Below the pieces are notes generated by a model. That model was not told the origin of the DNA. It saw only the letters and a program-made list of their open reading frames with translations, and searched no databases. Of a stretch of DNA of 64,000 nucleotides, positions 1 to 64,000 are shown piece after piece (positions within the stretch are counted from its first letter, which is position 1; the number at the start of each line of letters is the position of its first letter). Location of the stretch: sequence record OM339718.1. One strand, given 5' to 3'. A program made the translations under genes and the position numbers.

Positions 1-331
1 TGTTCAACGGGTTCACGCAAAACAAAAAGTTGTTGGTGGTTGTATTGCAACAATTCATTCTTACGACTTCCAAAGCTTTTCCATTGTCTTTGATTCAGAT
101 AGCGGAAAACGAAGCATGTTTATGTGTACCGTTTCTCAGAAAGAGGAAATCGATGGATTTGTTTATGAGGGTGATAAGGTTTACATCTCTATTGGTCATA
201 ACCAAGAAGGTATCAAGATCATGAAGATGGTCGCAGAAAATCTTGTTCAAGAATTCAATGATCTTCCGGTATTCTTCCGTGAATCAGACTCGATTTATCA
301 CGAAAACAACGAATGGGTACAAGTAAAATGA
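1..331 (+). CDS. Hypothetical protein, 5'-truncated by the window edge
   Basis: The frame of ORF 116..331 has no stop from position 2 to 115, so the gene probably starts before the window. Confidence 0.7.
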   Translation, partial: VQRVHAKQKVVGGCIATIHSYDFQSFSIVFDSDSGKRSMFMCTVSQKEEIDGFVYEGDKVYISIGHNQEGIKIMKMVAENLVQEFNDLPVFFRESDSIYHENNEWVQVK

Positions 332-708
332 AAAACTTTGACAAATGGCCTAATGCTAAAGTAGTAATGGAACATATGGATAACCTTATGTGGTTGATTG
401 GTTATCGTCCAAACAACGGGAAAGGTTGGACAGGATACTACAACACTCGCGGTGGTCAACAGAAGGCGATGAATAACCTATCTTGGCAAGAAGCTCGCTC
501 ATTGTGCACTAACGTGTTTGACACAGTGTCTATGCCCTTGGGGAGAGTCGTAAATGGTGTTAAAATCTCAGCAGATTCTATGATGGACATCGACGTATAT
601 ATTCGAAATCACGTTAAAGAAGTTGATGTGATTCGCCAACTGGTGTACCATAAGAAAGAACGTAAAATCTCTCTTGTTGGTTACAACGAGTTCAAAATCG
701 AGGGTTAA
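328..708 (+). CDS. Hypothetical early protein
   Basis: ORF overlapping the previous stop; MKNFDKW start chosen. Confidence 0.7.
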   Translation: MKNFDKWPNAKVVMEHMDNLMWLIGYRPNNGKGWTGYYNTRGGQQKAMNNLSWQEARSLCTNVFDTVSMPLGRVVNGVKISADSMMDIDVYIRNHVKEVDVIRQLVYHKKERKISLVGYNEFKIEG

Positions 709-1265
709 TGATGAAGATTGGTTACTGTCACTACAGCACGTTCATGAGTCAATGGACTGTTTGGATCGGTGAAAGTGGTGAATTCAAAGACGCAGTTAGG
801 TACAATCCGGATGATTGTGTTGTCGATCACAAAGCCGGGATAATCGAGATAAACAGCGATGGTGTTATCTCTCGTTGGGAATTTGAACCTAACTCTCCTA
901 TTGGAGATACCGTTTATAAAGCATTTGTTCGTGAAGAAAAAGAATATATTGTAGGTCGCGAATATACCAAGGTATGGATTACCTCAGAAATGAGTATCAC
1001 TATCCCAACCGAATTTCTGAAACGAACTAAATTCCGTTCTCAGGAATGGTTCATCAAGGAATACAAACGGTATATCGGTAGCAAATACCCCAGTGACATC
1101 AAGACAATTACCAGTAGTGTCATTGATATGATGATTCGCCATCACATGTATCGTCATCGGGGTTTGGAGGAACATCAAACCATCCCAGCAGTATACAAAA
1201 CGGTTGATATCCTCAAAGAAGCATTGGGTTCCATCAATTTCACTATGGAAGATGTATTTGTATGA
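708..1265 (+). CDS. Hypothetical protein
   Basis: 185-aa ORF, TAATG overlap with upstream gene. Confidence 0.75.
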   Translation: MMKIGYCHYSTFMSQWTVWIGESGEFKDAVRYNPDDCVVDHKAGIIEINSDGVISRWEFEPNSPIGDTVYKAFVREEKEYIVGREYTKVWITSEMSITIPTEFLKRTKFRSQEWFIKEYKRYIGSKYPSDIKTITSSVIDMMIRHHMYRHRGLEEHQTIPAVYKTVDILKEALGSINFTMEDVFV

Positions 1266-1468
1266 AACAATATTCGTGGAATCAAGGGGTTACATTCATC
1301 CCACTGGAATTTGACGATCAAGCATATCTGATTGATAATTTCCAGCTAATGATCGATATGTTGACAGAACATCTGGAAAAGAATCCGGACCCTGTTCATC
1401 GTCACTGGTTAGATTGCTTAGAAGCACGATATAAAAATATTTGCAAACAATCGCAATTAGAGCGTTGA
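1262..1468 (+). CDS. Hypothetical protein
   Basis: 68-aa ORF closely coupled to the upstream stop. Confidence 0.65.
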   Translation: MKQYSWNQGVTFIPLEFDDQAYLIDNFQLMIDMLTEHLEKNPDPVHRHWLDCLEARYKNICKQSQLER

Positions 1469-1492
1469 CATCCAGTCGTATTCTGATAATAT
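1465..1492 (+). promoter_or_regulatory. Sigma70-type early promoter
   Basis: TTGACA-N16-TAATAT upstream of ORF 1541. Confidence 0.55.
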
Positions 1493-1540
1493 AGGTCTTG
1501 TCGAAACGGGGAGTGGTTCCCCGTCTAATGAGGAATTACT

Positions 1541-1858
1541 ATGACTCACATCACTATGCAAAGCCTTCGTGAATCCATTATGGACATTCAATCCACTCTG
1601 GTAATGGTTAATGCCAAAGTGGTTACGGGAACGAGTTCCAACTTTACTTTCGTACAGACTGCTACCGACATACAAGAATTGATGAAAAATTTGGGTCCAT
1701 ATGTATCTCGTGACTACGTAGAGAAGGCGGCTGTTGAGTTTGTAAACTGCCACAATGAGTGTGCGGCCCACGACGGAGAAATTACCGAAGTGTTTAGCAT
1801 TTACATGGATCTGGTTGTTGCCAATCTTCGGGCTGCTTACATCAACCTCGGAAAATAA
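1541..1858 (+). CDS. Hypothetical protein
   Basis: 105-aa ORF with GAGGA RBS. Confidence 0.8.
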   Translation: MTHITMQSLRESIMDIQSTLVMVNAKVVTGTSSNFTFVQTATDIQELMKNLGPYVSRDYVEKAAVEFVNCHNECAAHDGEITEVFSIYMDLVVANLRAAYINLGK

Positions 1859-1870
1859 TTTAAAAAGTTG

Positions 1871-1899
1871 TTGATCGGTATTCCGGCCTATGAGATACT
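1871..1899 (+). promoter_or_regulatory. Early promoter (TTGATC-N17-GATACT)
   Basis: Same hexamers, spacing and TATGA pre -10 block as the copy at 2465-2493. Confidence 0.6.
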
Positions 1900-1935
1900 A
1901 ACTGTGTCGGGAAATGGTTCCCAAAGGAGATTAAG

Positions 1936-2163
1936 ATGGATAACGTATTGCTTGCTCTGCATGATGTTAAAGGTTTCAAGCATATTGATCTGACTCAATT
2001 TGAGGACAAGATCGTTGTTGTTCTTGAATCTGGTGTCGAAATGGTGTATGAAAGCTATTACGATGAAGATTTTGAGGGTGATGTACATTGCTACTATGAC
2101 AAAGTGACTGGTGGTGGTGTTGAATCCTTTGACTTTCAAGATGTTCTGGATTACGAGGTCTGA
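1936..2163 (+). CDS. Hypothetical acidic protein
   Basis: 75-aa ORF with AAGGAG RBS. Confidence 0.75.
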   Translation: MDNVLLALHDVKGFKHIDLTQFEDKIVVVLESGVEMVYESYYDEDFEGDVHCYYDKVTGGGVESFDFQDVLDYEV

Positions 2164-2164
2164 T

Positions 2165-2476
2165 ATGAAAAAGAAAATCATTGATGATATCAATAGTGCA
2201 ATCGATATTTTCGAAAACGAATCTCGGTTCAAAGGTACTAATGATTGTATTGGTGTGACGATTTTCTCTTTGAATGGCGGCCCTTATTTCGAACACCATA
2301 CATTTGCTTTTCAGGCTTTAGTACGGGCAAGTGAAGTTTTCAATAAGTACCAGATCGCAACAGAAAACGAATTTTTTAATGTTCAAGATGTGGATGTACG
2401 ACAAGCGTACTTTGATGTAATCGTTTCTGAACTAAAATTGGCTAAAACTTTTGTAGAAAAGTACTTGATCGAATAA
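2165..2476 (+). CDS. Hypothetical protein
   Basis: MKKKIIDD start directly after the upstream stop. Confidence 0.7.
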   Translation: MKKKIIDDINSAIDIFENESRFKGTNDCIGVTIFSLNGGPYFEHHTFAFQALVRASEVFNKYQIATENEFFNVQDVDVRQAYFDVIVSELKLAKTFVEKYLIE

Positions 2477-2493
2477 TCACGTTATGAGATACT
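2465..2493 (+). promoter_or_regulatory. Early promoter (TTGATC-N17-GATACT)
   Basis: Second copy of the motif at 1871. Confidence 0.6.
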
Positions 2494-2525
2494 ATCCCTG
2501 TTGAGACGAGACACCAATTAGGAGA

Positions 2526-2909
2526 ATGACTATGATGAATCAAATCGAAGTAATGGTTGCTGAAATGATGGCCTTCTCAGAAGAAGTATACTTCAACAAG
2601 GTTATCCCTGATATGAAAGAACGTTTCGATGAGGAACATGTTGAGTCTTTCGTTAGTCAAAACCTGAATCGCAATTCTTACTCCATCATGAAAGGTCGTA
2701 AGTTTGCCCGAATCGTCCGTCACGACTTTGGACGTGAGGATACTACCGGTTCCGTTGTCTGGTTTGTTAACATGGAAAACGGTAATATCCACAAGGCAAA
2801 CGGTTGGGCTTCTGCATCCAAATATGTTCGTGGTAACGTGAGCAACTGGAAAGACGCTATGCATGTTGGTTCTCGCTCCGGTATCTACGGTTTCATCGCG
2901 ATTCGCTAA
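2526..2909 (+). CDS. Conserved phage hypothetical protein
   Basis: K(F/Y)ARIV...SV(V)WFV...GNIHKANGW...VRGNV pattern resembles a common myovirus early protein; AGGAG RBS. Confidence 0.75.
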   Translation: MTMMNQIEVMVAEMMAFSEEVYFNKVIPDMKERFDEEHVESFVSQNLNRNSYSIMKGRKFARIVRHDFGREDTTGSVVWFVNMENGNIHKANGWASASKYVRGNVSNWKDAMHVGSRSGIYGFIAIR

Positions 2910-2920
2910 GAGGAAAAATT

Positions 2921-3178
2921 ATGATTATTAGTCTGAATATGCATGAGTTTTATGAACTTTACCCGTGTTATCAAGAGTGGGTTTGTAATGAATCCCCTTC
3001 CCAATATTCTATCAATGCGGTTTATAATCGTATGATGCATAAGAAATCTCTAAACGTTATGGAAGCTAAGGAAGTTATGGCGTTTATTGCTTGGGTTGAA
3101 AACAACTCTTGCAAAGAAGATCTAGAAATCCTCAAATCAACTATCCAATATATGAAAGGTGTATTAAATGCTGCTTGA
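2921..3178 (+). CDS. Hypothetical protein
   Basis: 85-aa ORF with GAGG RBS. Confidence 0.75.
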   Translation: MIISLNMHEFYELYPCYQEWVCNESPSQYSINAVYNRMMHKKSLNVMEAKEVMAFIAWVENNSCKEDLEILKSTIQYMKGVLNAA

Positions 3179-3647
3179 ACAAATTAAGAAAGACCAAATT
3201 AAAGCCCGTAAATCAGAAGACCGTTCTACCCATCACGGGAAAGTTCGTATCAACGCTCTAACAACCCTAATTGGTGAAGCAAGTCCTTCCGGTAATCAGG
3301 TAGTAACTGACGAACAAGTCCAATCGGTTATTCGCAAATTCGTTAAAAACATTGACGAAGCAGTTACCGAGATCCGCAAAAGGGTTGTATCCGTATCAAA
3401 CGATATGACTAATCAAGAAGTGATGGATATTCTTAAAACTGATATCAAATTCACGGACTTGATGATCGAACGTGAACTGCTGAGTTCCTATCTTCCGAAG
3501 GTGTTTGGTGAAGAACATATCAAAGAGGTACTTAGTCAGCTCGTTGGTGGTTCTAACATCGGTCAAGTCATGGGCGCTTGTAAGAAAGCAGCTTCTGCCA
3601 AAGGTCTTTTGTTTGATGGTGCCCTTGTCAAAAAGGTACTGGGCTAG
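3168..3647 (+). CDS. YqeY/GatB C-terminal-like domain protein
   Basis: LLEQIKKDQIKARK, TDEQVQSVIRKFVK, ERELLSSYLP, IGQVMG and DGALVKK motifs typical of the YqeY family. Confidence 0.8.
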   Translation: MLLEQIKKDQIKARKSEDRSTHHGKVRINALTTLIGEASPSGNQVVTDEQVQSVIRKFVKNIDEAVTEIRKRVVSVSNDMTNQEVMDILKTDIKFTDLMIERELLSSYLPKVFGEEHIKEVLSQLVGGSNIGQVMGACKKAASAKGLLFDGALVKKVLG

Positions 3648-3657
3648 TATCATATGA

Positions 3658-3760
3658 AATCAAATTATAGATTTCCTATAAGTATTTATATAGAAGATCT
3701 ATAATTAGAACGAGTGAAACGAGTACGGCGTAGCCGGTTCGCTAAAGCTCACCAATCTTT
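3658..3760. repeat. Bipartite intergenic element, copy 1 (AT-rich palindrome plus GC-rich module)
   Basis: 3658-3710 matches 34475-34527 at 48/53 nt; the ACGGCGTAGCCG at 3725-3736 occurs inverted at 34549-34560. Confidence 0.85.
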
Positions 3761-3846
3761 CTAGAATCAATTCCTCGTTATCTCATACAATGTTTATTGT
3801 ATTCTCCATAGGAATTGATTCTAGACACCATACACGAGGTTTAATC

Positions 3847-4095
3847 ATGGTTTCTATAGAGAGTTTCGTAAACATTAAGAAAAGTGAAGGCTATAAGGAA
3901 GTAATACCGTTTGTGTCTGGTTATACAAGCCTTCAATTAAAGGTTAAAGACTGGGTATATTCCTTTCATGTGAATCACGATACCAAAGACGTCGAATATC
4001 GTGTTGTTACCCCATATGAAACCAAAGGGTTCATCATTTATAATTTGGATCATGTACTGGTTCGAGACGGAAAATTTTTTCGGGTGGGTGAATGA
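3847..4095 (+). CDS. Hypothetical protein
   Basis: MVSIESF start after GAGGT RBS. Confidence 0.7.
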   Translation: MVSIESFVNIKKSEGYKEVIPFVSGYTSLQLKVKDWVYSFHVNHDTKDVEYRVVTPYETKGFIIYNLDHVLVRDGKFFRVGE

Positions 4096-4283
4096 GATAT
4101 CAACCATACGATGAGGATGAAGGCCCTAGGCTGATGGATACTCACGACCGTTATGGCAATAAAAGAGATATACCAGAAGAAATGTATCACCCGGAATCAA
4201 TGATGACCACTCCCACCGGTTGGTTTATTAAAATATTGGGTCTTGGTATTGTCTTGTTTTTAATTTTTAATATGGTGAAATAA
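4092..4283 (+). CDS. Small membrane protein
   Basis: C-terminal hydrophobic helix ILGLGIVLFLIF. Confidence 0.65.
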   Translation: MRYQPYDEDEGPRLMDTHDRYGNKRDIPEEMYHPESMMTTPTGWFIKILGLGIVLFLIFNMVK

Positions 4284-4687
4284 TGAAAAAGAATTTAACT
4301 ACAAAGGAGCTTGTCAAGTCTGGTGCGGTTGTTGTTGGTAACTTTAATGGTATCAACCTTAACGAAACTGGTGATGTAACAAAAGAGGGGTTTTACTTCA
4401 TATCTGCCCCTGCTAGTTCTGTTGTTTATATGACCCATGTTGGAAATCAACAGCGAAAACGTGGTTTTGGTGAAACCATGATCCGACTTCGAAAACCACG
4501 TACTGGTCAGGCTAAAGATGTTCACGATTACCTGATGACAGGTAAAACCGTAAAACTCTATTTCCTTAAATATAGCCAAGCCCGTCACCTTCTTGGGATC
4601 GAAGAATACGGACAGATGAATAATGGTCATGAGTTGACTGGCAAGATCCGAAACAAATTTATCATCCATGGTCGAATGGTAAGTTAG
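4283..4687 (+). CDS. ndd: Nucleoid disruption protein Ndd
   Basis: Matches T4 Ndd blocks (GAVVVG/GATVIG, EGFYFI/PGFYFL, VGNQ..K.GF) and lies near gene 52 as in T4. Confidence 0.8.
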   Translation: MKKNLTTKELVKSGAVVVGNFNGINLNETGDVTKEGFYFISAPASSVVYMTHVGNQQRKRGFGETMIRLRKPRTGQAKDVHDYLMTGKTVKLYFLKYSQARHLLGIEEYGQMNNGHELTGKIRNKFIIHGRMVS

Positions 4688-4690
4688 AAC

Positions 4691-4714
4691 AAAGCCCGTC
4701 TTTTGATGGGCTTT
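4691..4714 (+). terminator. Hairpin/terminator after ndd
   Basis: AAAGCCCGTC-TTTT-GATGGGCTTT. Confidence 0.65.
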
Positions 4715-4741
4715 ACAGTTTATATTCATATGTGGTATGAT
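4712..4741 (+). promoter_or_regulatory. T4-like early promoter for gene 52
   Basis: TTTACA-N18-TATGAT with TGTGG extended -10. Confidence 0.6.
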
Positions 4742-4770
4742 ACATAAAATAAATTAAAATAAGGAATGAT

Positions 4771-6111
4771 ATGAAATTCGTAGATCGTACTATTTCAAGT
4801 TATATTCATAATGAAGCAAAAGAATATACATTTTATACCATCGTAAACCGTGCATTACCTTCTATGGTAGATGGGTTCAAACCATCCCAGCGTTTTGTTT
4901 TGTACTCAACAATCAAAAACGCAAGTAAGGACTTCAAGAAGTCTGCATTCCTTTGTGGTGTTATCTCTGACTATGGATATCCCCATGGTGAAGCAAGTGG
5001 GTATGATGTTCTAGCTGGTATGGCAACACAATACGCAAACAACTTCCCTGTGATCACCGGGCGGGGTAACTTTGGTTCACGACAAAACCCAGCAGCAGCG
5101 GAACCACGTTACATCTTTGGTAAACTGGATGATAATTTTGACCTTTTGTTCAAAGATTTGGATTTGGTTTTACCTAGCGAAATCGATTCTTATTCTATTC
5201 CAAAATTTTATCTCCCTGTCATTCCGTTTGTGTTGATCAATGGGATTCGTGGTGTTGCAACTGGTTATGCAACTCATATCCTACCACATGATATTCACAG
5301 TGTTATTGACGAATGTATTTCTTATGTGAAGACTGGGAAGTGCAACGAACCCCAAATCAAGTTTCCGTCTTTTATTGGGAAGGTTAACACCACCGGAGAA
5401 CAATGGACAAACGAAGGAGTTTACGAACTTCAAGGTAAAACCAAACTTCTGATCACAGAGATCCCAGTTAGTTTCAATCGAATCAAATATGTGGCGATTT
5501 TAAATAATCTTATTGAAAAAGACCAGATTGTTAGTTATGATGAGATTGAAGGTGAAGGTGATTTTACATTCAGGGTCACTTTGAAACGTGATTTTGATAC
5601 TTCTCATGAAAATATCATGAAACAATTCTCTCTGTCTGAGAATATCTATCAGAATATCAACGTGATTGGTCCAAACTCCAACATGGTTACAGGGGATATG
5701 GATCTGCGAAAATACGAAAATACTAGTCAACTCATTTGCGAATTTGTCGATTATCGTATGACCGTCGTTGAACGTCGTATTGAAAACATGATCAAAAATC
5801 TAACCGATTTGATCCCAGAACTTAAAGCGAAAGCAGAATTTATTCGGCTAGCCAGAGATGGGAAAATCAGTTATAATCAACCTAAGAAGTCTATGATCCA
5901 GCAAGTTAAAACTCTTCTGGAACCAGAACTTGCGGTTTATTCTGATAAGGTGGTTGGCCTCCCAATCTTTAACATGACAGAAGACGAAGTAGAAAAACTG
6001 GTTAAAGAATATGAGCAAGCAGAAAAAGACCTTGCTTATTGGAAAACAACAAACTCCAAAAAAGAATATCTGAAAGATTTGACTACTTTGAAAAATAAAT
6101 TGAAGGTTTGA
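4771..6111 (+). CDS. 52: DNA topoisomerase II medium subunit (gp52; GyrA/ParC-like)
   Basis: RALPSMVDGFKPSQR, YPHGE, AAEPRYIF (catalytic Tyr) and PFVLINGIRGVATGYAT motifs. Confidence 0.97.
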   Translation: MKFVDRTISSYIHNEAKEYTFYTIVNRALPSMVDGFKPSQRFVLYSTIKNASKDFKKSAFLCGVISDYGYPHGEASGYDVLAGMATQYANNFPVITGRGNFGSRQNPAAAEPRYIFGKLDDNFDLLFKDLDLVLPSEIDSYSIPKFYLPVIPFVLINGIRGVATGYATHILPHDIHSVIDECISYVKTGKCNEPQIKFPSFIGKVNTTGEQWTNEGVYELQGKTKLLITEIPVSFNRIKYVAILNNLIEKDQIVSYDEIEGEGDFTFRVTLKRDFDTSHENIMKQFSLSENIYQNINVIGPNSNMVTGDMDLRKYENTSQLICEFVDYRMTVVERRIENMIKNLTDLIPELKAKAEFIRLARDGKISYNQPKKSMIQQVKTLLEPELAVYSDKVVGLPIFNMTEDEVEKLVKEYEQAEKDLAYWKTTNSKKEYLKDLTTLKNKLKV

Positions 6112-6114
6112 TAT

Positions 6115-6543
6115 ATGACCATAGAGATAAATATTATAAAACAAGCAAAAGAAGAAACAAATGCAATGTTACCAATGATTATCCCATCTTGTATGGGAGC
6201 ATTGATAGCAAGTGTGCTTGTTGGTTGTGGGTATATACCCGATATTCCTACATATGTGTTTTTGTGTGCACTTTGTTATGCCCTCGTTGATCTTGGAATA
6301 ATGGTAGTAAACTGGATTAAACGACCAGATTATGGTAAAGAGTTTAAACATCCTCTATCTATGTGTATGCTTTATTCCTTCTGTGATAATAATGTTGGGG
6401 AATATCTCCATATTTATAAAAATACATCAAACTTTAATCTACGAATTACTCTTGCTGGAATCGTAATATTCGTTGGTGTTTTTGTATTTTATTCGGTAAT
6501 AGTTGGTGTCCCTGTAATGGTATCATCTTGGTTGTTCCTCTAA
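6115..6543 (+). CDS. Multi-pass membrane protein
   Basis: Several hydrophobic segments. Confidence 0.75.
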   Translation: MTIEINIIKQAKEETNAMLPMIIPSCMGALIASVLVGCGYIPDIPTYVFLCALCYALVDLGIMVVNWIKRPDYGKEFKHPLSMCMLYSFCDNNVGEYLHIYKNTSNFNLRITLAGIVIFVGVFVFYSVIVGVPVMVSSWLFL

Positions 6544-6570
6544 ATATAGTTTTGTAAAAAGGAAAATGAA

Positions 6571-7020
6571 ATGTCTATTGAAACTCGTGTAACAAAAGTA
6601 AAACAACGTATTCATGAAGAAACCCAACGGGTTAAATCGAATGCAATTGTTACTTGGGGCCTGTTCTTCATGGCAGCAGCCCTTGCATCAATCCCTGCAT
6701 CCACTATGTATGGCCCTATTATCATAGGTGCTATCGTGATGGTGATGTTCCAGTATCTGACCATGATCTCTTATGCTAAAGAACGGGTAGGTTATCTTGG
6801 TAAAGCGTATGCTAACCCAATGGCACTGATCTACATCGAGAGTGGTATTGATGGGGTTAAAGACCTCGAAGAGTCAATTCGGAAGTGGGAAGCAATGACC
6901 GACGATGAGCGAGAAGCCGCCAACAAACGAATCAATGTGATCACGGTTGTGGCTCTTTTGGCTCTCATTGCTGCCGTTTCTGGCTTCTTCTGTGGTCTTT
7001 TCTGGCTTCTTCCAGTATAA
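6571..7020 (+). CDS. Multi-pass membrane protein
   Basis: About three hydrophobic helices; AAGGA RBS. Confidence 0.8.
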   Translation: MSIETRVTKVKQRIHEETQRVKSNAIVTWGLFFMAAALASIPASTMYGPIIIGAIVMVMFQYLTMISYAKERVGYLGKAYANPMALIYIESGIDGVKDLEESIRKWEAMTDDEREAANKRINVITVVALLALIAAVSGFFCGLFWLLPV

Positions 7021-7063
7021 ACCACTTGCAAACATGTATTGGTTATGAGACTATAACCACATC

Positions 7064-7085
7064 AAGGGGGGTTCGCCCCCTCTTT
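7064..7085 (+). terminator. Intrinsic terminator with UUCG loop
   Basis: GGGGG(G)-TTCG-CCCCC followed by TCTTT. Confidence 0.65.
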
Positions 7086-7104
7086 CATAACATAAGGAAT
7101 AGAA

Positions 7105-7215
7105 ATGAATCCAGTAGCTAAACATAATTTCAACCGTCCTTCTGTTATGAAGGATAAGAAAGAGAATTCCAAGAAAATTCGTGGTAAAAAGCATAAGAAA
7201 TCGGAAGGTTGGTGA
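7105..7215 (+). CDS. Small basic protein (36 aa, absent from the ORF track)
   Basis: MNPVAKHNFNRPSVMKDKKENSKKIRGKKHKKSEGW with AAGGA RBS; NPVAKH...RGxxKHK resembles a common phage peptide. Confidence 0.7.
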   Translation: MNPVAKHNFNRPSVMKDKKENSKKIRGKKHKKSEGW

Positions 7216-7217
7216 TT

Positions 7218-7457
7218 ATGATTGATATGACATTATTTGGTGGTGGGGTAGTGTCTGGTCTTACAAAAGATGGAAAACCTACCCATATCAACCTTAAAGA
7301 CCATTCAATGGAAACGGTCAAACTGTCTATCCAAAAAGATGTGTTTGGGTATGAAGTAAGTATTATTATTTTTCCATGTGGTAGTACTGCAAGATTTATT
7401 GGTGATGTTCGAAATCGAACTGATGTGATCCTAAGAGATAAAGATTATAAAATATGA
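7218..7457 (+). CDS. Hypothetical protein
   Basis: ORF coupled to asiA. Confidence 0.7.
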   Translation: MIDMTLFGGGVVSGLTKDGKPTHINLKDHSMETVKLSIQKDVFGYEVSIIIFPCGSTARFIGDVRNRTDVILRDKDYKI

Positions 7458-7726
7458 AAATTACAAAAGTTGAATTGATGAAAGATATTGTAGCTACCGC
7501 ATCTATCTTGGCAAAGTATGGCTGTGATGATATTCTAGATACTCAATCTGGGTTTGTAGATTTTCTAAATGAACTGGGGTTTACTACCGTGCGAGGTAAA
7601 CCATTAACGATTTTTAATTTCAGAGTTATGGTTAGTAGTCTAACCCCATATCAGAAAAAAGAGATTATAAAAGAATTTGATGCTGGTAGAATTGACCATT
7701 TGATTAACTGTATGGTTGACGAATAA
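7454..7726 (+). CDS. asiA: Anti-sigma70 protein AsiA
   Basis: IVATASILAKYGCDDIL...FVDFLNELG aligns with T4 AsiA IITVASILIKFSREDIV...FIAFLNEIG; same 90-aa length. Confidence 0.9.
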   Translation: MKITKVELMKDIVATASILAKYGCDDILDTQSGFVDFLNELGFTTVRGKPLTIFNFRVMVSSLTPYQKKEIIKEFDAGRIDHLINCMVDE

Positions 7727-7753
7727 AAAAGGGATCCCGTGAGGATCCCTTTT
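7727..7753. terminator. Bidirectional intrinsic terminator
   Basis: AAAAGGGATCC-CGTGA-GGATCCCTTTT. Confidence 0.85.
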
Positions 7754-7812
7754 GTTTTATGTAAACTGATAATATATATCATCAGTTGCTCATTTATATT
7801 TAGGGTACTAAA

Positions 7813-8184
7813 ATGTATACACCACCTTTTAAGAGTTTTAACATTCCTGTTATAATTGATAATTTGGTTCTCGACCTCCCAGTAAACGAACACAAATATG
7901 ACAAATTTGCTGTAACTGTAAACAATGATGGTCTGGTTGAACTTTGGCCCGAATCTTGCGTTTGTGTTGGTATTGTTTACAGTAAACAGTGTGGTTTCTA
8001 TGTATGTGATGATTACAAAGGGTTTTGTTACGACAGTGAGATCCCAGTGGGTCGTGTTGACCATGAAGATCCCAGTTCACTGGGATATCTAAATTGCATT
8101 TGGTTGTTTGAACGTCCAGATGATGGGGTAATAAATTTTATTTCTAAAAACATATTGACACCAGACGAAGAAAGTGTAGAATAA
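7813..8184 (+). CDS. Hypothetical protein
   Basis: 123-aa ORF. Confidence 0.75.
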   Translation: MYTPPFKSFNIPVIIDNLVLDLPVNEHKYDKFAVTVNNDGLVELWPESCVCVGIVYSKQCGFYVCDDYKGFCYDSEIPVGRVDHEDPSSLGYLNCIWLFERPDDGVINFISKNILTPDEESVE

Positions 8185-8211
8185 GGGTTGTAACGTTGAT
8201 GGAGAGAAGAT

Positions 8212-8550
8212 ATGACAACCATTCACTGCAAACCAGATTATGTTGAGTTCTATCATGGTTCCTGTACTCTTGGTTTGAAAGGTAATATGTTGCTTCCTCC
8301 TGAGATGACTGATACAATTTCAGAGAAAGGTCGTAAGAAAAACTTAGACCGTGTGTTCTTCACTAAAGACCGTGGACTGGCAAAAGTATACGCACGGCGG
8401 GCGGCTCGTTCGATTGGTGGAGAACCAACTTTATTTCGTGTTGTGGCTCCAGTTGATACTGTGTTTATGAGTGAAACCCCCGGTGCTACCGTTTATCATG
8501 CCGCTTGGGCTTTTGTTGAACAAATCCCGTTCGGTAAACTTAGTGATTAA
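8212..8550 (+). CDS. Arr-like/Tpt1-like NAD-dependent ADP-ribosyltransferase domain protein
   Basis: FYHGS, VFFTKD and LAKVYA motifs of the ART fold, as in rifampin ADP-ribosyltransferase Arr. Confidence 0.65.
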   Translation: MTTIHCKPDYVEFYHGSCTLGLKGNMLLPPEMTDTISEKGRKKNLDRVFFTKDRGLAKVYARRAARSIGGEPTLFRVVAPVDTVFMSETPGATVYHAAWAFVEQIPFGKLSD

Positions 8551-8559
8551 GAGGAAATT

Positions 8560-8937
8560 ATGATGAAATTTGGACTTGATGAAGCTAACCTTGTTGTGAA
8601 CCACCTGTTTCTTGACCAATCAGATGAAATTTTGGAAAAGATCCGGGACACTCGAAAGGGTGATATCAAGGATGAACCTTTCAAACTGACTGTCTTGATC
8701 AACGGCATCGAGATCGAACATGTCGAATCTTACGAAAACTTCATGAAATACCAGTATGAGGTTATGGAAAATCGGGTTAAAAAACAATACAACGTAGAAG
8801 CATTTGATCAACGGGTGCGAGAAGCGGCAGAACAACTTATCAAATCTAAATTTGGCGATTTGATGAACAAAATGTATGATTTCGAAAATTCTGTTGATTT
8901 TTGTAATGATGTAATTGAAAAAGAATGGGGTATGTAA
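8560..8937 (+). CDS. Hypothetical protein
   Basis: 125-aa ORF with GAGG RBS. Confidence 0.8.
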   Translation: MMKFGLDEANLVVNHLFLDQSDEILEKIRDTRKGDIKDEPFKLTVLINGIEIEHVESYENFMKYQYEVMENRVKKQYNVEAFDQRVREAAEQLIKSKFGDLMNKMYDFENSVDFCNDVIEKEWGM

Positions 8938-9440
8938 TGAAAAAACTTCATGTAGAAAAACAAGTCATGAAAGACGTTGAAGGGGTTGTTGTTGAAGAGG
9001 GTAGCGGATTCAACCATAAATCCAAGCGTCTAGTTGTCTCCGTCATTAACAAAAAGAATGGTGTTGTGTCGCAACTTATTGCGTGTGTTACCGGGTTAAC
9101 TGTTATTTTAGACCAGTTTAATATTCTTGGTGGTGTTCGCGTTACAGAGCATCATTCCAGTGGTACTGTTACTTATGTAACTGATGTGTCTGAGTTTGGA
9201 ATGACTCTGAACGGTGATCTGTTTACAACCAAGAAAGAGAAAGTAACAGAATTTAAGGAACTGGAAGTTGGTGACCTTCTTACTATTGGTCTTCGTCGAA
9301 ACAAAAATCCAAAAGATATTTCTGTTTCGTTTATTGGTCTGGATGGTTCTGCACTGGCAACTGATTACAATGGTAAATCATACTTCATCAACCGAAACGA
9401 CCAAGACCAACTAAAGTCTCTGAAATTGAAACTAATGTAA
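8937..9440 (+). CDS. Hypothetical protein
   Basis: TAATG overlap with upstream gene. Confidence 0.75.
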   Translation: MKKLHVEKQVMKDVEGVVVEEGSGFNHKSKRLVVSVINKKNGVVSQLIACVTGLTVILDQFNILGGVRVTEHHSSGTVTYVTDVSEFGMTLNGDLFTTKKEKVTEFKELEVGDLLTIGLRRNKNPKDISVSFIGLDGSALATDYNGKSYFINRNDQDQLKSLKLKLM

Positions 9441-9448
9441 TAAAGTGA

Positions 9449-9478
9449 TTGACATAACCAATCACACTCTGATATTCT
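9449..9478 (+). promoter_or_regulatory. Sigma70-type early promoter
   Basis: TTGACA-N18-TATTCT. Confidence 0.5.
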
Positions 9479-9503
9479 CTATCTCGTAAACAACAACGAG
9501 GAA

Positions 9504-10070
9504 ATGACTATGAAAGAAGGTAGCAACGTACAGATCAATAATGATGTGATGAATGATGAAAGTCAGCGTCATTTGTTTGGTGTTGTTGGTGTGGTTTCAT
9601 ACTACAACCCAGAGGTTTGGGTTGAGGTTACTTGGCCCAATGGTACTATCAGTGCATACGAAGAGAATGAACTGATCTGTCTTGACAAAGAAGAGAAGAA
9701 ACCATTACCGGAAGTAGTACAACCAGAATCTGGATATGACGTTTCTTTTGTTGAAAAAGTAATCGAGAAAATCAATGATTATCATCGGGATTACCTTGAG
9801 CGTCATCCCCACGATTGGGACTGTTGTGGATTTTCCTCCGTGTATGTTGAATTCGGAAGAAAGAAAAAAGTGAAAGACCTTGTTTTGGGTCTCGGGTTTG
9901 ACATTGCGTATAAATCAGGTAAAGAATCTTTCTTGGAACCAAAATTTAGAATTCCGTATTGTGGTCATCAGTCTTTGACTTACAAAGAGGAAATCATGCA
10001 GATCATTTGTGACGAAATTAATAGTGTGGTTGGTGAAAAAGTTGCATATCGCAGCTCTTACATGGACTAA
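9504..10070 (+). CDS. Hypothetical two-domain protein (N-terminal SH3-like barrel)
   Basis: GVVGVV...VEVTWPNG...Y.ENEL beta pattern; GAGG RBS. Confidence 0.75.
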   Translation: MTMKEGSNVQINNDVMNDESQRHLFGVVGVVSYYNPEVWVEVTWPNGTISAYEENELICLDKEEKKPLPEVVQPESGYDVSFVEKVIEKINDYHRDYLERHPHDWDCCGFSSVYVEFGRKKKVKDLVLGLGFDIAYKSGKESFLEPKFRIPYCGHQSLTYKEEIMQIICDEINSVVGEKVAYRSSYMD

Positions 10071-10084
10071 TAAAAGGAAAAAGA

Positions 10085-10666
10085 ATGAAAGCATTTGTTT
10101 ATAAATTCAAAACTCCAAAAGACCGGAAAGAGTTTATCGGTCTAGCCAAAATTAATGATTGGATTGTTTCTAATTATCTGGTTGATTATCGTCTGACAGT
10201 TAACCAAGATAGCTTGAACAGACTTAACAGCGATGGTTATATTAGCCGTTTTATTGTTAATGGTGTATTGAAGGTGGACGAATTCAACACTATTGAGAGT
10301 GACGAATTTTATAAATATTTCGTACTTGATAAAGAGATTGAAATTGAAGATCTTCCGAAGCCTCGTCAGATTAGTGATGAGGAACTAATGGGTGGGGTCT
10401 GTAATGAGATTATTCTCAATAAAACACCAGTCGTTTCTAAGTTCGAGGGGAACAAACCCACATTTTCTGGGGATGTAACTAAACCTTTGAAGAAAAACGA
10501 CGAAGGTCTTAACATAACAGGTAACCTAAAAATTGGTAATTGTCAGTTGACACCACTCGATCAAGCAATTTTCAATCTAGTTAACACACAAGGTAAACTT
10601 TCTCAAGATATGGAAATCAAAATTTCCATTAAAAATGGTAAGGTGACATTCAGTGTATCCAAATGA
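10085..10666 (+). CDS. Hypothetical protein (YKFK family)
   Basis: 193-aa ORF with AAGGA RBS. Confidence 0.75.
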   Translation: MKAFVYKFKTPKDRKEFIGLAKINDWIVSNYLVDYRLTVNQDSLNRLNSDGYISRFIVNGVLKVDEFNTIESDEFYKYFVLDKEIEIEDLPKPRQISDEELMGGVCNEIILNKTPVVSKFEGNKPTFSGDVTKPLKKNDEGLNITGNLKIGNCQLTPLDQAIFNLVNTQGKLSQDMEIKISIKNGKVTFSVSK

Positions 10667-10934
10667 TCAATACCCACGTATGAACTTTGATACCATTTAC
10701 CGTTTTCGGTCTGTCGAAGCGGCTCAAGAATATCGCACCAGTTGTGAACGTAATTTTTATAATTATGAAATTCTTAAGAATGGATTCATTGTATTTCACA
10801 TCGATGATGATGAAAACGTAATCGCGGTTTGTGATATTGAAGATAAAGAAAAGAAAAATCCAATCTATATCAATGATGGAACCGTTTTTATTAACCAAAA
10901 AGAGAGTTTTCTTTTTATTCCGTGTCGGTGTTAA
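10653..10934 (+). CDS. Hypothetical protein (YRF family)
   Basis: 93-aa ORF. Confidence 0.7.
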   Translation: MYPNDQYPRMNFDTIYRFRSVEAAQEYRTSCERNFYNYEILKNGFIVFHIDDDENVIAVCDIEDKEKKNPIYINDGTVFINQKESFLFIPCRC

Positions 10935-11203
10935 ATATGACAGTTAAAGAATTGAAGGATAAAGCCCGGTCTTTCGGGCTTGCTGCTGAAATTATTTTGA
11001 ACAATGCAAAATATCGCGGATTCAACGATTGGATGTATGATTTCGTAACCCTTGACGAATCTCGTGGAATTACAGAAACAAACGTAGTTAAATTTTATTT
11101 TGTTAGCGGTGTTCATACCATTTCCCATCCAGTCAATATGGTGGTGTTGGGCCATTCACCAGAAAAAGTTATTGGTGAATTTCATAAGGAGGTTATCGAA
11201 TGA
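10922..11203 (+). CDS. Hypothetical protein
   Basis: 93-aa ORF; start uncertain. Confidence 0.65.
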   Translation: MSVLNMTVKELKDKARSFGLAAEIILNNAKYRGFNDWMYDFVTLDESRGITETNVVKFYFVSGVHTISHPVNMVVLGHSPEKVIGEFHKEVIE

Positions 11204-11859
11204 CCATAAAATGGAGGGATTACGAACTATCTCTCTGCGAGAGAAAAGAAATAAAAGATTTTGTGGAAACTCATCATTATTCTCATAATATAAATGGTCT
11301 AAAAACTTCTTATTGTTTTCGTATTACTGATAAAAACGGGAAGTTGGTTGGTGCTGTTATATTTGGACAATTAAGTACAACTGCATGGAAAAAATTTTCT
11401 GATAAAGAATGTGACGTCTTGGAATTACGACGTCTTGTATTATTGGATGAATTACCTCATAATTCCGAATCATGGGTTATTGGTTCGTGTTTGAGAATAT
11501 TAAAAAAATTAAAAACTCATAAAGTTGTAATTAGTTATGCAGATCCGTTTCATGACCATGTTGGTATTATATATCAAGCAACAAACTGGATATACGTTGG
11601 GGAAACTCCCAAAGATAAACTACTAAAGACACCAGATGGTAAGTTATATCACAGTAGGGCAATGAGAACGAAATATAAAGGTATGTTGAAACCTTTTGCA
11701 CAAAGATTACAAGATATGAAAAATGATGGTCTTCTAGAAGAAGTGGTAGTACCGGGAAAACATAGTTATGTTTATCCGTTAGTTCACATTAAAAAACTTG
11801 ATAAAGTTAACAAGATGGAACAAAAACAATATCCAAAGCAAAGAGATATAGAAAAATGA
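11200..11859 (+). CDS. mom: Mom-like DNA adenine-modification enzyme (GNAT fold)
   Basis: HHYS, LELRRLVLLDELPHNSESWVIG, VISYAD, GIIYQATNW and QYPK are collinear with phage Mu Mom (KHYS, [37 protein letters not shown], QPYPK). Confidence 0.8.
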   Translation: MTIKWRDYELSLCERKEIKDFVETHHYSHNINGLKTSYCFRITDKNGKLVGAVIFGQLSTTAWKKFSDKECDVLELRRLVLLDELPHNSESWVIGSCLRILKKLKTHKVVISYADPFHDHVGIIYQATNWIYVGETPKDKLLKTPDGKLYHSRAMRTKYKGMLKPFAQRLQDMKNDGLLEEVVVPGKHSYVYPLVHIKKLDKVNKMEQKQYPKQRDIEK

Positions 11860-12350
11860 AAATTCGTTATGTTAAAGGTGATATGATCGCCATGATGAAA
11901 GACCCAGAAGAATTGAAGATCCCAACTCTGTTCGTTCATGGGTGTAATTGTCATACTGCTATGGGATCTGGTATTGCGGCTGGTATTGCAATGAACTTCC
12001 CAGACGCACCAATTGTAGATGCACATTTCCAACGGCTGTTTAAGACAAACGGTCAAGTGGATATTGGAATGTTGGGTCAATATAGCTGGACTCCCTTAGA
12101 TTATGACTCTCGATTGATTAACCTATACACACAATATTTCCCCGGTCGAGATCTTCGTTTGGATGCATTAGAGAATGGTTTCGTCCACTTAGCGGAAGAT
12201 TTTGGATATGAAGGGTATCGACTTATATTCCCAAAGATTGGGGCTGGTGTTGCCGGTGGGGATTGGGATGTTATCTCACAAGTAATTGAAAATTGTTTTG
12301 ACGAAGACGACTTTGAAGAATTGATTTGTGTCGAATGGGATAAAAAGTAA
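11856..12350 (+). CDS. Macrodomain protein (ADP-ribose binding/hydrolase, T4 Tk.4-like)
   Basis: YVKGDM, HGCNCHTAMGSGIAAGIA, NLYTQ and FPKIGAGVAGGDW motifs. Confidence 0.9.
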   Translation: MKIRYVKGDMIAMMKDPEELKIPTLFVHGCNCHTAMGSGIAAGIAMNFPDAPIVDAHFQRLFKTNGQVDIGMLGQYSWTPLDYDSRLINLYTQYFPGRDLRLDALENGFVHLAEDFGYEGYRLIFPKIGAGVAGGDWDVISQVIENCFDEDDFEELICVEWDKK

Positions 12351-12363
12351 TCATTAATCTCCC

Positions 12364-12398
12364 AAAGGCTCCATCCTAAATAAGGTTGGAGCCTTTTT
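12364..12398 (+). terminator. Terminator hairpin carrying late promoter CTAAATA (12376-12382) in its apical part
   Basis: AAAGGCTCCA...TGGAGCCTTT stem with inner CCT/AGG pairs and AAATA loop, then a T-tract. Confidence 0.75.
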
Positions 12399-12415
12399 AT
12401 TTGGAGAGATTAACA

Positions 12416-12793
12416 ATGGTAAGATACAAGGCAATTATATTTGGGATTCTTCTTATTTTGGCTGGTGGGTCTGTTTGGTATATGTTCAACAAGATCGAAT
12501 CACAGGCAATAACAATCGGAGAGATGACCCAACAACTAGAAACAATGACATCCAAATTATCCGCCATGGAATTGAGTATAAGCGATTTCAAACAACAGTC
12601 CAGCGAGTATAGTCAGACGGAAGAGAAATCGAATAGAGAGCTTTCTAAGCGCATTGGTACGCTGGAATCTAATGCTAGTCGCGGTAAGGATGCAATAGAC
12701 AAGAAACCTAAGCTAGTAGAGAAGATAATCCAGAATGATTATGAAGAGTTTGGAAGCAGAATGGATTGCCTTACTCTGGGGGAATGTAAATGA
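12416..12793 (+). CDS. pseT.3: Inner-membrane spanin (Rz-like, PseT.3)
   Basis: N-terminal TM helix then coiled coil, KPKLVEKII motif; directly upstream of a lipoprotein. Confidence 0.85.
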   Translation: MVRYKAIIFGILLILAGGSVWYMFNKIESQAITIGEMTQQLETMTSKLSAMELSISDFKQQSSEYSQTEEKSNRELSKRIGTLESNASRGKDAIDKKPKLVEKIIQNDYEEFGSRMDCLTLGECK

Positions 12794-13089
12794 AAAAAAT
12801 TCTAATTATGATGTGTATAGTGGTTCTTGCTGCATGTTCAACACCACCGAGACCAGACCCGGTATTAGTGTTTCATCCAAATAGACCAATCCCTGTAAAA
12901 ACTTATATTCCTAAATGGACTGTTATTAAGGAAGGTGAAACAACTTATGTCGGGATGACATATGAGGACAGTTTAAGGTATAGGGCTTGGCTTGAAAAAA
13001 TAGGTGTTTATATAGATTCACAAAATAGAATGTTATGTTCTTATAGAAAGGATCTGAAAGAACCACAATGTCAAAAAGTCCCCAAATAA
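12790..13089 (+). CDS. pseT.2: Outer-membrane lipoprotein spanin (Rz1-like, PseT.2)
   Basis: Signal peptide with lipobox LAAC followed by Pro-rich segment. Confidence 0.85.
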   Translation: MKKILIMMCIVVLAACSTPPRPDPVLVFHPNRPIPVKTYIPKWTVIKEGETTYVGMTYEDSLRYRAWLEKIGVYIDSQNRMLCSYRKDLKEPQCQKVPK

Positions 13090-13100
13090 GGGACTTTTTT
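13073..13100 (+). terminator. Intrinsic terminator
   Basis: AAAAAGTCCC-CAAATAA-GGGACTTTTT; the spanin stop codon lies in the loop. Confidence 0.8.
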
Positions 13101-13105
13101 GTTAC

Positions 13106-13112
13106 CTAAATA
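13106..13112 (+). promoter_or_regulatory. Late promoter CTAAATA
   Basis: Recurrent motif upstream of structural genes. Confidence 0.75.
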
Positions 13113-13150
13113 AAAGAGTAGAAACAATTTCAAAATAGAGGAATTTAAAA

Positions 13151-16100
13151 ATGGCAGACCTTAAGAGTTCGTCTACCGCTGGGGGTGGATTAGTTTGGAC
13201 ACAGACTAACCTACCATTTTCCCCGCAAGACGTTAAGCTGTTTTATAATGGTAATGAGGTTATTGATAGTGTTAGTAATCAATCTATTGGTGGGGATAAA
13301 ACCTTTACCGGAACATTGACATATAAAACTCCTGTCAATTCTAATGAAGTTGCCATTAAAGGTTATGTTGATAACCTAGATAGTACATCGGTGAAATCTG
13401 TAACCGGGACTCTCCCAATCGTCGTTACTACTGGTGTAAGTCCGCGAGTTTCAATTAATAACGCAACGCAATCCGCCCATGGGGCAATGAGTAAAGAAGA
13501 CAAAACAAAACTTGACGGTTTGCCTGTTCGAGCTGTTAATAGAGATGGTGATACCATGACTGGAAACCTAATGGTTAATGGTCAGGTTGAAGCAAATAGA
13601 ATTAAGTCCAACGGTCAAGTTGAAGTTTATGATTCTGCTACCAATACATATGCACAACGTCTAGTTGCATCTGGTTCCTTACTTTATTTCCAAGGTGGTA
13701 AAGTAGATAGAGACGTTACGGATCAACGAATTGCTTTTAGTGGTTGGTATGGTACACCACTAACTCAAGTAAGATTTAATATGGCTGCCGGGGTTAATCC
13801 TCAAGTGTCTTATGGAAATACAAACTATGATATTTTCCATAAAGGTAATTTGCCTAGTGCGGAAGAAGTAAAGGCAATGGCGGTATATGATCGTCCACCA
13901 GAAGATGATTGCGATAAAGCAATTATGCCCGGTAACTATGGTGTTTTCGCCAATACTAAAAATACTCCATTAGGAACTGGTCCTAGTGGTTCAACCCTTC
14001 TCGTTACCAAGTGGGGTAATGGTGCAAACGCTCAGATATTCTTTTCTTATACTGAAAACCGTGTATGGGTGCGCAGACAATATGTCAGTGTGTGGCAGCC
14101 ATGGGCGGAAATGTATACATCACTCAATAAGCAACCTGTCGGTGGTATGGGTCTTGGTGTCGGCGATAGCCCTAACGCGATTACTGTAACTGGTGGGGTT
14201 CGTGACTTTAATCTAATCAAGACGACTGGGGTGTTTACAGTCGATGGTAACTGGTCTAATGGTGTTGATAACACTCCAACTGCAACAAGCCATAATGGTG
14301 TTGTTGAGGTAAAACAAAGGTTTTATGATAACTTCACGATTCAGAAATTCAGTAACTGGGTAACAGTCGGTGGATTCGTAGAACCAAGAGAGTTTACAAG
14401 GGTATGGATCAACGCAGTTGAAGGTTGGCAACCATGGATACCAACTGGTTTGTGGGAACAGGTAAACACATACAGAACTGGTATTCTGAGACACAACAAC
14501 TCTACTAATGACGATAGTGTTTATCCTTACGTATCTTATACCAAGGAAAAATATCGCGATGGAGTTGCTGTTGGTATTCCATATACCATTGGTGAAATTG
14601 GTTTTAGAGCTGGTTCTACAAATAGATATGATCCTCATACTGGCGACCAATTATCTAGAATTATAGGTCAAGCCACCAACACATCCACATCAGGTGAATA
14701 TGAAGGCACTTTGTTCTTAGCTTCTAGATATCGCAGAGGGTCTGATGGTTCGACTGCTGATACTAGTACACTAAGAATAAGTAGAGATGTTGGTGCTGAA
14801 TTCACCCATGCTGGTAAGAAAGTACAAATCGAAAATGGTAATGTAAATGCAGAGAAGTTTATTGCAACTACATCTGGTTATGCACTTCAATATTCCGGTA
14901 ATGTAAGCCAAGGAATCTACTTAGATAATAGAACAATTATTGGGGGTGGTTCATCTGGTGTTGTGATTCGTCCGAATGGTTCTGGTACTCCAACTGGTGA
15001 AACTGTATTTAATACAACTGGTACTATATCAAATAACCAAGCACCAACTGTATCAAACCATTTAACAAACAAGGCTTATGTTGATGGTGTTGCTCTTGGT
15101 GGTTTTAGTTCTATTATCACACTGAGAGATACAGATAACCTCAACGATATTAAAACCGCTGGTATATATAGCCAAGTTGCTAACGCTAAAGCATTAACTA
15201 GTTTGAACTATCCAGTTGAAAAAGCCGGAAACTTGATTGTTACTACTTCTGCTGGTGTAATTCAAAAATATTGGGTATATAACTCATCCGAGGTTTGGTC
15301 TCGTGCTCAATATAATACGGGTGCATGGAAACCATGGTATCGTGATTATAACGAAGAGTTTAAACCTACATCCGCTGATGTTGGGGCGCTGTCTCTGACT
15401 GGTGGTACTGTAACCGGAGACGTTAGATTTAACTCTGGTAACACCACTAGATTGACTCTTGGTAGTGGTTCTGATTATTACGTCGAACGCTCACCATCTG
15501 GATTGACATTAGCTTCTGGAACTGTCAATCCGAAGGTTAAAGTTAATAACACAGATTATGACATATATCATACCGGCAATAAACCATCAGCCGCCGACGT
15601 TGGTACATTAACAACTGCACAGATAAACACAGAGCTTAACAAAAAGCTTAATCTGTCTGGTGGTATCATGACTGGTGCAATTCGTTGGGATGCAACAGAT
15701 GAATATATCAACGCCGCGAGCAACAATATATATCTGGCTGCTAAGACTGGTACTGTATATCTTGAAAGCAAAAATAACCCAATGGTGAGGATTGGAAGTA
15801 ACGATTACACCATATATCACACTGGTAATAAACCTGCTGCTGGTGATTTTAATGCATACACAAAAACTGAAACAGATAATTTACTTAATACTAAATTAAA
15901 TCTGTCTGGTGGTACTCTAACTGGAGCGGTAACTACTGCAACCATAAAGAATGCTGTTATGATTAATAATGGTGCATCGATTAGTTTTCAAGATGGTTCT
16001 AATGCTAGATTTCATATATTAGCAGAAGGAAACACATTTAAACTAAAACATGGTAACTCAGGTGAAAACCAGATAATACAAGTTAGCACAACAGTAACAG

Positions 16101-17095
16101 AATTACAAAACCAATTGAGTGCAAGAACTGCAATGTTTGTAAGTGGTGCAGATGGTACTAGGGTATTTGGGCTTGGAGCACAAGAATCTTCTGGTATAAA
16201 CCCATACATATATGTAAGAAGATCTGGAGACACTGCAAACATACGTGTAATGACGTTTAATGATGGCGAGATTATTGCTAACCAAGACAGAATTGCCGCA
16301 CCATCTTTCCGGGTTATCAATAATGCTGGTCTGATATTCACCCCGTTCGAAAACAAACAAGGTTTGTCTTGGGGGATGGGTATGGATCTATCTAATGGTA
16401 ACCTTGGTATCCATCGTTATCAAGATGGTGTATGGAATCTCCAACCATTTATGATAGGTTCGAACGGTGTGGTTACTATGAGTACGGGTTTCAACACAGC
16501 CAGCGGAACAATGTCTGGTTCCCTAAGTGTTAATGGAAACATTGAGGTTGGTGGATCTGTAGGTATTAATAGTGGTTATGCCTCTATCATTAGCAATAGT
16601 AATAACAGACTGGAATTTCATCGTCCCGGATTTTGGGCAACAATGATTTACATGAACACAGACGGTCAACTTCGATTTACATCAAGTAATGGTGCCGGTG
16701 GTGAAACTAAACTCAGAATGTCTATTGATAACAATGGTAATACCGGAATAGCAGGTTCTGTTAACGCTAATGGTGGTGTTCACGACGTAGGTCAACGAGT
16801 TTATTCACCAAGTAACCCAATTCCAGATGGTGTAATACTGAGATCAGTCGTCAATGGCGGCGGCAATATGGATATTGGTTCATATGCGATGGTCACAGTC
16901 AAATCCAACCTTGGTCCACAAGGTCCGGGGACTGTTCTCCAAGGTACTCAGATTGCATTCTCGAACGCGGAAGGTACTAATATGGTTGCTTGTAACTATG
17001 GTACATGGCGTCTGATGGGTGTTTCAAGAGCAAATTCCCAAAACGGCGACGGTTGGGGTTCTTGGAACGTAACATTGGCACAGAGGATAACTTAA
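13151..17095 (+). CDS. 36: Long tail fibre protein (gp36-like N-terminus, multi-knob distal fibre)
   Basis: MADLKSSSTAGGGLVW resembles T4 gp36 MADLKVGSTTGGSVIW; repeated (Y/F)HxGN(K/L)P spacers, GGT(M/L)TG motifs, two knob domains ending WxPW. Confidence 0.85.
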   Translation: MADLKSSSTAGGGLVWTQTNLPFSPQDVKLFYNGNEVIDSVSNQSIGGDKTFTGTLTYKTPVNSNEVAIKGYVDNLDSTSVKSVTGTLPIVVTTGVSPRVSINNATQSAHGAMSKEDKTKLDGLPVRAVNRDGDTMTGNLMVNGQVEANRIKSNGQVEVYDSATNTYAQRLVASGSLLYFQGGKVDRDVTDQRIAFSGWYGTPLTQVRFNMAAGVNPQVSYGNTNYDIFHKGNLPSAEEVKAMAVYDRPPEDDCDKAIMPGNYGVFANTKNTPLGTGPSGSTLLVTKWGNGANAQIFFSYTENRVWVRRQYVSVWQPWAEMYTSLNKQPVGGMGLGVGDSPNAITVTGGVRDFNLIKTTGVFTVDGNWSNGVDNTPTATSHNGVVEVKQRFYDNFTIQKFSNWVTVGGFVEPREFTRVWINAVEGWQPWIPTGLWEQVNTYRTGILRHNNSTNDDSVYPYVSYTKEKYRDGVAVGIPYTIGEIGFRAGSTNRYDPHTGDQLSRIIGQATNTSTSGEYEGTLFLASRYRRGSDGSTADTSTLRISRDVGAEFTHAGKKVQIENGNVNAEKFIATTSGYALQYSGNVSQGIYLDNRTIIGGGSSGVVIRPNGSGTPTGETVFNTTGTISNNQAPTVSNHLTNKAYVDGVALGGFSSIITLRDTDNLNDIKTAGIYSQVANAKALTSLNYPVEKAGNLIVTTSAGVIQKYWVYNSSEVWSRAQYNTGAWKPWYRDYNEEFKPTSADVGALSLTGGTVTGDVRFNSGNTTRLTLGSGSDYYVERSPSGLTLASGTVNPKVKVNNTDYDIYHTGNKPSAADVGTLTTAQINTELNKKLNLSGGIMTGAIRWDATDEYINAASNNIYLAAKTGTVYLESKNNPMVRIGSNDYTIYHTGNKPAAGDFNAYTKTETDNLLNTKLNLSGGTLTGAVTTATIKNAVMINNGASISFQDGSNARFHILAEGNTFKLKHGNSGENQIIQVSTTVTELQNQLSARTAMFVSGADGTRVFGLGAQESSGINPYIYVRRSGDTANIRVMTFNDGEIIANQDRIAAPSFRVINNAGLIFTPFENKQGLSWGMGMDLSNGNLGIHRYQDGVWNLQPFMIGSNGVVTMSTGFNTASGTMSGSLSVNGNIEVGGSVGINSGYASIISNSNNRLEFHRPGFWATMIYMNTDGQLRFTSSNGAGGETKLRMSIDNNGNTGIAGSVNANGGVHDVGQRVYSPSNPIPDGVILRSVVNGGGNMDIGSYAMVTVKSNLGPQGPGTVLQGTQIAFSNAEGTNMVACNYGTWRLMGVSRANSQNGDGWGSWNVTLAQRIT

Positions 17096-17100
17096 TAATT

Positions 17101-17120
17101 TGGACTCCTTCGGGAGTCCA
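17101..17120 (+). terminator. C(UUCG)G hairpin
   Basis: TGGACTCC-TTCG-GGAGTCCA; weak T-tract, may be a stabilising or processing hairpin. Confidence 0.65.
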
Positions 17121-17141
17121 TAATTTTAGAGAGAATATTAT

Positions 17142-17642
17142 ATGTTAGAAAAAATGCTTAAATTCGACGAGGGTTCGAAGCTTACTGTTTATTGGGATAC
17201 CGAAGGATATCCGACTATCGGTATTGGTCATTTAATAAAGAAACTTCGTACGAAAGATATGGGGGAAATTAACCGTGAGTTAAGTTCCCATGTTGGGAGG
17301 GTTATTACCGACGGTAAGATTACTCAATCAGAAGAAAGTCAACTTTTTGCTAAAGATCTTGAGGTAGTTAGAAATTCTATGAAAGGGTATGTCGATTTAT
17401 GGTCTACATATGTTGGATTAGATGAAGTCAGAAAAACCGCATTGGAAAATATGGTTTTTCAGATGGGGGCTAAAGGTGTAAATGGTTTCCCATCAATGCT
17501 TCGCGCTATGCGCTCCAAGAACTGGGTAGAAGCCAAGAAACATGGGCTTGCTAGTGCTTGGGCGAGACAAACGCCAAATCGCGCTAAGAGAGTTACAGAC
17601 GTTATTGAGACTGGTACTTACAAAGGTTATCCATTCGCATAA
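17142..17642 (+). CDS. e: Endolysin (T4 lysozyme family, GH24)
   Basis: E10-D19-T25 triad (DEG...WDTEGYPTIGIGH), ALENMVFQMG, WARQTPNRAKRV. Confidence 0.95.
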   Translation: MLEKMLKFDEGSKLTVYWDTEGYPTIGIGHLIKKLRTKDMGEINRELSSHVGRVITDGKITQSEESQLFAKDLEVVRNSMKGYVDLWSTYVGLDEVRKTALENMVFQMGAKGVNGFPSMLRAMRSKNWVEAKKHGLASAWARQTPNRAKRVTDVIETGTYKGYPFA

Positions 17643-17645
17643 AAC

Positions 17646-17675
17646 AAAAGGGATCCCATATCGGGATCCCTTTTT
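17646..17675. terminator. Bidirectional terminator between convergent e and tk
   Basis: AAAAGGGATCCC-ATATC-GGGATCCCTTTT. Confidence 0.9.
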
Positions 17676-18249
17676 ATTTTCCACTCATACCAGCAACCCA
17701 GTGTTTACGACAAACAGAAATATATCTATCGTTTCCACCAATACAAACCTGATCACCAATAACTTTTTTACCGTTCTCATCAACACGAAGGTTCATTGTT
17801 GCTTTAGAACCACACCAACAAATTGTTTTATGTTCCACAATTTGTTCAGCCATAACCACAAGTTGACGACTTGCATCAAACATCTCTCCATTGGAGTCAG
17901 ACATAAGACCATAACACATAACAGGAACATCGTAGTTATCAACAATAAAAGCCAGTTGCTTTACTTGTTCGACCGTCATAAATTGGGCTTCATCGATAAG
18001 AATACAATCTATTTTCTTTCCGATCTTATAACTCAAATAAAGATCAGTTAAATTCTCCTTATCAGAAAACATAATTGATGGACGAGAAACCCCCAATCGT
18101 GAAGAAACCATTTCCCCATCACGAGTATCAATGCAAGGTTTTAAAACTAAAACTCCCATTCCTCGTTCTTCATAATTATAAGCAACTTGCAATAAATGAG
18201 AACTCTTTCCCGCATTCATTGCGGAATGATGGAAATGCAAACTAGACAT
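17674..18249 (-). CDS. tk: Thymidine kinase
   Basis: SAMNAGKS, ILIDEAQF, VMCYGL, ICWCG and YISVCRKH motifs. Confidence 0.97.
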   Translation of the reverse strand: MSSLHFHHSAMNAGKSSHLLQVAYNYEERGMGVLVLKPCIDTRDGEMVSSRLGVSRPSIMFSDKENLTDLYLSYKIGKKIDCILIDEAQFMTVEQVKQLAFIVDNYDVPVMCYGLMSDSNGEMFDASRQLVVMAEQIVEHKTICWCGSKATMNLRVDENGKKVIGDQVCIGGNDRYISVCRKHWVAGMSGK

Positions 18250-18257
18250 ATCATACC

Positions 18258-18674
18258 TCAGATAAAATCAGAAAACTTTTTACGACTCTCTTTGAGCCCT
18301 TTATAAAATGTTAATGGAAACTTATGAGCCGCAATCAATAGATCCACAATATCACAACGAACCCGATATATTTCAATCAGGTTATCACCATCATTGGCTA
18401 ACAATGCACTATACCGATGGTGTCCGTCTAGAATGTAGTTATCATCAGAAACAACAATAGGTTTTGATAACACACTATATGGTGCACTTCTCATCTTTTC
18501 CACTTTTTCTTCATTATACTCTGATTGAGTCGGAAGTAAAGTCTTTACTTTAACCCTTTCCTTAATAAACCCAACCCCGTTTGTTGTACACCAATCCAAA
18601 AATCCGGGGACGTTCTCGGCGGCGATTTGAGGCATATTTTGTCTATCTATACCTTTACTGTGTTTGTATTTCAT
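18258..18674 (-). CDS. ParB/Srx-like nuclease-fold protein
   Basis: LLPTQ...KPIVVSDDNYILDGHHRY motif. Confidence 0.8.
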   Translation of the reverse strand: MKYKHSKGIDRQNMPQIAAENVPGFLDWCTTNGVGFIKERVKVKTLLPTQSEYNEEKVEKMRSAPYSVLSKPIVVSDDNYILDGHHRYSALLANDGDNLIEIYRVRCDIVDLLIAAHKFPLTFYKGLKESRKKFSDFI

Positions 18675-18696
18675 TTCAACTCTCCTTAATATAACA

Positions 18697-18703
18697 TATT
18701 TAG
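18697..18703 (-). promoter_or_regulatory. Late promoter CTAAATA
   Basis: TATTTAG on + strand, about 20 nt upstream of the ParB-like gene. Confidence 0.65.
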
Positions 18704-18716
18704 AGATTAAGAAATG

Positions 18717-18740
18717 AAAAAGAGCCCGAAGGCTCTTTTT
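18717..18740 (-). terminator. Terminator after hoc
   Basis: AAAAAGAGCC-TTCG-GGCTCTTTTT on the minus strand. Confidence 0.85.
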
Positions 18741-19506
18741 ATTTTAAGTCACTAACCTTTAGAATCCGACCATTTCTGGATTCTTGAAGTTCAACTTCTC
18801 CATATTCATCAAACGCTTTAACTATGGTTTCTATTTCGTCTTTATATTTCAGAGAACTATAGTCTGTAAACCAAGATGGATTTTTCTTTATTTCGTCAAT
18901 AACCCAGTACCCAATCCAAGTAAAGCTAGTTCCTCTATACTCAAGAGGGATAACTTTCCATAAAGACTCAAGAACCTTCGTAATAACGGTTAGGTCAACC
19001 ATTCTAGTCGAAATCATTTGCCCAGAAGTAGTTTTATCCATAAGAGTCGTTTCGACCAGATAATTACCAGAGTCCGCAACAACGACGTTGCTTTTTGTTA
19101 ATACCGCAGAAGTTGCACCGGATACGTTAATGGGTCCTTTCTTCCATTGATATTTGATCGTAAAATCAGACTTGTTATCACCAGCGGTATCAGGGGTAAA
19201 TTTAACGACTGCTGTCATAGTAGACGAAAAACTATCACCTTCCTCAAGGGTAATGGTCTGTAGTGGTTGTGGTGTAAGTTCCAATTCAGCCATACCGATT
19301 TCAAAAACAGTGTCTGTGTCGGTAGTATCTACCGTTGCAGTTACTGTATAAGTGGCAACATCAGAAGCACCGAAAGAACTAAGAATAAGGTCTTTTTCTG
19401 TTTTACCGGAAATGACAGTAGATCCCTTTTTCCACACATAGGTTGCACCTTCTGTGGTAATTTCTGAACTCAAGGTGACAGACGAACCTTTAGAATAAAA
19501 TTTCAT
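18739..19506 (-). CDS. hoc: Head outer capsid protein Hoc (two Ig-like domains)
   Basis: Two Ig repeats (Y.WKKG, D...Y.V) and the C-terminal capsid-binding ESRNG motif with YIGWW-like WIGYWV. Confidence 0.9.
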   Translation of the reverse strand: MKFYSKGSSVTLSSEITTEGATYVWKKGSTVISGKTEKDLILSSFGASDVATYTVTATVDTTDTDTVFEIGMAELELTPQPLQTITLEEGDSFSSTMTAVVKFTPDTAGDNKSDFTIKYQWKKGPINVSGATSAVLTKSNVVVADSGNYLVETTLMDKTTSGQMISTRMVDLTVITKVLESLWKVIPLEYRGTSFTWIGYWVIDEIKKNPSWFTDYSSLKYKDEIETIVKAFDEYGEVELQESRNGRILKVSDLK

Positions 19507-19526
19507 TTATAATACCTCAAAACGAT

Positions 19527-19554
19527 AAAGGGGCATTATGCCCCTTTTATTTAG
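19527..19554 (-). promoter_or_regulatory. Terminator hairpin plus late promoter CTAAATA (19548-19554)
   Basis: AAAGGGGCA-TTA-TGCCCCTTT next to TATTTAG. Confidence 0.65.
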
Positions 19555-19559
19555 TACCT

Positions 19560-20411
19560 TTATTTCTTCATTACCATAGCCCATGTTTCTGGGTTTGGAA
19601 TATAATCAGAAATCTTATTCACAATCTGTTTATCAAGTTCAGTTGCTTTCATCGGAGCTTTACCCTGTTGTTTAACTCTTATGTAGTTTGCTTCTTTAAC
19701 ATAAGAACCACCTTTACCAGATTTAACAATAGAAGAGTCAACACCAATTTTATTGAATGCAATATACCAATCACCATCGGCATAACTCCGGGCACCTTCA
19801 CCCATAGCCATTAGGTTTTTGAAGGTCATACTCGCACCCTCATGGGTTGCAACAAGAATTTCAACCGGTACAGTACGGGAACGTTCGGCGTTTTGTTTCA
19901 TAGCAACGTTGATATCATTCATCACCCACACGATATGAACGTTTTCCTTGTTATAACCTAGTTCACGAACCTGTTTTGCAATTTGAGCCATCTTACCCAT
20001 ATCTTTAAGGGTAACGTCAAAGATCAAATTAGGTTTACGATCCTCTGGTGCAGCCAATACACCATTAAAAACACGTTTATCCATGTTCTTGGTTGTCTTG
20101 TATACATCAGATAGAAGGCTATGCAGAGTAGAAACGTTTTCTGGCTTCTTCAAGTCAAACTTGGATATATCGTGCCCGGTTTCTGCTTTAATGCGCCCTG
20201 CTAGCTTTGTGGAAGCCATAGCAAGCTCTTTTACACGGTCTACGTCTAGGGTAATACCTTCTAGACCAACAAGTTTAGAAGTAACAAACCCCTTCCCAGA
20301 TCCAGCCCCACCAGCCAAGATCAAGACGTTGTTAAACTTAGGGTATGCCTTCTTTCCGAATACCATCAATTTTTCTTCCAATTGAACGAATTCACTAAAT
20401 TTCATTTTCAT
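19560..20411 (-). CDS. P-loop kinase/ATPase (zeta-toxin/AAA_33-like)
   Basis: Walker A GGAGSGKG, LIFDVT, NAERSRTVP; late promoter at 20442-20448. Confidence 0.8.
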   Translation of the reverse strand: MKMKFSEFVQLEEKLMVFGKKAYPKFNNVLILAGGAGSGKGFVTSKLVGLEGITLDVDRVKELAMASTKLAGRIKAETGHDISKFDLKKPENVSTLHSLLSDVYKTTKNMDKRVFNGVLAAPEDRKPNLIFDVTLKDMGKMAQIAKQVRELGYNKENVHIVWVMNDINVAMKQNAERSRTVPVEILVATHEGASMTFKNLMAMGEGARSYADGDWYIAFNKIGVDSSIVKSGKGGSYVKEANYIRVKQQGKAPMKATELDKQIVNKISDYIPNPETWAMVMKK

Positions 20412-20444
20412 TTTTGTTTTCCTATAGGTTGGTTACCTTGGTAT

Positions 20445-20738
20445 TTAGGCATCTACCCAATAAGAAAACTCTTCAATAGTTTTAAAAACAATATTTTTCT
20501 TGTCTTTATACCGAGTAACTACAATACCAGATTCCATTATGCTGATAATATACTCACATACCAGTTCACATGGTTCATCAATAAAGCAAGCTTTAGTATA
20601 GAAAGATTTGATCTTGGTATAGTTACCCATATCAACAACTTCTACCTTTTCGTAAGCTTCTTCGCAGATTTCAATAACACGTTTTACATCGTACATCTTT
20701 ATATTCCTTTTTATTCTTATAGTTTCTTCACTATACAC
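20445..20738 (-). CDS. Hypothetical protein
   Basis: 97-aa ORF; TTGACG-N17-TATAGT upstream. Confidence 0.65.
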   Translation of the reverse strand: MYSEETIRIKRNIKMYDVKRVIEICEEAYEKVEVVDMGNYTKIKSFYTKACFIDEPCELVCEYIISIMESGIVVTRYKDKKNIVFKTIEEFSYWVDA

Positions 20739-20743
20739 AAACG

Positions 20744-20776
20744 AAAATCCCCCGTCAATAGACAGGGGATGTTTTT
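20744..20776 (-). terminator. Terminator hairpin
   Basis: ATCCCC..GTC-AATA-GAC..GGGGAT flanked by A/T tracts. Confidence 0.65.
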
Positions 20777-21176
20777 ATTTGAAACGTTTTACCTTGTAGA
20801 TCACCAACTTAATGAATTCCAACGAATCCTCAAGTGCGTTTAGGGTTCCTTTGAACTCTGGTTTTCCATCAAGTAACTCAGCCAACTCAGAACCGTTGTC
20901 GTAAAGTCCCTGTAACACACCCAGAGCGTCGTCTGACGCAACTTCAAAGTGATTGTATACCAACTCGATGTCGTTAGCCAAGGCGCTCTCTGCAACCGAA
21001 TCTAGGTAGTCATCTGGGAATTCCTTATAGAACTCATCAAGTGCCATATGGAGCGCATAATTGTTGGTTGTAAGATGGAGATAGTGGATCTTTGCAACCG
21101 TCTTTAATCCAAGAGTCACAAATCTAGATACTCTATCTGAGATTCGTTTCATATCATATTTATAAGCTATTTTCAT
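20775..21176 (-). CDS. Ferritin-like/Dps-like four-helix protein
   Basis: IHYLHLTTNNYALHMALDEFY...D..AE motif of the phage Dps-like family. Confidence 0.75.
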   Translation of the reverse strand: MKIAYKYDMKRISDRVSRFVTLGLKTVAKIHYLHLTTNNYALHMALDEFYKEFPDDYLDSVAESALANDIELVYNHFEVASDDALGVLQGLYDNGSELAELLDGKPEFKGTLNALEDSLEFIKLVIYKVKRFK

Positions 21177-21727
21177 TGCATTCCTAATTTAACGATTAAT
21201 GATTCCATCCTGAATGCGGCATAACTAATTAGACCGTATGTGGTATTTATTTGTTTACCACCATCCAAGTGATATGAACAACTACTACGATTAGTGAATT
21301 GTCTCTGACCATTGGTACATGTGAAATAAGGTTCATCAATAATGATCATACTATATTTTTCAATCCTACTTCCATGAATAACATGATTGTATGTACCACG
21401 AGAATAAAACCTATTAACAAAGTCGCTAATTGACAACACTTGGTCTTTTAAATGTGGTGCCACCGACAATATAGATCTGATAGTAGGATGGTTGTGAACA
21501 ACATACAAAGCGTCTTTATGTTCTTCTAACAACATAATAGCAGCAGATGTTTTTCCTGTTTGTCTTCCCATATCCAAGCATATAGTCCCCAACTCTTGTT
21601 GGAATGCATCAGGAGATATCATCAATCGACTCCTGTCTAGATATTCGGAACTTTTAAATAATTTTAATTTTTTGTTTACCATACTAACATATTCGTCTCT
21701 AAAGAAACTGTTTGGCGATATCATCAT
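21173..21727 (-). CDS. Stand-alone P-loop ATPase domain (terminase/SF2-like)
   Basis: Walker A GRQTGKT and Walker B IIIDEP. Confidence 0.7.
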   Translation of the reverse strand: MMISPNSFFRDEYVSMVNKKLKLFKSSEYLDRSRLMISPDAFQQELGTICLDMGRQTGKTSAAIMLLEEHKDALYVVHNHPTIRSILSVAPHLKDQVLSISDFVNRFYSRGTYNHVIHGSRIEKYSMIIIDEPYFTCTNGQRQFTNRSSCSYHLDGGKQINTTYGLISYAAFRMESLIVKLGMQ

Positions 21728-21755
21728 ATCTGTTTTACCTTCTTATTAGTTTATT

Positions 21756-21965
21756 TTAATAAGCCATCGCGAACATACGACGCTGTTTTGCTCGAAGGTC
21801 TTCACCTTCTTTCTCTTTCAACAGTTCATCCGGCTTTGCATCCAGACTAACCTGTTTGGCTTCTACGTTTTCCCACAGTTTGGAGTTATACCATTTTTCA
21901 TTACCACCATTGGCACCACCACGACCCTCACGGGCATGACTTTTCTCATGAATATTCTTAGCCAT
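21756..21965 (-). CDS. Hypothetical protein
   Basis: AGGAG RBS; CTAAATA at 21995-22001. Confidence 0.7.
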   Translation of the reverse strand: MAKNIHEKSHAREGRGGANGGNEKWYNSKLWENVEAKQVSLDAKPDELLKEKEGEDLRAKQRRMFAMAY

Positions 21966-22004
21966 TTAAAACTCTCCTATAGTTGATATGAACATATTTA
22001 GGGA

Positions 22005-22190
22005 TTAAAGACTACGAATAATCGACATAGCAATCAAAACGGGCCAAATTGCTGATACAGAAAGATAATCCATAACTTCTTTAAAAGTAGGGGTCCTATC
22101 CTCTTCTCGGTCTTGATGATCGGTAATCACAAATGCGGTAATGAATACCAGAACACCAATCAAATACACAATAAAAATTCCAGTCAACAT
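22005..22190 (-). CDS. Small membrane protein
   Basis: Two hydrophobic segments, W(P)VL motif; GGAG RBS. Confidence 0.7.
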   Translation of the reverse strand: MLTGIFIVYLIGVLVFITAFVITDHQDREEDRTPTFKEVMDYLSVSAIWPVLIAMSIIRSL

Positions 22191-22209
22191 ATCAAATTCT
22201 CCGTTAATA

Positions 22210-22456
22210 AAAAGAAAAACGGGGACTATATCAAGCCAGTCAAAGCAAGATAAAGTCCCCGTTGCCGAACGTTGTCTTTGGTGTCAGACAACAACCTTGT
22301 GATAGTGGTAGGTCACACCACCCTCTTTAAAACGGGGACCATAATCGAGGCAATATGGTCTCTTTTCGTCTAGTGACAATACAGGGTATCACCTTTACCC
22401 TTGACTCGTATTGTTTGACGCCGCTGCGCCACTCTTGGGGCGCGTACACTTTAAAA
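22210..22456 (-). ncRNA. Candidate multi-hairpin non-coding RNA
   Basis: Six hairpins in about 250 nt without a credible ORF; last stem AACGGGGACT/AGTCCCCGTT plus U-tract. Confidence 0.55.
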
Positions 22457-22458
22457 TC

Positions 22459-22710
22459 TTAACTATATTGATAACCGGCGTTAGCCTTTTTCATTTCGTA
22501 ATCATCATCAACAAAAACATCGTGATTACCGTGCATGATATCATGTTTCAATTTACGATCTCGCTGACGACTCAATGTATTATAACGATCTTTGACACCC
22601 GATTCTGGATAACTAGGATATTTATCTCCCAGATCCCGATTCACTTTAAGTTCATCACCATACCAACTGTCCAGATGTTTTTCATTTTTACGACGAAATG
22701 TCTTACCCAT
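22459..22710 (-). CDS. Hypothetical basic protein
   Basis: MGKTFRRK start with AAGGA RBS. Confidence 0.75.
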   Translation of the reverse strand: MGKTFRRKNEKHLDSWYGDELKVNRDLGDKYPSYPESGVKDRYNTLSRQRDRKLKHDIMHGNHDVFVDDDYEMKKANAGYQYS

Positions 22711-22720
22711 ATATCATTCC

Positions 22721-23043
22721 TTACAGGCTTTCTATGTATTTAATCACACGGTTTAGTATTTCATTTGAATCATTTATCTCAATATCATCAAATGCATACT
22801 TTATCTTTTTTATTACAGTTTCTTTCTTCCATCCGATCTTGAAAGCATCATTAACGAAAGAAACCCAATCAATAATATAACCGGAATTATAAAATTTCTC
22901 TATCAGAATATCCAACGGAATACCATTTGTTTCAAACTGATAAAATATATTACATAAAACCGGAATACCACTATTGGTATAACCATTTACAAAAACACTA
23001 TTTTTACCTTTACGTCCTAACGGCTTGCGTTTAGCGGTGACAT
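22721..23043 (-). CDS. AlaRS helical-domain-like protein; N-terminal start apparently out of frame
   Basis: FYQFETNGIPLD...IIDWVSF aligns with AlaRS [12 protein letters not shown]...KVDEAGF; the RBS-associated ATG at 23043 is one base out of the long frame. Confidence 0.5.
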
Positions 23044-23135
23044 ATACAACCTCTCTTTTTAAGTTTTAGCTTCATGTGCGGCTGCAAAGCAGGTCGAACC
23101 ACCAAGGCACATACTTGTTTCGTGGTTCCGTAAAT

Positions 23136-23210
23136 TGGCAGGGCGTTGAGGATTCGAACCCCAGTCGCACGGATTTGGAATCCGGCATAATACCACTATA
23201 CTAACACCCT
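23136..23210 (-). tRNA. trnW: tRNA-Trp(CCA)
   Basis: Cloverleaf, loop TT-CCA-AA, encoded CCA end. Confidence 0.92.
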
Positions 23211-23620
23211 AGAATCGATCCGGTCGCACCACCACCAGACTTAATAGCATTGGCTACCCGAGCCCACACATGTAAACCTCAAACACCCCAATGAGTTAAG
23301 CCTACAAGAAGGTCTTGCTCGTTACTTTTACGCTTAGGCCCTTACGGGAATCTAAGCCTTTTATGTTTAACGTCATAACAGACGCGCTCATGTGATGGCT
23401 TGAATCAGTGGTCATTCACAAGCAATACTCCCTATGTAACCTTTTACCCGTCACGGACTGGAACCTTATTACAGGAAAGGAACCTACATCACCATTTGAG
23501 TAATGGGAGAGGTCGGGGTTCGGTTTTTATTTTCTAGCTTTCACTAGATTTTTTACAAATACCGGTGGGCTACTTAAAGCGTCGATTCTCATAGACCGGA
23601 CTATTGACGAGAATCCAAAA
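23211..23620 (-). ncRNA. Candidate structured RNA of about 400 nt between tRNA-Thr and tRNA-Trp
   Basis: No ORF, GNRA-capped hairpins, complementary blocks at both ends. Confidence 0.5.
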
Positions 23621-23622
23621 TT

Positions 23623-23698
23623 TGGAGCCGAGTGTGGGACTCAAACCCACGACCTACGGATTACAAGACCGTCGCTCTATCAACTGAGCTAACCCGGC
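23623..23698 (-). tRNA. trnT: tRNA-Thr(TGT)
   Basis: Cloverleaf, loop CT-TGT-AA, CCA end. Confidence 0.92.
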
Positions 23699-23699
23699 A

Positions 23700-23977
23700 G
23701 AGGATTATAATCAGGATCGTTAGACTGTGATTATATCCTAATGTAGTTGACATGCTATCACAAGGAGGAAGGACGTTCAACTGATTTTTGCCCATCTGTT
23801 CGTTGTTTGGTAAAGGACAGTTACCTCAAGTTAAACCCTGCTTGTCAAGGGGTAGTTAACATATCGTCTTTATACTACCAATCCCGCCTGAAACCTAAAG
23901 GCACGTTTCAGGATATCCAGATTCTCTATGGCTGGCTTATTCCGGGGCATACGTCGTTACCCGTTCTTTGTGCTAAG
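23700..23977 (-). ncRNA. Candidate structured RNA between tRNA-Pro and tRNA-Thr
   Basis: CCTGAAAC/GTTTCAGG and ATAATCA/TGATTAT stems; no sense ORF. Confidence 0.4.
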
Positions 23978-24053
23978 TGGTCGGTGATACAGGACTCGAA
24001 CCTGTGACCCTCTGGTCCCAAACCAGACGCGCTACCAACTGCGCTAATCACCG
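23978..24053 (-). tRNA. trnP: tRNA-Pro(TGG)
   Basis: Cloverleaf, loop TT-TGG-GA, CCA end. Confidence 0.95.
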
Positions 24054-24054
24054 A

Positions 24055-24205
24055 AAAGTTCCAAACCAACTGTATTTTACATACCAGATGACCACATCCC
24101 TATAATGGTTGATTTGGATTACCCCGTGCTTATCCGTAACGGTTTAAAACCGCAAGGGGGCATCGTCTCCGAGGATTTTATCAGAACGTCTTCTAACTTC
24201 TTCTA
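24055..24205 (-). ncRNA. Candidate structured RNA between tRNA-Tyr and tRNA-Pro
   Basis: 11-bp stem TCCAAATCAAC/GTTGGTTTGGA plus a GC stem. Confidence 0.4.
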
Positions 24206-24207
24206 TT

Positions 24208-24298
24208 TGGTGGATGCTGTTGGATTCGAACCAACTTGTTTACCCAGTGGGAACGGATTTACAGTCCGCCGCTACACCGCCATCGTAGCCGAACATCC
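24208..24298 (-). tRNA. trnY: tRNA-Tyr(GTA)
   Basis: Long variable arm, loop CT-GTA-AA, CCA end. Confidence 0.93.
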
Positions 24299-24304
24299 AG
24301 AATT

Positions 24305-24380
24305 TGGCTGGCGAGGTGGGGTTCGAACCCACGACATACGGATTAACAGTCCGCTGTTCTGCCTACTGAACTACACGCCA
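24305..24380 (-). tRNA. trnN: tRNA-Asn(GTT)
   Basis: Cloverleaf, loop CT-GTT-AA, CCA end. Confidence 0.93.
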
Positions 24381-24381
24381 T

Positions 24382-24457
24382 TGGTTGCGAGTGGCTGGAT
24401 CGAACAGCCGACTGTAGGTAATGAGCCTACCGAGATACCACTTCTACACAACTCGCA
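24382..24457 (-). tRNA. trnM: tRNA-Met(CAT), possibly initiator type
   Basis: Cloverleaf, loop CT-CAT-TA, CCA end. Confidence 0.85.
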
Positions 24458-24628
24458 TTAATATTTAGGGCGGTCTTTCACCCTTCATGAATCTTGGTCA
24501 TTATAACCCGGCTACATACGCGCATCAACATCCCTTTTGATATTTTTAGAAGCGATGGGACTCTGTATCGCTTCATTATTATCGTAAGGTCAACGACCAT
24601 TAAATTAGTGAGAGCTTACGATATTGTT
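24458..24628 (-). ncRNA. Structured spacer (three hairpins) with embedded CTAAATA
   Basis: TATCGTAAG/CTTACGATA, GAAGCGAT/ATCGCTTC and AGGGTG/CGCCCT stems. Confidence 0.4.
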
Positions 24629-24670
24629 TGGTGATCCTGTCCGGGCATGATCCGGAAACCTACCGATTAT
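24629..24670 (-). tRNA. 3' half of a split tRNA (anticodon CAT, Ile2/Met-like, or CTT)
   Basis: AT-AA-TCGGT, T arm TCCGG/CCGGA, acceptor strand CAGGATC, A, CCA; pairs with the 5' half at 25184-25220. Confidence 0.85.
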
Positions 24671-25170
24671 TCGACTATTTTAAAAAGACGTACAAATGAA
24701 GACTCGTTCTTTTTAAACCGTTGTTCTTTTGTAAGATGATATAATGTCGAACTTGACGTAAATTTACACTTATCAGAACAAACTTTCAATGTGTATTTTT
24801 TAGATTCAACTAGATGACTATTTCCTTTTCTAATAGAAAAGTGAGTTTGACAAATCGGGCATTCATATTCCACCATTTGTCTACCACCTTTCGACTTTGC
24901 ATGTTTCTTATTATTTTCAGAAACAGTCATAATCTGTAAATTAGAAATAACATCATTCGTTTTATCTTCGTCTTTATGATCGACGTGTTCTTCTGGATTT
25001 AAAATTCTACCCAAATGAACCGACATAAGATATCTCGCATAAGAGATTGTAGTTCGGTCTTCGTGTGAATTTACTAAGCATATATGACGCCTATTTTCAT
25101 TATTAATGACGACATAACCAGATTTCCATCTTTCGTTGAAGGGGTACTCTAATTCTATTTTACCTTTCAT
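24667..25170 (-). CDS. HNH homing endonuclease inserted in a tRNA anticodon loop
   Basis: EHVDHKDEDKTNDVISNLQIMTVSENNKKH beta-beta-alpha-Me motif plus C-terminal CPIC...CSDKC zinc ribbon. Confidence 0.92.
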   Translation of the reverse strand: MKGKIELEYPFNERWKSGYVVINNENRRHICLVNSHEDRTTISYARYLMSVHLGRILNPEEHVDHKDEDKTNDVISNLQIMTVSENNKKHAKSKGGRQMVEYECPICQTHFSIRKGNSHLVESKKYTLKVCSDKCKFTSSSTLYHLTKEQRFKKNESSFVRLFKIVE

Positions 25171-25183
25171 TTTCCCACCTTTA

Positions 25184-25220
25184 AAGAGTCGGTTGCTCTA
25201 ACCAATTGAGCTACAGGACC
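25184..25220 (-). tRNA. 5' half of the split tRNA
   Basis: GGTCCTG-TA-GCTC-AATTGGTTA-GAGC-A-ACCGA-CTC(TT). Confidence 0.85.
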
Positions 25221-25325
25221 ATTTTATATTTTGAGAGGATATTTAACGACACATAACAGCTATTATGTCCTCATTTCGTCGTTATTCACTCACACCGGTC
25301 TTAACGAGCAAGCAAAAGAGTCATT

Positions 25326-25401
25326 TGGAGCGGGTAACGTGACTCGAACACGCGACATTCTGATTGGAAATCAGAAGCTCTACCAACTGAGCTATACCCG
25401 C
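25326..25401 (-). tRNA. trnG: tRNA-Gly(TCC)
   Basis: Cloverleaf, loop TT-TCC-AA, CCA end. Confidence 0.95.
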
Positions 25402-25402
25402 T

Positions 25403-25486
25403 TGGTCGGGATGGACGGACTCGAACCGTCACGCCTATGGCGCTAGAACCTAAATCTAGTGTGTCTGCCAATTTCACCACATCCCG
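25403..25486 (-). tRNA. trnL: tRNA-Leu(TAG)
   Basis: Long variable arm, loop TT-TAG-GT, CCA end. Confidence 0.95.
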
Positions 25487-25563
25487 TGGTGCGCCGTACT
25501 GGATTCGAACCAGTGACCCACGCTTTAGAAGAACGTTGCTCTATCCAACTGAGCTAACAGCGC
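25487..25563 (-). tRNA. trnR: tRNA-Arg(TCT)
   Basis: Cloverleaf, loop CT-TCT-AA, CCA end. Confidence 0.95.
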
Positions 25564-25571
25564 ATTAAATA

Positions 25572-25832
25572 TTAAATATCACGAATTGTACACTTTGGAT
25601 AACGATGGCAGTTAAAATTCCTAAGACCTTTCTCGTCGTTATCACCATAACCTAAATCACCATTTGCATGTGCATACAAGAACGGATAATCTGTACAAAC
25701 TGGAATATTACCATAAAGATATCGTTTGTACATTGTACCCCAGTTATAACCCTTGGAGAACAGTGCTTTCTGAATAGCCACAGATTCTTCTGGGCTTGAA
25801 ACTTCAAAACGCATACATGGTTTATTGTTCAT
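25572..25832 (-). CDS. Hypothetical protein
   Basis: IQKALFSKGYNW pattern resembles phage hypothetical proteins; GAGG RBS. Confidence 0.75.
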   Translation of the reverse strand: MNNKPCMRFEVSSPEESVAIQKALFSKGYNWGTMYKRYLYGNIPVCTDYPFLYAHANGDLGYGDNDEKGLRNFNCHRYPKCTIRDI

Positions 25833-25870
25833 AACATATTCCTCATGCGGATTTTATATTGATTACCAAT

Positions 25871-25918
25871 TTATATAAACATCATATCATAGTTAGAAAG
25901 GATGTTTAACTTTTATTT
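25871..25918 (-). promoter_or_regulatory. 48-bp repeated promoter cassette, copy 1
   Basis: TTAAAC-N17-TATGAT on the minus strand; 47/48 identical to 26985-27032. Confidence 0.75.
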
Positions 25919-26266
25919 GAAGTATTTTTCGAAGTAAGCGACTGGATGTCTGGCTTCTTCATCATACTCGTATTTAGGGGTATCAGAAAACAACACCCTA
26001 TAAGCAGTTTTCATCCCAGAACCATATGGTATCTCAATTTCATCGTTAAAGTCAAATGCTATATAACCTTTTTTACGAAGGGACCGACAGCTAACACTCA
26101 ACCAAGGTCCGCAACAGGATTTGAGTCTACCAATTGCGTAGATATCCTTTCCCTCATTGTTAATATAGCAATAAATCTTGTCTACATCAACACCATGGAG
26201 ATTTTTCCATTCTTCGCTGGTTTGTTTGAAGACCAAACTTGATTGAATCTCAGTAAGATCTTTCAT
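25913..26266 (-). CDS. Hypothetical protein
   Basis: MKDLTEIQ start overlaps the upstream TGA. Confidence 0.7.
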   Translation of the reverse strand: MKDLTEIQSSLVFKQTSEEWKNLHGVDVDKIYCYINNEGKDIYAIGRLKSCCGPWLSVSCRSLRKKGYIAFDFNDEIEIPYGSGMKTAYRVLFSDTPKYEYDEEARHPVAYFEKYFK

Positions 26267-26652
26267 GCTAAACCACCATATATTTCCACATCCCAAGAAA
26301 TGATTTCTGTAACTTTGTAATTAGCACAGTCACCATTAGCCAAACCACGGATACAGAAAGAAGGAAGACACCCATGAACATCATACACTTTGTCATTGGT
26401 TATTTCTACGTCACCCGTAACAATAATGATATTACCTTTCTTGTAAGTTTCTACGGAATTCAGAATACCAACCGGATCGGGGGTATCTTTAGCATTATCG
26501 ACGTTAAAACATTTTTGACCAAAATTGATTAGAACTGGTAGCTTTTCAGAGAATTCATCTACAACTTGTTCACTCAAAATGAATTTTTGACCATTAGTAT
26601 TGACCAATAAACCTTTTTCATTAAGGTTATAGGCACCAAGCTTCACTTTCAT
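26263..26652 (-). CDS. Hypothetical protein
   Basis: 129-aa ORF. Confidence 0.7.
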   Translation of the reverse strand: MKVKLGAYNLNEKGLLVNTNGQKFILSEQVVDEFSEKLPVLINFGQKCFNVDNAKDTPDPVGILNSVETYKKGNIIIVTGDVEITNDKVYDVHGCLPSFCIRGLANGDCANYKVTEIISWDVEIYGGLA

Positions 26653-26887
26653 TTTAATATCTCGATTTTTGATAGAAAGGCTTCAAATGTTTACCACGCA
26701 TAATCTTAACGCATTTACCTTTACAGTGATCTTCATTGAAAATACTACTCCAAAGGACATCGCGCATGTAATTTCTGATGTATACGTTCATATTAAGCAT
26801 CTCATATTGAATTTTGGAGATGATAAACTCATTTTACGTTCAAAAGCTCATTCAACAAAAAGGAATTTGGGTTTATCATCTCGTATT

Positions 26888-26980
26888 TGGTGCGTGAGGT
26901 GGGAATCGAACCCACGATGTGCCATTATGCAGTATCGGATTTTAAGTCCGATGCGTTTCAACCAACTTCGCCACTCACGC
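26888..26980 (-). tRNA. trnL: tRNA-Leu(TAA)
   Basis: Long variable arm, loop CT-TAA-AA, CCA end. Confidence 0.93.
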
Positions 26981-26984
26981 TCAT

Positions 26985-27032
26985 TTATATAAACATCATA
27001 TCACAGTTAGAAAGGATGTTTAACTTTTATTT
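26985..27032 (-). promoter_or_regulatory. 48-bp repeated promoter cassette, copy 2
   Basis: Immediately upstream of tRNA-Leu(TAA). Confidence 0.75.
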
Positions 27033-27280
27033 TTACTTTCTTTTATACCAAGTCGATACGCTTCCACACAGTATGCATATATCCTCGATACTGGGACCAT
27101 AAAAGCTTTAGAAAGCCGAATCTTAATACGTTCGTTCTCTTTAGCCCGCTCATATAGTTTTCGAAATGGATCAGGGTCTATAGGCTGAACAGAACATATT
27201 TGGTTTGCTATATCTAGCGGGTATATTCTTCCACCCCAAGTTACTTTTTCTGATTCTAAAAAATTCATATCATTTCTCAC
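27020..27280 (-). CDS. Hypothetical protein
   Basis: 86-aa ORF. Confidence 0.65.
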   Translation of the reverse strand: MRNDMNFLESEKVTWGGRIYPLDIANQICSVQPIDPDPFRKLYERAKENERIKIRLSKAFMVPVSRIYAYCVEAYRLGIKESKNKS

Positions 27281-28259
27281 TCAGATAGACATCATCGTGT
27301 TTATACTCTTTAAACTCATTGTATTTAGAGTCCGTAATTTCAAGACAGTTACCAACTCGAATCAAATCAACTTCATTTGACCAATTTGGTTTAGTTGATT
27401 CCACAACCATAGAGTAAGGAATCTTAACATCCCATTCAACCGGAGTCAACTGAATTTTTTCTGTTTGGTTAAACCCAACAATCTGGATTTTTGTCATCAT
27501 ACGAACCTTTTCAAACTGCTTGCATGTCTGACGACCATATTCCTGTGATGTTAGCACAATATCCAAGTTATTACAACCAGCATAAAAATTTTCTAATTTT
27601 GCAAATTCTTCAATATTTTTGAAGATTGCATAAGTTGTATCGTCGTGATGAGCATAATCATTAATCTGATCTTGAGTTTTAATCAATCTGCTAAGTTCAT
27701 AATGTTTTGCATTACCAATATGAACATTATCAATCATGATCTTAACATGATTCACAAGGATATCATCTTCTGGGTCTTCACTATCTTCGGTCAACTCTTT
27801 CAGTCTTTCTTGGAGAGTTTTAAGATGTCTAGCGACTCGTTCCGGTGTTACCGGTAGCCAGTCATCTGCATCAGAAACGTCGTATACAGGTTTCTCCCAC
27901 CAACAAGTAATACCAAACTCCGAAACGAGATCGTATACATCAGACTTTACTACAATAAAAGAAGTCTCGTATTTTGTTTTGCTCCATAGGTCTGGGATTG
28001 TCCAACGATTTTCATCGTATGGATAAAATCCATGGGCTAAGTTCTCTTTAGAGACACCATCGTTAAACATGGATACGTTTTTCATTAAGCATTCTAACGC
28101 AAGATTATCATCAATGTCAAACTCACCATAATCGTCATACACCGCAGTAAGTGGGAAAGCACTAATACAGTGTTTACCAGCAACTGGGATCAAGCGAACT
28201 TTATCACCACCTTGAACGATTTGACGACTAACAGAACAAACAGTATTAAAACTACCCAT
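27270..28259 (-). CDS. Hypothetical protein
   Basis: MGSFNTVCSVS...PLTAVYDDYG pattern resembles jumbo-phage hypotheticals; ATG directly after the small upstream ORF. Confidence 0.75.
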   Translation of the reverse strand: MGSFNTVCSVSRQIVQGGDKVRLIPVAGKHCISAFPLTAVYDDYGEFDIDDNLALECLMKNVSMFNDGVSKENLAHGFYPYDENRWTIPDLWSKTKYETSFIVVKSDVYDLVSEFGITCWWEKPVYDVSDADDWLPVTPERVARHLKTLQERLKELTEDSEDPEDDILVNHVKIMIDNVHIGNAKHYELSRLIKTQDQINDYAHHDDTTYAIFKNIEEFAKLENFYAGCNNLDIVLTSQEYGRQTCKQFEKVRMMTKIQIVGFNQTEKIQLTPVEWDVKIPYSMVVESTKPNWSNEVDLIRVGNCLEITDSKYNEFKEYKHDDVYLSEK

Positions 28260-28260
28260 A

Positions 28261-28398
28261 TCACCACCAAACCACGGTTTTGATTTCTTTGTTATCAATC
28301 CAAAATGCAGCACGTTCAGTAACAACAAGGTGATCGTATTTTGATTTTACTACATCTTTCGCTTCGATTTCTTGACCATTTTTAAGAACTACTTTCAT
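28261..28398 (-). CDS. Small hypothetical protein (45 aa, absent from the ORF track)
   Basis: MKVVLKNGQEIEAK...VVWW*; its stop abuts the next ATG. Confidence 0.6.
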   Translation of the reverse strand: MKVVLKNGQEIEAKDVVKSKYDHLVVTERAAFWIDNKEIKTVVWW

Positions 28399-28456
28399 AA
28401 ACCATCCTATCAAAAAATAAACCCCTAACGAAAATCGCTAGGGGTGTTAATACGTT

Positions 28457-28681
28457 TTACTGGCTAAGTTTGATCCGTTCATCAAACTGCATATATGAGA
28501 AAATTGCTTCGAAATCCTGATGGACTGCAATCGTTTTTTGCTTATCGGTTCCACGAACATCAAAGGTGATATAAGAAACACCGTTCTTCTCAGAGAGACC
28601 TTTGATCAGTTTGGTGTCAATAACGGTACGAGACGCACCACCAAATTCAGACGGATCTACAATATCAGCAATAAAAATCAT
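28457..28681 (-). CDS. Hypothetical protein
   Basis: 74-aa ORF with AAGGA RBS. Confidence 0.75.
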   Translation of the reverse strand: MIFIADIVDPSEFGGASRTVIDTKLIKGLSEKNGVSYITFDVRGTDKQKTIAVHQDFEAIFSYMQFDERIKLSQ

Positions 28682-28742
28682 TTATCTTTCCTTTTGTTAT
28701 TTTATAAGGAGATTATAACACTATAATCTCCTGTTTTTAATT

Positions 28743-29756
28743 TTAAACTTTGTTAGCTTTCAACATAAATTTCTTGACAAGAGCTTCCATCTGCGCTCCA
28801 CCAGAAGAACTATGAGATTTCATAGTATGAACAAGTTCTTTCATAACATCCATATTTTCCGGGGTTTCTGTCTCATAAAACGGAGTAGTTACAGACCAAC
28901 GTTCTTTAGAACCGGTTCGACCACTGATATTCCATATACCTTTTCGCATCCATGTCATACGAGAAAAGTAAATCACAGAACCGTTACCAATGTCAACTGC
29001 GAAATCATCACCACCCAAATGTTTTCCTTCAAGTTCTTTTTTGACGAAAAGAACATAATCGGCTTTCTTGAGCGGCTTGACCTTTTTATCACCAGAAAAA
29101 GCTTTCTTTAGCTTGGTTTCTGGGAAAAGGATTTTCGGATCCTTCATAAACTTTTCAGTTTCGGATTGGTTGTAATTGCTTTGGGTCATTTTTACTTTTT
29201 TACGGTCAATCAGAACCTCAGTGAAAACACCCATCTTATCCAACTCAGGTTTATCAATACCTGCACCCAGAGCTTTGGTGATAAACACATGAGCCATTGC
29301 ATTCAGATCAAAGAAAACTGTACGGTCTTCCGACGTAAATTTATAATCGACAGAAGAAGTTCCCCAAGTACCAACGGTAATTTTACGTTCAAATGTGAAC
29401 TTTTTACCGCTCATCTTTTGGAAGTAGTCGAGATAAGCCTGAGTATCAAAAAACTTATCAAACATATGGGTCACGAAGTTAGTTACAACGTGTTTCTCTT
29501 CTTCCTGCTTCTGTTTTCTCTGTGCCCATGTAGCTTCTTGGGTTGCAGGAGAACCAGATTTTTTCAGTTCTTCGTAAGCTTGGTTTACTGCCTGCATTTT
29601 TTCGGTGGAACCACCACGGTCTGGGTGGTTATCCTTTGCTGCCTTGCGATATGCAGCCTTTAGTTGGTCATCAGTAAACTTACCAGTCAAACCAAGAGCC
29701 TTCATCGCGACTGCTTGAGTCATAGATTCAAACAGCTCATTAAACATCTTAGACAT
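28743..29756 (-). CDS. J-domain (DnaJ-like) protein with C-terminal extension
   Basis: LKAAYRKAAKDNHPDRGG...MQAVNQAYEEL with intact HPD; CTAAATA at 29780-29786. Confidence 0.88.
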   Translation of the reverse strand: MSKMFNELFESMTQAVAMKALGLTGKFTDDQLKAAYRKAAKDNHPDRGGSTEKMQAVNQAYEELKKSGSPATQEATWAQRKQKQEEEKHVVTNFVTHMFDKFFDTQAYLDYFQKMSGKKFTFERKITVGTWGTSSVDYKFTSEDRTVFFDLNAMAHVFITKALGAGIDKPELDKMGVFTEVLIDRKKVKMTQSNYNQSETEKFMKDPKILFPETKLKKAFSGDKKVKPLKKADYVLFVKKELEGKHLGGDDFAVDIGNGSVIYFSRMTWMRKGIWNISGRTGSKERWSVTTPFYETETPENMDVMKELVHTMKSHSSSGGAQMEALVKKFMLKANKV

Positions 29757-29800
29757 AAAATCATTCCTTTATAAAACAGTATTTAGGCAACAACTATAGG

Positions 29801-29956
29801 TTACATCTCTTTGTTTTCGTTGTCAACTGTTTTTAACCAATCCAACCACTCCCGCACGGTCATACCTTCTGGTTTATAGATTGTATCTCCTTCAACTGCG
29901 ATTCGCATCCGTTCTAGATCAAAATCAAAGTAGTCATCCATTTGAATATCTTCCAT
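29801..29956 (-). CDS. Small hypothetical protein (51 aa, absent from the ORF track)
   Basis: MEDIQMDDYFDFDLERMRIAVEG...EWLDWLK; open from ATG to TAA. Confidence 0.55.
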   Translation of the reverse strand: MEDIQMDDYFDFDLERMRIAVEGDTIYKPEGMTVREWLDWLKTVDNENKEM

Positions 29957-29963
29957 AAAATAA

Positions 29964-29991
29964 AAAGGGGTTGCTTAATAGCAACCCCTTT
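29964..29991 (-). terminator. Intrinsic terminator after gp57A
   Basis: AAAGGGGTTGCT-TAAT-AGCAACCCCTTT. Confidence 0.85.
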
Positions 29992-29997
29992 ATAACA

Positions 29998-30222
29998 TTA
30001 TTCTTTTACAACTTCAACCTGATTTTGTTTCAGATGATTGATTTTATTCAGATAGAACTGAATGTCAGAAGATTCTTCTTTGTCTAGTTCGAGTGCTTCC
30101 GCAAGCATACTAAAGATTTTAGCATTTTGTTGACTAATTGCTACTGATTCTTCACTCATATCAAAAATACGGGCTTTCAGTACGATGATGTCACTAGACA
30201 GTTTTTGAATTTGTTCTTGCAT
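29998..30222 (-). CDS. 57A: Tail fibre chaperone gp57A
   Basis: IQKLSSDIIVLKARIFD resembles T4 EQKLSAEIVTLKSRILD; follows gene 1 as in T4. Confidence 0.85.
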   Translation of the reverse strand: MQEQIQKLSSDIIVLKARIFDMSEESVAISQQNAKIFSMLAEALELDKEESSDIQFYLNKINHLKQNQVEVVKE

Positions 30223-30235
30223 TTTATTTTTCCTA

Positions 30236-30967
30236 TTAAACAATTGATTTGATATTTTTCTTAAGAGCTTCTAATGTACCATCATTAAAAACTATAATAT
30301 CACTTGCCGATGGTTCTAAACCACGCTCGGTGATATGTGAATCGGTTGATACGATTCCAGTCTTACAAATAAAGATTACTTTAGCACCATTATCACGACA
30401 AAATTGCATTTCGTGAGCCTGCCGTACATCGGTTATAATGATGTCTTTCCCATCATCCGGGATACACTCTAACCAATAATCACGTCTTACATTGACAACT
30501 AGATCCGTACCAAGAACTTGCATCAGTCTACGAATAGACCATTTATATTTATTTTCAATTTCTGCTGCTTTTTTCTTATTGCCAAAGAATTCAGCAAAGC
30601 CAATACACAACATATCTTTTATTGTCATTTTGTCACTAGATCTAAATTCAGAGACAGAATTGAAAAGTTTGTGCATTTCACCAAATGTGAAATTGTTGTG
30701 TCTATGGCAGAACATTATAGCATTATTCAGAAGACTCTTTAATTCTAAAGTAGTCAAGCCCAAATCTTGCTCTCGGTCATATTCAGTTTCTCCATTAACA
30801 TCAGCAAAGCTGATATCTTTTGTTTTCTGAATACGTTGTAATCCATTATGGATGGATTTTTTAATTGGGTGAGCTAAAGCATATGGAACAGCCCCAGTAA
30901 GTTCTTGAATGAACTTCGAGGCTGTGTCTTTACCCGTCCGTTTCAAACCAGAAATAGCGTATATCAT
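30236..30967 (-). CDS. 1: dNMP kinase gp1
   Basis: SGLKRTGKDT, RRLMQVLGTDL, ITDVRQAHE, DSHITERGL. Confidence 0.95.
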   Translation of the reverse strand: MIYAISGLKRTGKDTASKFIQELTGAVPYALAHPIKKSIHNGLQRIQKTKDISFADVNGETEYDREQDLGLTTLELKSLLNNAIMFCHRHNNFTFGEMHKLFNSVSEFRSSDKMTIKDMLCIGFAEFFGNKKKAAEIENKYKWSIRRLMQVLGTDLVVNVRRDYWLECIPDDGKDIIITDVRQAHEMQFCRDNGAKVIFICKTGIVSTDSHITERGLEPSASDIIVFNDGTLEALKKNIKSIV

Positions 30968-31020
30968 ATAGTACCTCATCTTTTTGTTTATTATACCTCA
31001 AGACGAAGAACCTTTAGATT

Positions 31021-31578
31021 TTACTTTTGGAATGGGTGCCCTGCACCGATACCGACCGGGTTTTGTTTTGGTAGGATTTCCAAATCGTTTACACCAACAA
31101 CACTCATAGATGAGTAACTAAACGTTACATTACCTATAAGGGCTGGGTTTCCGTCATCAACATAGGACAATTCTATATCGTCCAATGAACTCGGGAATGG
31201 GTCATGAAACTTGAAAGTCAATACTATATTCTTTTTTGAGTTATCCAGAATATGAACCAAAATAGATCTAGGTCTAGCACCCGGTAGATGGGCGGTGGAA
31301 TTGAAAGTTCTACTATCAGTAACAGAGATCATCCATTGATACAACTCTTTATAAGATTCGAAATTTTCATCAATCAAAAATCTAATCCTAAATGGTTCGT
31401 AAATGATCTTCGAACCCGGCATAATCCCGGACGTCATCTGATTTATTGAAACCCTCGTTATATCCATTTCCATAGTTGGAAGAACAACGGATTGAGCTGA
31501 TGTTACAAAGTTAGCGGTTGTGTTTGCGTCTGGGATTTCCAGACGCATGTTTGTTATGTGTGCTTGATTATGTATCAT
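31021..31578 (-). CDS. 3: Tail tube terminator/sheath stabiliser gp3
   Basis: N(F)RLEIPD, PGSKIIYEPF.IRFLIDENFESYKELYQW, LDNSK motifs. Confidence 0.92.
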   Translation of the reverse strand: MIHNQAHITNMRLEIPDANTTANFVTSAQSVVLPTMEMDITRVSINQMTSGIMPGSKIIYEPFRIRFLIDENFESYKELYQWMISVTDSRTFNSTAHLPGARPRSILVHILDNSKKNIVLTFKFHDPFPSSLDDIELSYVDDGNPALIGNVTFSYSSMSVVGVNDLEILPKQNPVGIGAGHPFQK

Positions 31579-33437
31579 GTTGACGGTTGAACTCCATATG
31601 AATATTGCGGTTGATCTGGTCTAAATTCACCAAAGCCAGACGGTAGAACGGAATTCATACTGTTATATGTGGTATTATTTACAGCAGCCATTAAAGCACC
31701 TTCTTGACGTCGTGCGTCTCGTTCTTCCTTTTCACGTTGTTGTTTAGCTCGGAATTCTTCAACCTCTTGATTTCTTTTCTCAAGGGTTTTAAATACAGGC
31801 TCGGTTTCACCAGCCTTAATTTCATTCCCTAATTTAGATTCCGGTTGAGCTTCACTAGCATTAGCTTTCCCAAATAATGATCCAGTAAGACTTTCCCAAG
31901 CACCCTTAGCAGCATCAACACCCTTATCTAACAGCTCTGGGTTCTCTTTGGCGAAGTTATACAACTCATAAGCCATCAAGCCAGCACCAACAAAAGGAAT
32001 TGCTCTACCAGCGACACGTACCGCCATACCTGCGCCAGTTAATGCGCTTTTTGGTATAAATTTAGAGGCTGATTTTGTTGCATCAGCAGCGACAGACCAA
32101 CCTTTTTTACCAAGTTCCGCTGCCTTTGACAAAATACCAGCCTTACCTTTTGGGGTAGGAGTCTTTGTTTTAGGCGTCTCAATTTTTGCGGGTTGTCCCG
32201 GTCTTGGTTCTGGTGTGGGTGGCTTCTTTCCATCCGGTTGTGTAGTTTTCTGGGACTTCTTAGGATCCTTCGATACATCGTTTGGATTAACCCCACCAGA
32301 CGATGGTGTTGGGGTCTTACTTCCCAATCCCGGTATCTTATCAAACATCCCAGAGAACTTAGCAATTAAACCACCAACAGCGGCAGATAGGGCACCCGCA
32401 ATCATAGGGGCCAAACCAAGAACCGCACCAGATAGAACACTGATACCAGAAACAAGACCACTAAGAACAAATCCAACACCACCAATCAGTTTACCGATCA
32501 ACATGGACATCTGGATACCTTTAAGAACATCGATTAAGCTTTTATGGCGCTTTTCGTTGTTCTCTCGTTCTCTTCCATTTTCTTGTCTTTCTTTCTTTTG
32601 CTCTTGGTTATTTCTATCTGTTTTTACTTTGTCTTCTGGTTTGTTTTGTGGGATCTGTTGGAATCTAGAAGTAGCATCAGCCTTCTTCTCTTCATAAGCC
32701 GCATTCGCTTTTGCATCTAATTTCTTTTCCTTACGTGCGTTATGTGCATCAATAATAGACCCACCAACAAACTTCGTTGCATTAGCGGCCTGATTATAAC
32801 CGGGAATAGTTGATAACAAATCGTTTATGGTTCCAGTAACCATACCGATACCAGCGGACATAGTATGACCAAGTATTTTCGCTGTTGCTGATGTTTCTGA
32901 TTTCTTCATTCGATCAACTATATTAGCTTTTTTTGCTATCTCTCGAACAAATTTACCAGTTTTTTGATTTTCTTCTTTGAAATTTTCCACAAATTCACGA
33001 CGATCACCAACTTCGCGTTGTATAAATTCTTTCAAAGTCTCCCTAGTGTCTTCCTGCATAGGTTTGGCAGTTTCCCCCTGTTCTGGGTTCTGACTTTTTA
33101 CACCTTGGCTATAATCCACTAGGGGTTGTTTATTATTTAAAATGTCTTCCAGTTGCTTTCGTCTAGCTGAAACTAATTCGTTTTCAACCTTATTACTACG
33201 CTTATTATCCTTTCTGGCACCTTTTATCTGGTTCGCTAATTTTTCTTGTTCTTGTGCGACTTCCAGACTGGAATCAGAGGTAATATCATAAGACGCGGTA
33301 AGGTCTTTTGTTGAGTTGGACAACTTTTCTGTCTTGTCGTCCAACTTAAGCATCGAATCAGAAACAATATCCATAGCATCCGTGACATCTCGAACCGATT
33401 TATCAAGTTCGTTCTGTTTCTGCTTGTCAATCATCAC
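31575..33437 (-). CDS. 29: Baseplate hub/tape-measure protein gp29
   Basis: 620 aa, helical/low-complexity, hydrophobic Gly-rich centre, located among hub genes; length similar to T4 gp29. Confidence 0.8.
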   Translation of the reverse strand: MMIDKQKQNELDKSVRDVTDAMDIVSDSMLKLDDKTEKLSNSTKDLTASYDITSDSSLEVAQEQEKLANQIKGARKDNKRSNKVENELVSARRKQLEDILNNKQPLVDYSQGVKSQNPEQGETAKPMQEDTRETLKEFIQREVGDRREFVENFKEENQKTGKFVREIAKKANIVDRMKKSETSATAKILGHTMSAGIGMVTGTINDLLSTIPGYNQAANATKFVGGSIIDAHNARKEKKLDAKANAAYEEKKADATSRFQQIPQNKPEDKVKTDRNNQEQKKERQENGRERENNEKRHKSLIDVLKGIQMSMLIGKLIGGVGFVLSGLVSGISVLSGAVLGLAPMIAGALSAAVGGLIAKFSGMFDKIPGLGSKTPTPSSGGVNPNDVSKDPKKSQKTTQPDGKKPPTPEPRPGQPAKIETPKTKTPTPKGKAGILSKAAELGKKGWSVAADATKSASKFIPKSALTGAGMAVRVAGRAIPFVGAGLMAYELYNFAKENPELLDKGVDAAKGAWESLTGSLFGKANASEAQPESKLGNEIKAGETEPVFKTLEKRNQEVEEFRAKQQREKEERDARRQEGALMAAVNNTTYNSMNSVLPSGFGEFRPDQPQYSYGVQPST

Positions 33438-33614
33438 TTAGTCCTTTTCTCTCGCCTGTTCTTTAAGATCGTTTAGGTAGAGGTGAACATAAACACCAAA
33501 TTCAAAGGGGGTCATATCCTCAAGGTCCGAATGGCTCCATCCATCTTTTCTAAGCTTATATACCGTATTAAAATGATCGTATATGGTATGGTTAACAAGC
33601 GTTATGCGAAAAAA
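33438..33614 (-). CDS. 51: gp51-like C-terminal module, reachable from gp26 by a -1 frameshift
   Basis: FFRITLVNHTIYDHFNTVYKLRKDGWSHSDLEDMTPFEFGVYVHLYLND resembles the T4 gp51 C-terminus; no ATG/GTG/TTG before the late MTPF. Confidence 0.75.
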   Translation of the reverse strand, partial: FFRITLVNHTIYDHFNTVYKLRKDGWSHSDLEDMTPFEFGVYVHLYLNDLKEQAREKD

Positions 33615-34387
33615 CTTTCTACCCCTTTAAGTGTAACAATTTCTTGGTGTCCACATTTTTTACACTTTACAGGTATATTTAGAGTATGTTGGGGGAGGGA
33701 TGTTACAAATTTACCCATTTTGGTCAAAGCAACTGAATCGGCGTATTCCATAATTTCAGAAATATCCTCATACGGAATATCAACACCAACCTTAACAACC
33801 TGATCTCCCATATGAACTTCGTCAATACAGCGATTGATTAAGTTAAACAAGTCGGACTCAACTTCTACGTTGAAATATTCAACCTCGCTGATATTAGGAT
33901 ATCTCATATAAACTGTCATGTTCTCATTAAGAACAATTTTGTTATCTGGTGCATCCGACAATTTAGCGTTATTCAAGTTTACGTTTACTTTGATATCTGA
34001 GCCACAACGAATAATTTCACCATATTGGTCATATTGAACATTACCATCTTCATCAAGAATTTCGTTGGCGCAAGTAAACATAACCGGGACAGTAGGACTT
34101 GCTTTTGATAGCTTATACAAAGCTAGATAAACTGCTTCCAAGTCAAACACAGGTAAAAGGTCTACATCAACATTATCAGTTAGGATACAGTTTTTTACGA
34201 TTTGGATGATTGCATCATCGATTCCAGTATTGGCTTCGTTAGCTAACATCAACAGTTTCATTTCTTTCATCAAGAAAGCACGAACCTTGATCTTTCTACC
34301 ATCTGATAAAGTCACATTGGTCTGCTGTACGTTTTTCTGCATAGCAGCAAGAAGTACACTCTTGTCAATCGTGGTTTTGTTTGTCAT
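33602..34387 (-). CDS. 26: Baseplate hub assembly chaperone gp26 (gp26/gp51 family)
   Basis: VRAFLMKEMKLLMLA, LPVFDLEAVYL.L...SK, VYMRYP, CKKCG, ending LKGVESFF. Confidence 0.88.
   Translation of the reverse strand: MTNKTTIDKSVLLAAMQKNVQQTNVTLSDGRKIKVRAFLMKEMKLLMLANEANTGIDDAIIQIVKNCILTDNVDVDLLPVFDLEAVYLALYKLSKASPTVPVMFTCANEILDEDGNVQYDQYGEIIRCGSDIKVNVNLNNAKLSDAPDNKIVLNENMTVYMRYPNISEVEYFNVEVESDLFNLINRCIDEVHMGDQVVKVGVDIPYEDISEIMEYADSVALTKMGKFVTSLPQHTLNIPVKCKKCGHQEIVTLKGVESFFA
33608..33614 (-). promoter_or_regulatory. Predicted -1 ribosomal frameshift heptamer T-TTT-TTC
   Basis: X XXY YYZ in the zero frame just upstream of the gp26 stop; SD-like AAGGGG 7 nt upstream. Confidence 0.7.
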
Positions 34388-34415
34388 AGTTAAAAATCCC
34401 TTATAGATCTATACT

Positions 34416-34422
34416 TATTTAG
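34416..34422 (-). promoter_or_regulatory. Late promoter CTAAATA
   Basis: 29 nt upstream of the gp26 start. Confidence 0.7.
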
Positions 34423-34474
34423 TACATTGTAACATGATGTTCTTCAAGACTTGATCTTAGATGGTTTCACTTGT

Positions 34475-34580
34475 AATCAAATTATAAAGTCTCTATAAGT
34501 ATTTATATAGAAAATCTATAATTAGAAAGTGTGAGCGAAGCGAACAGGCGGCTACGCCGTCTCACTACGTTCGAGATCTG
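34475..34580. repeat. Bipartite intergenic element, copy 2
   Basis: See 3658-3760; GC module inverted relative to copy 1. Confidence 0.85.
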
Positions 34581-34617
34581 TAGATATGAAAAAGCCACCC
34601 CGTAGGATGGCTTAGTA

Positions 34618-35559
34618 TTAACGAATGGCTTTCACAACGCCTGTAGTACGTCTTATGATACTCTCTATAGAGTCGATGGTGTTCTCTTCACCCTTAGTAG
34701 GAACATGCACTGTAGTTGATACAGCGAATGTGACGGTAAAGGTTGCTACCTGAGAATTGTTCTCAAAATCTAGTTGAACTTCACCTACCTCTATGGGAAA
34801 GCACCCTGTATTATGTACAGTGGATTGCTTAACTCCATGACGGTCTAACGTGATGACGTCAATATCCTTTGCATACGTATTATAAAATCCAAATTGTCCA
34901 TTTCTTGGGTTGACAATTGTATTCTGCCATGTTAGCATCAAAGAACGTTCCTCATAAGAAGGGGAACAGTAAAACGTCATACTCATGGTTCCGTAGTTTC
35001 TACCTCTTACTTCGTGTCGAGGTAGTTTGTCTGTACGGTTGATTGTCGTTTCCAAAGTAGAACTAGGAAGACCGACACTCTTTACCATTAATGCTAGATC
35101 TCTGTTTACATCGTAATCAGTCCCCAAAAATCCATCAAGGATCTCTCCTGCTCCCGGTATGATCCGGATCAAGGACGGGTCCCAAGCACCAAAAATCTTC
35201 TTCATGCTAGGCGTGAGGATTTTGTGTGCTTGTCCCAAAGCAATGTCCTGAACTCTATGCCAAGCATAACTTGTACCAGAGAAAAGACTATCATTGACGT
35301 CCATCCCGCTACTTGAATCAGGAAATATTGGTAAATCCCTATCAAAAACACCATCACTGAATATAGAGGTTCGGAAATCTCCGAACCTTACAATAAACAT
35401 GTTTGGTCTAGCCAGATCAGTATTTTCAACTTTCCGCATAAACCTAGTTAGGTCGGGGATCTCGCTTGCATCCCCACCATCGTTTAATAAATCTTCACCA
35501 AACCCGATAGTACTATCTATCATACTATCTATGGTTGGAATAGGTGGTATTAAGTTCAT
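34618..35559 (-). CDS. 54: Baseplate-tail tube junction protein gp54
   Basis: DLARPNMFIVRF, DRDLALMVKSVGLP, MSMTFYCSP, FPIEVGEVQLD; ATG overlaps the gp2 stop. Confidence 0.92.
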   Translation of the reverse strand: MNLIPPIPTIDSMIDSTIGFGEDLLNDGGDASEIPDLTRFMRKVENTDLARPNMFIVRFGDFRTSIFSDGVFDRDLPIFPDSSSGMDVNDSLFSGTSYAWHRVQDIALGQAHKILTPSMKKIFGAWDPSLIRIIPGAGEILDGFLGTDYDVNRDLALMVKSVGLPSSTLETTINRTDKLPRHEVRGRNYGTMSMTFYCSPSYEERSLMLTWQNTIVNPRNGQFGFYNTYAKDIDVITLDRHGVKQSTVHNTGCFPIEVGEVQLDFENNSQVATFTVTFAVSTTVHVPTKGEENTIDSIESIIRRTTGVVKAIR

Positions 35560-36557
35560 TAGTATGATCTCCAAACGGAATTCGTATTATAGGTCTTCGG
35601 AGGAACACCAGATACAAACCGTTGAGTCGGTAGATTAATAACAGAACTCCAATCCTGCGGTTTAATCTCCATTAATGGACCCTTAATATGACCCGGTAAA
35701 TACGCTTTGATCATATGGTCTGCACCTCTCATTCCCTTAACCTTACCCCAGTTGATATTTAGGGATGTACGGTTGGTAATCCTCTCTGTTGTTGCATGTT
35801 TCAGCAACTCTTCCATAAATTCTTTACGGGCTTTGATCGGGATGTAGTGAAGGTTGAGACCCAACATCAAACCTTTGTGTTTTGCACTTAGGCCAAGATA
35901 TACGATCAGGGGGAATTTATCCCAGTACGGTAATGTTGCCTTATGTTTTGCGTCATATGCGAAAGTATACAATCGTCCAGCAATTGGTCTTGTTACTTGG
36001 TGACCACGAACGTTTTTCTTTATGAAATTGTTAAACCATTCCGTTGACTTCTTCTGAGACTTTACAGGCTCTTTTTCGTGTTGTCTTACTTTATTTCTAA
36101 AGTCAGCCAACAACATCTGATATTTTTCGGCTTTAGATAGTTTTCTTCCGCTTATTTGCGCATCTTTTAACTTCTTAGCCAGTAGAATATCTTGCTTGAA
36201 TCTTCTAAATGCCCGCTCCGTAGTTTCTTTATTAAGTCCACGTCCTTCAATATAATTTTTTAGAGTAATGCTACTCTTTTCTTTTTGTGTCAAATAATCA
36301 ACACCAAGCTCAATCCATTGTTGTTTATTCTTGTTTGGGTTTACCAGAGAATAATAAGTCTTTATTTCTTCTCTGTGTCTGCGCATTGCTCTACTGAATG
36401 TTTCATAATTCAACCCTTTTTCCTCTGCATATTTCTTTGCAGTAAGACTTGGGTTCTTTTTCTTGGCGTTCATATAATCAACACCAACATCAATCCATTG
36501 TTTTCTATTGCGTTTTTCTGTTGTGGACTCTGCACGTTCCGTTATTTCGAATATCAT
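35559..36557 (-). CDS. 2: DNA end protector gp2 with duplicated N-terminal module
   Basis: GRLYTFAYDAKHKATLPYWDKFPLI, GLNLHYIP, MIKAYL motifs. Confidence 0.95.
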   Translation of the reverse strand: MIFEITERAESTTEKRNRKQWIDVGVDYMNAKKKNPSLTAKKYAEEKGLNYETFSRAMRRHREEIKTYYSLVNPNKNKQQWIELGVDYLTQKEKSSITLKNYIEGRGLNKETTERAFRRFKQDILLAKKLKDAQISGRKLSKAEKYQMLLADFRNKVRQHEKEPVKSQKKSTEWFNNFIKKNVRGHQVTRPIAGRLYTFAYDAKHKATLPYWDKFPLIVYLGLSAKHKGLMLGLNLHYIPIKARKEFMEELLKHATTERITNRTSLNINWGKVKGMRGADHMIKAYLPGHIKGPLMEIKPQDWSSVINLPTQRFVSGVPPKTYNTNSVWRSY

Positions 36558-37024
36558 TTAGTAAGTCCTTTGAAACCCATTGCTCTCAATGAGTCCTCAT
36601 TAATTATATTAAATCTCCACCCTTTTTTCTTACATAATTCAGCGGTGGTTTTCCATTTGTCGTTATTGACTTGCCATGTATACACAGCTTGAATATAAGC
36701 ATTTTTTGCTTTTAATGTATTTCTTTTTGGTGGTACTGGTGGAAAACATTCTTTTTTAGGCTTAACTTCCCAGAGAGAAATAGAACCGTCTGACCACTGT
36801 ATCCACATATCCATAAAATAACGTCGTTTCTTTCCATCTGCATTAGAAAAATACGGAATGACCATACATTCGCTGTTCCAATATCTAACGTCTGGATTAT
36901 TATCCAACATCTCCATTATATACTTTTCCCACGAACTACGGTAGGTAACCTTTTTTGGGTCTCCTTTATATTTTTCTCTATTCTTTACAAAGTATTGACC
37001 TTTGTATGTATTATTTCCGGCCAT
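36554..37024 (-). CDS. 4: Head completion nuclease gp4 (TnsA-like)
   Basis: YKGDPKKVTYRSSWE, WNSE..VIPY, RRYFMD, EVKP, NDKW..A..C. Confidence 0.95.
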   Translation of the reverse strand: MAGNNTYKGQYFVKNREKYKGDPKKVTYRSSWEKYIMEMLDNNPDVRYWNSECMVIPYFSNADGKKRRYFMDMWIQWSDGSISLWEVKPKKECFPPVPPKRNTLKAKNAYIQAVYTWQVNNDKWKTTAELCKKKGWRFNIINEDSLRAMGFKGLTK

Positions 37025-37045
37025 AATAAATTCTCCTATTTGTTT

Positions 37046-37068
37046 TATTTAGGGTTTGCCCCTAAATA
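37046..37068. promoter_or_regulatory. Back-to-back late promoters forming a palindrome
   Basis: TATTTAGGG-TTTGC-CCCTAAATA between divergent genes 4 and 48. Confidence 0.8.
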
Positions 37069-37093
37069 CAAGTAAACAACATGAGGTTTAAAA

Positions 37094-38152
37094 ATGAAAG
37101 TTAATATTCTCAATGGGGTTAACAGAGCTACTGGTGGTAGTTTCAACCCACTCACTGACACTAAGTCAGAGGGAACTGATCTTATTATAGAAAATAAAAA
37201 CTCTAAGAAACCCGGTATAAAGGCTTTGCAGTACCCATTAACCATGAAGGGTAGTGACAACAAACATTCTTCCTATTTAGTTTTCTATGCGGTGAAACCA
37301 ACAAATGGGGGGCTTAAAAATAGTGATATACACGAACGTTCTATGAGGTCTGTTAAGGGTAAATTCAACGAAGAAACCCTAGCCGTTATTCAGCTATATA
37401 TGCCAAACATGAACGAAAACATTAGTCATAATTATGAAGATAACGATGGTGGATTCCTTCAAGATATAGTTATGAACTACCAAGCCAACGCATCAGAAAG
37501 AGATGGAACATTGGATAGCATTGCAAACGGTGGTAAAGCCGTTGTAAACGCGATGGCTCAAAAGGTTATCGTCTCCACTGGTGGTATTGCACAGCGATAT
37601 AATTCTCAGGTAACTGGTAATTTGCTTGGTGATCGAGCCGCCCAAATGTATCGTGGTACTGGTGTACGTTCCCAAACATTTATATTTCAATTCCGACCGA
37701 GGTCTATGGCAGAATTAAAAGAGGTTGGACAAATAATTAAAACTTTTATGGTTCTTAGTGCTGCCGAAAACAAAGGGGCTGTAGATCTTGCTTCTCTTGG
37801 AATTGGTACGGATTCAGAACTTGGTGCGGGTGAAGGGTATACTTATCTCGAAGTACCCCCTTTGTGGTTTATAGAAGAAAGGGTAAGTCAAAGTCAAGAA
37901 CAGAAGATTAGATTTACACCTAAATTCGCAATGGGTCCAGCCGGTATTAGTAATATCCGGATCAACAAAACCCCAGACCAAATATATGATACATTCGCGT
38001 CAACGGCTGCGGATTCCGTCGCAATAGATCTAGAAATAACTGTTACAGAACTTCGTCCGGTTTATCGCGATTACTGGGAAGCTCTTACATCAGATTTGGG
38101 TAATCCTGATTCTGGTGAATTCTTCTTCGGTTCGTATGGAGGTAAGAGATAA
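37094..38152 (+). CDS. 48: Baseplate tail-tube cap gp48
   Basis: LQYP, IQLYMP, QMYRG...R.Q.F.F.F.PRS..E, FTPKF.MGPAGIS. Confidence 0.9.
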   Translation: MKVNILNGVNRATGGSFNPLTDTKSEGTDLIIENKNSKKPGIKALQYPLTMKGSDNKHSSYLVFYAVKPTNGGLKNSDIHERSMRSVKGKFNEETLAVIQLYMPNMNENISHNYEDNDGGFLQDIVMNYQANASERDGTLDSIANGGKAVVNAMAQKVIVSTGGIAQRYNSQVTGNLLGDRAAQMYRGTGVRSQTFIFQFRPRSMAELKEVGQIIKTFMVLSAAENKGAVDLASLGIGTDSELGAGEGYTYLEVPPLWFIEERVSQSQEQKIRFTPKFAMGPAGISNIRINKTPDQIYDTFASTAADSVAIDLEITVTELRPVYRDYWEALTSDLGNPDSGEFFFGSYGGKR

Positions 38153-38718
38153 TGCTATTTAACTATTTTCCCCCTATAAAATATAATGGGGCTCCAACTG
38201 CTGATATATTTCGTCCACATGGAAACTATTTTGATGATATTTTAAGCAAATTCATTGTAAGAAAATATATCGTCTCTGGTTCTCCTAGACCAGAAGTTGT
38301 TTCCTACGATTTATATGGGGATACGAAATATTATTGGATCCTACTATTTCTTAACCAAGTATACGATCCTTTTTATGATTGGATATGTGAAGAAGAAATA
38401 GTTCATCAATATACAGCGCAAAAATATAAAAACCTACCAGCAAAAGAGGGAACTGTTTTATATCATATTGATGAAAATGGTGAGATGTATTTTCGTATGA
38501 AAGAATATCCGGTTGGTTCTGGTGTTTGGTATGATGAAGGGGATACCGCCCATCTATATAAACAGTATGTCGGGACTTTAGTCCCTGTTACTGCCATAGA
38601 ACATGAATTAGCAACCAACGAATCCAAGAGAACCATAAACGTTTTAAATCCGTCAGATTTGGGTAGGTTTATGGATGAATACACAAGATTAATGGAGCGT
38701 ATCCGTGGGAATAAGTAG
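38152..38718 (+). CDS. 53: Baseplate wedge gp53 (LysM-like)
   Basis: RPEVVSYDLYGDTKYYWILLFLNQVYDPFYDW. Confidence 0.95.
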   Translation: MLFNYFPPIKYNGAPTADIFRPHGNYFDDILSKFIVRKYIVSGSPRPEVVSYDLYGDTKYYWILLFLNQVYDPFYDWICEEEIVHQYTAQKYKNLPAKEGTVLYHIDENGEMYFRMKEYPVGSGVWYDEGDTAHLYKQYVGTLVPVTAIEHELATNESKRTINVLNPSDLGRFMDEYTRLMERIRGNK

Positions 38719-39943
38719 ACGCAGTACGGCGGCGTATGAAAACTTTACCATTGAGCGTATTGTTTTCTTTCAAAGCTTGGATAGTGAAGGGTTTGATATA
38801 ACTGATATATTCAAATCCTTCTCTATATATGAAGGGATTAGTCAAGGGTTGCTGAAAGGCACCCTTGAATTTGTTGATTTCATGAATTTAATAAACTCAA
38901 TTAATCCAAGAGGTGATGAGAAGGTACAAATAAGTTTTAGATCCGTACATTTAAACGGGGTGGATGCAAAAACGTATTCTAAAATATTCAAAGTTACTCG
39001 TTACGAAGATATTACAAACCCAAATACACAAACTCAAAAGTTTGTAAGACTTCATCTTGTATCCGAACAAGATCACAAGAATGAATATAGTCGGATCAGT
39101 AAAAGCTATAAGGGGACATCCATTCATGCAATCGTTTCTGATATGCTCCGGGTGATTGGGTTCACTGACGAAACCATATTTGTCGAACCAACGCTTTATA
39201 ACCGGGATATTGTAATCCCAAATTTAACACCGATATCAGTTATTAATTTCTTAGCTTCTTCTGCACAATCATCAGATGTTAATTCAAAGGGTGATAGTAA
39301 TTTCTACTTTTATGAGGATGTAGATGGAGCCAAATTCAGAACTGGTACATCCATGATGGTTGGAGACCCGGTTGTTGACCTGATATTTGAAGCAACCCAC
39401 GACACTACAATGTATAACAAGATAATCAAGATGCAGCGTGTTAAGGGATACAACATACCAGAACAATATAGGAATGGTGGTCTAGGCGTTAACGTTCATT
39501 CGATGTCTTTGGATAAAAAGCTTTATACAAATAATTATCAGGATTATACGTCTGTAAAAGATGTATATCCAACATTAAACCCAGAACCGTGGTTTGGTGG
39601 TGATATAAAACCAGAAAGAAATGCATGTGTTTATTTCACAACAGAAGATCAGATGTATAAGTATATCAATATGGGTTCTAATGGTAACTCTCTTGGTATA
39701 AGAGCAACAAACCGAACCTCACTAAACGCTAAAAGAATGCTTATTCAAGTTGCCGGTAATTCGGACCTGAGTTGTGGTCAGGTGGTAAATATTATTGCTG
39801 GTGATATGAATGGTGAAATGACATCAAAAGATGCAGGGCGCTGGCTTATCAACTCAATAAATCATGTATGTACACAGGGCTCTTATATCATGAACTTAGA
39901 ATTGATATCTGATTCCGATACTAGAGGGAAGGATATACAATGA
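38705..39943 (+). CDS. 27: Baseplate hub gp27
   Basis: SIYEG, ISKSYKG, FYFYED, GRWLINSINH; upstream of gp5. Confidence 0.85.
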   Translation: MGISRRSTAAYENFTIERIVFFQSLDSEGFDITDIFKSFSIYEGISQGLLKGTLEFVDFMNLINSINPRGDEKVQISFRSVHLNGVDAKTYSKIFKVTRYEDITNPNTQTQKFVRLHLVSEQDHKNEYSRISKSYKGTSIHAIVSDMLRVIGFTDETIFVEPTLYNRDIVIPNLTPISVINFLASSAQSSDVNSKGDSNFYFYEDVDGAKFRTGTSMMVGDPVVDLIFEATHDTTMYNKIIKMQRVKGYNIPEQYRNGGLGVNVHSMSLDKKLYTNNYQDYTSVKDVYPTLNPEPWFGGDIKPERNACVYFTTEDQMYKYINMGSNGNSLGIRATNRTSLNAKRMLIQVAGNSDLSCGQVVNIIAGDMNGEMTSKDAGRWLINSINHVCTQGSYIMNLELISDSDTRGKDIQ

Positions 39944-41778
39944 AATTTGAATTCTTTTTTGGCGTTGTAGAGGATCGTTTTGATCCTCTTAATCAAGGGA
40001 GATATAGAGTTCGTGTGATGGGATACCACACTGATCAAAAATCAAAAGATGATTTGATTGGTATACCTACCGATGAGCTTCTTTGGATGCGTTGTGCCAC
40101 GTCAACGGATTCAGCCTCTATATCTGGTGTAGGAAATAGCCCAACAAACCTAGTAGAGGGTGTGTGGGTGATGGGGGTTTTCAAGGATGAGTTTAAACAG
40201 GATGGTTTAATACTTTTTTCTATCCCCGGATCTTATGTCCAAAAACCAAATACTCTACGGGGATTCTGTGACCCAACAGGTCAATACCCTCGTTATATTG
40301 GTAACGACGTTAATATATTAGCCGGTGGTGGGCAAAAGGGTAATGGGATCCATGGAACGGCACCAGTTTCTATTGATGGGAAGCCGCTATCGGTTTATAC
40401 TCAGGATGAAAATACTTCTGGTGCATTAGCCCCTGATGACAAATCATTTGACGATGCAATTGCAGATGATGATCCAGATTTCACAATTGAAAAAATGTTG
40501 AAGGGAGACGAAGGGGTTAGGAACAAATGGTATCTCGATTCTCTTGGATATCCAACCATAGGTATTGGTCATCTAATCATACATGAGAATACACGAAACG
40601 TAGCCCGTATAGATGCGATTCTAACCCAACAGTTGGGTCATCCTGTACAAGGGGGTGTGATCTCCCCAGAAGACGTTACAAAGCTGTTTAACGAGGATAT
40701 CCAAAAGACTCGTGCTGATATGATGAGATTCGAAAATATACGTCGTGTCTACGTCAAAGAAAATAGAAGTCGTCAAATGGCTTTAGAAAATATGGCGTTT
40801 CAGATGGGGGCTGGCGGATTAGCGAAATTCAAAAATACACTAAACGCTATGTATGAAGAACGTTGGCGAGATGCATATAATGGTATGCTCGACTCTCTTT
40901 GGGCTAGACAAACTCCGGGTCGAGCGAATCGGGTTGCCAAGATTATTTTAACCGGAAACCTAGAGTCTTATGGAGTAAAACCAAAACCAGAGGAACAGCC
41001 TATTATCCCAATATCTGGGAGAATGAAGCGTTCTATTATGGCATTGTCCTCTCCTGTTGTTTTTGCTGACGAAGTAGACCCAGATGATCCGTCCGTTCCA
41101 CCACCACCTCGTACTGATGGTCTTCTTTTCGAAGAACCACCCAGCGCATATGCTGCTGAATACCCATATAACCATGTATATGAATCGGAGAGTGGTCATA
41201 TTCAGGAATTTGATGATACTCCGGGGAAAGAACGATATAACCTGAAACATACATCAGGGACGTATATTGAGATTTCTGGTGGTGGTCGTCAAGTAAACAA
41301 AGTTATGGGTGATGACTATGTTATCGATATGGCAAACCGGATGATCAACGTAAAGGGTGATTATCAGGTAGTTGTTGAAGGTAACGCGACTGTATACGTT
41401 ATGGGTAACTGTACCCAGCAAGTTGATGGAAACTTGACTCAGGTTGTCAAAGGAAACGTATCTGAATCGGTTTATGGTAACGTTGAACAGTCGGTGAAGG
41501 GGAACGTTAAGCAAACTGTTAACGGTGGCTTAGAATCGCGTATAGACGCTGATGTGACCCTATCTGTCGGTGGTAGTGTTGTTAGTGATATAGAAGGGAA
41601 TTTAACTGCAACAGTTCAAGGTAATTGCAACGAGAACGTAGAGGGTGATATGAACCTTAATGTTTTTGGTGATTATACAGTTACTGTATCTGGTGACTAT
41701 AAATCGCAAGCTGCTCAATCTCTTATTACCTCTCAGGGTACGACCGAGATTAGTGGTTCTACTGTTAGTATTAACTAA
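39940..41778 (+). CDS. 5: Tail-associated lysozyme/cell-puncturing needle gp5
   Basis: OB-fold (GVVEDRFDPL.QGRYRVRV.G), lysozyme domain (DEG...DSLGYPTIGIGH), YPYNHVYESESGH, VxG octapeptide beta-helix repeats. Confidence 0.97.
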   Translation: MKFEFFFGVVEDRFDPLNQGRYRVRVMGYHTDQKSKDDLIGIPTDELLWMRCATSTDSASISGVGNSPTNLVEGVWVMGVFKDEFKQDGLILFSIPGSYVQKPNTLRGFCDPTGQYPRYIGNDVNILAGGGQKGNGIHGTAPVSIDGKPLSVYTQDENTSGALAPDDKSFDDAIADDDPDFTIEKMLKGDEGVRNKWYLDSLGYPTIGIGHLIIHENTRNVARIDAILTQQLGHPVQGGVISPEDVTKLFNEDIQKTRADMMRFENIRRVYVKENRSRQMALENMAFQMGAGGLAKFKNTLNAMYEERWRDAYNGMLDSLWARQTPGRANRVAKIILTGNLESYGVKPKPEEQPIIPISGRMKRSIMALSSPVVFADEVDPDDPSVPPPPRTDGLLFEEPPSAYAAEYPYNHVYESESGHIQEFDDTPGKERYNLKHTSGTYIEISGGGRQVNKVMGDDYVIDMANRMINVKGDYQVVVEGNATVYVMGNCTQQVDGNLTQVVKGNVSESVYGNVEQSVKGNVKQTVNGGLESRIDADVTLSVGGSVVSDIEGNLTATVQGNCNENVEGDMNLNVFGDYTVTVSGDYKSQAAQSLITSQGTTEISGSTVSIN

Positions 41779-41780
41779 CG

Positions 41781-41809
41781 AAAAGGGATCCCAAATCGGG
41801 ATCCCTTTT
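41781..41809. terminator. Bidirectional terminator
   Basis: AAAAGGGATCCC-AAATC-GGGATCCCTTTT. Confidence 0.9.
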
Positions 41810-41812
41810 GTT

Positions 41813-42088
41813 TTAGATGTCGTCTGCACTTTGTTTGATATATTCTTGGAGTGCTTCTTTTTCAAGTCCCCACACAAATGATAGAGTGCCGCCACCTACA
41901 TCAATTTCAAATGGACAGAAATCCCAATAAATGGTTTCTTTCATCTTTACTTCCATTAGAAGTTCTTCATCTTCCACTTTATCAAAGTTCTTTTCGATAA
42001 AGTTTTTTAGTTCTCGACGAACTCGAAAATTATGAACCTGATTTTCTTTAAAACCAGCAAAATTAGTTCCTACATAAATTAGTTTCAT
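41813..42088 (-). CDS. Hypothetical protein
   Basis: 91-aa ORF with AAGGA RBS. Confidence 0.75.
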   Translation of the reverse strand: MKLIYVGTNFAGFKENQVHNFRVRRELKNFIEKNFDKVEDEELLMEVKMKETIYWDFCPFEIDVGGGTLSFVWGLEKEALQEYIKQSADDI

Positions 42089-42099
42089 ATTTATTTTCC

Positions 42100-42486
42100 T
42101 TATAGAGATTCCAACATTTCATCAATTCGATGTACTTGCTTCATCAATTCTTTGCGCAACACCAATAATTCATTTTTGGTTTTGTTTACCTTCGGAGGTT
42201 CATAAGATTCCTCATCATCTGATTCTGCTATCATAAGGTGATTCTGCTATCATAAGGCATTCTTTCATCTCTTTCGAAGTAAAGATTGGGCTGAATTCAT
42301 TTAGATTTTCATATCCTTCTATTTTATAGATTTCATCTTCCTGTTTTTCGTCGACAAAAAAGATATCCATACCAAGTGTTTCCACTATGATGCGATTATT
42401 TTCCTCGTTGCAATCTTTTTTCCGAGCTGGATAAATTTTTCCATTGCTTCTTCGTTTTTGAATTTGAATTTATTGTACATCAGCAT
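42100..42486 (-). pseudogene. Disrupted hypothetical gene (A6 run and 19-bp tandem duplication)
   Basis: Start (GAGGG RBS) and end are in the same frame, but the middle is in the -1 frame, bounded by A-AAA-AAG (42415-42421) and the duplicate 42220-42238/42239-42257. Confidence 0.65.
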
Positions 42487-42515
42487 ACTATACCCTCTAT
42501 TTTATATGAACAACC

Positions 42516-42522
42516 CTAAATA
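42516..42522 (+). promoter_or_regulatory. Late promoter CTAAATA
   Basis: Upstream of 5.1 with GGAGG RBS. Confidence 0.75.
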
Positions 42523-42544
42523 CTCCATAATGGAGGATTTTTAT

Positions 42545-43057
42545 ATGGCACAGATTAACACACCTACCAACTGGAAGTCAACCATTTTTGATGGAGAAAC
42601 TTCTGTGGATAGCTTGTTTAGCTATACACTAACCGCATCTGAACAACTGGTGAGTTTTACGGTGGTTCCATCAGAAGACCTATCACCGGATGGAATTTTT
42701 CTTGATGGTAACAGATTACATGGGAAAGTCAATGACTATTTTGATGGGAAAGTAGATTTGGTTCTAAAGTATAGGGATAGGACATCTCTACAGATATCAC
42801 AAACAAATTCGTTCGCTTCTTTACCAGAACCAACTACTTGTGACCTCATAGCATTTAATCCACCAAGCGAATTAAAAAAGGTTGTTACTTATACACAGAC
42901 ATTGGTTTATGACGATATTACTGACCCCACACTACCAATTAGAAAAACAGTTAGTGATTCTATAAATATGACTATCATAGGTTCTTTTGATGGTTGGGTT
43001 GCAAAATTTAGAGCGTATGTATCTTCGTCTGGACCTTTTCCAAAATTGGGGATATGA
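42545..43057 (+). CDS. 5.1: gp5.1-like virion protein
   Basis: LKYR...DL..F.PPSEL.K..TYT..L.Y...IIG..DGW...FR.YV resembles T4 5.1. Confidence 0.75.
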   Translation: MAQINTPTNWKSTIFDGETSVDSLFSYTLTASEQLVSFTVVPSEDLSPDGIFLDGNRLHGKVNDYFDGKVDLVLKYRDRTSLQISQTNSFASLPEPTTCDLIAFNPPSELKKVVTYTQTLVYDDITDPTLPIRKTVSDSINMTIIGSFDGWVAKFRAYVSSSGPFPKLGI

Positions 43058-43356
43058 AAATGGCAGGTTTAGTATTAAATGGTGCAAAAACTGTTGGACC
43101 GGGGCCTTGGTTACCAAGTCGGGTTATTGGAACCACAACTACGGTTTTTGCTAACGGAAAACAAATTCTAGTTAGAGAAGATGATAGGGTGATTACTCAC
43201 ATAAAGCCCGGTGATGACCCAAGTCCGAAGTCTGGACTTGTTATCGCCAGTAGCGCGAAAGTATTCATCGAAGGGAAACGGGTTGCGCAATTAGCAGATC
43301 TTTGTACAGAAGGGGAAGTTATTGTGGAATGTTCATCTAATGTATTTGTTGTTTGA
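43054..43356 (+). CDS. 5.4: PAAR-like spike tip protein gp5.4
   Basis: Three PAAR-type repeats (VFANGK, KVFIEGK, SSNVFV); aligns with T4 5.4. Confidence 0.88.
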   Translation: MKMAGLVLNGAKTVGPGPWLPSRVIGTTTTVFANGKQILVREDDRVITHIKPGDDPSPKSGLVIASSAKVFIEGKRVAQLADLCTEGEVIVECSSNVFVV

Positions 43357-43364
43357 GGTTTATT

Positions 43365-43793
43365 ATGGCTGGATTTTTTGGAAACAGATTAAAAATTATC
43401 ACAAACGAGAAAACTGTCTATTATACAGATATAGACCCTAATTTTCGTCGTGATATAAAGACAAACGATGTTCTTATGACACAGAACATCGGTGCTGTGC
43501 AATTGTCAATGGCTGGTATTATAGCAACTAGGAAGCGCGAAAAACCGTTTGATCCTGATTTCGGCTGTGATATTAGTGCAGAACTATTTGAATTAATGAA
43601 TGATGCGTCAACTAGTGCGGTTGAACGAAGTATATATGATGCAATAAGAAACTATGAACCTCGTGTGAAATTGAGGCAGGTGCAAGTTGTTCCTTTATAC
43701 GACAGAAACGAATATATAGTTTCTATTTATTATTCTCTTATCACAAATTTATCAACTGTTGTTGAACTAAAAATGGAACTATCAAATGGCTAA
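43365..43793 (+). CDS. 25: Baseplate wedge gp25
   Basis: YTDIDPNF, KREKPFDPDFGCDI, AIRNYEPRV. Confidence 0.95.
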   Translation: MAGFFGNRLKIITNEKTVYYTDIDPNFRRDIKTNDVLMTQNIGAVQLSMAGIIATRKREKPFDPDFGCDISAELFELMNDASTSAVERSIYDAIRNYEPRVKLRQVQVVPLYDRNEYIVSIYYSLITNLSTVVELKMELSNG

Positions 43794-45741
43794 TATTAAC
43801 TCAGTTGAAATCCCAAACGTATTCAAAGAGAGTACCTTTGAAGGTTTCAAAACCAGATTACGGGATTTCTTTAAAAACCAATATGAATTTAAAGATTATG
43901 ATTTTGAAGGGTCAAGATTGACCGTCCTAATAGAATCGATGGCTTATGCAATGCTATACCATCAGCAATTTGCAAACGGGGCTTTATTTGAAGGCTACAA
44001 CCAAACTGCCCGTCTTCGTTCTTCTGTGGTTCAACACGCACAAGATAACGGGTATATGCCTTGGGGTATGAGTGCTAGTACTAATATGATACAGATTCAA
44101 GCGTATTATAGCCCGATTGATAGTAGTCCTCGTTCTATTACAATTCCGAAGGGTACTAAATTCACTGCTTCTATTGAAGAAGTTGAATTTTATGATTATG
44201 TCACTTGGGAAGACGTCGAGGTAATACGTGGTATAGACAAACGATATATTACAGATCTTAACTTGGTTCAGGGTAGAATTATCAGAAACCAAATGACGTT
44301 TGGTCAGGATGGAACTATTGTAATTCAGGATCCAAATATTGACCGTAGATATGTTAACGTTTATGTGAACGGGGCTAAATGGGAAGACTGGTCTAACAAA
44401 CCGATTGTTCGTGTTGGTGGTACTTCGACTGTTTTTTATCAAAGAGAAACAATTGATAGCTTCACTGAAATATATTTCGGTGAAGGCGACTCTACCGTTG
44501 ATACTAACGGTATGCTCCGCAGTAACTACGTTGGTGGTTTAAAGCCTTCTGTAGGGGATACCATCGTTTTGGAATATATAAGCACCAAAGGAACCGCCGC
44601 TAACGGTTCTCGTGGTTTTGATTATGTGGATACAATTCCTAACTTGGTGGTTGAAGAGATTAGAGAAAACCCAACTCATCCTGACGGAATCAACGATGTG
44701 AATTATGTTGGATCTATTGGTGGTGGTGAAGTTGAGGATATAGAACGTATTCGTTCACTAGGTCCGGTAATGAGAGAGACACAGCGCCGTTGTGTTACTG
44801 CTTCCGACTACGAAACTTTCATATCTAGTCGATTTGGGAACATTGTTCAGGCTATCCAGTGTTATACCAACCCAGAAAAGCCGGGTTATGCATTCATTGC
44901 GATAAAGCCTCAAGATGGTTTATATCTGACTACTGTTCAGAAAGAAGACATCCAAAACTATCTGAGACCGTTTAACGTTAGTACGATTACGCCGGTTGTT
45001 CATAGTCCAAATTATATGTATGTGAAAACCAATGCCAAGGTTACCTACGCAATAAACCAACTCCCACAAACAGAAGAATGGTTACAAGGTCAGATCTTGA
45101 ATTCCATAGACCGTTATTATACGGAAGAGGTTGAAATCTTCAACGCTGGTTTCTATACATCCAAGATGAACAGTCGTATTGATAATACTGATGTGTCTAT
45201 TCTTGGTACGGAAACAAAAATTGGACTTGTTCGAGAAATAGACAACTATCTAGTTAGTCCGATGAATGGTATTCAGTACAATAACGACCTAGTTGAAGGC
45301 TCTATCTATAGCACCGAAATAAAATATATCCATAACACAACAACAAGTTATGATGTTCATTATGTTGGTACTAAGAAGAACGATATTCCTGATCCGTCTG
45401 GGGTACACAGCGAAAATACTGGGTTGATGTTGGTTGGACCCTTTGCTGCTGGTCATATATCTGGTGTTCAAGAATATACCGGAAGCGACTTTGATAGGAA
45501 AGAAATTGATGGGCGCAGTAAATACTATGTAGTTGGATCTATAAATTATGAAATAGACCAAATCACATTCGACCTTGGTGTTCTCAATAAAGACCCAGAT
45601 CAGTTTATTGCGGCATATATTGAATTACATAGTGAACCAACCTCACTTAATATATTCCCGTCCGATGGTACATTGATCGTTTTTGAGAATAACCTACGTC
45701 CTCAATACACAACAATTGAAATGAACTCGGTGGTAATTTAA
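43786..45741 (+). CDS. 6: Baseplate wedge gp6
   Basis: FKDYDFEGSRL, TARLRSSVVQHAQDNGY, RCVTASDYE, PGYAFIAIKP. Confidence 0.97.
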   Translation: MANINSVEIPNVFKESTFEGFKTRLRDFFKNQYEFKDYDFEGSRLTVLIESMAYAMLYHQQFANGALFEGYNQTARLRSSVVQHAQDNGYMPWGMSASTNMIQIQAYYSPIDSSPRSITIPKGTKFTASIEEVEFYDYVTWEDVEVIRGIDKRYITDLNLVQGRIIRNQMTFGQDGTIVIQDPNIDRRYVNVYVNGAKWEDWSNKPIVRVGGTSTVFYQRETIDSFTEIYFGEGDSTVDTNGMLRSNYVGGLKPSVGDTIVLEYISTKGTAANGSRGFDYVDTIPNLVVEEIRENPTHPDGINDVNYVGSIGGGEVEDIERIRSLGPVMRETQRRCVTASDYETFISSRFGNIVQAIQCYTNPEKPGYAFIAIKPQDGLYLTTVQKEDIQNYLRPFNVSTITPVVHSPNYMYVKTNAKVTYAINQLPQTEEWLQGQILNSIDRYYTEEVEIFNAGFYTSKMNSRIDNTDVSILGTETKIGLVREIDNYLVSPMNGIQYNNDLVEGSIYSTEIKYIHNTTTSYDVHYVGTKKNDIPDPSGVHSENTGLMLVGPFAAGHISGVQEYTGSDFDRKEIDGRSKYYVVGSINYEIDQITFDLGVLNKDPDQFIAAYIELHSEPTSLNIFPSDGTLIVFENNLRPQYTTIEMNSVVI

Positions 45742-45743
45742 AA

Positions 45744-48700
45744 ATGATAAAAGCTCCAACAATAACAAGTCTTCGCGTCGCCATGCTCGGCGCGAACTTC
45801 GTTCACCTAAAATGGGATGATGTAGGTTCGAACTATTTTTATATTGTCGAATACACCATCGTTTCAGGTACTGGGGTAGATAGTTGGACACAATTGGGGG
45901 TGGAATATTCCCCCGAATTTTTCAGTTCATCTCTCATTCCAGATACAAAATATAAATTTAGAATATCTACAACTCATCCCGGTTTGGAGCCGTCTGATTG
46001 GGTTGTTAGTGATGTAATAGAATCATTCACAACAAACGCATATCAAATATCTACCATGGAGAAATTCATTCCATCGTTTAAGTTTATTGATATGAAGTTA
46101 CATAAAAACAAGATGGATTATATCAACCTCAATAGTGATGTGATTCAGGCTAGTTTGATGAATGAAAACTTTATATACGATCCTAGTATCTCAAACGTCA
46201 CGAATATAGAAAATTTTGTTACTAGTGACGATGAATACCATGAGATTTTGGGTTCTGTATCAAAAATTTGTCGGGATATTAATAGCGTTTACCTTGGCGC
46301 AAACCGTCGTGTTGTATACGCATTTGAAAAATATCAAAACTACTGTAAGGTAACTAACGACGGCGGACAGAACTGGTATTACTACCAAGCTATTTCTGAT
46401 CGTGTTGGGTATCCAGCCGGTAATACCGTAATGAGCCAAAACAGGAATACATCTTTCCTTCTTGGATATGATTTTGCTTTTTACGGACGAAACGTTGATG
46501 AAGTAAGATTTAGCTCAGATCTTCATTTTTGGTCTGATGACCAGCTTACATTTGTTAAGATGGATACTGATTCGTCTATCCCATTTCCTACTATGTTCTT
46601 TGGGACTTTTGCCAAGTACCCAGACGATATCAGAAGAAAAGTAGAAGCTCAAACGTCCTCTAATATGTGGCTATATGCCGCTGCAAATGGTGTTGCTAGA
46701 CGTATACGTGTATCTGGTGGTCCAACCGATAATGAAGGTAATATCATATGGGACCCGGAAGTCTTTACGATCTGTGATAATCCAAACGTAGTAGTTAAGA
46801 AAATGGATGTACTTAACGAGGTTTGTTATGCGCTGGTATCCGGTGAAGTAGATGCAGGGAAAGATAAACGAGATCCTAAAAACGTAAAGAAATCTACATA
46901 TTCTGGTGTATATCGCCTCAACGAAAAATACAAGAAAGAAGATTTCATGTTGGGGGATATGAACTTTTCCGACCCAACAGAAGATATTAATTTCGTAAAT
47001 GGTATTGACGTTGGTCGTGAGATGGTAACTTTCCTTCCTGACGGTACACACGTTGGTAAAGTTTCTACTAGATGGGAATCTAGAGTATTCCAAGGTAGAA
47101 CCCATGGGATGCAAATGAAAGTCAACTTTGTACCAAGTGATAGCCATGACTCGTTTGAGTTTATTGCTGATATCTATTCCGATCCAGTACAAAAGATAGT
47201 AGACCCGGTGAAATATAGTCGGTTTGTTGATGATTTTGCATATCCTAATATTTTTGACCTTTACCAAGAAGATGGGCAGATAGTAAAGCCTTCTGTTCCG
47301 GATGGTGGGTCATGGGAAAGAGTGTTTGGAAATACTGAGGATGAAAGGTATAATATCGAACACAAATATTCCGATATGAGTGTTGATGGTACTAAATTAT
47401 TTGTATCCGGTGCAACTTACAAATACACCAATACTATCGAAGATCTTGATACCGTTAATAAATACCCGGATGATGTGACCTATGCGGTAAAATACAGTTC
47501 GGACTTTGGATATCTTAGTGAAAAGAAAGTTTTCATGTATCAATGGGAAACCGAAGATGGTGATGTTTTCTCCTTAAGACCAGCTAGATATTATAACGAG
47601 GCTGGGTTTGATTATATGGCTATGACTGGGGAGAGAGTTTGGAAAAACCATGAAAACCGAATAGTTCTTATAACACCTTCCACCAAATACCAATATAACA
47701 TAGACCCTACACGGGAATATAACAAAGAAGTTTGGAATAAAGGTTCTGTAAAATTTTATCTGAACAATATTAATTTCAAAAACTTTAGTAAGTATTGTAA
47801 CGGTATTTTGATTCACACTGCCTACAATAGAGAGAATGGTCTTGGTGGGGAGATATTTGGATACTATGAGTTCCCTTATCGTGTTAGAGATGAAGCATCT
47901 GTATTTTGGAGACCAGAATATATCGCGTTGCAAGCTTCTTTGATAAACCAAGAAAGAGAAGTTGTTGAAGAGAAGAAGGATGATACAGGTATAATTGATC
48001 CAAATATCGCACCTATGTTGAGAATTATGGGACCTGAACATTATTTCAACGACTCAAATTACTCTAAGTTTGCTGAATATTATCTTCAATTCCTATCAGA
48101 AGGTACTGATTCGATGTATGGTAAACTTCTCAATTTCATCAAACTAAAATACCCGAGAGAGAAAGATTCTTTTGTATTTTTGTGGTCTGAGATGAGAAGA
48201 AGGAATATATATCTAGACCAAAACAAGAGAGATGAGGTTGTTAAATTCTTCGAAGCCAACGCCAATAACTTTTATAGCTCAAAGGGAACTCTGGATAGTT
48301 ATAAGTTCTTGTTCAAACTGCTATATGATGCCGATGTAGATATTGAAATCGAATCTCAAGTTGGGATAGATTATGATATACTGGTTAAGTCGTCTAATAT
48401 CAGTACTGATCTTGTTGGAAGAACGATATTTACCAAAACTGGTCGAGCCAACGTTACCTATATTGAACGTCAGTTTGTTGATGGTCAATTAAGATGGAAA
48501 ATAACGATTCATAACCTTATTGGGAAGTTGGAAGTTGGGCAAGAAATAAAATCTGAATCTAGTTCTTTTGTTGGTGAAGTCACTCGGGGAGTTAAGGGTA
48601 AAGAGCTAGCATATTCCGATATAGATTATATAAACAGAAATAGATCTTACTATATGATGAGAATTCGTTCTGAATTGAACACATCTCGGTATAAGGATGA

Positions 48701-49247
48701 TGTTATTCGGTTTGTTCATCCAGTTGGATTTGGATTTGTTGGTATTACTCTACTAACTGTTATGGTTAACGGGGGTATTTCTATGAAACACATAGAGACT
48801 ATCGTCGATATAAATAAATCATATCGGTGGGATTCTGGTTTACCTAGCCTAACCCCTAAATATAGAACAGTACCAGACCCCAATGGTTCGTTTACAGATC
48901 CAGTACCTCTATTCGACCCGATAACTGGGGAATTAATGGAAGTGGAACAACCACAAACGCCATTTGATGTGTCTGAGTGGAATAACGCAATTGATACAAG
49001 TACCGGTAATGTATTTGAGGTCAGGAATTATGACCAAGATGAACAGAACTGGACTGTTGACGGTGTTGTTTATACCCCATCGGCACGTAGGCTTGATGGT
49101 AGTCCCCTGTTTAGCGATTTTAGTAGTAGGTATTCTGACCTTAAACGGTTGTCAGAAAAACGGCTTAAGGATGATATAGGCAATCCTCGTGATGTAAGTA
49201 AACTCCTTGTGCCAGTACCGCCTACCCAAGTTAAGGTAGAACAATAA
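45744..49247 (+). CDS. 7: Baseplate wedge initiator gp7
   Basis: IKAPTITSLR, N-terminal Fn3-like region, KG...SYKFLFKLLY, YKDDVIRFVHPVGFGF. Confidence 0.95.
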   Translation: MIKAPTITSLRVAMLGANFVHLKWDDVGSNYFYIVEYTIVSGTGVDSWTQLGVEYSPEFFSSSLIPDTKYKFRISTTHPGLEPSDWVVSDVIESFTTNAYQISTMEKFIPSFKFIDMKLHKNKMDYINLNSDVIQASLMNENFIYDPSISNVTNIENFVTSDDEYHEILGSVSKICRDINSVYLGANRRVVYAFEKYQNYCKVTNDGGQNWYYYQAISDRVGYPAGNTVMSQNRNTSFLLGYDFAFYGRNVDEVRFSSDLHFWSDDQLTFVKMDTDSSIPFPTMFFGTFAKYPDDIRRKVEAQTSSNMWLYAAANGVARRIRVSGGPTDNEGNIIWDPEVFTICDNPNVVVKKMDVLNEVCYALVSGEVDAGKDKRDPKNVKKSTYSGVYRLNEKYKKEDFMLGDMNFSDPTEDINFVNGIDVGREMVTFLPDGTHVGKVSTRWESRVFQGRTHGMQMKVNFVPSDSHDSFEFIADIYSDPVQKIVDPVKYSRFVDDFAYPNIFDLYQEDGQIVKPSVPDGGSWERVFGNTEDERYNIEHKYSDMSVDGTKLFVSGATYKYTNTIEDLDTVNKYPDDVTYAVKYSSDFGYLSEKKVFMYQWETEDGDVFSLRPARYYNEAGFDYMAMTGERVWKNHENRIVLITPSTKYQYNIDPTREYNKEVWNKGSVKFYLNNINFKNFSKYCNGILIHTAYNRENGLGGEIFGYYEFPYRVRDEASVFWRPEYIALQASLINQEREVVEEKKDDTGIIDPNIAPMLRIMGPEHYFNDSNYSKFAEYYLQFLSEGTDSMYGKLLNFIKLKYPREKDSFVFLWSEMRRRNIYLDQNKRDEVVKFFEANANNFYSSKGTLDSYKFLFKLLYDADVDIEIESQVGIDYDILVKSSNISTDLVGRTIFTKTGRANVTYIERQFVDGQLRWKITIHNLIGKLEVGQEIKSESSSFVGEVTRGVKGKELAYSDIDYINRNRSYYMMRIRSELNTSRYKDDVIRFVHPVGFGFVGITLLTVMVNGGISMKHIETIVDINKSYRWDSGLPSLTPKYRTVPDPNGSFTDPVPLFDPITGELMEVEQPQTPFDVSEWNNAIDTSTGNVFEVRNYDQDEQNWTVDGVVYTPSARRLDGSPLFSDFSSRYSDLKRLSEKRLKDDIGNPRDVSKLLVPVPPTQVKVEQ

Positions 49248-50230
49248 TGTCAGTGATTTATAGAGCAATGGTTACTAGCGACTTTCGGGTCGCTAACCTT
49301 TTAAACTTTTATTCTCTTATCGGAGATGGTAATACACAAAATACCCTCTATGCATATTTCGGGAGAAGTGAAGCATGGGCTGATAATGAATCAGACCCAA
49401 AATTTGCACCACCATATCCAGATGATACGTCAGAGGGGTATTCTGATGTTTGGTCTAGAATGCTGGGAGCTGTTAAGATCCAAAAAGAGCTTATTCGTCC
49501 AGTAGTGCCCCGTAAGGATTGGGGGGACCAGAGATATGCAGACCCATACACTTTCCATATCGGTGACATTGTAGTTACCAACTCAGCCCCGTATAATACA
49601 ACTGAAATTGGATCTGGGTGGATGGTATATCGTTGCGTTGATGTACCATCAGATGGTATGTGTTCAATTCAAACCATTAAAGACAAGGAAGAGTGTTTGA
49701 AAGTTGGTGGTAAATGGACACCATCAATATTCAGCATACTCCCGATTGGACGTTCCGATGGCGTAAACATGCAAGATGGTTATATATGGGAATACCTATA
49801 TACAATACCAACCGACGTTGCGATAAACGATTGTTCAAATGAATATATCGTAGTACCAACTCCAGATGAACTAAAAACATCTCCTGATGTATGGGGATAC
49901 CAACACGTTATAACTTGGTATCCAAATGATTATAACCTAATTGGTAGAATAAAATGTAATACACTTAGGTTTAGATCATATTTTGATAGTTATAATTTCC
50001 CCGCATCAAGCAAAATCGGTAACACTGGTTTTCGGCAGATGGGGATTATAAATAATCCACTTTTGGTTAAAAATACACCAGCAGATCCGGATGTAAAAGC
50101 AACTGCACTCAGTTATGATCCATCTCAGTTAGAAAGACATAGTGGGAATATTATCTATATGGATAATAGACAACCTGTAATTCGTTCTAGAGATCAAACG
50201 GAAGAATTTAACGTGGTGTTTAGTTTCTGA
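49247..50230 (+). CDS. 8: Baseplate wedge gp8
   Basis: YRAMVTSDFR, FGRSEAW, VVPRKDWGD, DGYIWEYLYTIP, SG.IIYMDNRQPV.RS.DQTEE. Confidence 0.97.
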   Translation: MSVIYRAMVTSDFRVANLLNFYSLIGDGNTQNTLYAYFGRSEAWADNESDPKFAPPYPDDTSEGYSDVWSRMLGAVKIQKELIRPVVPRKDWGDQRYADPYTFHIGDIVVTNSAPYNTTEIGSGWMVYRCVDVPSDGMCSIQTIKDKEECLKVGGKWTPSIFSILPIGRSDGVNMQDGYIWEYLYTIPTDVAINDCSNEYIVVPTPDELKTSPDVWGYQHVITWYPNDYNLIGRIKCNTLRFRSYFDSYNFPASSKIGNTGFRQMGIINNPLLVKNTPADPDVKATALSYDPSQLERHSGNIIYMDNRQPVIRSRDQTEEFNVVFSF

Positions 50231-50274
50231 AAAAACCCGACCATTAGGTCGGGTTTTTTATTTTCTCCTAAATA
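50231..50274 (+). terminator. Terminator plus late promoter CTAAATA (50268-50274)
   Basis: AAAAACCCGACC-ATTA-GGTCGGGTTTTT. Confidence 0.85.
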
Positions 50275-50310
50275 CAAGGGTGAACCCTATAAAATAAAGG
50301 ATATAAAATA

Positions 50311-51237
50311 ATGTCTGTACAAAAGCCTAAAGAGCTAGTTGATACTGGCGTCCGTGGTCAAGAAGGAACCGGTGATACCCTTCATGACGGCGGCTTAAAA
50401 TTAAACCAAGATATAAACAGTATTTGGAACGTGTTCGGGGACTACAGAATTGGTAAGACTTCTGGTTTTGGTAATCGCGTTCAGACCCTCCATGGTACTG
50501 GATATTATCAAAAACACACTCGGGCATACTATGCAGGGGCAGAACAGCCGTCTGGCAACCCAGTAGAATTTGGTTCTATGCACGACCTATCTGTTATCAG
50601 AGACGGTACAGGAGACCTTACTATAACTCTCCCTCAAGGTAGTGGTCATGGTGGGGAATGTATAGAATTCGTCAATACAGACGGTTCTGTGGGGTTTGGT
50701 GCTGGTAAAGAAGTGATTATTCGGACTAGTGGTTCTGGTGATACCATCGGGGCTAGTGGGAATAGATTGGTTGTAAACCGTTCCAATTTCAAATTAACCC
50801 TATGGGTAGCAGAAGCAAGTCCAGCAGGTTCGAAATGGAATTATAAGCTTGAATCGATTTATGGTGACTCTGCAACTTCATATAGCGCCACTATTACTGG
50901 GATCGCGGTTGGTGCTGACCGAAACGTGGTTTTGTTTAGTAAGCCACAATTCAACGCGGTTAAGCACATGATCTTTGTTACTCAACGTGGCGTTGGTGCC
51001 CTTCAAGAATCATGCGAAACTTTACTGATGGTAAATAATACCAGTACCGCAGATACAAAAGTTTATTCTACTGAATACGCTAGACTGCGAACCAAAACAC
51101 CAGATAAAGCGGAAGAAAACCTTTTATTTGAAGCTTCTTATAGCATCACAGGTAATTCTGTTTTACTGACCATAAAAAACATTAGTCAGTCAACGATAGA
51201 CGTATATATAAAATCTATCGATGCAATTGGGGCATAA
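50311..51237 (+). CDS. 9: Baseplate long-tail-fibre socket gp9
   Basis: PKELVDTG...GTGDTLHDGGLKLN, HGTGYYQKH. Confidence 0.93.
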   Translation: MSVQKPKELVDTGVRGQEGTGDTLHDGGLKLNQDINSIWNVFGDYRIGKTSGFGNRVQTLHGTGYYQKHTRAYYAGAEQPSGNPVEFGSMHDLSVIRDGTGDLTITLPQGSGHGGECIEFVNTDGSVGFGAGKEVIIRTSGSGDTIGASGNRLVVNRSNFKLTLWVAEASPAGSKWNYKLESIYGDSATSYSATITGIAVGADRNVVLFSKPQFNAVKHMIFVTQRGVGALQESCETLLMVNNTSTADTKVYSTEYARLRTKTPDKAEENLLFEASYSITGNSVLLTIKNISQSTIDVYIKSIDAIGA

Positions 51238-51239
51238 AA

Positions 51240-53378
51240 ATGAAACAGCAAATTATTATTGGTAATCGTGTTGATGACGGAACCGGTGATTACCTTAGAA
51301 AAGGTGGTCAGAAGACAAACGACAACTTTAATGAACTTTACTACAACTTAGGGGATGGTAACATTCCTCATGCTGCTGGTGCATGGAAACCATATAGCGA
51401 CCACACAAAAACTCTATCGGCTATTATGGGTCAGGCGTGGGTAATTAATACAACAACCGGTCGTATTACTGTCAATCTTCCGAGTGGAACACCAGCCGAT
51501 TATGGTAAGGTTATTCGTGTTCGTGATGTAATGGGAACTTGGGGTGGAAACCCAGTAATTCTTGTTCCCGGTGGATTTAATACCATCAAAGGGTCTTCTG
51601 GTACACACAGATTAGAAAACAATTTCATGGACGTTGAGCTTGTATATTGCTCTCCCGGTAACTGGGATTATGTACCAAGTAAATATGTTGGTGAAATTAG
51701 ATCCAACGACATAGCAACTGTTGCCAAAAAAGAATTTATTGCCACCGAAGGTCAAACCGATTTTCAAAATATATTCTCGTCTGGTTATAACAGAAACTCG
51801 ATTAACGTATATAAGCGCGGTAACATTCTTTATTACGGTCAGGAATACGGTCCCGAATCAAACTATGGGTCTATTGTTCAAAAGACTGTTGCAGACCCAG
51901 CCAAGATTGATATTAACCCGGTACAAATCGATAGCGATAGGTGGGGTACTATTGTTGGTAAGGGAACTAGATTTGGAACAGTTGAAGGGAATACTATAGT
52001 ATCCTTTTATTCCAAAGAGTCTGATAAAAAGACATACATAAAATTTGACCTTAATAAGAAACCACTTAACGAAGACCGTTTGGTTTGTGTTTATAACGAT
52101 AAAACATACCTAATGAAATTCGATAAGCTGACCAGCGAATATGTTTCTGTGAATGAAACCCCCGACATTCTAGCTCGAATGAAAATCGCGTCAAAATTTT
52201 CATATTATGTTGGTGTTAGCAAAATAACAGACCTTGATGGATATACCATTAAGCTAGAAAAGCCGTGCGAAGCTGGTGATGTTGTTGTTATCGAAACTTT
52301 CTTAGACGGTTTGGCTACATATAGAAGTTCTTACGAAACTGCAACGATCCGGGTTTATTCCGATCAATATGTTCCTGTAGATTATGTTTCTGAAACAGGG
52401 CGTAGGTTTGTTGGGGATCTGTCTGCTAAATTTAGATTTAACCTTTCCGAATTTGGCTTCCAACCAAGTGAGACTTTTAACCCAAAAACTCTAGAGATGA
52501 TTGTCAACGGTCGTCAATTGGTTAAATCTGGACAAGGTGATATTCCGTTTTTTACTTGTGAGGGTGCGGATAGCTTAACTCAAGAATCTTGTATTGCTAA
52601 TGGTGGTGTTTGGGTTCCTACTGGTGTTGATTTTGGACCTATCGAAGATGAGAACGGTTATATGCGTGATATTGTGGTGAACGAACCGTTCAACCATGAA
52701 GACGTTATTACGATTCGTTGGTTTAATAATGATATTGGTTCGTTGCTTGAACTTGACGATATTATCAAAGAGACAGACAAAAAGTATATCAATACTGTTC
52801 CTGTTACTTTGACCGGGAAAATTAGATATTCTGATCCTTTCAATCCAACCCCAAAGACAGTACAACCAGATCCTAACGATTTGATCAACGTTCCTGCAAA
52901 CTCTATTGCAATGCTGTTTGATATGTTTTATCCAGTTGGTACTATCTACGAAAACGCACATAACCCGAACAACCCAGCAACCTATATGGGGATTGGTACT
53001 TGGGTTCGTTGGGCAGAGGGTAAGGTTGTTGCTGGGTGGAATAGTCAGAATCCAAACGATCCGATATACGGTCTGAATAACCAAGATTTGGATATTAACG
53101 GACAACCAAGACACAGTGCTGGTAGTATTTTTGGTGAAAACGACGTAACCCTTGCGGTTGACAATACCCCCGGAACAAAAAGTACGGAAAAGGCGCTTAT
53201 TGCAGATCCGAATGGTGATGTTCTTGTTGGTGGGTGTCAATACGACCCAGACGAGAGTGGTCCGGGTTATAAGAAATACAGAGAGGATTATGTCTATACC
53301 AGACCAAACGAAACAGTAAACCCGTTCTCTGTGATCCAACCTACAACCACCGCCCATAGATGGCTAAGGGTAGAATAA
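51240..53378 (+). CDS. 10: Baseplate wedge/tail pin gp10
   Basis: IGNRVDDGTGDYLRKGGQK.NDNF, FYPVGTIYEN, GIGTW, QPT..AHRWLRV. Confidence 0.96.
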   Translation: MKQQIIIGNRVDDGTGDYLRKGGQKTNDNFNELYYNLGDGNIPHAAGAWKPYSDHTKTLSAIMGQAWVINTTTGRITVNLPSGTPADYGKVIRVRDVMGTWGGNPVILVPGGFNTIKGSSGTHRLENNFMDVELVYCSPGNWDYVPSKYVGEIRSNDIATVAKKEFIATEGQTDFQNIFSSGYNRNSINVYKRGNILYYGQEYGPESNYGSIVQKTVADPAKIDINPVQIDSDRWGTIVGKGTRFGTVEGNTIVSFYSKESDKKTYIKFDLNKKPLNEDRLVCVYNDKTYLMKFDKLTSEYVSVNETPDILARMKIASKFSYYVGVSKITDLDGYTIKLEKPCEAGDVVVIETFLDGLATYRSSYETATIRVYSDQYVPVDYVSETGRRFVGDLSAKFRFNLSEFGFQPSETFNPKTLEMIVNGRQLVKSGQGDIPFFTCEGADSLTQESCIANGGVWVPTGVDFGPIEDENGYMRDIVVNEPFNHEDVITIRWFNNDIGSLLELDDIIKETDKKYINTVPVTLTGKIRYSDPFNPTPKTVQPDPNDLINVPANSIAMLFDMFYPVGTIYENAHNPNNPATYMGIGTWVRWAEGKVVAGWNSQNPNDPIYGLNNQDLDINGQPRHSAGSIFGENDVTLAVDNTPGTKSTEKALIADPNGDVLVGGCQYDPDESGPGYKKYREDYVYTRPNETVNPFSVIQPTTTAHRWLRVE

Positions 53379-54349
53379 TGATAAGTATTTTTCAACAACC
53401 AAGAAGCCTAACATATTATGCTGGTAGTTCATACCAGCTTTCTATTTTAGCAAGTACAAACAACGTAGATGCAGAACTTAGATATTCTTGGGAATCTTCC
53501 GTAGATAGCAATGCTTGGACTGCTGTTGTTGATGCTAGTGCGGCAACTGATAATCTAAGAGTTCTTCCATCAAACGCATCATATAATCATGGTTATTTCA
53601 GATGTCGTGTTAAAGAAGTCAATTCCACATCAGGCGCGGAACTAAGTTCTTTGGATTCGTCTGTTGTAACCGTGACTATGTTTGACGGTAGAACAAACAC
53701 AGATATGACTAGAAGTCGAATGGCTTCTATGATCAAGAGTAGAAAAGCATCAGACCACGAATTTAATGGAGACCCGACATTAGAGACGTTATCTGTTGTT
53801 GGTGGTATCGGTAACCTAACAATCCAAGATGCCAGAAGTCATAACAAGTTCAAGACAGTTGAAAACGCAATTTCCGATGCTGCATATGTGGGAAGACTTA
53901 ATAAAGGTTCTGTTATTATAAATATAGATAATACGGACCCCGGCGGAAAACCACAAATCGATACATTAACCTTTTCTGGTGCTATTTCCTCTCCAATTTC
54001 TGGTATGCCTGTTGTTCTTGATGTATTTGGTACTCGAATTGAAGTTGCAGATGGTGTAAGTCCGACATTTGTTAGAGATAAAGTATTCGATTTACTTAAA
54101 CAATTTGAAGTGGATGGTTTATATGTGAGGGATGTTACTAAACTTTCTAGTGATTCTATAAACTTCACATATAGAGACCTTCGTGATCATACACCAGAAC
54201 CATGGTCAGAATATGGGATGACCATCGATTGGGTTGTTGGATCTCCTGCATCTTATGGTTACGGATATTGGGAAATGTTTTTCAAAGAAGATAAAGTTGC
54301 AATTGATACCACGGTAACAACACTTTATTACTGGAAAAGGATTGGTTAA
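53378..54349 (+). CDS. 11: Baseplate wedge gp11 with N-terminal Ig-like extension
   Basis: C-terminal GYGYWE...YYWKRIG typical of gp11; N-terminal QQP...Y.W...GYFRCRV Ig pattern. Confidence 0.85.
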   Translation: MISIFQQPRSLTYYAGSSYQLSILASTNNVDAELRYSWESSVDSNAWTAVVDASAATDNLRVLPSNASYNHGYFRCRVKEVNSTSGAELSSLDSSVVTVTMFDGRTNTDMTRSRMASMIKSRKASDHEFNGDPTLETLSVVGGIGNLTIQDARSHNKFKTVENAISDAAYVGRLNKGSVIINIDNTDPGGKPQIDTLTFSGAISSPISGMPVVLDVFGTRIEVADGVSPTFVRDKVFDLLKQFEVDGLYVRDVTKLSSDSINFTYRDLRDHTPEPWSEYGMTIDWVVGSPASYGYGYWEMFFKEDKVAIDTTVTTLYYWKRIG

Positions 54350-54351
54350 AA

Positions 54352-55704
54352 ATGATTAATAATACAGAACAACATATTAGTTCTAAAGCTGTTGATGTGG
54401 TGCTAGATCCTAGCACCACTAATTTCCCAGCAACAACTAATGATGTACAAAAAATGGCTGAACTCATACAACCCCATGCAATTGGAAGGTATGAGGATAT
54501 GAAAGCGACCGAAACAAAAATGGGTATTCTCAGGATTGCGACGGAAGCGGAAGTATTGGCAGGAACCGTGGCTGATGCAATCGTTACTCCCAAGACCCTA
54601 CAAGCCAAATGGGTGCGCCCAGATGCATCAGAAACGGTTAAGGGTCTAGTTAGGTACGCTACCAGCGCGGAACGTCTAGAAACAGCAGCAAGCGCATCTA
54701 TAGGAATTAATACGGCTGGTATATGGGATATCATCAGAACAAAAGCAATTGGTTCTACCACAAAAGCCGGTACGTTGAAATTATCGACGATTACCATTGG
54801 ACAACAAGGGACTGATTCAACTACTGCAACAAGTCCTGATGTTGTTAAGGCAATGATAGATAAGTTCGCAGTTACTGCAAATTCCGGTGCAACTGAATTG
54901 ACCTCTGGGATAGTTAAGATTTCCCCATCCCCAGTAATTAATGCGGCTTTACATAACGGTGTAGCAGTTAGCCCGAAAGGTTTTATTGAGACTCGCGCAA
55001 CTCAATCAAGAGTTGGTACAGTAAAAATGGCAACTCAAGCCGAGTCTAATGCCCGTACTGCAACTGACGTAGCCATTAGCCCTGCAACTCTTCCGATTGC
55101 ATCGTCTTCCCAGTGGGGTATTGTTGCATTGACAGACGTCGCTGTACAAGGGGCAACGAATAAAGCGTTGAGTTCCCATGGAGCAACAACCCTTGTTGCA
55201 AAAACTGGGGGAACAATGACCGGTGCGCTGATCACTCCAAATATATATCTTACAAATCCCCAAGATGGTTCACCAAATGCGGTTGTGAGATATGATTGGG
55301 CTGTTAGTGCATTTGATGATAAACAAAATCAAATAAATGGCAAGGTTAACCGTGGAAGCGCAGTAACTCTTAATAGAACCGACAAACAATTGATTTTTAA
55401 TGCTGCTCCATACGGAGGGCATAAAAGTGGTGACTTTAATATGTCACAGCCGTGGTGGAATTATGATGGGTTAATAGTTGTATCCTCTGGGGATGATGGT
55501 AGACACATGAAGTCGAATTATATATCGAAGGCACAGATCTCTATCCTTCAAGATAATTTCGCTAACGCTTGGTGGATTGCAGACACTGATTCTACTTGGT
55601 GGATTGGTAGGTTTAACGCCAATGGTACTTATTTCCATACCACAGGTGACAACTGTATTATATGGCATGTTTGGGGTGTTAATGACATATACCAAACAAC
55701 CTAA
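54352..55704 (+). CDS. 12: Short tail fibre gp12
   Basis: NNT.QHISS, repeated ATE...G.(V/L)R.AT.AE motifs; position after gene 11. Confidence 0.9.
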   Translation: MINNTEQHISSKAVDVVLDPSTTNFPATTNDVQKMAELIQPHAIGRYEDMKATETKMGILRIATEAEVLAGTVADAIVTPKTLQAKWVRPDASETVKGLVRYATSAERLETAASASIGINTAGIWDIIRTKAIGSTTKAGTLKLSTITIGQQGTDSTTATSPDVVKAMIDKFAVTANSGATELTSGIVKISPSPVINAALHNGVAVSPKGFIETRATQSRVGTVKMATQAESNARTATDVAISPATLPIASSSQWGIVALTDVAVQGATNKALSSHGATTLVAKTGGTMTGALITPNIYLTNPQDGSPNAVVRYDWAVSAFDDKQNQINGKVNRGSAVTLNRTDKQLIFNAAPYGGHKSGDFNMSQPWWNYDGLIVVSSGDDGRHMKSNYISKAQISILQDNFANAWWIADTDSTWWIGRFNANGTYFHTTGDNCIIWHVWGVNDIYQTT

Positions 55705-55707
55705 ATA
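55701..55707 (+). promoter_or_regulatory. Late promoter CTAAATA
   Basis: Overlaps the gp12 stop, upstream of wac. Confidence 0.7.
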
Positions 55708-55738
55708 CTAATATATAAAACGAATGGGGTAAAAACTA

Positions 55739-58700
55739 ATGGAAATTATTAAACCTGTATTGGATGACCTGAAATATACTTCTGATATGCCTGTTGCTGG
55801 TTCTGGTCAAAAACAGGTTGAATGGATTAAAAATGGTGAGCAACCACAAGGTGCAGATCCTTATATTGTTGGTGATAAAGGGGGCGTTTTAAACCGCCCC
55901 TCTACTCAAATTTCTGCCAACGTAGAGACATTGGATAAAAACCAAGAAAAAATCCTTTCTAAAATGTCGGAAGTTATCGACAAGGTGAATATTCATGATG
56001 ATATAATTAATGCTGGTGACGGACGAGATTTATATCAACGAGTTGGCGATTTGGAAACCGAAATGGATGTCCATAGTGGGATCCTTGAAGATATCAAAGA
56101 AACCGACGTAATCCTCGACGCAAAAATCCAGTCAATTTCCGATAATATCGGAGTTGGTGATCCATCTCTTAGATTCCGAACTCTCCGAGCGGATGACCTT
56201 CATATCAAAAAAATGTTGGGTAATTATAAAGATTTTGATATTGATGGTGTTCCATCACCCGGTTCACTTTCTTCGGGGGTGAAAGGTCAAATCGAACGTA
56301 ACTATAACACAGGTGTCAACCTTGATGTTCGTGTTACTTCTCTTGAGAAATGGTGGGAAGACTCAACTCCTGCATCTTTGAGGGAAGAGGTTAACCAGAT
56401 TAGAACCGAACTTGGACAAGACCCTGATCCAACAAGGAACATTTATTCTCGTATCGGCGATTTAGAAATGGCCGACGAAACAAATTCACCTTTGGTTCAA
56501 GAACTTGTAGAACACACTGGATACGGTGAATTCCCTCTCCAGTATCTTGATGTACAAACCGATTCTTATCAAACCGTAGGTAATCTATACGATTATTCTT
56601 TACATGTCAAGAAAGACGTAGATTATATTAGTGGTATCGCCAAACAAACCGAGGGTCTGTCTGATGACTTGGCTCGTTCTCTTGGTTCGGCTAGTGATTC
56701 CACACTGGATACCACCGCTTGGGGTAGAATTAATGATCTACGTGTCCGTATGGAGAATAACGAAGGTATTCTAGGATCTAGTCCTCTAGATGGATTGCAG
56801 GGAAAAGTTAAAGAAGTAGACCAGAGAGAGAAAGAACATTTCGAAGATCTTGATGGTCGTGTTTCGAGTATATCAACTACTGTTAACGTCGAATATAGAA
56901 CTTCTATTGAGGATCTACAAAATACCGTAGGTAATCCAAACACAGGTTTGGTTATCAAGGTAGAAGGGACAAAAAACGTCGCTGACGACGATTACCGTAG
57001 AATTGGTTCATATCAAGCATCGAAAGATATGTATGAACAGATGTACCGTGATTATAAGAATGGTGCTGGATATATCCCTAACCCAACAGAAACTCGGCTT
57101 GGTGCTGTATGGTCGCGAGAATATGATGGTGCTAACTGGGTATGGCGAGATTTGTTTACCACTAACTTTGTGGTTGGTGATAACAATAAGATTACCGCCA
57201 TCGACGGAACCACACTTGTTTCTTATTCTACTGGTTCTGATGGGAAATATATCCCGACCTTTGGTCATAACGGAACAACCAAACTCCGTATAGTCGGCGA
57301 CATTATCGGAAATATTTCTCTTGATACAACCTCTGATATCAGAAAATATGGGAAAACTATTCTTGGCTCTACCGATCAAACTATAAAAGTTGGTCAGAGT
57401 GATAAGAATATAGTTATGGTTGGTAAGGATATCGATTCTTTCAAGTATAACACACCAACCGGTGAATTTGATGTTCTGCATATTGGGAACTACAAAAAAT
57501 ATATCACCGACGTTAACCCAGAGAATGGATTTACCCTAAACCAGAATGCGGTAATTGGTTATGCAGGCGCAGATGTTATTAAATTAGATAATACTACAAT
57601 AAATATTGGTTCTGCTAATACAAACCTCGCATTTAAGGGAAATGTCGGCGAATTGATTATGGACCAAGACAAAGCGTTTAAGATGAATGTTGGTATGGGT
57701 AAACATCTAAACGTGGTCAATAACTTTGGTGGAATATTGACATACGGTGATATTGAAACTACGAACGTATTTGCAACGGACCTTTATATTCAAGGTACTG
57801 GGGTTGATCGGTTTAAGGTTTGGCACCAAGGTATGGATGCACCCGCAGATGGTAGTTTTTACGCTCGTAAGAACAACCAATGGATGGTCGTTGAACAGGG
57901 TGGTTCTGGTACTGGTATTATTGGTGATGCACCACAGTCCGGATTGGCATACGCTCGGGTAAATGACGATGGTGTTGGTTTCTGGCAAGCCGTAGGCGAA
58001 AGAAATATAACCCTAGCAGAAAACGTATCTATAATGGCAAAAACCAATAGTGGTACGATTACTGCATTTACCGTTGATTCTGCAACCGTAACAACTCGAA
58101 TTGGTGGAACTACAGGGAAAATAAACCTTCGTGGTACTGTATCCGATTTCAAATTAGAAAGTAAAATTTCTACATCTTATGGTTCTCTTTTAGAAAGTAC
58201 CCAAACCAAAATAGTGATCGGCGACACAACCACACCAGTGAATGTATATTCTACTGGGAATCTGTTTGTTGGTGTTGGTTCTGATGCTAAGAAAGTTTGG
58301 ACCGACGCACATGACGCACCAAACAACGCGAATTTCTACGCTCGTAAGGGTGGGCAATGGACTCTAATCCATGACGGTATAGACCCAACCAAGGATGTTT
58401 CTGTTGGTGAAACCAGCGATTTCATCATTGGTGGATATAACGTAGCCAAGGTGGATACAGTTGGTGTCGATAAGCTAATGGTTATTGGTGATAGTAGAAC
58501 GTTCATGAAGTTTGACGGTAAGGTAACTAACCTCAAGCTTGCAGAAGTAGGTGCCAATAATAGTTTCGGTATTACCACACAGGTAAATAATGTCGATAAG
58601 AACATAATTAGTATATCGCAACCTTCTACAGAAAAGTTTATCGCAATTGGTGACACCGATCTACCGGTTCGTATTACCGCATCTGAGGTAACAATCAATA

Positions 58701-58864
58701 ACGATAAAGTCCTCACAAAGGATAGTTTCGAAGCACCAGCAGACGGAAACAAGTACGTAAGACAAGATGGTCAGTGGACAAGAGCGTATTACTACGGTGA
58801 TTTTGCTACAGACGCACCGACCAGTCCTAAAGAAGGTGATGTGTTCTTCGAATTCATCAACTAA
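55739..58864 (+). CDS. wac: Fibritin (Wac) with long C-terminal extension
   Basis: N-terminal QKQVEWIKNGE...GVLNRP, heptad coiled coils, foldon-like DAP.DG..Y.RK.G.W motifs; position between 12 and 13. Confidence 0.9.
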   Translation: MEIIKPVLDDLKYTSDMPVAGSGQKQVEWIKNGEQPQGADPYIVGDKGGVLNRPSTQISANVETLDKNQEKILSKMSEVIDKVNIHDDIINAGDGRDLYQRVGDLETEMDVHSGILEDIKETDVILDAKIQSISDNIGVGDPSLRFRTLRADDLHIKKMLGNYKDFDIDGVPSPGSLSSGVKGQIERNYNTGVNLDVRVTSLEKWWEDSTPASLREEVNQIRTELGQDPDPTRNIYSRIGDLEMADETNSPLVQELVEHTGYGEFPLQYLDVQTDSYQTVGNLYDYSLHVKKDVDYISGIAKQTEGLSDDLARSLGSASDSTLDTTAWGRINDLRVRMENNEGILGSSPLDGLQGKVKEVDQREKEHFEDLDGRVSSISTTVNVEYRTSIEDLQNTVGNPNTGLVIKVEGTKNVADDDYRRIGSYQASKDMYEQMYRDYKNGAGYIPNPTETRLGAVWSREYDGANWVWRDLFTTNFVVGDNNKITAIDGTTLVSYSTGSDGKYIPTFGHNGTTKLRIVGDIIGNISLDTTSDIRKYGKTILGSTDQTIKVGQSDKNIVMVGKDIDSFKYNTPTGEFDVLHIGNYKKYITDVNPENGFTLNQNAVIGYAGADVIKLDNTTINIGSANTNLAFKGNVGELIMDQDKAFKMNVGMGKHLNVVNNFGGILTYGDIETTNVFATDLYIQGTGVDRFKVWHQGMDAPADGSFYARKNNQWMVVEQGGSGTGIIGDAPQSGLAYARVNDDGVGFWQAVGERNITLAENVSIMAKTNSGTITAFTVDSATVTTRIGGTTGKINLRGTVSDFKLESKISTSYGSLLESTQTKIVIGDTTTPVNVYSTGNLFVGVGSDAKKVWTDAHDAPNNANFYARKGGQWTLIHDGIDPTKDVSVGETSDFIIGGYNVAKVDTVGVDKLMVIGDSRTFMKFDGKVTNLKLAEVGANNSFGITTQVNNVDKNIISISQPSTEKFIAIGDTDLPVRITASEVTINNDKVLTKDSFEAPADGNKYVRQDGQWTRAYYYGDFATDAPTSPKEGDVFFEFIN

Positions 58865-58875
58865 AAGGGTTTACG

Positions 58876-60372
58876 ATGGCTAACAAAGTGTATAAAAATG
58901 GGGTGGTGCATGACACCATCCCATCCATTTATAAAAATAACTGGCATAGGTCCGTACCGTGGGTTTTTTCTAATGGGGCATGGCATAGAGCTTATGACCT
59001 TGGCGACGAAAACCTATTAGCAAATAGTCGAATGTTGAATGGTACTGATATTTTTTGTTATTCTGACGGGGTTGTTATTGGAAACGTTCCACCATGCTAT
59101 ACCGTTTATAATAACTCGACAAATACGGGAAATAACGCTTTTGCTATAAGCTTCAACCAAGATAATGAAAATACGAAAGGATATACATTCAGAACTATTG
59201 ATAGTCGAATGTTCTTCCAAACCCGTATTTCGTTAAAGGCTGGAAAAACTTATACCGCAAGCGTTATGGTTAAAAACAACGATCTTACGTTGGTTCATAG
59301 TGGTGTACTTGCTGATATATACATGGACAATGGTGACCCCATTGATAATTATCTAACATTTAAAACTAAATTTGATAATAATCCATTAATTGGTGATGAG
59401 AGAACCCGTATATACTCTACTTTCACCGCAAAGAAAGACTGTCTAATACAATTTAACTTTGGTGTTGGAGTTAGATATAACACAAATGGTGATTTCTCTT
59501 TTGATTCACCTATGGTTACAAATACAAATATCCTGATCGATTATCAACCAACCCCCCACGTTTTAACCAACGAAGCAATTATTTTAAATAGAGACGCTGG
59601 ATTCTCTACTACTGGTTCTTTGATGGTTGCGAACAAGACACATAAAGTTTCTGGTGGCCTTGTTATTGGTGATATCGCTACAGAACTAGTGATAGCTTCA
59701 AAAAACGTTGGTGGTATTTCTACTGGTATGGGCATAAATCTAGAAACTAACACATTCTGGGTTAAAACTCCTGATGGTGTTTATCACACCAAACCATTGA
59801 AAAGACCATTACCAAGAAATAACAGTATTGGTGTATCTGTTTGGTTTGATGTATCTAACGGATTTGCTCAAAATATAAGGTTGTATGTAAACGGTGAAGT
59901 CTACGCAAGAATAACAGATCCATATCTTAGTCTTGATACAGGGCTTAATACTGTATTCGGGTTAAATAGTAATAACATCACCATTGAACAATTTGAAATT
60001 TACATGGATGGAAACAGTCATCTATTTAATATTTCAAATCAAGGTAATGGAAAATTGGTATCTACTGATGGAAAACTGGTTCTTGATATCGTCGGTGATA
60101 CAATTTGGTGGAGTACGGTTGCGCCTAAAATAACGAAACAACCGCAAGTTATATATAACGCGCAAGTTGGTGATACGGTCGTGATAGAATCGGATTGTGA
60201 TAGATTTTCCACAGTTCAATGGAAAACCTCAAGGGGTGTTGAAGTAGGTAATTCTAAAAATCTAGAGATAGAAGTTACCCCAACTCTAGACACATCAATT
60301 TTCTACTACGCCATTTATAAGAACAGTTATGGTCAAGTAACCACTCGCTCAACTAGGATCCAAATATCTTAA
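58876..60372 (+). CDS. Putative virion adhesin (carbohydrate-binding/beta-sandwich domains plus C-terminal Ig domain)
   Basis: N-terminal PWVFSNGAWHRAY, CBM-like LKAGKTYTASV, C-terminal PKITKQP...VQWK...YYA..KNSYG Ig motif. Confidence 0.7.
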   Translation: MANKVYKNGVVHDTIPSIYKNNWHRSVPWVFSNGAWHRAYDLGDENLLANSRMLNGTDIFCYSDGVVIGNVPPCYTVYNNSTNTGNNAFAISFNQDNENTKGYTFRTIDSRMFFQTRISLKAGKTYTASVMVKNNDLTLVHSGVLADIYMDNGDPIDNYLTFKTKFDNNPLIGDERTRIYSTFTAKKDCLIQFNFGVGVRYNTNGDFSFDSPMVTNTNILIDYQPTPHVLTNEAIILNRDAGFSTTGSLMVANKTHKVSGGLVIGDIATELVIASKNVGGISTGMGINLETNTFWVKTPDGVYHTKPLKRPLPRNNSIGVSVWFDVSNGFAQNIRLYVNGEVYARITDPYLSLDTGLNTVFGLNSNNITIEQFEIYMDGNSHLFNISNQGNGKLVSTDGKLVLDIVGDTIWWSTVAPKITKQPQVIYNAQVGDTVVIESDCDRFSTVQWKTSRGVEVGNSKNLEIEVTPTLDTSIFYYAIYKNSYGQVTTRSTRIQIS

Positions 60373-60383
60373 GGGGCATTAAA

Positions 60384-60527
60384 ATGCAAACCGCTGTACT
60401 TTTATTCTTTAGGACAATAGGTCTCGAAATTCTAACTCAGTTGCTTAAGGTGGCGGCGGAAGCAATCACCAAAAAACAGAAGCAGAATGAAGAAGATAAA
60501 GAGGCTAACAAAAATAAAGAACAATAA
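60384..60527 (+). CDS. Small amphipathic protein (47 aa, absent from the ORF track)
   Basis: MQTAVLLFFRTIGLEILTQLLKVAAEAITKKQK...; AAGGGG RBS, terminator after stop. Confidence 0.55.
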   Translation: MQTAVLLFFRTIGLEILTQLLKVAAEAITKKQKQNEEDKEANKNKEQ

Positions 60528-60529
60528 TT

Positions 60530-60572
60530 AAAAGCCCCGTTCGTTTATTCGTTCGGGGCTTTTCTCTAAATA
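60530..60572 (+). terminator. Terminator plus late promoter CTAAATA (60566-60572)
   Basis: AAAAGCCCCG...CGGGGCTTTT. Confidence 0.8.
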
Positions 60573-60600
60573 CCATTGTAAACTATTAAAGGAAGATAAA

Positions 60601-61521
60601 ATGTATAATACCTGTAATAACCCTAAAGAACTAAAAGATAATATTCTTCGTCGGTTAGGTGCTCCAATTATAAATATTGAGGTTACAGAAACTCAGATCT
60701 ATGACAGTATCGGGCGGGCTCTTGAACTTTATAAAGATTACCACCACGATGCACTAAACCGGGCCTTTATAACCTGTATTCTAACCGAAGAACAAGCCAT
60801 GACCGGGTATATCGATTTGAGTGAATACCCAGTTTTCGCAGTAACTAGAATTCTGCGTAGTATGGTCGGTAATATGACTCTGTTGGGTGGTGGTGTTCCT
60901 CTAAACTGGTTTGCTAGTTTCATTACTGGGTTAGCAACGAGTGGCGTTGGTTCTTGCTACCATGGACCTTTTGGGACAATCGGTTCCGTTGGATATTTTG
61001 CTGCATTTAGTTCCTATCAGAAACTCCTACAAGACCAATTAAATCCACTACCGGATTATGATTTTGATACCAAATCTGGGATTCTACAGATCACACACAA
61101 CAACCTCAAAAAAGGTGATGTGATGGTTATTGAAGCATATGTTCAAAACTTCGTAGACCTTGACGAATATGCATTTAACGATATAGGTAGTGCTTTACCA
61201 ATAGGTCACGGTGTACCTGCATCAGATTTAGAAAATAAATGGTCTAACCCATACAAGAAACTCCCCCAAAGCGTCATAGGAAGCGCAAGGAACGATTTCC
61301 CAGACCAGAAGGTATATAACAACAGGTGGGTTAAAGATATGTCCACAGCGCTCGTTAAAGAGGTTTGGGGGAATATAATGGCTAAACACCAAGGGATGCA
61401 ACTCCCCGGTGGAGTAACTGTTGACGGGACTAGACTAATCCAAGAAGCCAAACAAGAAATTGAGACCCTTCGAGAGGAATTGCTTCTGTTGGCTGGTCCA
61501 GATCCAATTATTATGGGGTAA
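60601..61521 (+). CDS. 13: Neck protein gp13
   Basis: NPKELKDNILRRLGAPIINIEVT, YNNRWVKD..TALVK, QLPGGVTVDG. Confidence 0.97.
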   Translation: MYNTCNNPKELKDNILRRLGAPIINIEVTETQIYDSIGRALELYKDYHHDALNRAFITCILTEEQAMTGYIDLSEYPVFAVTRILRSMVGNMTLLGGGVPLNWFASFITGLATSGVGSCYHGPFGTIGSVGYFAAFSSYQKLLQDQLNPLPDYDFDTKSGILQITHNNLKKGDVMVIEAYVQNFVDLDEYAFNDIGSALPIGHGVPASDLENKWSNPYKKLPQSVIGSARNDFPDQKVYNNRWVKDMSTALVKEVWGNIMAKHQGMQLPGGVTVDGTRLIQEAKQEIETLREELLLLAGPDPIIMG

Positions 61522-61524
61522 TAT

Positions 61525-62316
61525 ATGTACGATTCTAATCTATTTGCCAGACTAGAAGATGGTTCCGGATATGAGGATTCAACTAATAAGAAAGAAGTAT
61601 TGAATCCTCATGTTAATAATTATGGTCATGGCTATACACAAGCATTTGCTAGACATTTGATGTCAGAAGCAATCCAAATGAAAGGAATTGAGGTTTTCTA
61701 TATTCGAAGAGAATTAGTTAAACTTGACCTTTTATACGGGGAAGATATGCAATCCAAATTCAACAACGCTTTCCGGGTTGCTATGTATTTGGAAAACTTT
61801 GAAGGGTATCAGGGACGTCAAGAATTTTTCTCAAAATTTGGTATGAGTGTAAATGATGAGGCTGAATTCTCTGTATCCCCAGAACTGTTTAATAGACAAG
61901 GGGATGGAGAGAAGGCAAGGGAGGGAGACTTAATATATTTCCCTATGAATAATGCCCTTTTCGAAGTAACTTGGGTTGAACCAAATAACCCATTCTATCA
62001 AAATGGACAAGAAACCCTGTATAAAATCACAGCACAGAAATTCATATATTCTGGTGAAGAGATTCAACCGGAGTTTAGTCCGTCTGATTATATTATGAAT
62101 CCGGCACTCGACCCAGTTCGTAAACTCGATAAAAGAGTTGATACATCGATTCTTGAATATGAAGAAGATGATTTTGTTTCTGACGAAGCAGATGATTTTG
62201 TAGAAGAATTTGATGTGTTAATTGGTACTGGTGCCCCGGTTGCAGAAGCTCCATATCAACCATTTGTTAATGGTCAAACTAATAAAGACCCATTCAGTGA
62301 TCTTGACTTTAGATAA
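61525..62316 (+). CDS. 14: Neck protein gp14
   Basis: EAIQMKG, LLYGED..SKF, FFSKFGM, EGDLIYFPMNN.LFE..WVE. Confidence 0.97.
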   Translation: MYDSNLFARLEDGSGYEDSTNKKEVLNPHVNNYGHGYTQAFARHLMSEAIQMKGIEVFYIRRELVKLDLLYGEDMQSKFNNAFRVAMYLENFEGYQGRQEFFSKFGMSVNDEAEFSVSPELFNRQGDGEKAREGDLIYFPMNNALFEVTWVEPNNPFYQNGQETLYKITAQKFIYSGEEIQPEFSPSDYIMNPALDPVRKLDKRVDTSILEYEEDDFVSDEADDFVEEFDVLIGTGAPVAEAPYQPFVNGQTNKDPFSDLDFR

Positions 62317-62345
62317 AATATAAAGGCGGGGGAAACCCCGCTCCC

Positions 62346-62352
62346 CTAAATA
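62346..62352 (+). promoter_or_regulatory. Late promoter CTAAATA
   Basis: After a GCGGGG-GAAA-CCCCGC hairpin, upstream of gene 15. Confidence 0.7.
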
Positions 62353-62378
62353 CAATAAATACATATGGAGTGTAAATT

Positions 62379-63191
62379 ATGTTTGGATATTTCTATAATA
62401 GCTCAATGCGTAGATATACGGTTTTGCTAATGGACCTCCTTAGCGGTGTACAAGTAGAACGTACACGGGGAGACCAAAAGTTTTATAATAAAGTACCAAT
62501 TACAAACGCATCAAAAGAGCGATTTATCATAAAGCTTAACAATGCGTTTAGCAACAATTATGATGGTGAAATGGCTCGTGGTGAAACCATTCTCCCTAGA
62601 ATAAATATCCATATGGTGGATATGATGTATAACTCCCAGTATAAAACAGGTATGCAGGGAAGACAAGCATCTGACCAAAACAATAAGTCATATAATATTT
62701 TCAACCCAGTACCTTGGAAATTTACTTTTGAGGTTTCTATTCATACCAGATATGAAACTGATATGCATACCATCGTAGAGCAAATTCTACCATATTTCCA
62801 ACCTAACTTCCCATGCAAAATTGTTGAACTTCATGACGGTAAAACCCCCGTCAATAGAGATATTCAGATAACAATTCAATCTGTTTCTATGTCAGAAGAA
62901 TTAGAAGGAGACCGGGGAGAACGTCGTCGTCTAGAATGGACCTTATTCTTTGAACTAGATGGATGGATGTATGCAAACTTTGCAGACCTTAAGGGTGAGA
63001 TCAAAACAACATATCTTGATTTCTTTGGGAATATGAAAAGACTCCCGGTTGAAGCTTATGAATCCGTTGACGCGCAAGTGGTTCCTTTTGATTCCACACC
63101 AAATACATGGAATGGGGATTATATAGAAACTTGCTCTGCTGGAGTACCAATCCCCGTAGATCCAGAACCATCAAAACCAAGAGAGAATTAA
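62379..63191 (+). CDS. 15: Tail terminator/sheath stabiliser gp15
   Basis: MFGYFYNSSMRRY, VPIT.ASKE, ILPRI, IVEQILPYFQP, RRRLEW. Confidence 0.97.
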   Translation: MFGYFYNSSMRRYTVLLMDLLSGVQVERTRGDQKFYNKVPITNASKERFIIKLNNAFSNNYDGEMARGETILPRINIHMVDMMYNSQYKTGMQGRQASDQNNKSYNIFNPVPWKFTFEVSIHTRYETDMHTIVEQILPYFQPNFPCKIVELHDGKTPVNRDIQITIQSVSMSEELEGDRGERRRLEWTLFFELDGWMYANFADLKGEIKTTYLDFFGNMKRLPVEAYESVDAQVVPFDSTPNTWNGDYIETCSAGVPIPVDPEPSKPREN

Positions 63192-63192
63192 A

Positions 63193-63705
63193 ATGAGTGA
63201 ATTAGATATGAAAAGTCTACTTGATGTGTCTGGGTTGCCCGGATTTGATGGTGGCGAAGTTGTTGTGTATGAACCAACTGTATTACTTCCGGTGGAATCC
63301 AACCCGTTAGATAGAGCAAAAGACCTATCAGACGATTACAGTTTGGCTAGACAAGCATTAAACCAACAACAACAAATGATTATGGCTATGGCGGCAATTG
63401 CATTGGAGAATGCAAAGAATTCAGAGAGTCCAAACCAAGTTAATGCGTTCACTCAGTTAATGGGAACGTGGACTGCTAATACAAAGGAAATTCTTAAGCT
63501 CCATAAAGAAATGGACGCAATTACAGCCGAGAAAACAAAAACTGGTGGAAATAAACCAGAAACTCCTAGCCCGAGTATGAATATTGAAAACGCTACTGTT
63601 TTTATGGGAACCCCTGCTGAACTAATGCTAAGAGAAGGAACCCAAACACAGGCTCAATCTCTTGTTATTGATGGTGAATCAGAAGAGGTTAAAAATGCAA
63701 ATTAA
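63193..63705 (+). CDS. 16: Small terminase subunit gp16
   Basis: VESNP.DR..DL.DDY.LAR, NAKNSESP, NIENATVFMGTPAELM. Confidence 0.95.
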   Translation: MSELDMKSLLDVSGLPGFDGGEVVVYEPTVLLPVESNPLDRAKDLSDDYSLARQALNQQQQMIMAMAAIALENAKNSESPNQVNAFTQLMGTWTANTKEILKLHKEMDAITAEKTKTGGNKPETPSPSMNIENATVFMGTPAELMLREGTQTQAQSLVIDGESEEVKNAN

Positions 63706-64000
63706 TTGGCGAGATCATATAAAAACAGAAGAACATCTAAGGGCTTATATTGACCTAGATAGAACGGAATTTAATGACTATCTAATTAGTACATCGTGGG
63801 ATATTCTAACACACAGAAATGGTGTTAGAGTTCAAGTTGTTAATTATCCACTGGTTAGAGAATTATACACCTATATATTTTCTAAATTAGGATATGATGT
63901 TTCTGGTGACAAATATATCATCGGAAACTCGGTTATCAAATTTACTAATGTGTTAGATATCCCCAGAGGTTCATTCTATAGGTATGTTTTTGAGGGATAA
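63695..64000 (+). CDS. Hypothetical protein between gene 16 and the expected gene 17
   Basis: MQINWRD start with GAGG RBS overlapping the gp16 end; stop at 64000. Confidence 0.65.
   Translation: MQINWRDHIKTEEHLRAYIDLDRTEFNDYLISTSWDILTHRNGVRVQVVNYPLVRELYTYIFSKLGYDVSGDKYIIGNSVIKFTNVLDIPRGSFYRYVFEG

Follow-up and report, generated by a model that had tools for sequence, protein, structure and literature searches.

The origins of replication of phage T4, of which there are at least five in 169 kb, have a minimal unit of about 100 bp that consists of a promoter and an AT-rich unwinding element, and they share no sequence motif (PMC3016281). The lack of a shared motif has made these origins hard to define. 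PeSLs, another class of sites known from T4-like genomes, are short, conserved and repeated intergenic dyads that combine a strong sigma-70-type promoter with an effective terminator; a genome has tens of them, clustered in hyperplastic regions and running in the same direction as the genes (PMC2839356, PMC4122927). Here, we describe a composite intergenic element of a T4-like Aeromonas phage that has traits of both. Like T4 oriF/ori(uvsY) and oriG/ori(34) (PMC3016281), it spans about 100 bp and has an AT-rich unwinding stretch beside promoter-like hexamers, and like the T4 origins it occupies a handful of sites round the genome, some of them at strand-switch or late-gene borders. The element family is not described in the literature that we searched.

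The stretch of DNA analysed here (64,000 nucleotides, hereafter the window) is identical (100%) to the last 64 kb of Aeromonas phage P19 (OM339718.1, record positions 164237-228236), a T4-like member of the Straboviridae (Emmerichvirinae, Ceceduovirus) with a genome of 228 kb. A sequence-only reading of the window had reported an AT-rich imperfect palindrome joined to a GC-rich module, present twice in unrelated contexts, and this anatomy was borne out. The AT blocks of the first copy (c5, 3647-3711, plus strand) and the second copy (c6, 34464-34528, plus strand) align directly with 85% identity over 71 nt, and their 53-bp cores (3658-3710 and 34475-34527) agree at 48 of 53 positions, as that reading had stated. 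Folded as single-stranded DNA, the imperfect inverted repeat it had noticed gives an imperfect stem of about 18-20 base pairs, with z = -2.2 to -2.8 relative to shuffled sequences. A heptamer (3658-3664) and a -10-like hexamer (3700-3705) of the c5 AT block occupy invariant or near-invariant columns of the family; in c6, the -10-like hexamer lies at 34517-34522. The GC module of c5 (3708-3752), whose standard order reads on the minus strand and which contains a 4-bp GC mini-hairpin, is a diverged reverse complement of that of c6 (34531-34573, plus strand), again as claimed. A 12-mer from this module occurs once per strand in the window, where 0.03 matches would be expected by chance, so the repeat is not a chance one.

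The surroundings of the two copies do indeed differ. While c5 lies in the early region, flanked by a YqeY-like gene (3168-3647) and a small ORF (3847-4095) and upstream of ndd-like and gp52-like genes, c6 separates a gp54-like gene (34618-35559, minus strand) from a gp26-like baseplate hub gene (33602-34387, minus strand). Outside the repeat, the gp54-like gene is followed by an intrinsic terminator (34592-34613, minus strand), and a CTAAATA box of late-promoter type stands upstream of the gp26-like gene (34416-34422, minus strand). Downstream of c5 there is an extra long hairpin (3760-3825) whose arms, of 16 nt each, span 3760-3775 and 3810-3825. Upstream of another copy, c4 (L004 27610-27695), lies a second hairpin with a similar motif in its arms, and both recur in the related phage ZPAH1. 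The motif common to the arms of these long hairpins is short and looks like the invariant AT-block heptamer. The window holds further repeats. Two stretches 23.3 kb apart (17205-17471 and 40546-40812) are 84-88% alike and probably represent the lysozyme domains in genes for an endolysin-like protein and a baseplate hub (gp5-like) protein. In the tRNA region, near minus-strand tRNA genes, 61 nt are directly repeated with 90% identity (25869-25929 and 26983-27043), and near-identical GC-rich terminator hairpins, with a GGGATCCC-type stem and A and T runs on their flanks, are reused at several gene ends (7743-7772, 17640-17680 and 41781-41815).

Present twice in the window, the element has exactly six copies in the whole 228-kb genome according to BLAST and profile searches, for which the P19 record was divided into five pieces that were scanned separately, the profile search using an nhmmer profile of the AT block. 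In record coordinates, the AT blocks lie at 12743-12807 (c1, minus), 37282-37346 (c2, plus), 78259-78323 (c3, minus), 125696-125760 (c4, plus), 167883-167947 (c5, plus) and 198700-198764 (c6, plus). Directly after it, c1, c2, c3 and c6 carry an identical 43-nt GC module, and the module of c4 is a variant with a strand-for-strand swap in its central 4-bp hairpin stem; c5 is the only P19 copy with an inverted and diverged module. The sequence-only reading was thus right that one module is inverted, but it named the wrong copy: since c1, c2 and c3 share the module of the second copy, it is the first that deviates. Every copy is intergenic and sits at a boundary of transcription units, three of the six in late-gene or border regions and three within hyperplastic early regions. 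Read from AT block to GC module, c1, c4 and c5 follow the direction of transcription, c3 and c6 oppose it, and c2 lies between a tail-fibre gene and a convergent gene for a SegE-like GIY-YIG endonuclease. Gaps between sites measure 24.5-47.4 kb. Six random points on a circle reached such a minimum gap in 0.56% of trials (P = 0.006) and so small a gap spread in 0.11% (P = 0.001). This even spacing could instead be a survivorship effect, because DNA between close direct repeats is prone to deletion; between distant ones, such a deletion would kill the phage.

The six sites are conserved across two genera; a BLAST search of relatives had been proposed by the sequence-only reading. In phage 65 (Ishigurovirus), comparison of the flanks assigns each of six sites to the position of one P19 copy, ZPAH1 (Ishigurovirus) has six that are syntenic with those of P19, and CC2 has at least five; by BLAST, every Ceceduovirus and Ishigurovirus record holds the element in three to seven places. 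Neighbouring sites are 23.6-51.3 kb apart in ZPAH1 and some 24-52 kb apart in phage 65. On the scale of two genera, a mobile element of MITE-like or homing-target type was rejected, with all six sites syntenic in P19, phage 65 and ZPAH1, and a shared flanking duplication was not seen. At the distance of phage Aeh1, some sites differ from those of P19. A scan of 185,579 bacterial genomes (one per species) with degenerate IUPAC patterns derived from copies of the element gave no true copy, exact-pattern searches of IMG/VR, JGI metagenomes and bacterial genomes returned only these Aeromonas phages and two phage 65-like contigs, and pattern and BLAST searches of other phages found none with the element. 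We conclude that P19 carries six fixed cis-acting sites that are neither a chance repeat nor a mobile insertion.

Within a genome, copies are about 90% identical to each other. Between P19 and phage 65, syntenic pairs are no closer than non-syntenic ones (78.5% vs 78.3%), and six columns carry fixed differences between the P19 and the phage 65 sequence types, with no copy excepted. These comparisons indicate concerted evolution of the copies, driven either by gene conversion or by a shared reader with which they co-evolve, a pattern that fits sites read by one factor. At c5, the element of CC2 is 95.9% identical to that of P19, compared with 77-83% for the coding DNA of the left flank. The orientation of the GC module varies. 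At c5 it is inverted in P19, CC2 and ZPAH1 and standard in phage 65, whereas at c1 it is standard in P19, CC2 and phage 65 and, in ZPAH1, the exact reverse complement of that phage's own standard module.

The element as a whole comprises an AT stretch of about 65 bp, which ranks among the most readily melted DNA of the genome, and a GC-rich module of about 42 bp. Three copies reach the genome maximum of A+T in 50-bp windows (43/50), and of 22 regions with at least 42/50, five are copies of the element; an AT-rich unwinding element of about 50 bp, as in T4-type origins, is therefore present. Over 26 copies from five phages, 30 of the 65 AT-block columns are invariant. Five columns of the -10-like hexamer, out of six, are identical in all 26, the -35-like hexamer is variable among copies, and the outer motifs of the block are kept in sequence, beyond mere pairing. 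ZPAH1 c2 has the left-arm motif complete on both sides of the palindrome. In phage 65, c6 consists of two complete AT blocks inverted around a 73-nt segment with two GC mini-hairpins, which makes a palindrome some 200 nt long (-44.6 kcal/mol, z = -9.8; L113 5362-5559, gp54|gp26 spacer); inverted AT-block pairs of this sort would be a simple route to flipping of the GC segment by recombination. The idea that the element forms the strongest cruciform in the genome was dropped, as a genome-wide scan of 120-nt windows for hairpin energy did not single out the copies (ranks 0.2-16%). When arms were swapped between copies, phage 65-type arms paired better than chimeras (-7.2 vs -5.2 kcal/mol), and P19-type native arms (-4.4 kcal/mol) had no pairing advantage. 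Because this result is mixed, it argues only weakly for selection on the dyad symmetry of the AT block. Pairing in the GC mini-hairpin is retained in 90.7% of cells, with two pairs changed on both sides, in a formal count for which MAFFT partly misaligned the pentamers of the module; read by eye, the sequences include at least five distinct stems, all GC-only, that preserve it. In the flanking pentamers the sequence is conserved without covariation, and a pseudoknot was discarded as an unsupported model of the module, the two complementary pentamer pairs crossing each other and varying on one side only.

A wider family emerges from more distant Aeromonas T4-like phages. The gp54|gp26 spacer holds two tandem copies of a related composite element in Aeh1 (Cinqassovirus) and one in phiAS5 (Chrysonvirus), in each case an AT-rich imperfect palindrome with GC mini-hairpin modules on both sides. 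With an Aeh1 copy as query, BLAST located 8-11 places in each of Aeh1, Ah1, avDM12-TAAL, phiAS5 and phiWae14 and at least two in PX29. The last 13 nt of the c6 GC module, which in P19 are confined to copies of the element, recur exactly in the elements of Aeh1 and Ah1, as does a 15-mer of the module in ZPAH1. The P19-type and Aeh1-type groups differ in module order. Some Aeh1 sites match those of P19 (gp54|gp26 and near ndd/gp52) and others do not, e.g. one upstream of a gp15-like gene. Most Aeh1 copies are co-oriented with genes, T-runs follow the palindrome, and several copies lie directly upstream of a late-promoter box.

What the sites might do is best approached from their distribution. 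Their small number, even spread and stable positions even in plastic regions, their independence of gene orientation, with one copy between convergent genes, and their extreme A+T content and invariant sequence with concerted change all speak for a function at the DNA level, and we infer that the sites act on DNA and not through a downstream gene. We tentatively favour, at clearly less than even chances, a cis-acting site of replication-origin type, in which an unwinding element is coupled to a structured module; the sequence-only reading had already put forward an unwinding element with a second module as a possible origin. The sites would then be replication origins or initiation zones of the T4 type, whose origins they resemble in count and spacing. 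The AT block would serve as the unwinding element, which a transcript started at its internal promoter-like hexamers might open, the GC module would bound the melted region or offer a hairpin on the displaced strand, and the invariant motifs would be read by a putative factor common to the six sites. The position of c2 between convergent genes, where there is nothing to express, is in line with such a role. A bolder version, in which one conserved composite sequence marks all origins in large Aeromonas T4-like phages and is read by a dedicated putative factor, we consider doubtful. If it were true, the modules of these sites would flip and shuffle by recombination between inverted copies.

Other indications do not point to origins. 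Neither GC nor AT skew, a check proposed by the sequence-only reading, shifts at c3-c5. Skew in T4-like phages follows transcription, which makes this null result weak evidence. Closeness of the sites to orthologues of T4 origin genes was discarded as a criterion, being judged no better than chance. T4-type origins have a MotA-dependent middle promoter upstream of the unwinding element, and none was recognised here: Mot-box spacing was not seen, and the ORFs that were checked for a MotA domain, those between the gp52-like gene and asiA (6115-7457), have none. A consensus scan found no canonical sigma-70 promoter inside either AT block. An AsiA homologue is encoded at 7454-7726 of the window. 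Aeh1 is likewise reported to have AsiA and no MotA (PMC1524935). The layout of the Aeh1 elements, with its co-orientation and late boxes, leans towards a role in transcription and against an origin.

Such a role could take the form of transcription punctuation, i.e. a cassette that pauses, terminates or insulates transcription at a boundary and/or a non-canonical promoter with the GC module as structured leader at the start of its transcript, in a PeSL-like manner. The boundary positions of all copies suit this proposal, as do canonical terminators within about 30 nt of c1, c2 and c6, the end of the c4 GC module 5-20 nt before the RBS and start codon of the next gene in P19, ZPAH1 and phage 65, the near-invariant -10-like hexamer, and the co-orientation, T-runs and adjoining late boxes in Aeh1. 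With AsiA present and MotA not found in the ORFs checked, a middle-mode promoter class of a new kind is conceivable. Yet we regard punctuation as unlikely, as there are just six copies for hundreds of transcription units, three of the six face no gene or are placed between convergent ones, P19-type hairpins are followed by no U-run, terminators would not need 30 invariant columns, and ordinary early promoters of P19 look different (TTGAC-type -35, extended -10, often a terminator hairpin). A more specific idea came from the T4 late-promoter octamer that the sequence-only reading had placed on the minus strand of both AT blocks, and which is found there (3683-3690 and 34500-34507). The octamer occurs in all six P19 copies and faces the downstream gene at c3 and c6, but it is antisense or aimless at the other four and absent from the phage 65 and avDM6 versions; the late genes of the window, the gp26-like gene among them, are preceded by a different box. 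A working late promoter of the T4 type is thus scarcely credible here, and the octamer, which has 20 copies in P19 including the six inside elements, is incidental. CTAAATA appears to be the late-promoter box of P19 in place of the octamer. In the window it is found on the plus strand at 12376, 13106, 37062, 42516, 50268, 55701, 60566 and 62346 and on the minus strand at 18703, 20448, 22001, 29786, 34422 and 37052, usually preceded by C and 20-45 nt upstream of co-oriented start codons, most of them of structural or late genes; the same box is reported for Aeh1 (PMC1524935). An action of the element as RNA, with AU-rich and GC hairpins as an RNase III-type processing site, stability element or small RNA, would draw on the 18-20-bp fold of the AT block, which is alike in either orientation of the palindrome, and on the compensatory changes in the mini-hairpin. 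We deem it very improbable given that c2 lies behind a terminator and between convergent genes, that the outer motifs are conserved in sequence and not just in pairing, and that native P19-type arms gained nothing in the arm-swap. The small RNA suggested by the sequence-only reading fared no better: the copies share no terminator, the strand of the module is not fixed relative to the AT block, and both window copies gave chance-level matches alone in Rfam 15 (E > 0.5, far below gathering scores).

Two further explanations accept a function or fate at the DNA level without replication. The sites may form a binding array for a putative phage or host protein that acts genome-wide in some other way, e.g. 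in DNA organisation, topology or packaging. Their number, spacing, invariant motifs, concerted change and independence of orientation are all compatible with this, none of them being specific to replication. A possible likeness of the invariant heptamer to the core of a site for a host DNA-bending protein was set aside. We find a binding array distinctly unlikely: packaging of the T4 type is not known to use specific sites, and no candidate protein was identified, the sole DNA-binding candidate among ten flanking proteins searched against Pfam being the SegE-like GIY-YIG endonuclease beside c2. The gene for this endonuclease directly adjoins c2 (L002 37578-38480, minus strand); flank similarity shows its region at the same position in phage 65, and ZPAH1 has an unannotated gene of similar size there, a positional conservation that is unusual for a free-standing homing endonuclease. 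The copies might also be recombination substrates or selfish repeats, maintained by gene conversion and serving, by role or by accident, as junctions for large-scale module exchange with no dedicated biochemical function. Their concerted evolution and the shuffling and inversion of modules between copies and lineages agree with this, as do two public records. In AS-sw, the left flank of c1 is joined to the right flank of c4 with a crossover inside the AT block (L155 2480-2620), and in AP1 collinearity breaks inside c6 (L156 2500-2530), where DNA homologous to P19 83.4-85.0 kb meets the c6 GC module. Both junctions may, however, be assembly artefacts, and AS-sw is labelled a partial genome in which the left flank of c4 is missing altogether. 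Positions are moreover stable across two genera, the element is more conserved than flanking coding DNA (the c5 comparison with CC2), and repeats carry a cost of deletion and inversion that argues for selection, so that an explanation by recombination alone seems improbable. Either way, long and near-identical copies coincide with collinearity breaks in some public records and hence matter for the assembly and comparison of these phage genomes. Several of these Aeromonas phages are studied for aquaculture therapy.

Compared with known systems, the origin-type site that we tentatively favour stands apart in several ways. It shares with PeSLs a short, conserved and repeated intergenic dyad, and both may be recombination junctions between genome modules. 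Identity with PeSLs was nevertheless rejected: a strong sigma-70-type early promoter is lacking, the element contains no terminator-like site (the one at 34592-34613 being a separate hairpin), and it has six dispersed copies, of which three are co-oriented with genes, two opposed and one between convergent genes, together with a separate GC module. A check for PeSL-type junctions gave the breaks at c4 (AS-sw) and c6 (AP1), possible artefacts as noted, and collinearity in most relatives. Ordinary PeSL-like early cassettes also exist in P19 (L004 1553-1625, 5549-5623 and 30928-31002; window 7727-7812), with a terminator hairpin overlapping or preceding a TTGAC-type -35 and an extended -10, and are distinct from the element. 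The RNase III hairpins of T7 resemble it as a set of about ten or fewer conserved intergenic hairpins per genome. In T7 the sites share a single transcribed strand and RNA structure defines them, whereas the strand of the element varies and one copy lies outside any obvious transcript. REP/BIME sequences are likewise intergenic mosaics of imperfect palindromic units, GC-rich and in either orientation beside short motifs, that evolve in concert, but they are bacterial, have hundreds of copies and are tied to RAYT transposases, while the element is restricted to phages and low in copy number, and an AT-rich palindrome makes up most of it. T4 origins, finally, have no common sequence and use MotA middle promoters, in contrast to the one conserved sequence seen here, for which MotA was not found in the ORFs checked. 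A set of origins defined by a motif would thus be unlike the model system and, if real, would constitute a sequence-defined origin system that T4 itself lacks, with six conserved, alignable and evenly spaced candidates that make origin choice, or another genome-wide process, testable by descriptive mapping.

Follow-up and report, generated by a model that had tools for sequence, protein, structure and literature searches.

A Mom-family gene forms a presence/absence cassette in Aeromonas phage P19 and its Ceceduovirus relatives and is predicted to encode a tRNA-dependent DNA modification enzyme

The DNA analysed here is a stretch of 64 kb (the window), corresponding to the final 64 kb of the record of Aeromonas phage P19 (OM339718.1). 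The region that holds the gene described below, to which we refer as mom, is 100 % identical to both P19 and vB_AdhaM_G2 (PQ066597.1), and a second region of the window is 100 % identical to P19 alone. The relatives of P19 are classed in the Straboviridae, subfamily Emmerichvirinae, genus Ceceduovirus, which makes P19 a T4-like phage of about 228 kb; the T4-like nature of the genome, proposed in an earlier note made from the letters alone, was therefore borne out. We considered the following features, with positions given in the window and strands where they were assigned.

7454..7726: gene for the anti-sigma protein AsiA, near the start of a tight plus-strand block, marking an early-gene neighbourhood
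8155..8182, plus strand: best sigma-70-like promoter match (11/12), at the head of the plus-strand block that holds mom; promoter-like sites are no more numerous than in shuffles
10937..11203, plus strand: small gene upstream of mom, 88 aa (93 aa from a GTG at 10922), PHROG 17527, unknown function
11186..11192, plus strand: strong Shine-Dalgarno element AAGGAGG, 7 nt before the mom ATG, read from the sequence
11200..11859, plus strand: mom-like gene, Mom family with GNAT fold, predicted tRNA-dependent adenine-N6 DNA modifier (ORF, Pfam, PHROG, PDB, AlphaFold2/Foldseek, dN/dS)
11204..11859: segment of 656 bp that mom+ Ceceduovirus phages carry and mom- ones lack (junction alignment, BLAST against CC2 and AP1)
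11856..12350, plus strand: macro-domain gene, T4 Tk.4-like (Pfam Macro, 23.1 bits; PHROG 335; 'similar to Tk.4' in CC2)
12386..13089: spanin pair, to which the gene block of mom runs (PHROG search)
25326..25401, minus strand: tRNA-Gly (UCC), found with ARAGORN, a possible source of Gly-tRNA-Gly if the co-substrate is that of Mu Mom (PMC13219725)

The mom-like gene has an intact reading frame that starts with ATG and encodes a protein of 219 aa. Its ATG (11200-11202) overlaps the TGA of the upstream gene (11201-11203) and its TGA (11857-11859) overlaps the ATG of the macro-domain gene at 11856, with a shared ATGA at each end. Its GC content is 31.7 % (GC3 20.9 %) versus 38.6 % across the 64-kb window, which places it in the bottom 0.2 % of the 660-nt windows of the stretch, and the adjoining genes have GC contents of 33-41 %. 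The overlap with both flanking genes and the higher AT content relative to the neighbours, both pointed out in the earlier note, were hence confirmed. In this gene block, 4-bp ATGA overlaps are the usual packing and one is seen at the same junction in phages lacking mom; thus, by themselves, they are no evidence that mom was acquired.

The identification of the gene as Mom-like is already known, because the identical sequence carries that label in a public record. In fact, the gene is a 'hypothetical protein' in P19's own record and a 'mom-like DNA modification protein' in vB_AdhaM_G2; orthologues are labelled 'Mom' in AS-yj, AS-sw and AS-szw, and the RefSeq label in AS-sw and AS-zj is 'Mom-like DNA modification protein'. 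With such labels already in GenBank and RefSeq, the novelty that the earlier note implied was overstated, and the Mom-like genes known from further T4-like phages and from jumbo phages reduce it again. The publications that present P19 and the AS phages are silent on Mom and on DNA modification, and the literature searched gave neither a base composition nor kinetics for the DNA of a Ceceduovirus.

To place the protein we compared it with profiles, with solved structures by sequence, and with solved structures by fold. The Pfam family PF25680 'Mom' matched with E 6e-40 and 137.5 bits versus a cut-off of 27.1, residues 8-213 of the protein being aligned to positions 2-202 of the 202 in the profile, and PHROG 1384 'Mom-like DNA modification protein' matched with E 5e-69. 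Among PDB sequences the sole significant match was 8bv8, 'Methylcarbamoylase mom' of phage Mu, with E 7.5e-9 by single sequence and E 4.4e-17 with a 32-sequence profile; the tRNA-dependent aminoacyltransferases FemX, L/F-transferase, MprF and PacB gave no significant match in these searches. NCBIfam held no matching Mom model and returned only a sub-threshold match to the XF1762 family. An AlphaFold2 model built on an alignment of 32 sequences reached a pLDDT of 91.5 and a pTM of 0.84, and its best Foldseek match was again 8bv8, chain A (E 9.5e-14, TM 0.76/0.75 over 229 columns, the chain having 222 modelled residues). By profile, by sequence search against solved structures and by predicted fold, the protein belongs to the Mom family, as the earlier note had proposed from its motifs, and the top profiles are those of Mom rather than of some other GNAT. 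The family is large: one search gave 812 clusters at 90 % identity, and an exhaustive search with E <= 1e-3 gave 2,819 at 50 % identity.

For Mu Mom, a post-replicative transfer of glycine from Gly-tRNA-Gly to the N6 of adenine in double-stranded DNA has been described, and N6-carbamoylmethyl-dA then arises from the glycyl-adenine by a rearrangement on the base (Silva et al. 2026, PMC13219725). In Mu, 15-25 % of the adenines are modified in a loose SASNY context and restriction is blocked (PMC13219725). The chemistry as earlier understood, based on a CoA thioester, is corrected by this work, in which the reaction depends on Gly-tRNA-Gly. Our main reading is that the P19 ORF encodes a functional Mom-family enzyme with a reaction of the Mu Mom type, to which, taking the whole chain of inference together, we assign a probability of roughly 0.7.

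We then considered whether the residues on which Mu Mom depends are retained. The 8bv8 chain is Mom without its first 10 residues and carries S124A, so that Mu numbering was obtained by adding 9 to the chain index (the Ala at index 115 being S124A). Conservation was scored in two alignments, of 32 close (A1) and 70 diverse (A2) relatives. Residues H58, Y59, R111, S124, D149 and Y159 are critical in Mu Mom (PMC13219725; PMC7261163, where they are numbered 10 lower), and R151 is essential too, R151A having no detectable activity. The correspondence is as follows.

Mu H58: P19 H26, invariant or at least 90 % conserved
Mu Y59: P19 Y27, invariant
Mu R111: P19 R78, invariant or at least 90 % conserved
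Mu S124: P19 S91, Ser or Thr, at least 90 % conserved
Mu D149: P19 D115, invariant or at least 90 % conserved
Mu Y159: P19 Y125, invariant or at least 90 % conserved
Mu R151: P19 F117, by gap-free alignment; a variable column (N/E/F/A/Y and others) in the 32 and in the 70 relatives
Mu R154: P19 H120, His in 70 of the 70 diverse relatives
Mu W48 (dimer interface): a variable Lys/Ser column, not conserved
Mu W181: P19 L149, a variable column, not conserved

Six of the seven active-site residues of Mu Mom are thus conserved in the P19 protein, with R151 as the exception. The HTH-like Mom-specific insertion (about residues 175-209 in Mu), which Mu Mom needs for its activity, is also represented in the P19 protein: the sequence alignment to 8bv8 extends to Mu residue 193, that is residue 161 of P19 Mom, and around residues 139-176 the model shows an additional hairpin with two helices (pLDDT 87-94), a stretch with a row of invariant basic residues (R153, R156, K158 and K164).

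The missing equivalent of R151 is the main reason for caution on the exact chemistry. P19 mom and most of its closest relatives fall in a large clade in which H120 is invariant and R151 has no counterpart, and the enzyme may be a true member of the Mom family that uses another aminoacyl-tRNA or acyl donor, leaves another adduct, or has RNA or a different base as its target. Over the structural alignment it shares only about 21 % identity with Mu Mom, and co-substrate and substrate are not predictable in this superfamily from structure alone (PMC13219725), both of which speak for such a divergence. Against it, the R111 and S124 equivalents are retained together with four further active-site residues, the region of the insertion is retained with high conservation, and homologues picked at random after being mined from metagenomes were described as active (PMC13219725). 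The same work presents R111 and S124 as the residues that are conserved across metagenomic space and essential, so R151 may be a feature of the Mu lineage rather than one that defines the family. On balance we regard a different chemistry as unlikely, while giving it more weight than any other competing explanation. A narrower version, in which the His-120 clade installs an adduct other than N6-carbamoylmethyl-adenine, either from another aminoacyl-tRNA or as an aminoacyl group that does not rearrange, is more doubtful still; if it were true, Ceceduovirus DNA would bear a base not yet described, and the different adduct would be directly observable in natural mom+/mom- pairs of one species.

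GNATs typically bind the pyrophosphate of CoA through a glycine-containing loop between strand 4 and helix 3. In P19 Mom, residues 82-91, which lie between the strand at 73-81 and the helix at 89-104, include no glycine, and the typical CoA pyrophosphate-binding motif is hence absent. This bears on a further explanation, namely that the protein is an ordinary acetyl-CoA-dependent GNAT, unconnected with DNA, whose substrate is a protein, small molecule or aminoacyl-tRNA. The fold is indeed that of a GNAT, 253 PDB chains, mostly N-acetyltransferases, match it at E <= 0.001, and some distant phage homologues are labelled 'acetyltransferase'. However, the Mom profile scores 110 bits over its cut-off while no other Pfam GNAT or acetyltransferase family matches at E <= 0.1, and the TM-score of 0.76 to Mu Mom compares with about 0.5 for the next structures, which are generic GNAT acetyltransferases. 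Taken with the missing glycine, this makes an ordinary GNAT highly improbable.

The comparison among Ceceduovirus genomes concerns the 656-bp segment at 11204..11859, which is flanked by the identical 5-base sequence AATGA (11199-11203 and 11855-11859). Seven distinct phages are mom+ (P19, G2, AS-yj, AS-sw, AS-zj, AS-szw and AsSzw2) and five are mom- (CC2, AP1, Asswx_1, Assk and Aszh-1). Where mom is missing, the upstream gene directly adjoins the Tk.4-like gene, again through an ATGA overlap, and the two arrangements differ by exactly 656 bp. The character varies even within a species, since Asswx_1 (mom-) and AS-szw (mom+) are placed in one. When segment identities were computed against six relatives, the flanks of P19 were 98 % identical to those of mom- Asswx_1 and 96-97 % identical to those of mom+ AS-sw, and the mom gene itself was only 91 % identical between P19 and AS-sw. 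Flank identity therefore does not track mom status, which suggests either exchange of the segment by recombination among relatives or its repeated deletion between the two short AATGA repeats.

With respect to selection, four mom+ alleles were compared. They differ by 35-46 synonymous versus 9-13 non-synonymous changes, with dS of 0.33-0.47 and dN/dS of about 0.05, values that point to strong purifying selection on mom. The gene is dispensable, because five close relatives do without it. That mom is a decaying passenger without present function and on its way to being lost hardly deserves credence: it is absent from 5 of the 12 distinct Ceceduovirus genomes and has an atypical base composition, but the 219-codon ORF is intact in all four alleles, the low dN/dS holds among them, all conserved family residues are retained and the ribosome-binding site is strong.

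These data also bear on the suggestion in the earlier note that the gene is an acquired module. The presence/absence polymorphism in close relatives and the low GC content support it, and the gene overlaps, which had been offered in its favour, do not. The nearest homologues outside Aeromonas phages are 54-64 % identical. They come from Salmonella phages and from phage-like metagenomic contigs that exceed 120 kb; the genes beside them encode ligases, PNKP, methyltransferases and once a CCA-adding-enzyme-like protein.

Mom lies between the small upstream gene and the macro-domain gene in what, from its gene content, we take to be an early-gene block. The upstream gene is present also in mom- phages, and its product has only a sub-threshold match to SAP in Pfam; the product of the macro-domain gene has weak similarity to the macro domain of DarG. 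In mom-less AP1 the same AAGGAGG element serves the Tk.4-like gene, and the downstream macro-domain gene is probably coupled translationally to mom. A scan for sigma-70 promoters and terminators gave site counts not above those of shuffles. For T4 late promoters, an 8-base consensus had 10 matches versus 6.8 expected; the one closest to mom lies inside another ORF, about 890 nt upstream, and we gave this result no weight. We also considered an RNA structure that would sequester the start codon of mom and rejected it: the Shine-Dalgarno element is involved in no more than a weak 6-bp hairpin of the predicted fold, and the overall z-score of -2.1 is due mostly to other hairpins.

Mu uses the translational activator Com to delay mom, which is toxic to the lysogen. 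With the Cys-motif spacing of the Com pattern, no CxxC...CxxC motif was found in the stop-to-stop segments of 30-130 aa of the whole 64-kb window, and Pfam found no Com domain in 15 neighbouring proteins. The upstream protein is not Com-like, because it has no cysteines. The remark in the earlier note that no Com-like activator is evident nearby thus stands, and a lytic phage, which destroys its host, would need no Mu-like delay of a toxic gene.

As for other modifications in this genome, no dCMP hydroxymethylase or glucosyltransferase is present in the complete annotation of G2, and a phmmer search with the phage thymidylate synthase against all stop-to-stop segments gave no gp42-like paralogue. 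A hidden hydroxymethylcytosine pathway was therefore rejected on the full G2 record and this search. The earlier note had set adenine modification against the hydroxymethylcytosine and glucosylation of T4-like phages, a contrast that does not apply to this lineage, which has no such genes. Of the Aeromonas phages, Petrov et al. list 44RR, 31 and 25 alone as having gene 42. Two N6-adenine-methyltransferase-like genes, a dUTPase and an endonuclease II are present, together with a weak, sub-threshold match to an Alc-like protein. Ceceduovirus phages thus have DenA and an Alc-like protein, with no cytosine modification known for them. A 2021 survey listed AS-szw, AS-zj and Asswx_1 as having DenA and Alc homologues without a known modification gene and postulated an unidentified one, overlooking mom. 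Mom cannot be the whole answer to this puzzle, because Asswx_1 lacks it.

If the reaction of P19 Mom is that of Mu Mom, as our main reading holds, the protein would be a GNAT-fold aminoacyltransferase acting on double-stranded DNA. Precisely, replicated phage DNA would bind in a basic cleft to which the GNAT core and the Mom-specific insertion both contribute, and a glycyl group would be taken from charged tRNA-Gly, of the host or of the phage itself, and placed on the N6 of adenine in a loose sequence context. The glycyl-adenine would then rearrange on the base to N6-carbamoylmethyl-deoxyadenosine, which would still base-pair, yet block many restriction endonucleases. The gene would be translated from its strong Shine-Dalgarno element, probably coupled to its neighbours and free of Com control, and mom would thus serve as an optional one-gene anti-restriction cassette in a strictly lytic phage that has no hydroxymethylcytosine pathway.

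Besides the tRNA-Gly gene of the window, a CCA-adding enzyme is encoded in the near-identical G2 record. Both are present in T4-like phages without mom and for this reason we did not count them as part of a mom system. A linkage between mom and tRNA-Gly was likewise rejected, AP1 (mom-) carrying tRNA-Gly at the same place.

P19 Mom resembles Mu Mom (PDB 8bv8; PMC13219725; PMC7261163) in Pfam family, in the GNAT fold with its insertion, in its similar size and in being a stand-alone gene. The two differ in that R151, W48 and W181 are not conserved in P19, that His replaces R154, and in overall identity. They also differ in setting: mom is in an early-gene block in P19, whereas in Mu it is at the genome end of a transposable temperate phage, and P19 has no Com. 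Late control of the C/Dam/OxyR type, as in Mu, is not expected in a lytic T4-like phage.

Annotated Mom-like genes are also found in other large lytic phages, namely Klebsiella RaK2/Muenster, Vibrio ICP1 (ORF102), Synechococcus S-SSM7 and S-SCSM2R and Salmonella VSiP; RaK2 is a jumbo phage. In tblastn they are 42-54 % identical to P19 Mom. At least two of these, from S-SSM7 and S-SCSM2R, belong to T4-like cyanomyoviruses. They are single genes as in P19 and their product is a prediction there too; their neighbours differ from those of P19, the RaK2 gene, for example, adjoining frd. The Mom domains that Iyer et al. (2021) identified in jumbo phages are reported to be typically fused to restriction-endonuclease-fold domains, unlike the 219-aa protein of P19, which has no such fusion.

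Two further systems share part of the predicted scheme. FemX, L/F-transferase, MprF and PacB, grouped with Mom in PMC13219725, combine a GNAT scaffold with an aminoacyl-tRNA donor, as predicted for P19 Mom, but their acceptors are peptidoglycan precursors, proteins, lipids and natural products rather than DNA. The hydroxymethylcytosine/glucosylation system of T4 has the same purpose as Mom, a covalent hypermodification against host restriction; it is pre-replicative, acts on cytosine and takes several genes, whereas Mom is post-replicative, acts on adenine and takes one.

The gene itself adds little, being already labelled and part of a very large family. What is added is the cassette polymorphism within a species, the divergent Arg/His positions and the genome without a cytosine modification pathway. 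To date, carbamoylmethyl-adenine has been demonstrated for Mu and the metagenomic homologues tested in PMC13219725 alone. Ceceduovirus would be a convenient natural system in which to check the products of Mom-like enzymes outside Mu: close relatives, even in one species, differ by a clean one-gene cassette, and a comparison of mom+ with mom- DNA would therefore be informative.

We considered the Mom-like gene mom of Aeromonas phage P19 together with its surroundings, beginning with the block 5′ of it, in which the following homologue was found.

Window 7454..7726, + strand: homologue of the anti-sigma factor AsiA, matched in Pfam at 74.8 bits

By this homologue, the block upstream of mom is recognised as one of T4-type early genes.

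The surroundings of mom were also considered in other genomes. In AsSzw2, an Aeromonas phage, mom has 93% nucleotide identity to that of P19, and the flank upstream of it has an identity of just 76%, versus 94-98% in the other relatives; the mom neighbourhood of this phage is a mosaic. Among the closest non-Aeromonas relatives was the following gene.

L014 (metagenomic contig SRR33375183_15796) 6602..7264: Mom-like gene

Immediately 3′ of it there is a gene resembling PolyA_pol/CCA-adding enzymes, with several DNA methyltransferase and Gad2-domain genes around, and this neighbourhood may represent a counter-defence cluster.

Two features of P19 concern tRNA.

Window 3168..3647, + strand: ORF of 159 aa, annotated in phage vB_AdhaM_G2 (G2, PQ066597.1) as 'tRNA aminotransferase'
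Window 23136..26980, - strand: tRNA cluster, 10 genes

For the ORF, the Pfam match of the collinear G2 orthologue, YqeY-like, was no more than borderline at 27.5 bits. A CCA-adding tRNA nucleotidyltransferase is also encoded in the G2 record; both functions relate to tRNA, and charged tRNA is the predicted co-substrate of the Mom homologue in this phage. Within the cluster, the segment bearing tRNA-Gly(UCC) is unmatched in G2, CC2 and the AS phages, whose match ends at the segment edge; its identity with Aeromonas phages 65 and 65.2 is 94%, which suggests a local exchange in the cluster.

Outside the window, we considered one further gene of G2.

PQ066597.1 51806..52321 (L005, a piece of this record, 1806-2321): 'host transcription inhibitor' gene

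Its product matched Pfam ALC below threshold (20.4 bits versus 25). The G2 genome, which also has an endonuclease II gene, lacks a dCMP hydroxymethylase, and what such proteins would discriminate where cytosine is unmodified is a puzzle; the same combination was raised as a puzzle in 2021 for AS-szw, AS-zj and Asswx_1 (PMC8056088).

Finally, we considered the gene directly 3′ of mom.

Window 11856..12350, + strand: macro-domain protein gene, T4 Tk.4-like

This gene is also carried by mom-lacking phages. Its product is weakly similar, at 26 bits and far under the full-length cut-off, to the macro domain of DarG, an antitoxin with DNA ADP-ribosyl glycohydrolase activity, and might reverse ADP-ribosylation of DNA by host defences.

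Follow-up and report, generated by a model that had tools for sequence, protein, structure and literature searches.

Homing endonuclease genes usually spare the host genes they visit, by residing within a self-splicing intron or an intein or by occupying an intergenic position. The HNH enzymes F-TflI, F-TflII and F-TflIV of phage T5 are free-standing homing endonucleases in a tRNA cluster, and SegB is an enzyme of the GIY-YIG type. In the collaborative homing described for cyanophage psbA, a free-standing endonuclease targets the insertion site of an intron. Homing without an intron is represented by SegF and SegG, and mobE reportedly splits nrdA of Aeromonas phage Aeh1, leaving a gene in pieces, as Friedrich et al. 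are said to have described in 2007. The anticodon loop of bacterial tRNA genes may also be interrupted by group I introns, as in tRNA-Ile (CAU) of Azoarcus and tRNA-Leu (UAA) of cyanobacteria; these introns comprise a catalytic RNA of approximately 200-250 nt, their 5' splice site follows a U, and they end with a G. To our knowledge, no splicing endonuclease of the archaeal type is known in bacteria or their phages. SegB of T4, which likewise belongs to a phage tRNA region, and mobE of Aeromonas phage Aeh1 are listed in PMC2988022. Two reviews deal with archaeal introns that are spliced by proteins and carry homing endonucleases, along with the split tRNAs of Nanoarchaeum (PMC4090602, PMC3400036). 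A full-text literature search returned no description of an intron-less endonuclease gene within the anticodon loop of a phage tRNA gene.

The window analysed here, a stretch of 64,000 nucleotides, is the final 64 kb of the genome of the cultured, T4-like Aeromonas phage P19 (OM339718.1), and it contains a tRNA gene that is interrupted by an endonuclease gene without an intron or intein. With the intron search switched on, ARAGORN returned the split gene as a single call, c[24629,25220], with an intron of 515 nt, and 20 dinucleotide shuffles of the 64-kb window gave no tRNA call of any kind. In the P19 sequence record, no tRNA is annotated at this locus. All parts of the gene lie on the minus strand. 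The 5' half (25186..25220, GGTCCTGTAGCTCAATTGGTTAGAGCAACCGACTC), which was delimited by ARAGORN and by alignment to uninterrupted orthologs, covers positions 1-34 of a tRNA-Ile2(CAU)-type gene, that is, the 5' strand of the acceptor stem, the D arm, the 5' strand of the anticodon stem and C32-T33-C34. The 3' half (24629..24670, ATAATCGGTAGGTTTCCGGATCATGCCCGGACAGGATCACCA, ARAGORN) extends from A35 to CCA and comprises A35-T36-A37-A38, the 3' strand of the anticodon stem, the variable loop, the T arm, the 3' strand of the acceptor stem and the encoded CCA. Both halves reported in the initial annotation are well formed, since 21 of 21 cloverleaf pairs form once they are joined, with a single G-U at 2-71. 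Between C34 and A35, as defined by the uninterrupted alleles of phages G2, 65 and Aszh-1, lies the insert of 515 nt (24671..25185), which consists of a leader and of the ORF as far as the base that precedes A35. The 15-nt leader (25171..25185, TTTAAAGGTGGGAAA) is the sole non-coding portion, the remaining 500 of 515 nt being coding, and it holds the ribosome-binding site that had been noticed behind the 5' half; the sequence upstream of the ORF reads AAAGGTGGGAAAATG. The insert begins with TTTAAA and finishes with GTCGA. The ORF (24667..25170) encodes an HNH homing endonuclease of 167 aa, with an HNH_3 motif and a C-terminal Cys4 zinc-finger-like module (Pfam, PHROG), and its stop codon TAA (24669-24667) is formed by T36-A37-A38 of the tRNA, so that the tRNA loop does supply the stop, as had been stated.

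The alignment of relatives with and without the insert settled the position of the junction. The syntenic uninterrupted tRNAs of phages G2, 65 and Aszh-1 read ...CCGACTCATAATCGG..., and therefore the junction is C34|A35 and the anticodon is CAT, which is what the initial annotation had obtained by joining after C34. The registers that give AAT or CTT are an artefact of intron placement by ARAGORN alone. An RNA rejoined at this point would have 77 nt and read ...GACUC-AUAAUCGG... or ...AGAGCAACCGACUC-AUAAUCGGUAGGUUUCCGGAUCAUGC... across the junction. When joined, the halves can be aligned with the uninterrupted tRNA(CAT) genes in synteny and form an Ile2-type cloverleaf; an 83%-identical homolog in Citrobacter phage Ursula is annotated as tRNA-Ile and the remaining homologs as tRNA-Met, and the joined tRNA presumably resembles ileX of E. 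coli. On these comparisons, the split gene is of the tRNA-Ile2(CAU) type and encodes a putative AUA-reading isoleucine tRNA. The T loop of P19 is ATCATGC, i.e. A54/T58, a swap also seen in at least 10 phage tRNAs without an interruption, for instance as ATCGTTA in tRNA-Gly of phage G2. Therefore, it represents a recurring variant and no sign of decay, and the earlier judgement on this point holds.

Similarly to SegB and F-TflI, II and IV, the P19 locus consists of a site-specific endonuclease gene in a tRNA region, is polymorphic among phages and is presumed to act by the cutting of DNA in the tRNA region of phages without the gene. The SegB and T5 genes, however, lie between tRNA genes and leave the tRNAs intact, a layout shared by most relatives of the P19 HNH gene, whereas the P19 gene itself lies inside a tRNA gene, at C34|A35, and its HNH product is unlike SegB. 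Like mobE in nrdA, the P19 HNH gene sits directly within a host gene of a T4-like Aeromonas phage, and neither an intron nor an intein accompanies it. The interrupted host gene of P19 is an RNA gene, unlike nrdA; the two polypeptides of a split protein can come together again, but a tRNA broken in its anticodon loop needs religation to decode. With the group I tRNA introns, the P19 insert shares the kind of host gene and the loop. Escherichia phage Turkey5 (L007) possesses a tRNA-Ile2-like gene with a group I intron (95 bits), located 19 nt upstream of an HNH gene of the same family; this intron follows U36, whereas the P19 insert lies two bases upstream (34|35), has no ribozyme and is essentially all coding. 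The loci L007, L127 and L159 show the collaborative-homing layout for members of the P19 HNH family, the interruption being a group I intron. Protection of the carrier copy by an interrupted target is common to collaborative homing and P19, but in P19 it is the endonuclease gene that interrupts the target. The archaeal systems are a precedent for a ribozyme-free intron with a homing endonuclease and for a tRNA that an endonuclease and a ligase put together from halves. They require a bulge-helix-bulge motif and a splicing endonuclease, however, and the motif is not conserved in the eight split phage alleles.

The insert is a presence/absence polymorphism at a fixed site, and the empty site is intact. 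At the same spot, an uninterrupted tRNA gene is found in G2 (vB_AdhaM_G2, which shares its host species with P19), 65, Aszh-1 and other phages, with flanks that are 90-98% identical. In the BLASTN comparison with Aszh-1, the identity of ~97-99% ends at query positions 206 and 982. The block unlike the closest relatives (24619..25395, minus strand, BLASTN) contains the greater part of tRNA-Gly, a 105-nt spacer, the split tRNA and the HNH gene inside it, and it stands in place of another tRNA-Gly allele, an 84-nt spacer, an intact tRNA-Ile2 and a 64-aa ORF. Among 50,697 phage records, the joined P19 halves were found as a split gene in P19 only, and no other HNH protein was more than 49% identical to the three queried proteins of the split clade. 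Exact-pattern searches of IMG/VR gave 0 matches for the P19 T arm and 6 for the exon-leader junction, none of them with a tRNA gene.

The 167-aa product matches Pfam HNH_3 (E 2e-7, 30.9 bits against a cut-off of 24.8) and PHROG 14913, an HNH endonuclease (E 3e-42); its match to I-HmuI (PDB 1u3e) is weak. E61, V63, D64, H65, N77, N86 and four Cys are invariant across the family alignment. In comparison with the closest homologs, dN/dS values of 0.07-0.11 at dS of 0.77-1.3 indicate that the protein is under strong purifying selection. A search of IMG/VR with the single P19 protein yielded zero relatives, and the family members present there were recovered with an alignment query. The resulting census comprises 102 non-redundant HNH loci, with a same-strand tRNA at a distance of at most 60 nt in 59 and a position inside a split tRNA in 12. 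Most members are free-standing and only a few bases from a same-strand tRNA, starting 0-30 nt from the upstream tRNA, and the ORF often overlaps the downstream tRNA by 9-37 nt. The family is nearly absent from 185,579 cellular genomes, where 8 weak loci were found, mostly on MAG contigs and probably of phage origin; a split tRNA-Ile2 in a cellular genome, which would have favoured splicing, was dropped as a candidate given this near absence. The tRNA-Arg of Bas91 read in the HNH frame resembles the C-terminus of the family, a likeness too weak for interpretation.

Insertion at the same site has occurred repeatedly. The same-site cassette is present in at least eight lineages including P19, of which at least seven others are uncultured, and the exons differ from one another while being fully paired. 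The junction C34|A35 is common to P19, L009, L010, L098, L104, L105, L109-111 and L115; these loci form one HNH clade with free-standing members interspersed, and in every one of them except L104 the stop codon falls on T36-A37-A38. An equivalent purine-rich leader of 14-21 nt, as well as unchanging C32-T33-C34 and A35-A38, characterizes all 8 of 8 split lineages. The cloverleaf is perfect in 8 of 10 lineages, with compensatory changes in 17 of 21 pairs and 1 of 168 cells broken, and the silent sites of the ORFs adjoining the exons are saturated or nearly so. Such conservation calls either for re-homing at a very high frequency or for selection that acts on the halves. The other two insert-bearing lineages have decayed exons. 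In L011, both tRNA halves carry deletions and the HNH gene is intact; in L195, the 5' half is truncated and the HNH gene is frameshifted. In both, the 7-bp acceptor stem is still perfect and the T arm is kept, and parts of the D arm and the anticodon stem are gone. Between P19 and L010, the ORFs are 86.5% identical and the exons 83% and 64% identical, and the L010 exons match the allele of phage 65. The exons do not share the history of the HNH gene and belong to different alleles. Putative targets are also available, since IMG/VR contains intact alleles with the same central 27 nt (exact search), nearly all of the surrounding 40 nt and different outer stems. Within a single lineage, the L184-L187 loci differ by 10 substitutions in 504 intron nt and by none in 77 exon nt, where ~1.5 would be expected, too few for statistical power.

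We consider it rather probable that the P19 locus is an intron-less homing-endonuclease gene inserted into its own target, where it most likely disables tRNA-Ile2. A minimal cassette, composed of a ribosome-binding site and the HNH ORF without an RNA catalyst, would have entered the DNA of tRNA-Ile2(CAU) between C34 and A35. The anticodon stem-loop DNA (...CCGACTCATAATCGG...) of alleles without the cassette is probably what the enzyme recognises and cuts, and repair would then copy the cassette in. Because the cassette breaks the target site, the carrier would be immune, like the carrier of an intron-borne endonuclease but without the intron. The cassette may form part of the tRNA operon transcript, with translation beginning at the ribosome-binding site of the cassette and ending on a UAA that belongs to the tRNA, and the tRNA arms at the transcript ends probably still guide RNase P and the maturation of the 3' end. 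Once interrupted, the tRNA is in all likelihood not restored, and the AUA decoder of P19 has probably been lost. The halves may look perfect because the element keeps entering intact alleles and its carriers are young or short-lived. Purifying selection on the HNH protein, combined with exons that have not diverged in step, agrees with an active homing endonuclease repeatedly invading intact alleles. Thus, of the two outcomes envisaged in the initial annotation, interruption of the tRNA by a homing endonuclease is well supported by the presence of the insert in P19 but not in its relatives, the recurrence in at least eight lineages, the selection on the HNH protein and the differing exon alleles, whereas rebuilding by PNK and ligase or as a two-piece tRNA gained no positive evidence. 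Several observations speak against the favoured reading. The cloverleaf has stayed perfect in most lineages despite the silent-site saturation nearby, and the L010 exons are perfect although the HNH protein has lost 16 conserved residues. A close intact counterpart of the P19 exons was not found, the best match in isolate genomes being 83% identical. It would also be odd for a dead gene to be kept in those carriers whose tRNA genes, the split gene among them, number only two or three, and in one lineage a gene for an Rnl1-family ligase lies ~480 nt downstream.

Among the alternatives, a self-splicing group I or II intron with a catalytic core overlapping the ORF is scarcely credible. The tRNA anticodon loop is a classic site of group I introns in bacteria, relatives of the P19 HNH gene adjoin tRNAs that carry them, and the alternative register CT|C...G|AATAA would provide a 5' exon ending with U and an insert ending with G. 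This register, however, leads to the anticodon AAT, contrary to all uninterrupted orthologs; at the junction defined by the orthologs, the 5' exon ends with C34 and the insert with A, which departs from the group I end rule. The P19 insert matched no Rfam family except tRNA at E<=10, neither the group I core (RF00028, P3-P9 by covariance model) nor group II domain V being detected in the P19 region, and the ends TTTAAA and GTCGA do not correspond to GUGYG...AY. In eight other split, decayed or odd loci no Rfam ribozyme was found at E<=10 or E<=1, whereas the same search recovered the group I introns in the tRNAs of L007, L127 and L159 with 95, 68 and 39 bits. These scans reject introns of group I and group II as well as small self-cleaving ribozymes, and with merely 15 non-coding nt in the insert they agree with the absence of a ribozyme noted at the outset. 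The silent sites of the ORF are near saturation, and therefore no embedded RNA constraint is visible. Rejoining by proteins, in which the pre-tRNA would take up its cloverleaf fold around an oversized anticodon loop formed by the 515-nt mRNA, be cut after C34 and before A35, and be sealed by phage PNK and Rnl1/Rnl2 or by a host ligase into a working tRNA-Ile2, seems to us quite doubtful. It would account for the full pairing, compensatory changes and unchanging loop bases in eight lineages beside a saturated ORF, for a T loop that is a normal phage variant, and for the place of the split gene among so few tRNA genes in some carriers, although homing into different intact alleles would explain the exon pattern just as well. 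P19 has genes for PNK (P19_0104), two RNA ligases (P19_0018, P19_0174) and a CCA-adding enzyme; PNK and the ligases are general in T4-type relatives without the HNH gene, so as standard T4-like equipment they prove nothing about rejoining. The one hint in favour of rejoining, the ligase gene beside the split tRNA (PF09511, E 4e-20), was found in the L184 lineage only, being absent from that position in the L104 lineage and 9 kb off in L105, and adjacency was rejected as a general feature. No candidate endonuclease for the cut is known, and the P19 annotation (records 1-150000) does not list a splicing endonuclease. Moreover, the intron ends share neither sequence nor structure: the 5' ends read TTTAAAGG, CTTATAGG, ACATAAGG, ACAAAAAGG, TTGTTAGG and ACAGATTGG, and for the eight split alleles with both intron ends RNAalifold predicted only the four cloverleaf helices, with no conserved pairing between the intron ends and no bulge-helix-bulge at the exon-intron borders. 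A pairing of CGACU at the 5' exon end with AGUCG at the 3' end of the insert occurs in P19 and L010; it was taken as chance, because it is absent in L009, L098, L104 and L109 and is due to Val-Glu codons. The lack of conserved structure at the intron ends, the two lineages with decayed halves, one of which has an intact HNH gene, and the generality of PNK and ligase leave the earlier suggestion that a rebuilt tRNA constitutes an intron-like system without positive support. If rejoining did take place, the carrier would keep its AUA decoder and the selfish gene its immunity; it would be the first ribozyme-free intron or protein-dependent tRNA splicing in the bacterial world, and would extend the role of phage PNK and RNA ligase beyond the repair of damage by host anticodon nucleases.

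It is also possible, though unlikely, that decoding has been lost and the element itself selects for the halves, an acceptor/T-arm helix protecting the endonuclease mRNA and recruiting RNase P and 3'-end maturation. At the DNA level, such a tRNA-shaped mRNA is compatible with the intron-less insertion favoured above, and it would be a natural counterpart of the engineered 'tRNA scaffold' used for stabilising recombinant RNAs. Both decayed cases retain the 7-bp acceptor stem and the T arm, and when the entire unit of 592 nt is folded at minimum energy, the acceptor, D and T arms persist. The family members are, moreover, packed so closely against tRNAs upstream and downstream that tRNA processing must define the ends of their mRNAs. 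The decayed cases number only two, however, the intact anticodon stem and loop bases in eight lineages are left unexplained, and free-standing relatives thrive outside tRNAs.

In this layout, which recurs in several phage lineages, a bare endonuclease gene occupies the very part of an RNA gene on which its function centres. Should the tRNA just be inactivated, as the favoured reading holds, this shows the cost that a driving element can place on a phage and provides a snapshot of an endonuclease holding its own target site without an intron, an occupation that relates to the proposed path from free-standing endonucleases to mobile introns. Since P19 is cultured, the fate of its tRNA is directly answerable. 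The survey, which can help annotation since split genes of this kind escape ordinary tRNA finders, defines a large HNH family that appears to target AUA-reading tRNA genes; judging from the positions of its members, this phage family specialises in tRNA clusters, chiefly beside AUA-reading isoleucine tRNA genes. The anticodons nearest to the family loci are cat (25), tat (11) and tct (9).

The tRNA cluster lies on the minus strand of the last 64 kb, by coordinates, of the OM339718 record, a region 100% identical to Aeromonas phage P19 (Straboviridae, Ceceduovirus; host Aeromonas dhakensis). The cluster comprises 10 ordinary tRNA genes at 23136–26980, and ARAGORN, with its intron search on, reported an eleventh, interrupted by a 515-nt intron, at c[24629,25220]; zero ARAGORN calls were obtained in dinucleotide shuffles of the window (n = 20). 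Together, the two halves (5′, 35 nt; 3′, 42 nt) complete 21 of 21 cloverleaf pairs, one of them G-U. The insert is made up of a 15-nt leader (TTTAAAGGTGGGAAA) followed by a 167-aa ORF, which matches Pfam HNH_3 above the cut-off and PHROG 14913 (HNH endonuclease) at E 3e-42. These data bear out the initial annotation of a tRNA gene split in its anticodon loop by an HNH ORF, whose TAA stop codon is indeed supplied by tRNA positions 36–38. In GenBank the ORF is a putative homing endonuclease, and no tRNA is annotated at this locus. At the sequence level the case is both solid and unusual. The junction was fixed by aligning relatives without the insert. An uninterrupted 77-nt tRNA(CAT) occupies the same place in vB_AdhaM_G2, phage 65 and Aszh-1, flanked by tRNA-Gly and conserved downstream sequence, and its loop reads CTCATAA. 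Because no other break turns the P19 halves into this loop, the junction lies at C34/A35, and the anticodon is therefore CAT, as first proposed for joining after C34. The alternative CTT register was discarded together with AAT; both are printed by ARAGORN for various alleles and reflect only the program's intron placement. Judged by its sequence, the tRNA has an Ile2-type body, that of a predicted lysidine-dependent AUA decoder; among homologs of the joined tRNA, one with 83% identity is annotated tRNA-Ile and the others tRNA-Met.

The claim that the insert has neither a ribozyme core nor a terminal G also holds. An Rfam search (E ≤ 10) of positions 22500–27500 returned tRNAs only, and the inserts of eight other split, decayed or odd loci gave zero Rfam matches (E ≤ 10 or E ≤ 1). 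This negative result is meaningful because the same search detects true group I introns in tRNA genes, at 95, 68 and 39 bits in the loci L007, L127 and L159. The non-coding bases of the P19 insert number 15, and, with the junction taken from orthologs, the last base of the exon is C and that of the insert is A. T54 and A58 are near-universal in tRNA T loops, and the P19 split tRNA (ATCATGC) has A54/T58 in their place. The fetched loci yielded 286 distinct tRNA predictions, of which at least 10 uninterrupted genes show the same swap, for example as ATCGTTA in the tRNA-Gly of phage G2 (L002 1680–1755) and as ATCGTAG, ATCGTAC, ATCGTAA or AGCATGT in several tRNA(CAT) genes. A54/T58 is a recurring phage variant; the swap, initially read as compensatory, is present and is not a sign of decay, and its recurrence in uninterrupted phage tRNAs makes it uninformative on that question. 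The class with A54 and T58, of the form ATCGTNN or AGCATGT, thus includes uninterrupted genes as well as the P19 split tRNA, and has members among the tRNA(CAT) genes of L064, L113, L131, L137 and L144 and the tRNAs of L025, L133 and L170. We know of no description of this variant, which could bear on T-loop modification or on escape from host nucleases.

Homologs of the P19 HNH protein number 227 at E ≤ 1e-10 in a large protein database, and the family is nearly absent from cellular genomes. Genomic contexts were taken from isolate phages, IMG/VR, JGI metagenomes and public assemblies; 102 non-redundant loci matched over 90 or more residues. The HNH gene has a same-strand tRNA within 60 nt in 59 loci, lies inside a predicted split tRNA in 12 and has a same-strand tRNA at 61–500 nt in 14; the tRNA is elsewhere in two loci and absent from 15, which are often short. 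The anticodons nearest to HNH genes are mainly cat (25), tat (11) and tct (9). The family is one of phage tRNA-cluster endonucleases, centred on AUA-reading tRNA genes. Many of the ORF ends overlap the next tRNA by 9–37 nt; among isolate phages, the ORFs of Escherichia phage Bas91 (L006 1198–1686) and Serratia phage ChuuTotoro (L203 1006–1578) overlap the 5′ end of a tRNA-Arg and a tRNA-Gly, respectively, by approximately 10 nt, and the Bas91 tRNA-Arg, read in the ORF frame, weakly resembles the family C-terminus. In three loci Rfam identifies a true group I intron in the anticodon loop of a neighbouring tRNA (L007 820–1179, Escherichia phage Turkey5; L127 629–926; L159 1936–2247). The host gene in L007 is tRNA-Ile2-like and split after U36. 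The HNH gene lies at most 20 nt from the intron-bearing tRNA in L007 and L159; in L127 a further tRNA intervenes and the HNH gene is about 145 nt upstream. This layout resembles collaborative homing, in which a free-standing endonuclease spares its own genome, protected by an interrupted target.

The cassette was found at C34/A35 of a tRNA(CAT) gene in every one of seven further lineages, with HNH proteins 80% (L010), 79% (L009), 55% (L098), 49% (L115), 47% (L104), 47% (L109/110/111, also L184–187) and 42% (L105) identical to that of P19, which is the only cultured phage with the arrangement among those found here. Leaders measure 14–21 nt and inserts 503–515 nt, except for 467 nt in L010 (deletion), and L104 is the only split lineage whose stop codon is not at T36-A37-A38. 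The C34/A35 enzymes all belong to one clade (22 rows, support 91/99), in which free-standing members 9–10 nt from an intact tRNA(CAT) are interspersed. Other HNH clades occupy the anticodon loops of other tRNAs in L049, L181, L182 and possibly L116 and L130. In L010 an in-frame deletion in the HNH gene (2262–2717) has removed 16 residues that hardly vary across the family (ARYLMSVHLGR...), yet the frame stays open and neither tRNA half is damaged. At L024 (1449–1972) an orphan tRNA 5′ half is followed by an HNH ORF and a complete tRNA(CAT), with the ORF stop in its D loop; this cassette seems to carry a replacement tRNA 5′ part, another way to keep the tRNA whole.

The HNH genes of P19, L010 and L009 show dN/dS of 0.07–0.11 at dS 0.77–1.3, that is, strong purifying selection, which on a homing endonuclease would mean ongoing selection for cutting and hence continued homing. 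The split exons differ widely among lineages, and RNAalifold returns exactly the cloverleaf, with compensatory changes at 17 of 21 pairs and 1 of 168 cells broken. Stem-breaking decay, which the initial annotation associated with simple insertional inactivation, was encountered in two further loci and hardly at all in these split lineages. In L011 (676–1232) both halves have deletions and the HNH gene is intact; in L195 (1451–1941) the 5′ half is truncated and the HNH gene frameshifted. In both, the 7-bp acceptor stem is still perfect and the T arm survives, whereas insert-adjacent parts of the D arm and anticodon stem are gone. Dead halves drifting along with the enzyme are excluded because silent sites are near saturation and yet the stems are perfect; this leaves either young carriers that arise by frequent homing into intact alleles, or selection acting on the halves. 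Between P19 and L010 the ORFs are 86.5% identical and the exons 83% and 64%, and the L010 exons differ from those of phage 65 only at two positions in the T loop and by one base in the acceptor-stem C run. Exon history is separate from enzyme history. IMG/VR holds intact alleles with an identical central segment and other outer stems.

The explanation that we consider probable is that a homing endonuclease gene moved into its own target. It would have entered the tRNA-Ile2 anticodon loop, an intron-like position without an intron, breaking the phage AUA-decoder gene, and the cassette would be expressed by riding on the tRNA operon. An overlapping reading, in which the element itself selects tRNA-shaped ends to process its own mRNA, is unlikely, even though the retention of the acceptor stem and T arm in L011 and L195 offers anecdotal support for a processing role of that helix. 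Protein-mediated rejoining of the halves appears quite improbable. P19 does encode the polynucleotide kinase, two RNA ligases and CCA-adding enzyme that a T4-type repair, as initially suggested, could use; such enzymes are general in T4-like phages, so that they permit rejoining without supporting it. More suggestive is an Rnl1-family ligase (PF09511, E 4e-20; L184 11008–12090) on a 176-kb contig of an uncultured phage (lineage also including L185, L186 and L187), approximately 480 nt downstream of the split tRNA-Ile2; an atypical tRNA call (68 nt, anticodon tta) and a tRNA-Arg(tct) lie in between. However, this adjacency is not repeated in L104, where a ligase is absent within 10 kb upstream and the 1.9 kb of contig downstream, or in L105, where the nearest is 9 kb away, and neither a motif nor a pairing that might mark cut sites is common to the intron ends. 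Some carriers have just tRNA-Arg(tct) and the split gene in the 12–20 kb examined, which mildly favours function. Full-text literature searches returned no published description of the arrangement. Precedents exist for endonucleases standing free within tRNA clusters and for protein genes that an endonuclease has split (PMC2988022), whereas the P19 gene sits inside a tRNA gene.

The P19 locus lies in a foreign block (24619–25395) that begins within tRNA-Gly and ends some 10 nt beyond the split tRNA. The P19 tRNA-Gly (25326–25401, minus strand), part of this block, differs from the allele of close relatives and is 95–96% identical to the tRNA-Gly of Vequintavirinae-like phages of Serratia, Pectobacterium and Escherichia, a match that hints at the donor lineage. 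In relatives, the replaced block also holds a conserved 64-aa ORF (PHROG 21687, function unknown), situated directly 3′ of the intact tRNA-Ile2 in those lacking the HNH gene (L002 1939–2133, L003 2040–2234). It is absent from the window around 24620–24629 and missing in both HNH-bearing genomes of the group (P19 and L010), with 7–8 nt in its stead. The neighbouring tRNA-Met(cat) (24382–24457, minus strand) is atypical, scoring 31 bits in Rfam, barely above the cut-off, with loop CTCATTA (T at position 37) and a poor D stem; given its conservation in phages 65 and G2, it may be a tRNA-like RNA serving some other function.

What the first reader, a model, noticed from the sequence alone, without database searches (positions are those of the whole stretch)
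33438..33640. Predicted -1 programmed frameshift fusing gp26 to a gp51-like tail, directly upstream of the tape measure gp29 (lambda G/GT-like)
gp26 ends ...AAA GGG GTA GAA AGT TTT TTC GCA TAA. The heptamer T-TTT-TTC (33614-33608) is a canonical X XXY YYZ site with an SD-like AAGGGG 7 nt upstream. The -1 frame opens only a few codons before the site (upstream TAA) and reads FFRITLVNHTIYDHFNTVYKLRKDGWSHSDLEDMTPFEFGVYVHLYLNDLKEQAREKD*. This resembles the C-terminus of T4 gp51 ([40 protein letters not shown]). The first 38 or so codons of this frame contain no ATG, GTG or TTG, so the full module needs a shift. Products would be 261 aa and about 316 aa. Its stop abuts the gp29 start, the same chaperone/frameshift/tape-measure layout as lambda G-T-H. 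To my knowledge this is not an established feature of T4-like phages, where these are usually annotated as separate genes.
Basis: partly seen in the sequence, partly recalled or inferred. Interest (0 to 1): 0.88.

Follow-up and report, generated by a model that had tools for sequence, protein, structure and literature searches.

The report
Conserved frameshift in T4-like chaperone gene
At the end of the gp26 tail-assembly gene of this Aeromonas T4-like phage, a run of six T's that is kept in about a hundred distant relatives should let some ribosomes slip back one base and add a 56-residue tail; T4 itself carries that tail on a separate protein, gp51, so T4-like phages appear to use the two-product chaperone trick that reviews say T4 lacks.

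Summary
On the minus strand, gp26 (PF12322, 34387-33602) ends with T_TTT_TTC, one sense codon, then TAA. The -1 frame opens four codons before the heptamer and runs to a TAA at 33440-33438, next to the start of a 620-aa ORF.

The comparative evidence for a shift is strong:
- I examined 104 gp26 loci. 100 carry T_TTT_TTN in the slip phase, 0-3 codons before the stop. All 101 outside Tevenvirinae have a homologous 55-68-codon -1 ORF.
- Given the F-F dipeptide, chance predicts the heptamer in about 28% of loci.
- Substitutions fall on third positions of the -1 frame (4/1/15 against phage 65), in a stretch with no start codon for 33 codons.
- The tail aligns to the last 50 residues of T4 gp51 (hhalign 96%, E 3.8e-9).
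- T4 gp51 is itself a PF12322 body plus this tail in one ORF. The shifted product therefore corresponds to gp51 and the unshifted one to gp26.

The lambda G/GT analogy holds in layout. It fails on sequence membership. The downstream ORF is a tape measure by position and size only, with no detectable homology to T4 gp29.

None of the 20 frameshift-type GenBank records I opened annotates a join, and ten literature searches found no report. There is no protein-level evidence.

The parts
34618..35574 (-). gp54-like tail tube initiator gene, upstream neighbour
   Evidence: 318-aa ORF. Weak PF06841 match. Annotated gp54 in CC2.
34592..34613 (-). terminator-like hairpin just after the gp54-like stop
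   Evidence: Consensus scan: 9-pair stem followed by a T run. A pattern match only.
34500..34507 (-). TATAAATA, a T4 late-promoter-like octamer 113 nt upstream of the gp26 ATG
   Evidence: 10 matches in the window against 6.8 expected, so the match is only suggestive; it lies in an intergenic region.
33602..34387 (-). gp26 gene in the zero frame (261 aa): the short product and the body of the long product
   Evidence: PF12322 at E 2.5e-54, residues 25-261. phrog_150 at E 7e-59. AF2 model pLDDT 85.7.
33622..33627 (-). SD-like AAGGGG, 7 nt upstream of the heptamer
   Evidence: Read directly. Family-wide anti-SD pairing peak 6-9 nt upstream of the heptamer, mean about -5.2 kcal/mol against about 0 elsewhere. 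It is confounded by conserved [K/R/E]-G codons and is also present in T4 gp26.
33608..33614 (-). slippery heptamer T_TTT_TTC in X_XXY_YYZ phase; the zero-frame stop follows one codon later
   Evidence: Conserved as T_TTT_TTN in 100 of 104 loci.
33438..33614 (-). -1 frame extension: two slip codons, 56 further codons and TAA; the gp51-like tail
   Evidence: phrog_634 at E 3.5e-12. hhalign to T4 gp51 residues 200-249 at 96%, E 3.8e-9. Third-position substitution bias. Tail profile matches 67 of 67 independent pieces.
33554..33600 (-). weak hairpin starting 7 nt after the heptamer
   Evidence: MFE -8.4 kcal/mol within a 70-nt fold. Not significant with dinucleotide shuffles of 108 nt, z +0.71. 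Not kept in phage 65.
31575..33437 (-). 620-aa ORF (619 aa from ATG 33434), putative tape measure / gp29 analogue by position
   Evidence: It evolves fast and is always annotated 'hypothetical'. It has a coiled-coil-like N-terminus and one central hydrophobic stretch. No homology to T4 gp29 was detected.
31021..31578 (-). gp3-like tail completion / sheath stabiliser gene, downstream neighbour
   Evidence: PF06841 at E 8e-7. Annotated gp3 in CC2.

Best explanation
The window comes from an Aeromonas phage of the genus Ceceduovirus (Straboviridae). Its gp26 gene makes two proteins.

Most ribosomes read ...TTT TTC GCA and stop, giving the 261-aa gp26. A minority pause with two tRNA-Phe on T_TTT_TTC, slip back one base, and read 56 more codons in the -1 frame. 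This gives a 316-aa protein: the gp26 body plus a tail homologous to the C-terminal 50 residues of T4 gp51.

In T4 and its close relatives the same two proteins come from two paralogous genes. Gene 26 encodes the body only. Gene 51 encodes the body plus the tail in one ORF, placed upstream of genes 27-28-29. The shifted product is therefore the gp51 equivalent.

By analogy with lambda G/GT and with T4 genetics, I infer that both products are non-structural chaperones of hub and tail-tube assembly, acting on the large protein encoded immediately downstream, and that the shift sets their ratio.

Shown here: the site, its conservation, the coding status of the -1 frame, and the homologies. Inferred: ribosomal rather than transcriptional slippage, a low efficiency, and the chaperone role.
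For: Site and frames.

Conservation:
- 104 loci span Aeromonas, Vibrio, Cronobacter, Citrobacter, Pseudomonas, Ralstonia, Xanthomonas, Rhizobium, Sinorhizobium, Pelagibacter and Desulfovibrio phages, cyanophages, and 80 metagenomic viral contigs.
- 83 have TTTTTTC, 16 TTTTTTT and 1 TTTTTTG, all in slip phase and 0-3 codons before the stop.
- The first T is the third base of codons for five different amino acids (S, D, N, A, G). It is T in 94 of 94 loci, against a baseline third-position T share of 0.39.
- The expected share of the heptamer is 0.276 across 20 clusters at 50% identity.
- The three Tevenvirinae loci, which have no -1 tail, encode the same F-F as TTC TTT.

Coding status of the -1 frame:
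- Mismatches at codon positions 1/2/3 are 4/1/15 for the window against phage 65, and 327/199/578 over 87 pairs, all in the start-less part.
- 48 of 94 loci have no ATG within 8 codons of the site.
- The +1 frame closes within a few codons.

Homology:
- The tail matches phrog_634 at E 3.5e-12.
- hhalign places the tail on T4-type gp51 residues 200-249 at 96%, E 3.8e-9.
- T4 gp51 residues 1-201 match PF12322 at E 7.7e-55.
- T4 gp51 spans the whole of phrog_150, whereas gp26 stops at profile position 235 of 282.

Other support:
- The best 150 of 3254 cluster representatives all end within 8 residues after the body; none is 300 aa or longer.
- UUY A-site codons and all-pyrimidine heptamers are shift-prone in E. 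coli (PMC4066793).
- T4 gp26 and gp51 are listed as hub assembly chaperones, and gp51 is absent from the particle (PMC3004832).
Against: - There is no protein, ribosome-profiling or RNA evidence.
- No convincing downstream stimulatory structure exists in this phage (z +0.71), and there is no consensus structure across lineages.
- U-rich heptamers are less shifty than A_AAA_AAG in E. coli (PMC5009743), so the efficiency may be low.
- 46 of 94 loci have an ATG 3-6 codons after the site, so independent initiation could contribute in those lineages.
- One relative, Vibrio phage D493, has the tail ORF but only a T_TTC tetramer.
- The SD-like element also occurs in T4 gp26, which has no shift.
- The downstream ORF shows no homology to T4 gp29.
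- gp26 matches no known tail-assembly-chaperone family at E < 1.
Confidence: 0.85

Rival explanations
1. Transcriptional slippage. RNA polymerase adds one U in the T6 run, so a minority of mRNAs encode body and tail in one frame. The protein would be the same as from a ribosomal shift.
For: The motif is a homopolymer run. 16 loci have T7 or longer, and one has T8. The product is indistinguishable by sequence analysis.
Against: 83 of 100 sites have exactly six T's followed by C, which is short: the review cites runs of 9 A or T for bacterial slippage (PMC5009743). Selection for slippage would favour longer runs. The run always sits in X_XXY_YYZ phase, which polymerase slippage does not require. 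P10VF has T6 followed by G, still in that phase.
Confidence: 0.08
2. The tail is a separate small protein (the 26-59 aa 'gp51' of current annotations). It would be made by internal initiation or by termination-reinitiation at the gp26 stop, with no fusion.
For: Eleven of the 20 frameshift-type GenBank records I opened annotate such an ORF. 46 of 94 loci have an ATG 3-6 codons after the site. KVP40-like phages have TAATG at the junction.
Against: The window and phage 65 have no ATG/GTG/TTG for 33 codons, yet that stretch shows third-position-biased substitution and 87% amino-acid identity at 78% nucleotide identity. The column holding M in some lineages holds L in others. This model does not explain the invariant heptamer or the synonymous-site constraint on the first T. 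T4 carries the tail fused to a PF12322 body.
Confidence: 0.05
3. Sequencing or assembly error in a homopolymer, or a recent frameshift mutation in what is really a single gp26-tail ORF.
For: Homopolymer runs are prone to indel errors. T4 gp51 shows that an in-frame version is viable.
Against: The same out-of-frame layout, with a zero-frame stop 0-3 codons after the run, appears in 100 independent loci from many laboratories and metagenomes. It also appears in all 150 best cluster representatives. Fifteen near-identical Ceceduovirus records agree.
Confidence: 0.01
4. The heptamer is a by-product of protein constraints in two overlapping frames (F-F in the zero frame, F-F-R in the -1 frame), and the -1 ORF is expressed in some way not yet known.
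For: F-F is also conserved in T4 gp26. The C after the T run is explained by the Arg codon of the -1 frame.
Against: A -1 frame that starts with the same two Phe codons read one base earlier is what a tandem slip produces. The -1 frame opens only 1-36 codons before the site, has no conserved start, and shows no conservation upstream of the site.
Confidence: 0.01

Closest known systems
Lambda G/GT tail assembly chaperones and the conserved -1 frameshift of long-tailed phages (Levin, Hendrix and Casjens 1993; Xu, Hendrix and Duda 2004, as cited in PMC5009743)
   Same: [quoted passage not shown] The gene sits among tail tube genes, directly upstream of a large, fast-evolving ORF in the tape-measure position. 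The layout is conserved despite low sequence identity. In T4 the counterparts are assembly factors rather than virion parts.
   Different: The body is PF12322, a 210-260 aa domain with conserved cysteines, not a known chaperone family (no such Pfam hit at E < 1). The heptamer is T_TTT_TTY with the stop usually one codon later. The tail is only about 56 residues. Which partner the tail binds is unknown. The tape-measure identity of the downstream ORF is unproven. The review states that T4 is the exception to this rule.
T4 gp26 and gp51 (hub assembly chaperones; gp51 'baseplate hub assembly catalyst')
   Same: The window's zero-frame product is a gp26 homologue: 87.6 bits for T4 gp26 against the family profile. 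The -1 tail is homologous to gp51 residues 200-249. T4 gp51 has a body-plus-tail architecture.
   Different: T4 encodes the two proteins as separate, divergently transcribed paralogous genes and has no slip site (F-F is TTC TTT, and gene 25 follows gene 26). The gp51 body is strongly diverged from the window-type body (16 bits).
E. coli dnaX -1 frameshift
   Same: An upstream SD-like element, a homogeneous heptamer, and a stop codon close after the site are combined.
   Different: In dnaX the shift makes the shorter product, at about 50% efficiency, with a strong 3' stem-loop. Here the shift makes the longer product, and no strong stem-loop is seen in this phage.
P2 E/E+E' and Mu-type myovirus tail chaperone frameshifts (cited in PMC5009743)
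   Same: They are examples in contractile-tailed phages of the same two-product layout upstream of the tape measure gene.
   Different: The protein families and slip motifs are unrelated.

Membership tests
PF12322 T4_baseplate (gp26/gp51 family) | Match to the Pfam model above its gathering score | tested here: met
   184.7 bits against a cut-off of 24.5, residues 25-261. T4 gp26 and T4 gp51 both match as well.
T4 gp51 C-terminal tail (phrog_634, 'baseplate hub assembly catalyst') | Profile-level homology of the -1 piece to the C-terminal end of gp51 | tested here: met
   phrog_634 at E 3.5e-12, profile positions 56-112 of 121. T4 gp51 residues 147-246 match positions 2-103 of the same profile. 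hhalign 96%, E 3.8e-9, to gp51 residues 200-249. Direct BLASTP is not significant.
Canonical -1 programmed ribosomal frameshift signal | X_XXY_YYZ heptamer in the zero-frame phase, at the overlap of the two ORFs | tested here: met
   T_TTT_TTC at 33614-33608; 100 of 104 loci.
Canonical -1 programmed ribosomal frameshift signal | Stimulatory RNA structure 5-9 nt downstream | tested here: inconclusive
   In the window: z +0.71 over 108 nt, and a weak -8.4 kcal/mol hairpin. RNAalifold finds no consensus. Family-wide, the 60 nt downstream have mean z -1.38 against -0.12 to -0.74 for controls. In the cyanophage-like cluster a hairpin that I named shows 66.9% pairing against 31-53% when slid, and no shuffle of 500 reaches its covariation score. 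That structure was derived from those same sequences.
Canonical -1 programmed ribosomal frameshift signal | Upstream SD-like stimulator | tested here: inconclusive
   There is a sharp anti-SD pairing peak 6-9 nt upstream, with 61-80% of loci at or below -4 kcal/mol. The same element is present in T4-type gp26 genes that have no shift, because conserved codons encode it.
Canonical -1 programmed ribosomal frameshift signal | Trans-frame protein product observed | not testable with these tools
   No proteomic or ribosome-profiling data were available.
Lambda G/GT-type tail assembly chaperone pair | Overlapping ORF pair immediately upstream of the tape measure gene | tested here: inconclusive
   The next long ORF starts within -14 to +13 nt of the -1 stop in 81 of 94 loci; it starts 31 nt away in 1 locus, no long ORF was found in 11, and 1 -1 ORF is cut by its contig end. 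Median length of the complete downstream ORFs is 615 aa. Its tape-measure identity is unproven: hhalign to T4 gp29 gives 1.4%, and it falls in phrog_11300, of unknown function. One record, HTVC008M, calls its counterpart 'putative tail tape measure'.
Lambda G/GT-type tail assembly chaperone pair | Sequence membership in a known tail-assembly-chaperone family | tested here: not met
   No such Pfam, NCBIfam or PDB match for the body or the tail at E < 1.
Lambda G/GT-type tail assembly chaperone pair | Structural similarity of the body to solved chaperones | not tested
Lambda G/GT-type tail assembly chaperone pair | Both products needed for tail assembly and absent from virions | not testable with these tools
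   The only support is the T4 literature: gp26 and gp51 are listed as hub assembly chaperones, and gp51 is required but not in the particle (PMC3004832).
T4 gp29 tape measure (phrog_1283) | Homology of the 620-aa ORF to gp29 | tested here: not met
   T4 gp29 matches phrog_1283 at E 8.5e-251. The window ORF and its counterparts do not match it. hhalign probability is 1.4%. The only likeness is descriptive: both are Cys-free, rich in K, A and E, and have one central hydrophobic stretch.

The most novel reading that the evidence does not exclude
T4 gp26 and gp51 are the counterparts of lambda G and GT that had not been found in T4. The ancestral state in the T4 superfamily (cyanophages, KVP40-like, Aeh1-like and many uncultured lineages) is one gene with a -1 frameshift at T_TTT_TTY. 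The T-even and pseudo-T-even lineage replaced it by duplicating the gene and fixing the fused form as gene 51. [quoted passage not shown] It would also remove the one stated exception to the conserved tail-chaperone frameshift.
Probability: 0.6. Interest if true: 0.85.

Novelty: new variant of a known kind. Interest (0 to 1): 0.8.

Why it matters
The tail-chaperone frameshift is a textbook case of recoding, and the 2016 review says it is conserved in long-tailed phages 'except T4' (PMC5009743). These data suggest that the exception applies only to T4's own branch.

Most of the T4 superfamily, including the abundant marine cyanophages and pelagiphages, keeps a slip site. T4 encodes the two products as paralogous genes. 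This links two poorly understood T4 proteins, gp26 and gp51, to a known mechanism.

It also predicts a protein that current annotations miss or truncate. The cyanophage-type tail alone is found in at least 557 GenBank phage records. More than 2000 protein clusters match the gp26 body at E <= 1e-10, a count that includes T-even-type proteins. The signal is simple enough for annotation pipelines to look for.

Tried and rejected
- Direct BLASTP of the tail, and of the window gp26, against T4 gp51 was not significant. Profiles were needed.
- The 620-aa ORF gave nothing in Pfam, NCBIfam or PDB, apart from a sub-threshold SMC-like coiled-coil hit. hhalign to T4-type gp29 was negative. Only 5 homologues turned up in the 5.8-billion-protein search, all annotated 'hypothetical'.
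- The gp26 profile against PDB gave nothing.
- Rfam had no family in 33300-33800.
- RNAalifold found no consensus structure, either across 13 deep loci or across 43 cyanophage-like loci.
The fold-level comparison with known chaperones and with gp29 was therefore not done.
- Xu et al. 2004 could not be read.
- I rejected sequencing error, stop-codon read-through (the zero frame has further stops) and a +1 shift (that frame closes within 3 codons).
Full report
**Identity of the window**

The region is 97-100% identical to Aeromonas phages of the genus Ceceduovirus (P19, AP1, AS-szw, CC2; Straboviridae, Emmerichvirinae). On the minus strand the gene order is gp2, gp54-like, gp26, an unannotated gap of about 165 nt, a 620-aa 'hypothetical protein', then gp3. 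The finding concerns the gap.

**Observation**

- gp26 (34387-33602, 261 aa) matches PF12322 at E 2.5e-54.
- It ends with AGT TTT TTC GCA TAA. The heptamer T_TTT_TTC lies at 33614-33608 in X_XXY_YYZ phase, and AAGGGG lies 7 nt upstream.
- The -1 frame opens four codons before the heptamer and stays open for 58 codons to TAA at 33440-33438. GTG at 33437 and ATG at 33434 of the next ORF follow directly.
- The zero frame past the stop meets further stops. The +1 frame closes after 3 codons.
- The first ATG/GTG/TTG in the -1 frame is its 34th codon.
- TTTTTTC as a bare pattern is not enriched in the window: 20 matches against 32 expected.

**Is the -1 frame a gene?**

- The 58-residue -1 piece matches phrog_634, 'baseplate hub assembly catalyst' (the gp51 family), at E 3.5e-12.
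- tblastn finds the piece in 86 phage records. Identity is 83% in phage 65, 46-55% in phiAS5, Aeh1 and PX29, and 29-42% in cyanophages and in Cronobacter and Citrobacter phages. In every locus then fetched, the match starts 13 nt before the end of the annotated gp26 gene.
- In the start-less part (codons 2-32), substitutions concentrate on third positions of the -1 frame. The counts at positions 1/2/3 are 4/1/15 for the window against phage 65 (78% nucleotide and 87% amino-acid identity), 93/66/163 over ten Aeromonas pairs, and 327/199/578 over 87 family pairs.
- A profile built from 29 tails matches all 67 tails that were not used to build it, at E < 1e-5.

The stretch is therefore translated in the -1 frame from the slip site onward.

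**Conservation of the site**

I examined 104 loci:
- the window;
- 20 named GenBank phages of the frameshift layout (Aeromonas 65, phiAS5, Aeh1, PX29; cyanophages S-H38, ACG-2014j, S-RSM4, S-MbCM6; Cronobacter LPCS28; Citrobacter Ci1; Vibrio CZ01 and D493; Pseudomonas Astolliot and pf16; Ralstonia RSP15; Xanthomonas X1; Pelagibacter HTVC008M; Sinorhizobium phiM19; Rhizobium P10VF; Desulfovibrio 7757);
- three Tevenvirinae (T4T, Mineola, EcS1);
- 80 IMG/VR contigs at 26-33% identity to the window's gp26.

Results:
- 83 loci have TTTTTTC, 16 have TTTTTTT and 1 has TTTTTTG, always in slip phase.
- Among the 94 loci of the first survey, the zero-frame stop follows after 1 codon in 85, 0 codons in 5, 2 codons in 1 and 3 codons in 3. 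The -1 ORF is 55-68 codons long; one is cut by a contig end.
- The first T is the third base of codons for S (55), D (18), N (14), A (6) or G (1). It is T in 94 of 94 loci, although the third-position T share elsewhere in these genes is 0.39. The TTT share among Phe codons is 0.70. T_TTT_TTY is therefore expected in about 28% of F-F sites.
- The 94 genes form 20 clusters at 50% identity and 42 clusters at 70%.
- Vibrio D493 is the one variant. It has CTT TTC, which is only a T_TTC tetramer, yet its 59-codon -1 ORF matches the tail profile.
- The three Tevenvirinae encode the same F-F as TTC TTT. They have no tail ORF, and gene 25 follows directly.

**T4 explains the tail**

- In T4, genes 26 and 51 are divergently transcribed, and gene 51 heads the 51-27-28-29 cluster.
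- T4 gp51 (249 aa) matches PF12322 over residues 1-201 at E 7.7e-55. T4 gp26 (208 aa) matches it over 1-206.
- gp51 spans phrog_150 to profile position 280 of 282, while gp26 stops at 235. gp51 residues 147-246 also match phrog_634.
- hhalign places the 29-tail alignment on residues 200-249 of T4-type gp51 (96%, E 3.8e-9). The slip-site Phe lies opposite gp51 F200.

T4 gp51 is thus a gp26-type body with the tail fused in frame, a natural single-ORF version of the predicted frameshift product. The window-type body is closer to T4 gp26 (87.6 bits) than to the gp51 body (16 bits).

Full-length gene 51 occurs in 1375 records: Escherichia, Klebsiella, Shigella, Acinetobacter, Enterobacter, 44RR-type Aeromonas phages, RB69, JSE and Acj9.

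The out-of-frame tail occurs in at least 557 records with a cyanophage-tail query: Synechococcus, Prochlorococcus, Vibrio, Rhizobium, Sinorhizobium, Methylophilales, Pseudomonas and Pelagibacter phages. The window's tail finds 86 records, a set dominated by Aeromonas phages but overlapping the cyanophage records.

In a profile search of 1.84 billion cluster representatives the body has 3254 matches at E <= 1e-3 and 2030 at E <= 1e-10. All of the best 150 end within 8 residues after the body, 136 of them with F-F or F-L among the last residues, and none reaches 300 aa.

**Mechanism**

A tandem -1 slip of two tRNA-Phe on T_TTT_TTY fits the phase and the identical F-F start of the tail.
- In E. 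coli, UUY A-site codons are highly shifty and all-pyrimidine heptamers are shift-prone (PMC4066793).
- U-rich heptamers are weaker than A_AAA_AAG (PMC5009743). This would fit a minority long product, as in lambda (about 30:1).
- An SD-like element is a sharp family-wide feature 6-9 nt upstream, with mean anti-SD duplex energy about -5.2 kcal/mol against about 0 elsewhere. T4-type gp26 genes have it too, because conserved [K/R/E]-G codons encode it, so it cannot count as independent evidence.
- Downstream structure is not convincing in this phage, and no consensus exists.
- The 60 nt after the site are more structured than control windows across the family (mean z -1.38 against -0.12 to -0.74).
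- One hairpin 6 nt after the heptamer in the cyanophage-like cluster shows compensatory changes: 66.9% of cells paired against 31-53% when slid, and no shuffle of 500 reaches its covariation score. I derived that structure from those sequences, which biases the test in its favour.
- Transcriptional slippage would give the same protein, but T6 is short for it: the review cites runs of 9.
- No terminator-like site lies between gp26 and the next ORF. A late-promoter-like TATAAATA and a terminator-like hairpin lie between gp54 and gp26.

**Function**

This part is inference. [quoted passage not shown]

The layout resembles lambda G/GT: two products, the longer one made by a -1 shift, placed just before a large ORF. 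The downstream ORF starts within 14 nt of the tail stop in 81 of 94 loci and has a median length of 615 aa. It evolves fast, is Cys-free and rich in K, A and E, and has one central hydrophobic stretch like T4 gp29. One record calls its counterpart a putative tape measure.

Homology to gp29 was tested and not found. gp26 belongs to no known chaperone family by sequence. The system therefore works like G/GT in layout but is not a demonstrated member of that family.

**Prior knowledge**

Ten full-text searches found no report of a gp26/gp51 frameshift. The 2016 review states that the G-T shift is conserved 'except T4'. None of the 20 frameshift-type GenBank records I opened joins the ORFs. The tail is either unannotated or called as a 26-59 aa ORF from an internal start. 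The library holds open-access papers only, so an earlier report elsewhere cannot be excluded.

The consensus lines that the alignment tools printed were not used as evidence.

Noticed in passing
L001 (Aeromonas phage AP1, MT713136.1) against window 31575-33437: In the AP1 record the 620-aa ORF is split. Only about 300 codons follow gp26 there, and residues 121-620 map about 60 kb away. This looks like a rearrangement or misassembly relative to the window, P19 and CC2.
   Followed up: no
L104 (Vibrio phage D493) 3660-3848: This is the only locus outside Tevenvirinae without the heptamer. It has CTT TTC (a T_TTC tetramer only), yet its 59-codon -1 ORF matches the tail profile at E 2.8e-6. The downstream gene there is gp5-like, not a large ORF.
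   Followed up: partly
L107 (Rhizobium phage P10VF) 1001-1007: The heptamer is T_TTT_TTG, so the A-site codon is Leu UUG rather than Phe. It is the only such variant among 100 sites.
   Followed up: no
A9 columns 14-22 with 34-42 (cyanophage-like IMG/VR and GenBank loci): A 9-pair hairpin 6 nt after the heptamer shows compensatory changes. Synonymous changes in an Ala codon of the 5' arm are matched by amino-acid changes in the 3' arm. It is present in only part of the cluster, and other members have a different short palindromic hairpin.
   Followed up: partly
L013, L016, L017 (T4T, Mineola, EcS1 gene 26 3' ends): The SD-like element upstream of the F-F codons is kept in T4-type gp26 genes although they have no slip site. 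It may be a relic or simply a protein constraint.
   Followed up: partly
L105, L106, L107 (HTVC008M, phiM19, P10VF): In these phages an extra 110-142 aa ORF of unknown function lies between the tail ORF and the large downstream ORF, so the tail stop does not abut the putative tape measure gene.
   Followed up: no
window 33434-33437 (-): The 620-aa ORF can start at GTG 33437 or at ATG 33434. CC2 and the protein database use the ATG (619 aa). An AAGGA that lies inside the last codons of the tail ORF sits 7 nt before the ATG.
   Followed up: partly
window 33602-34387 (-), gp26 protein: Six cysteines are invariant among close relatives (C67, C106, C128, C187, C242, C245), with weak zinc-ribbon Pfam hits at residues 238-252. 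T4 gp26 and gp51 also carry CxxC motifs. This suggests a possible zinc-binding chaperone body.
   Followed up: no
Phage 65 has the same slip in its product name.
   Followed up: no
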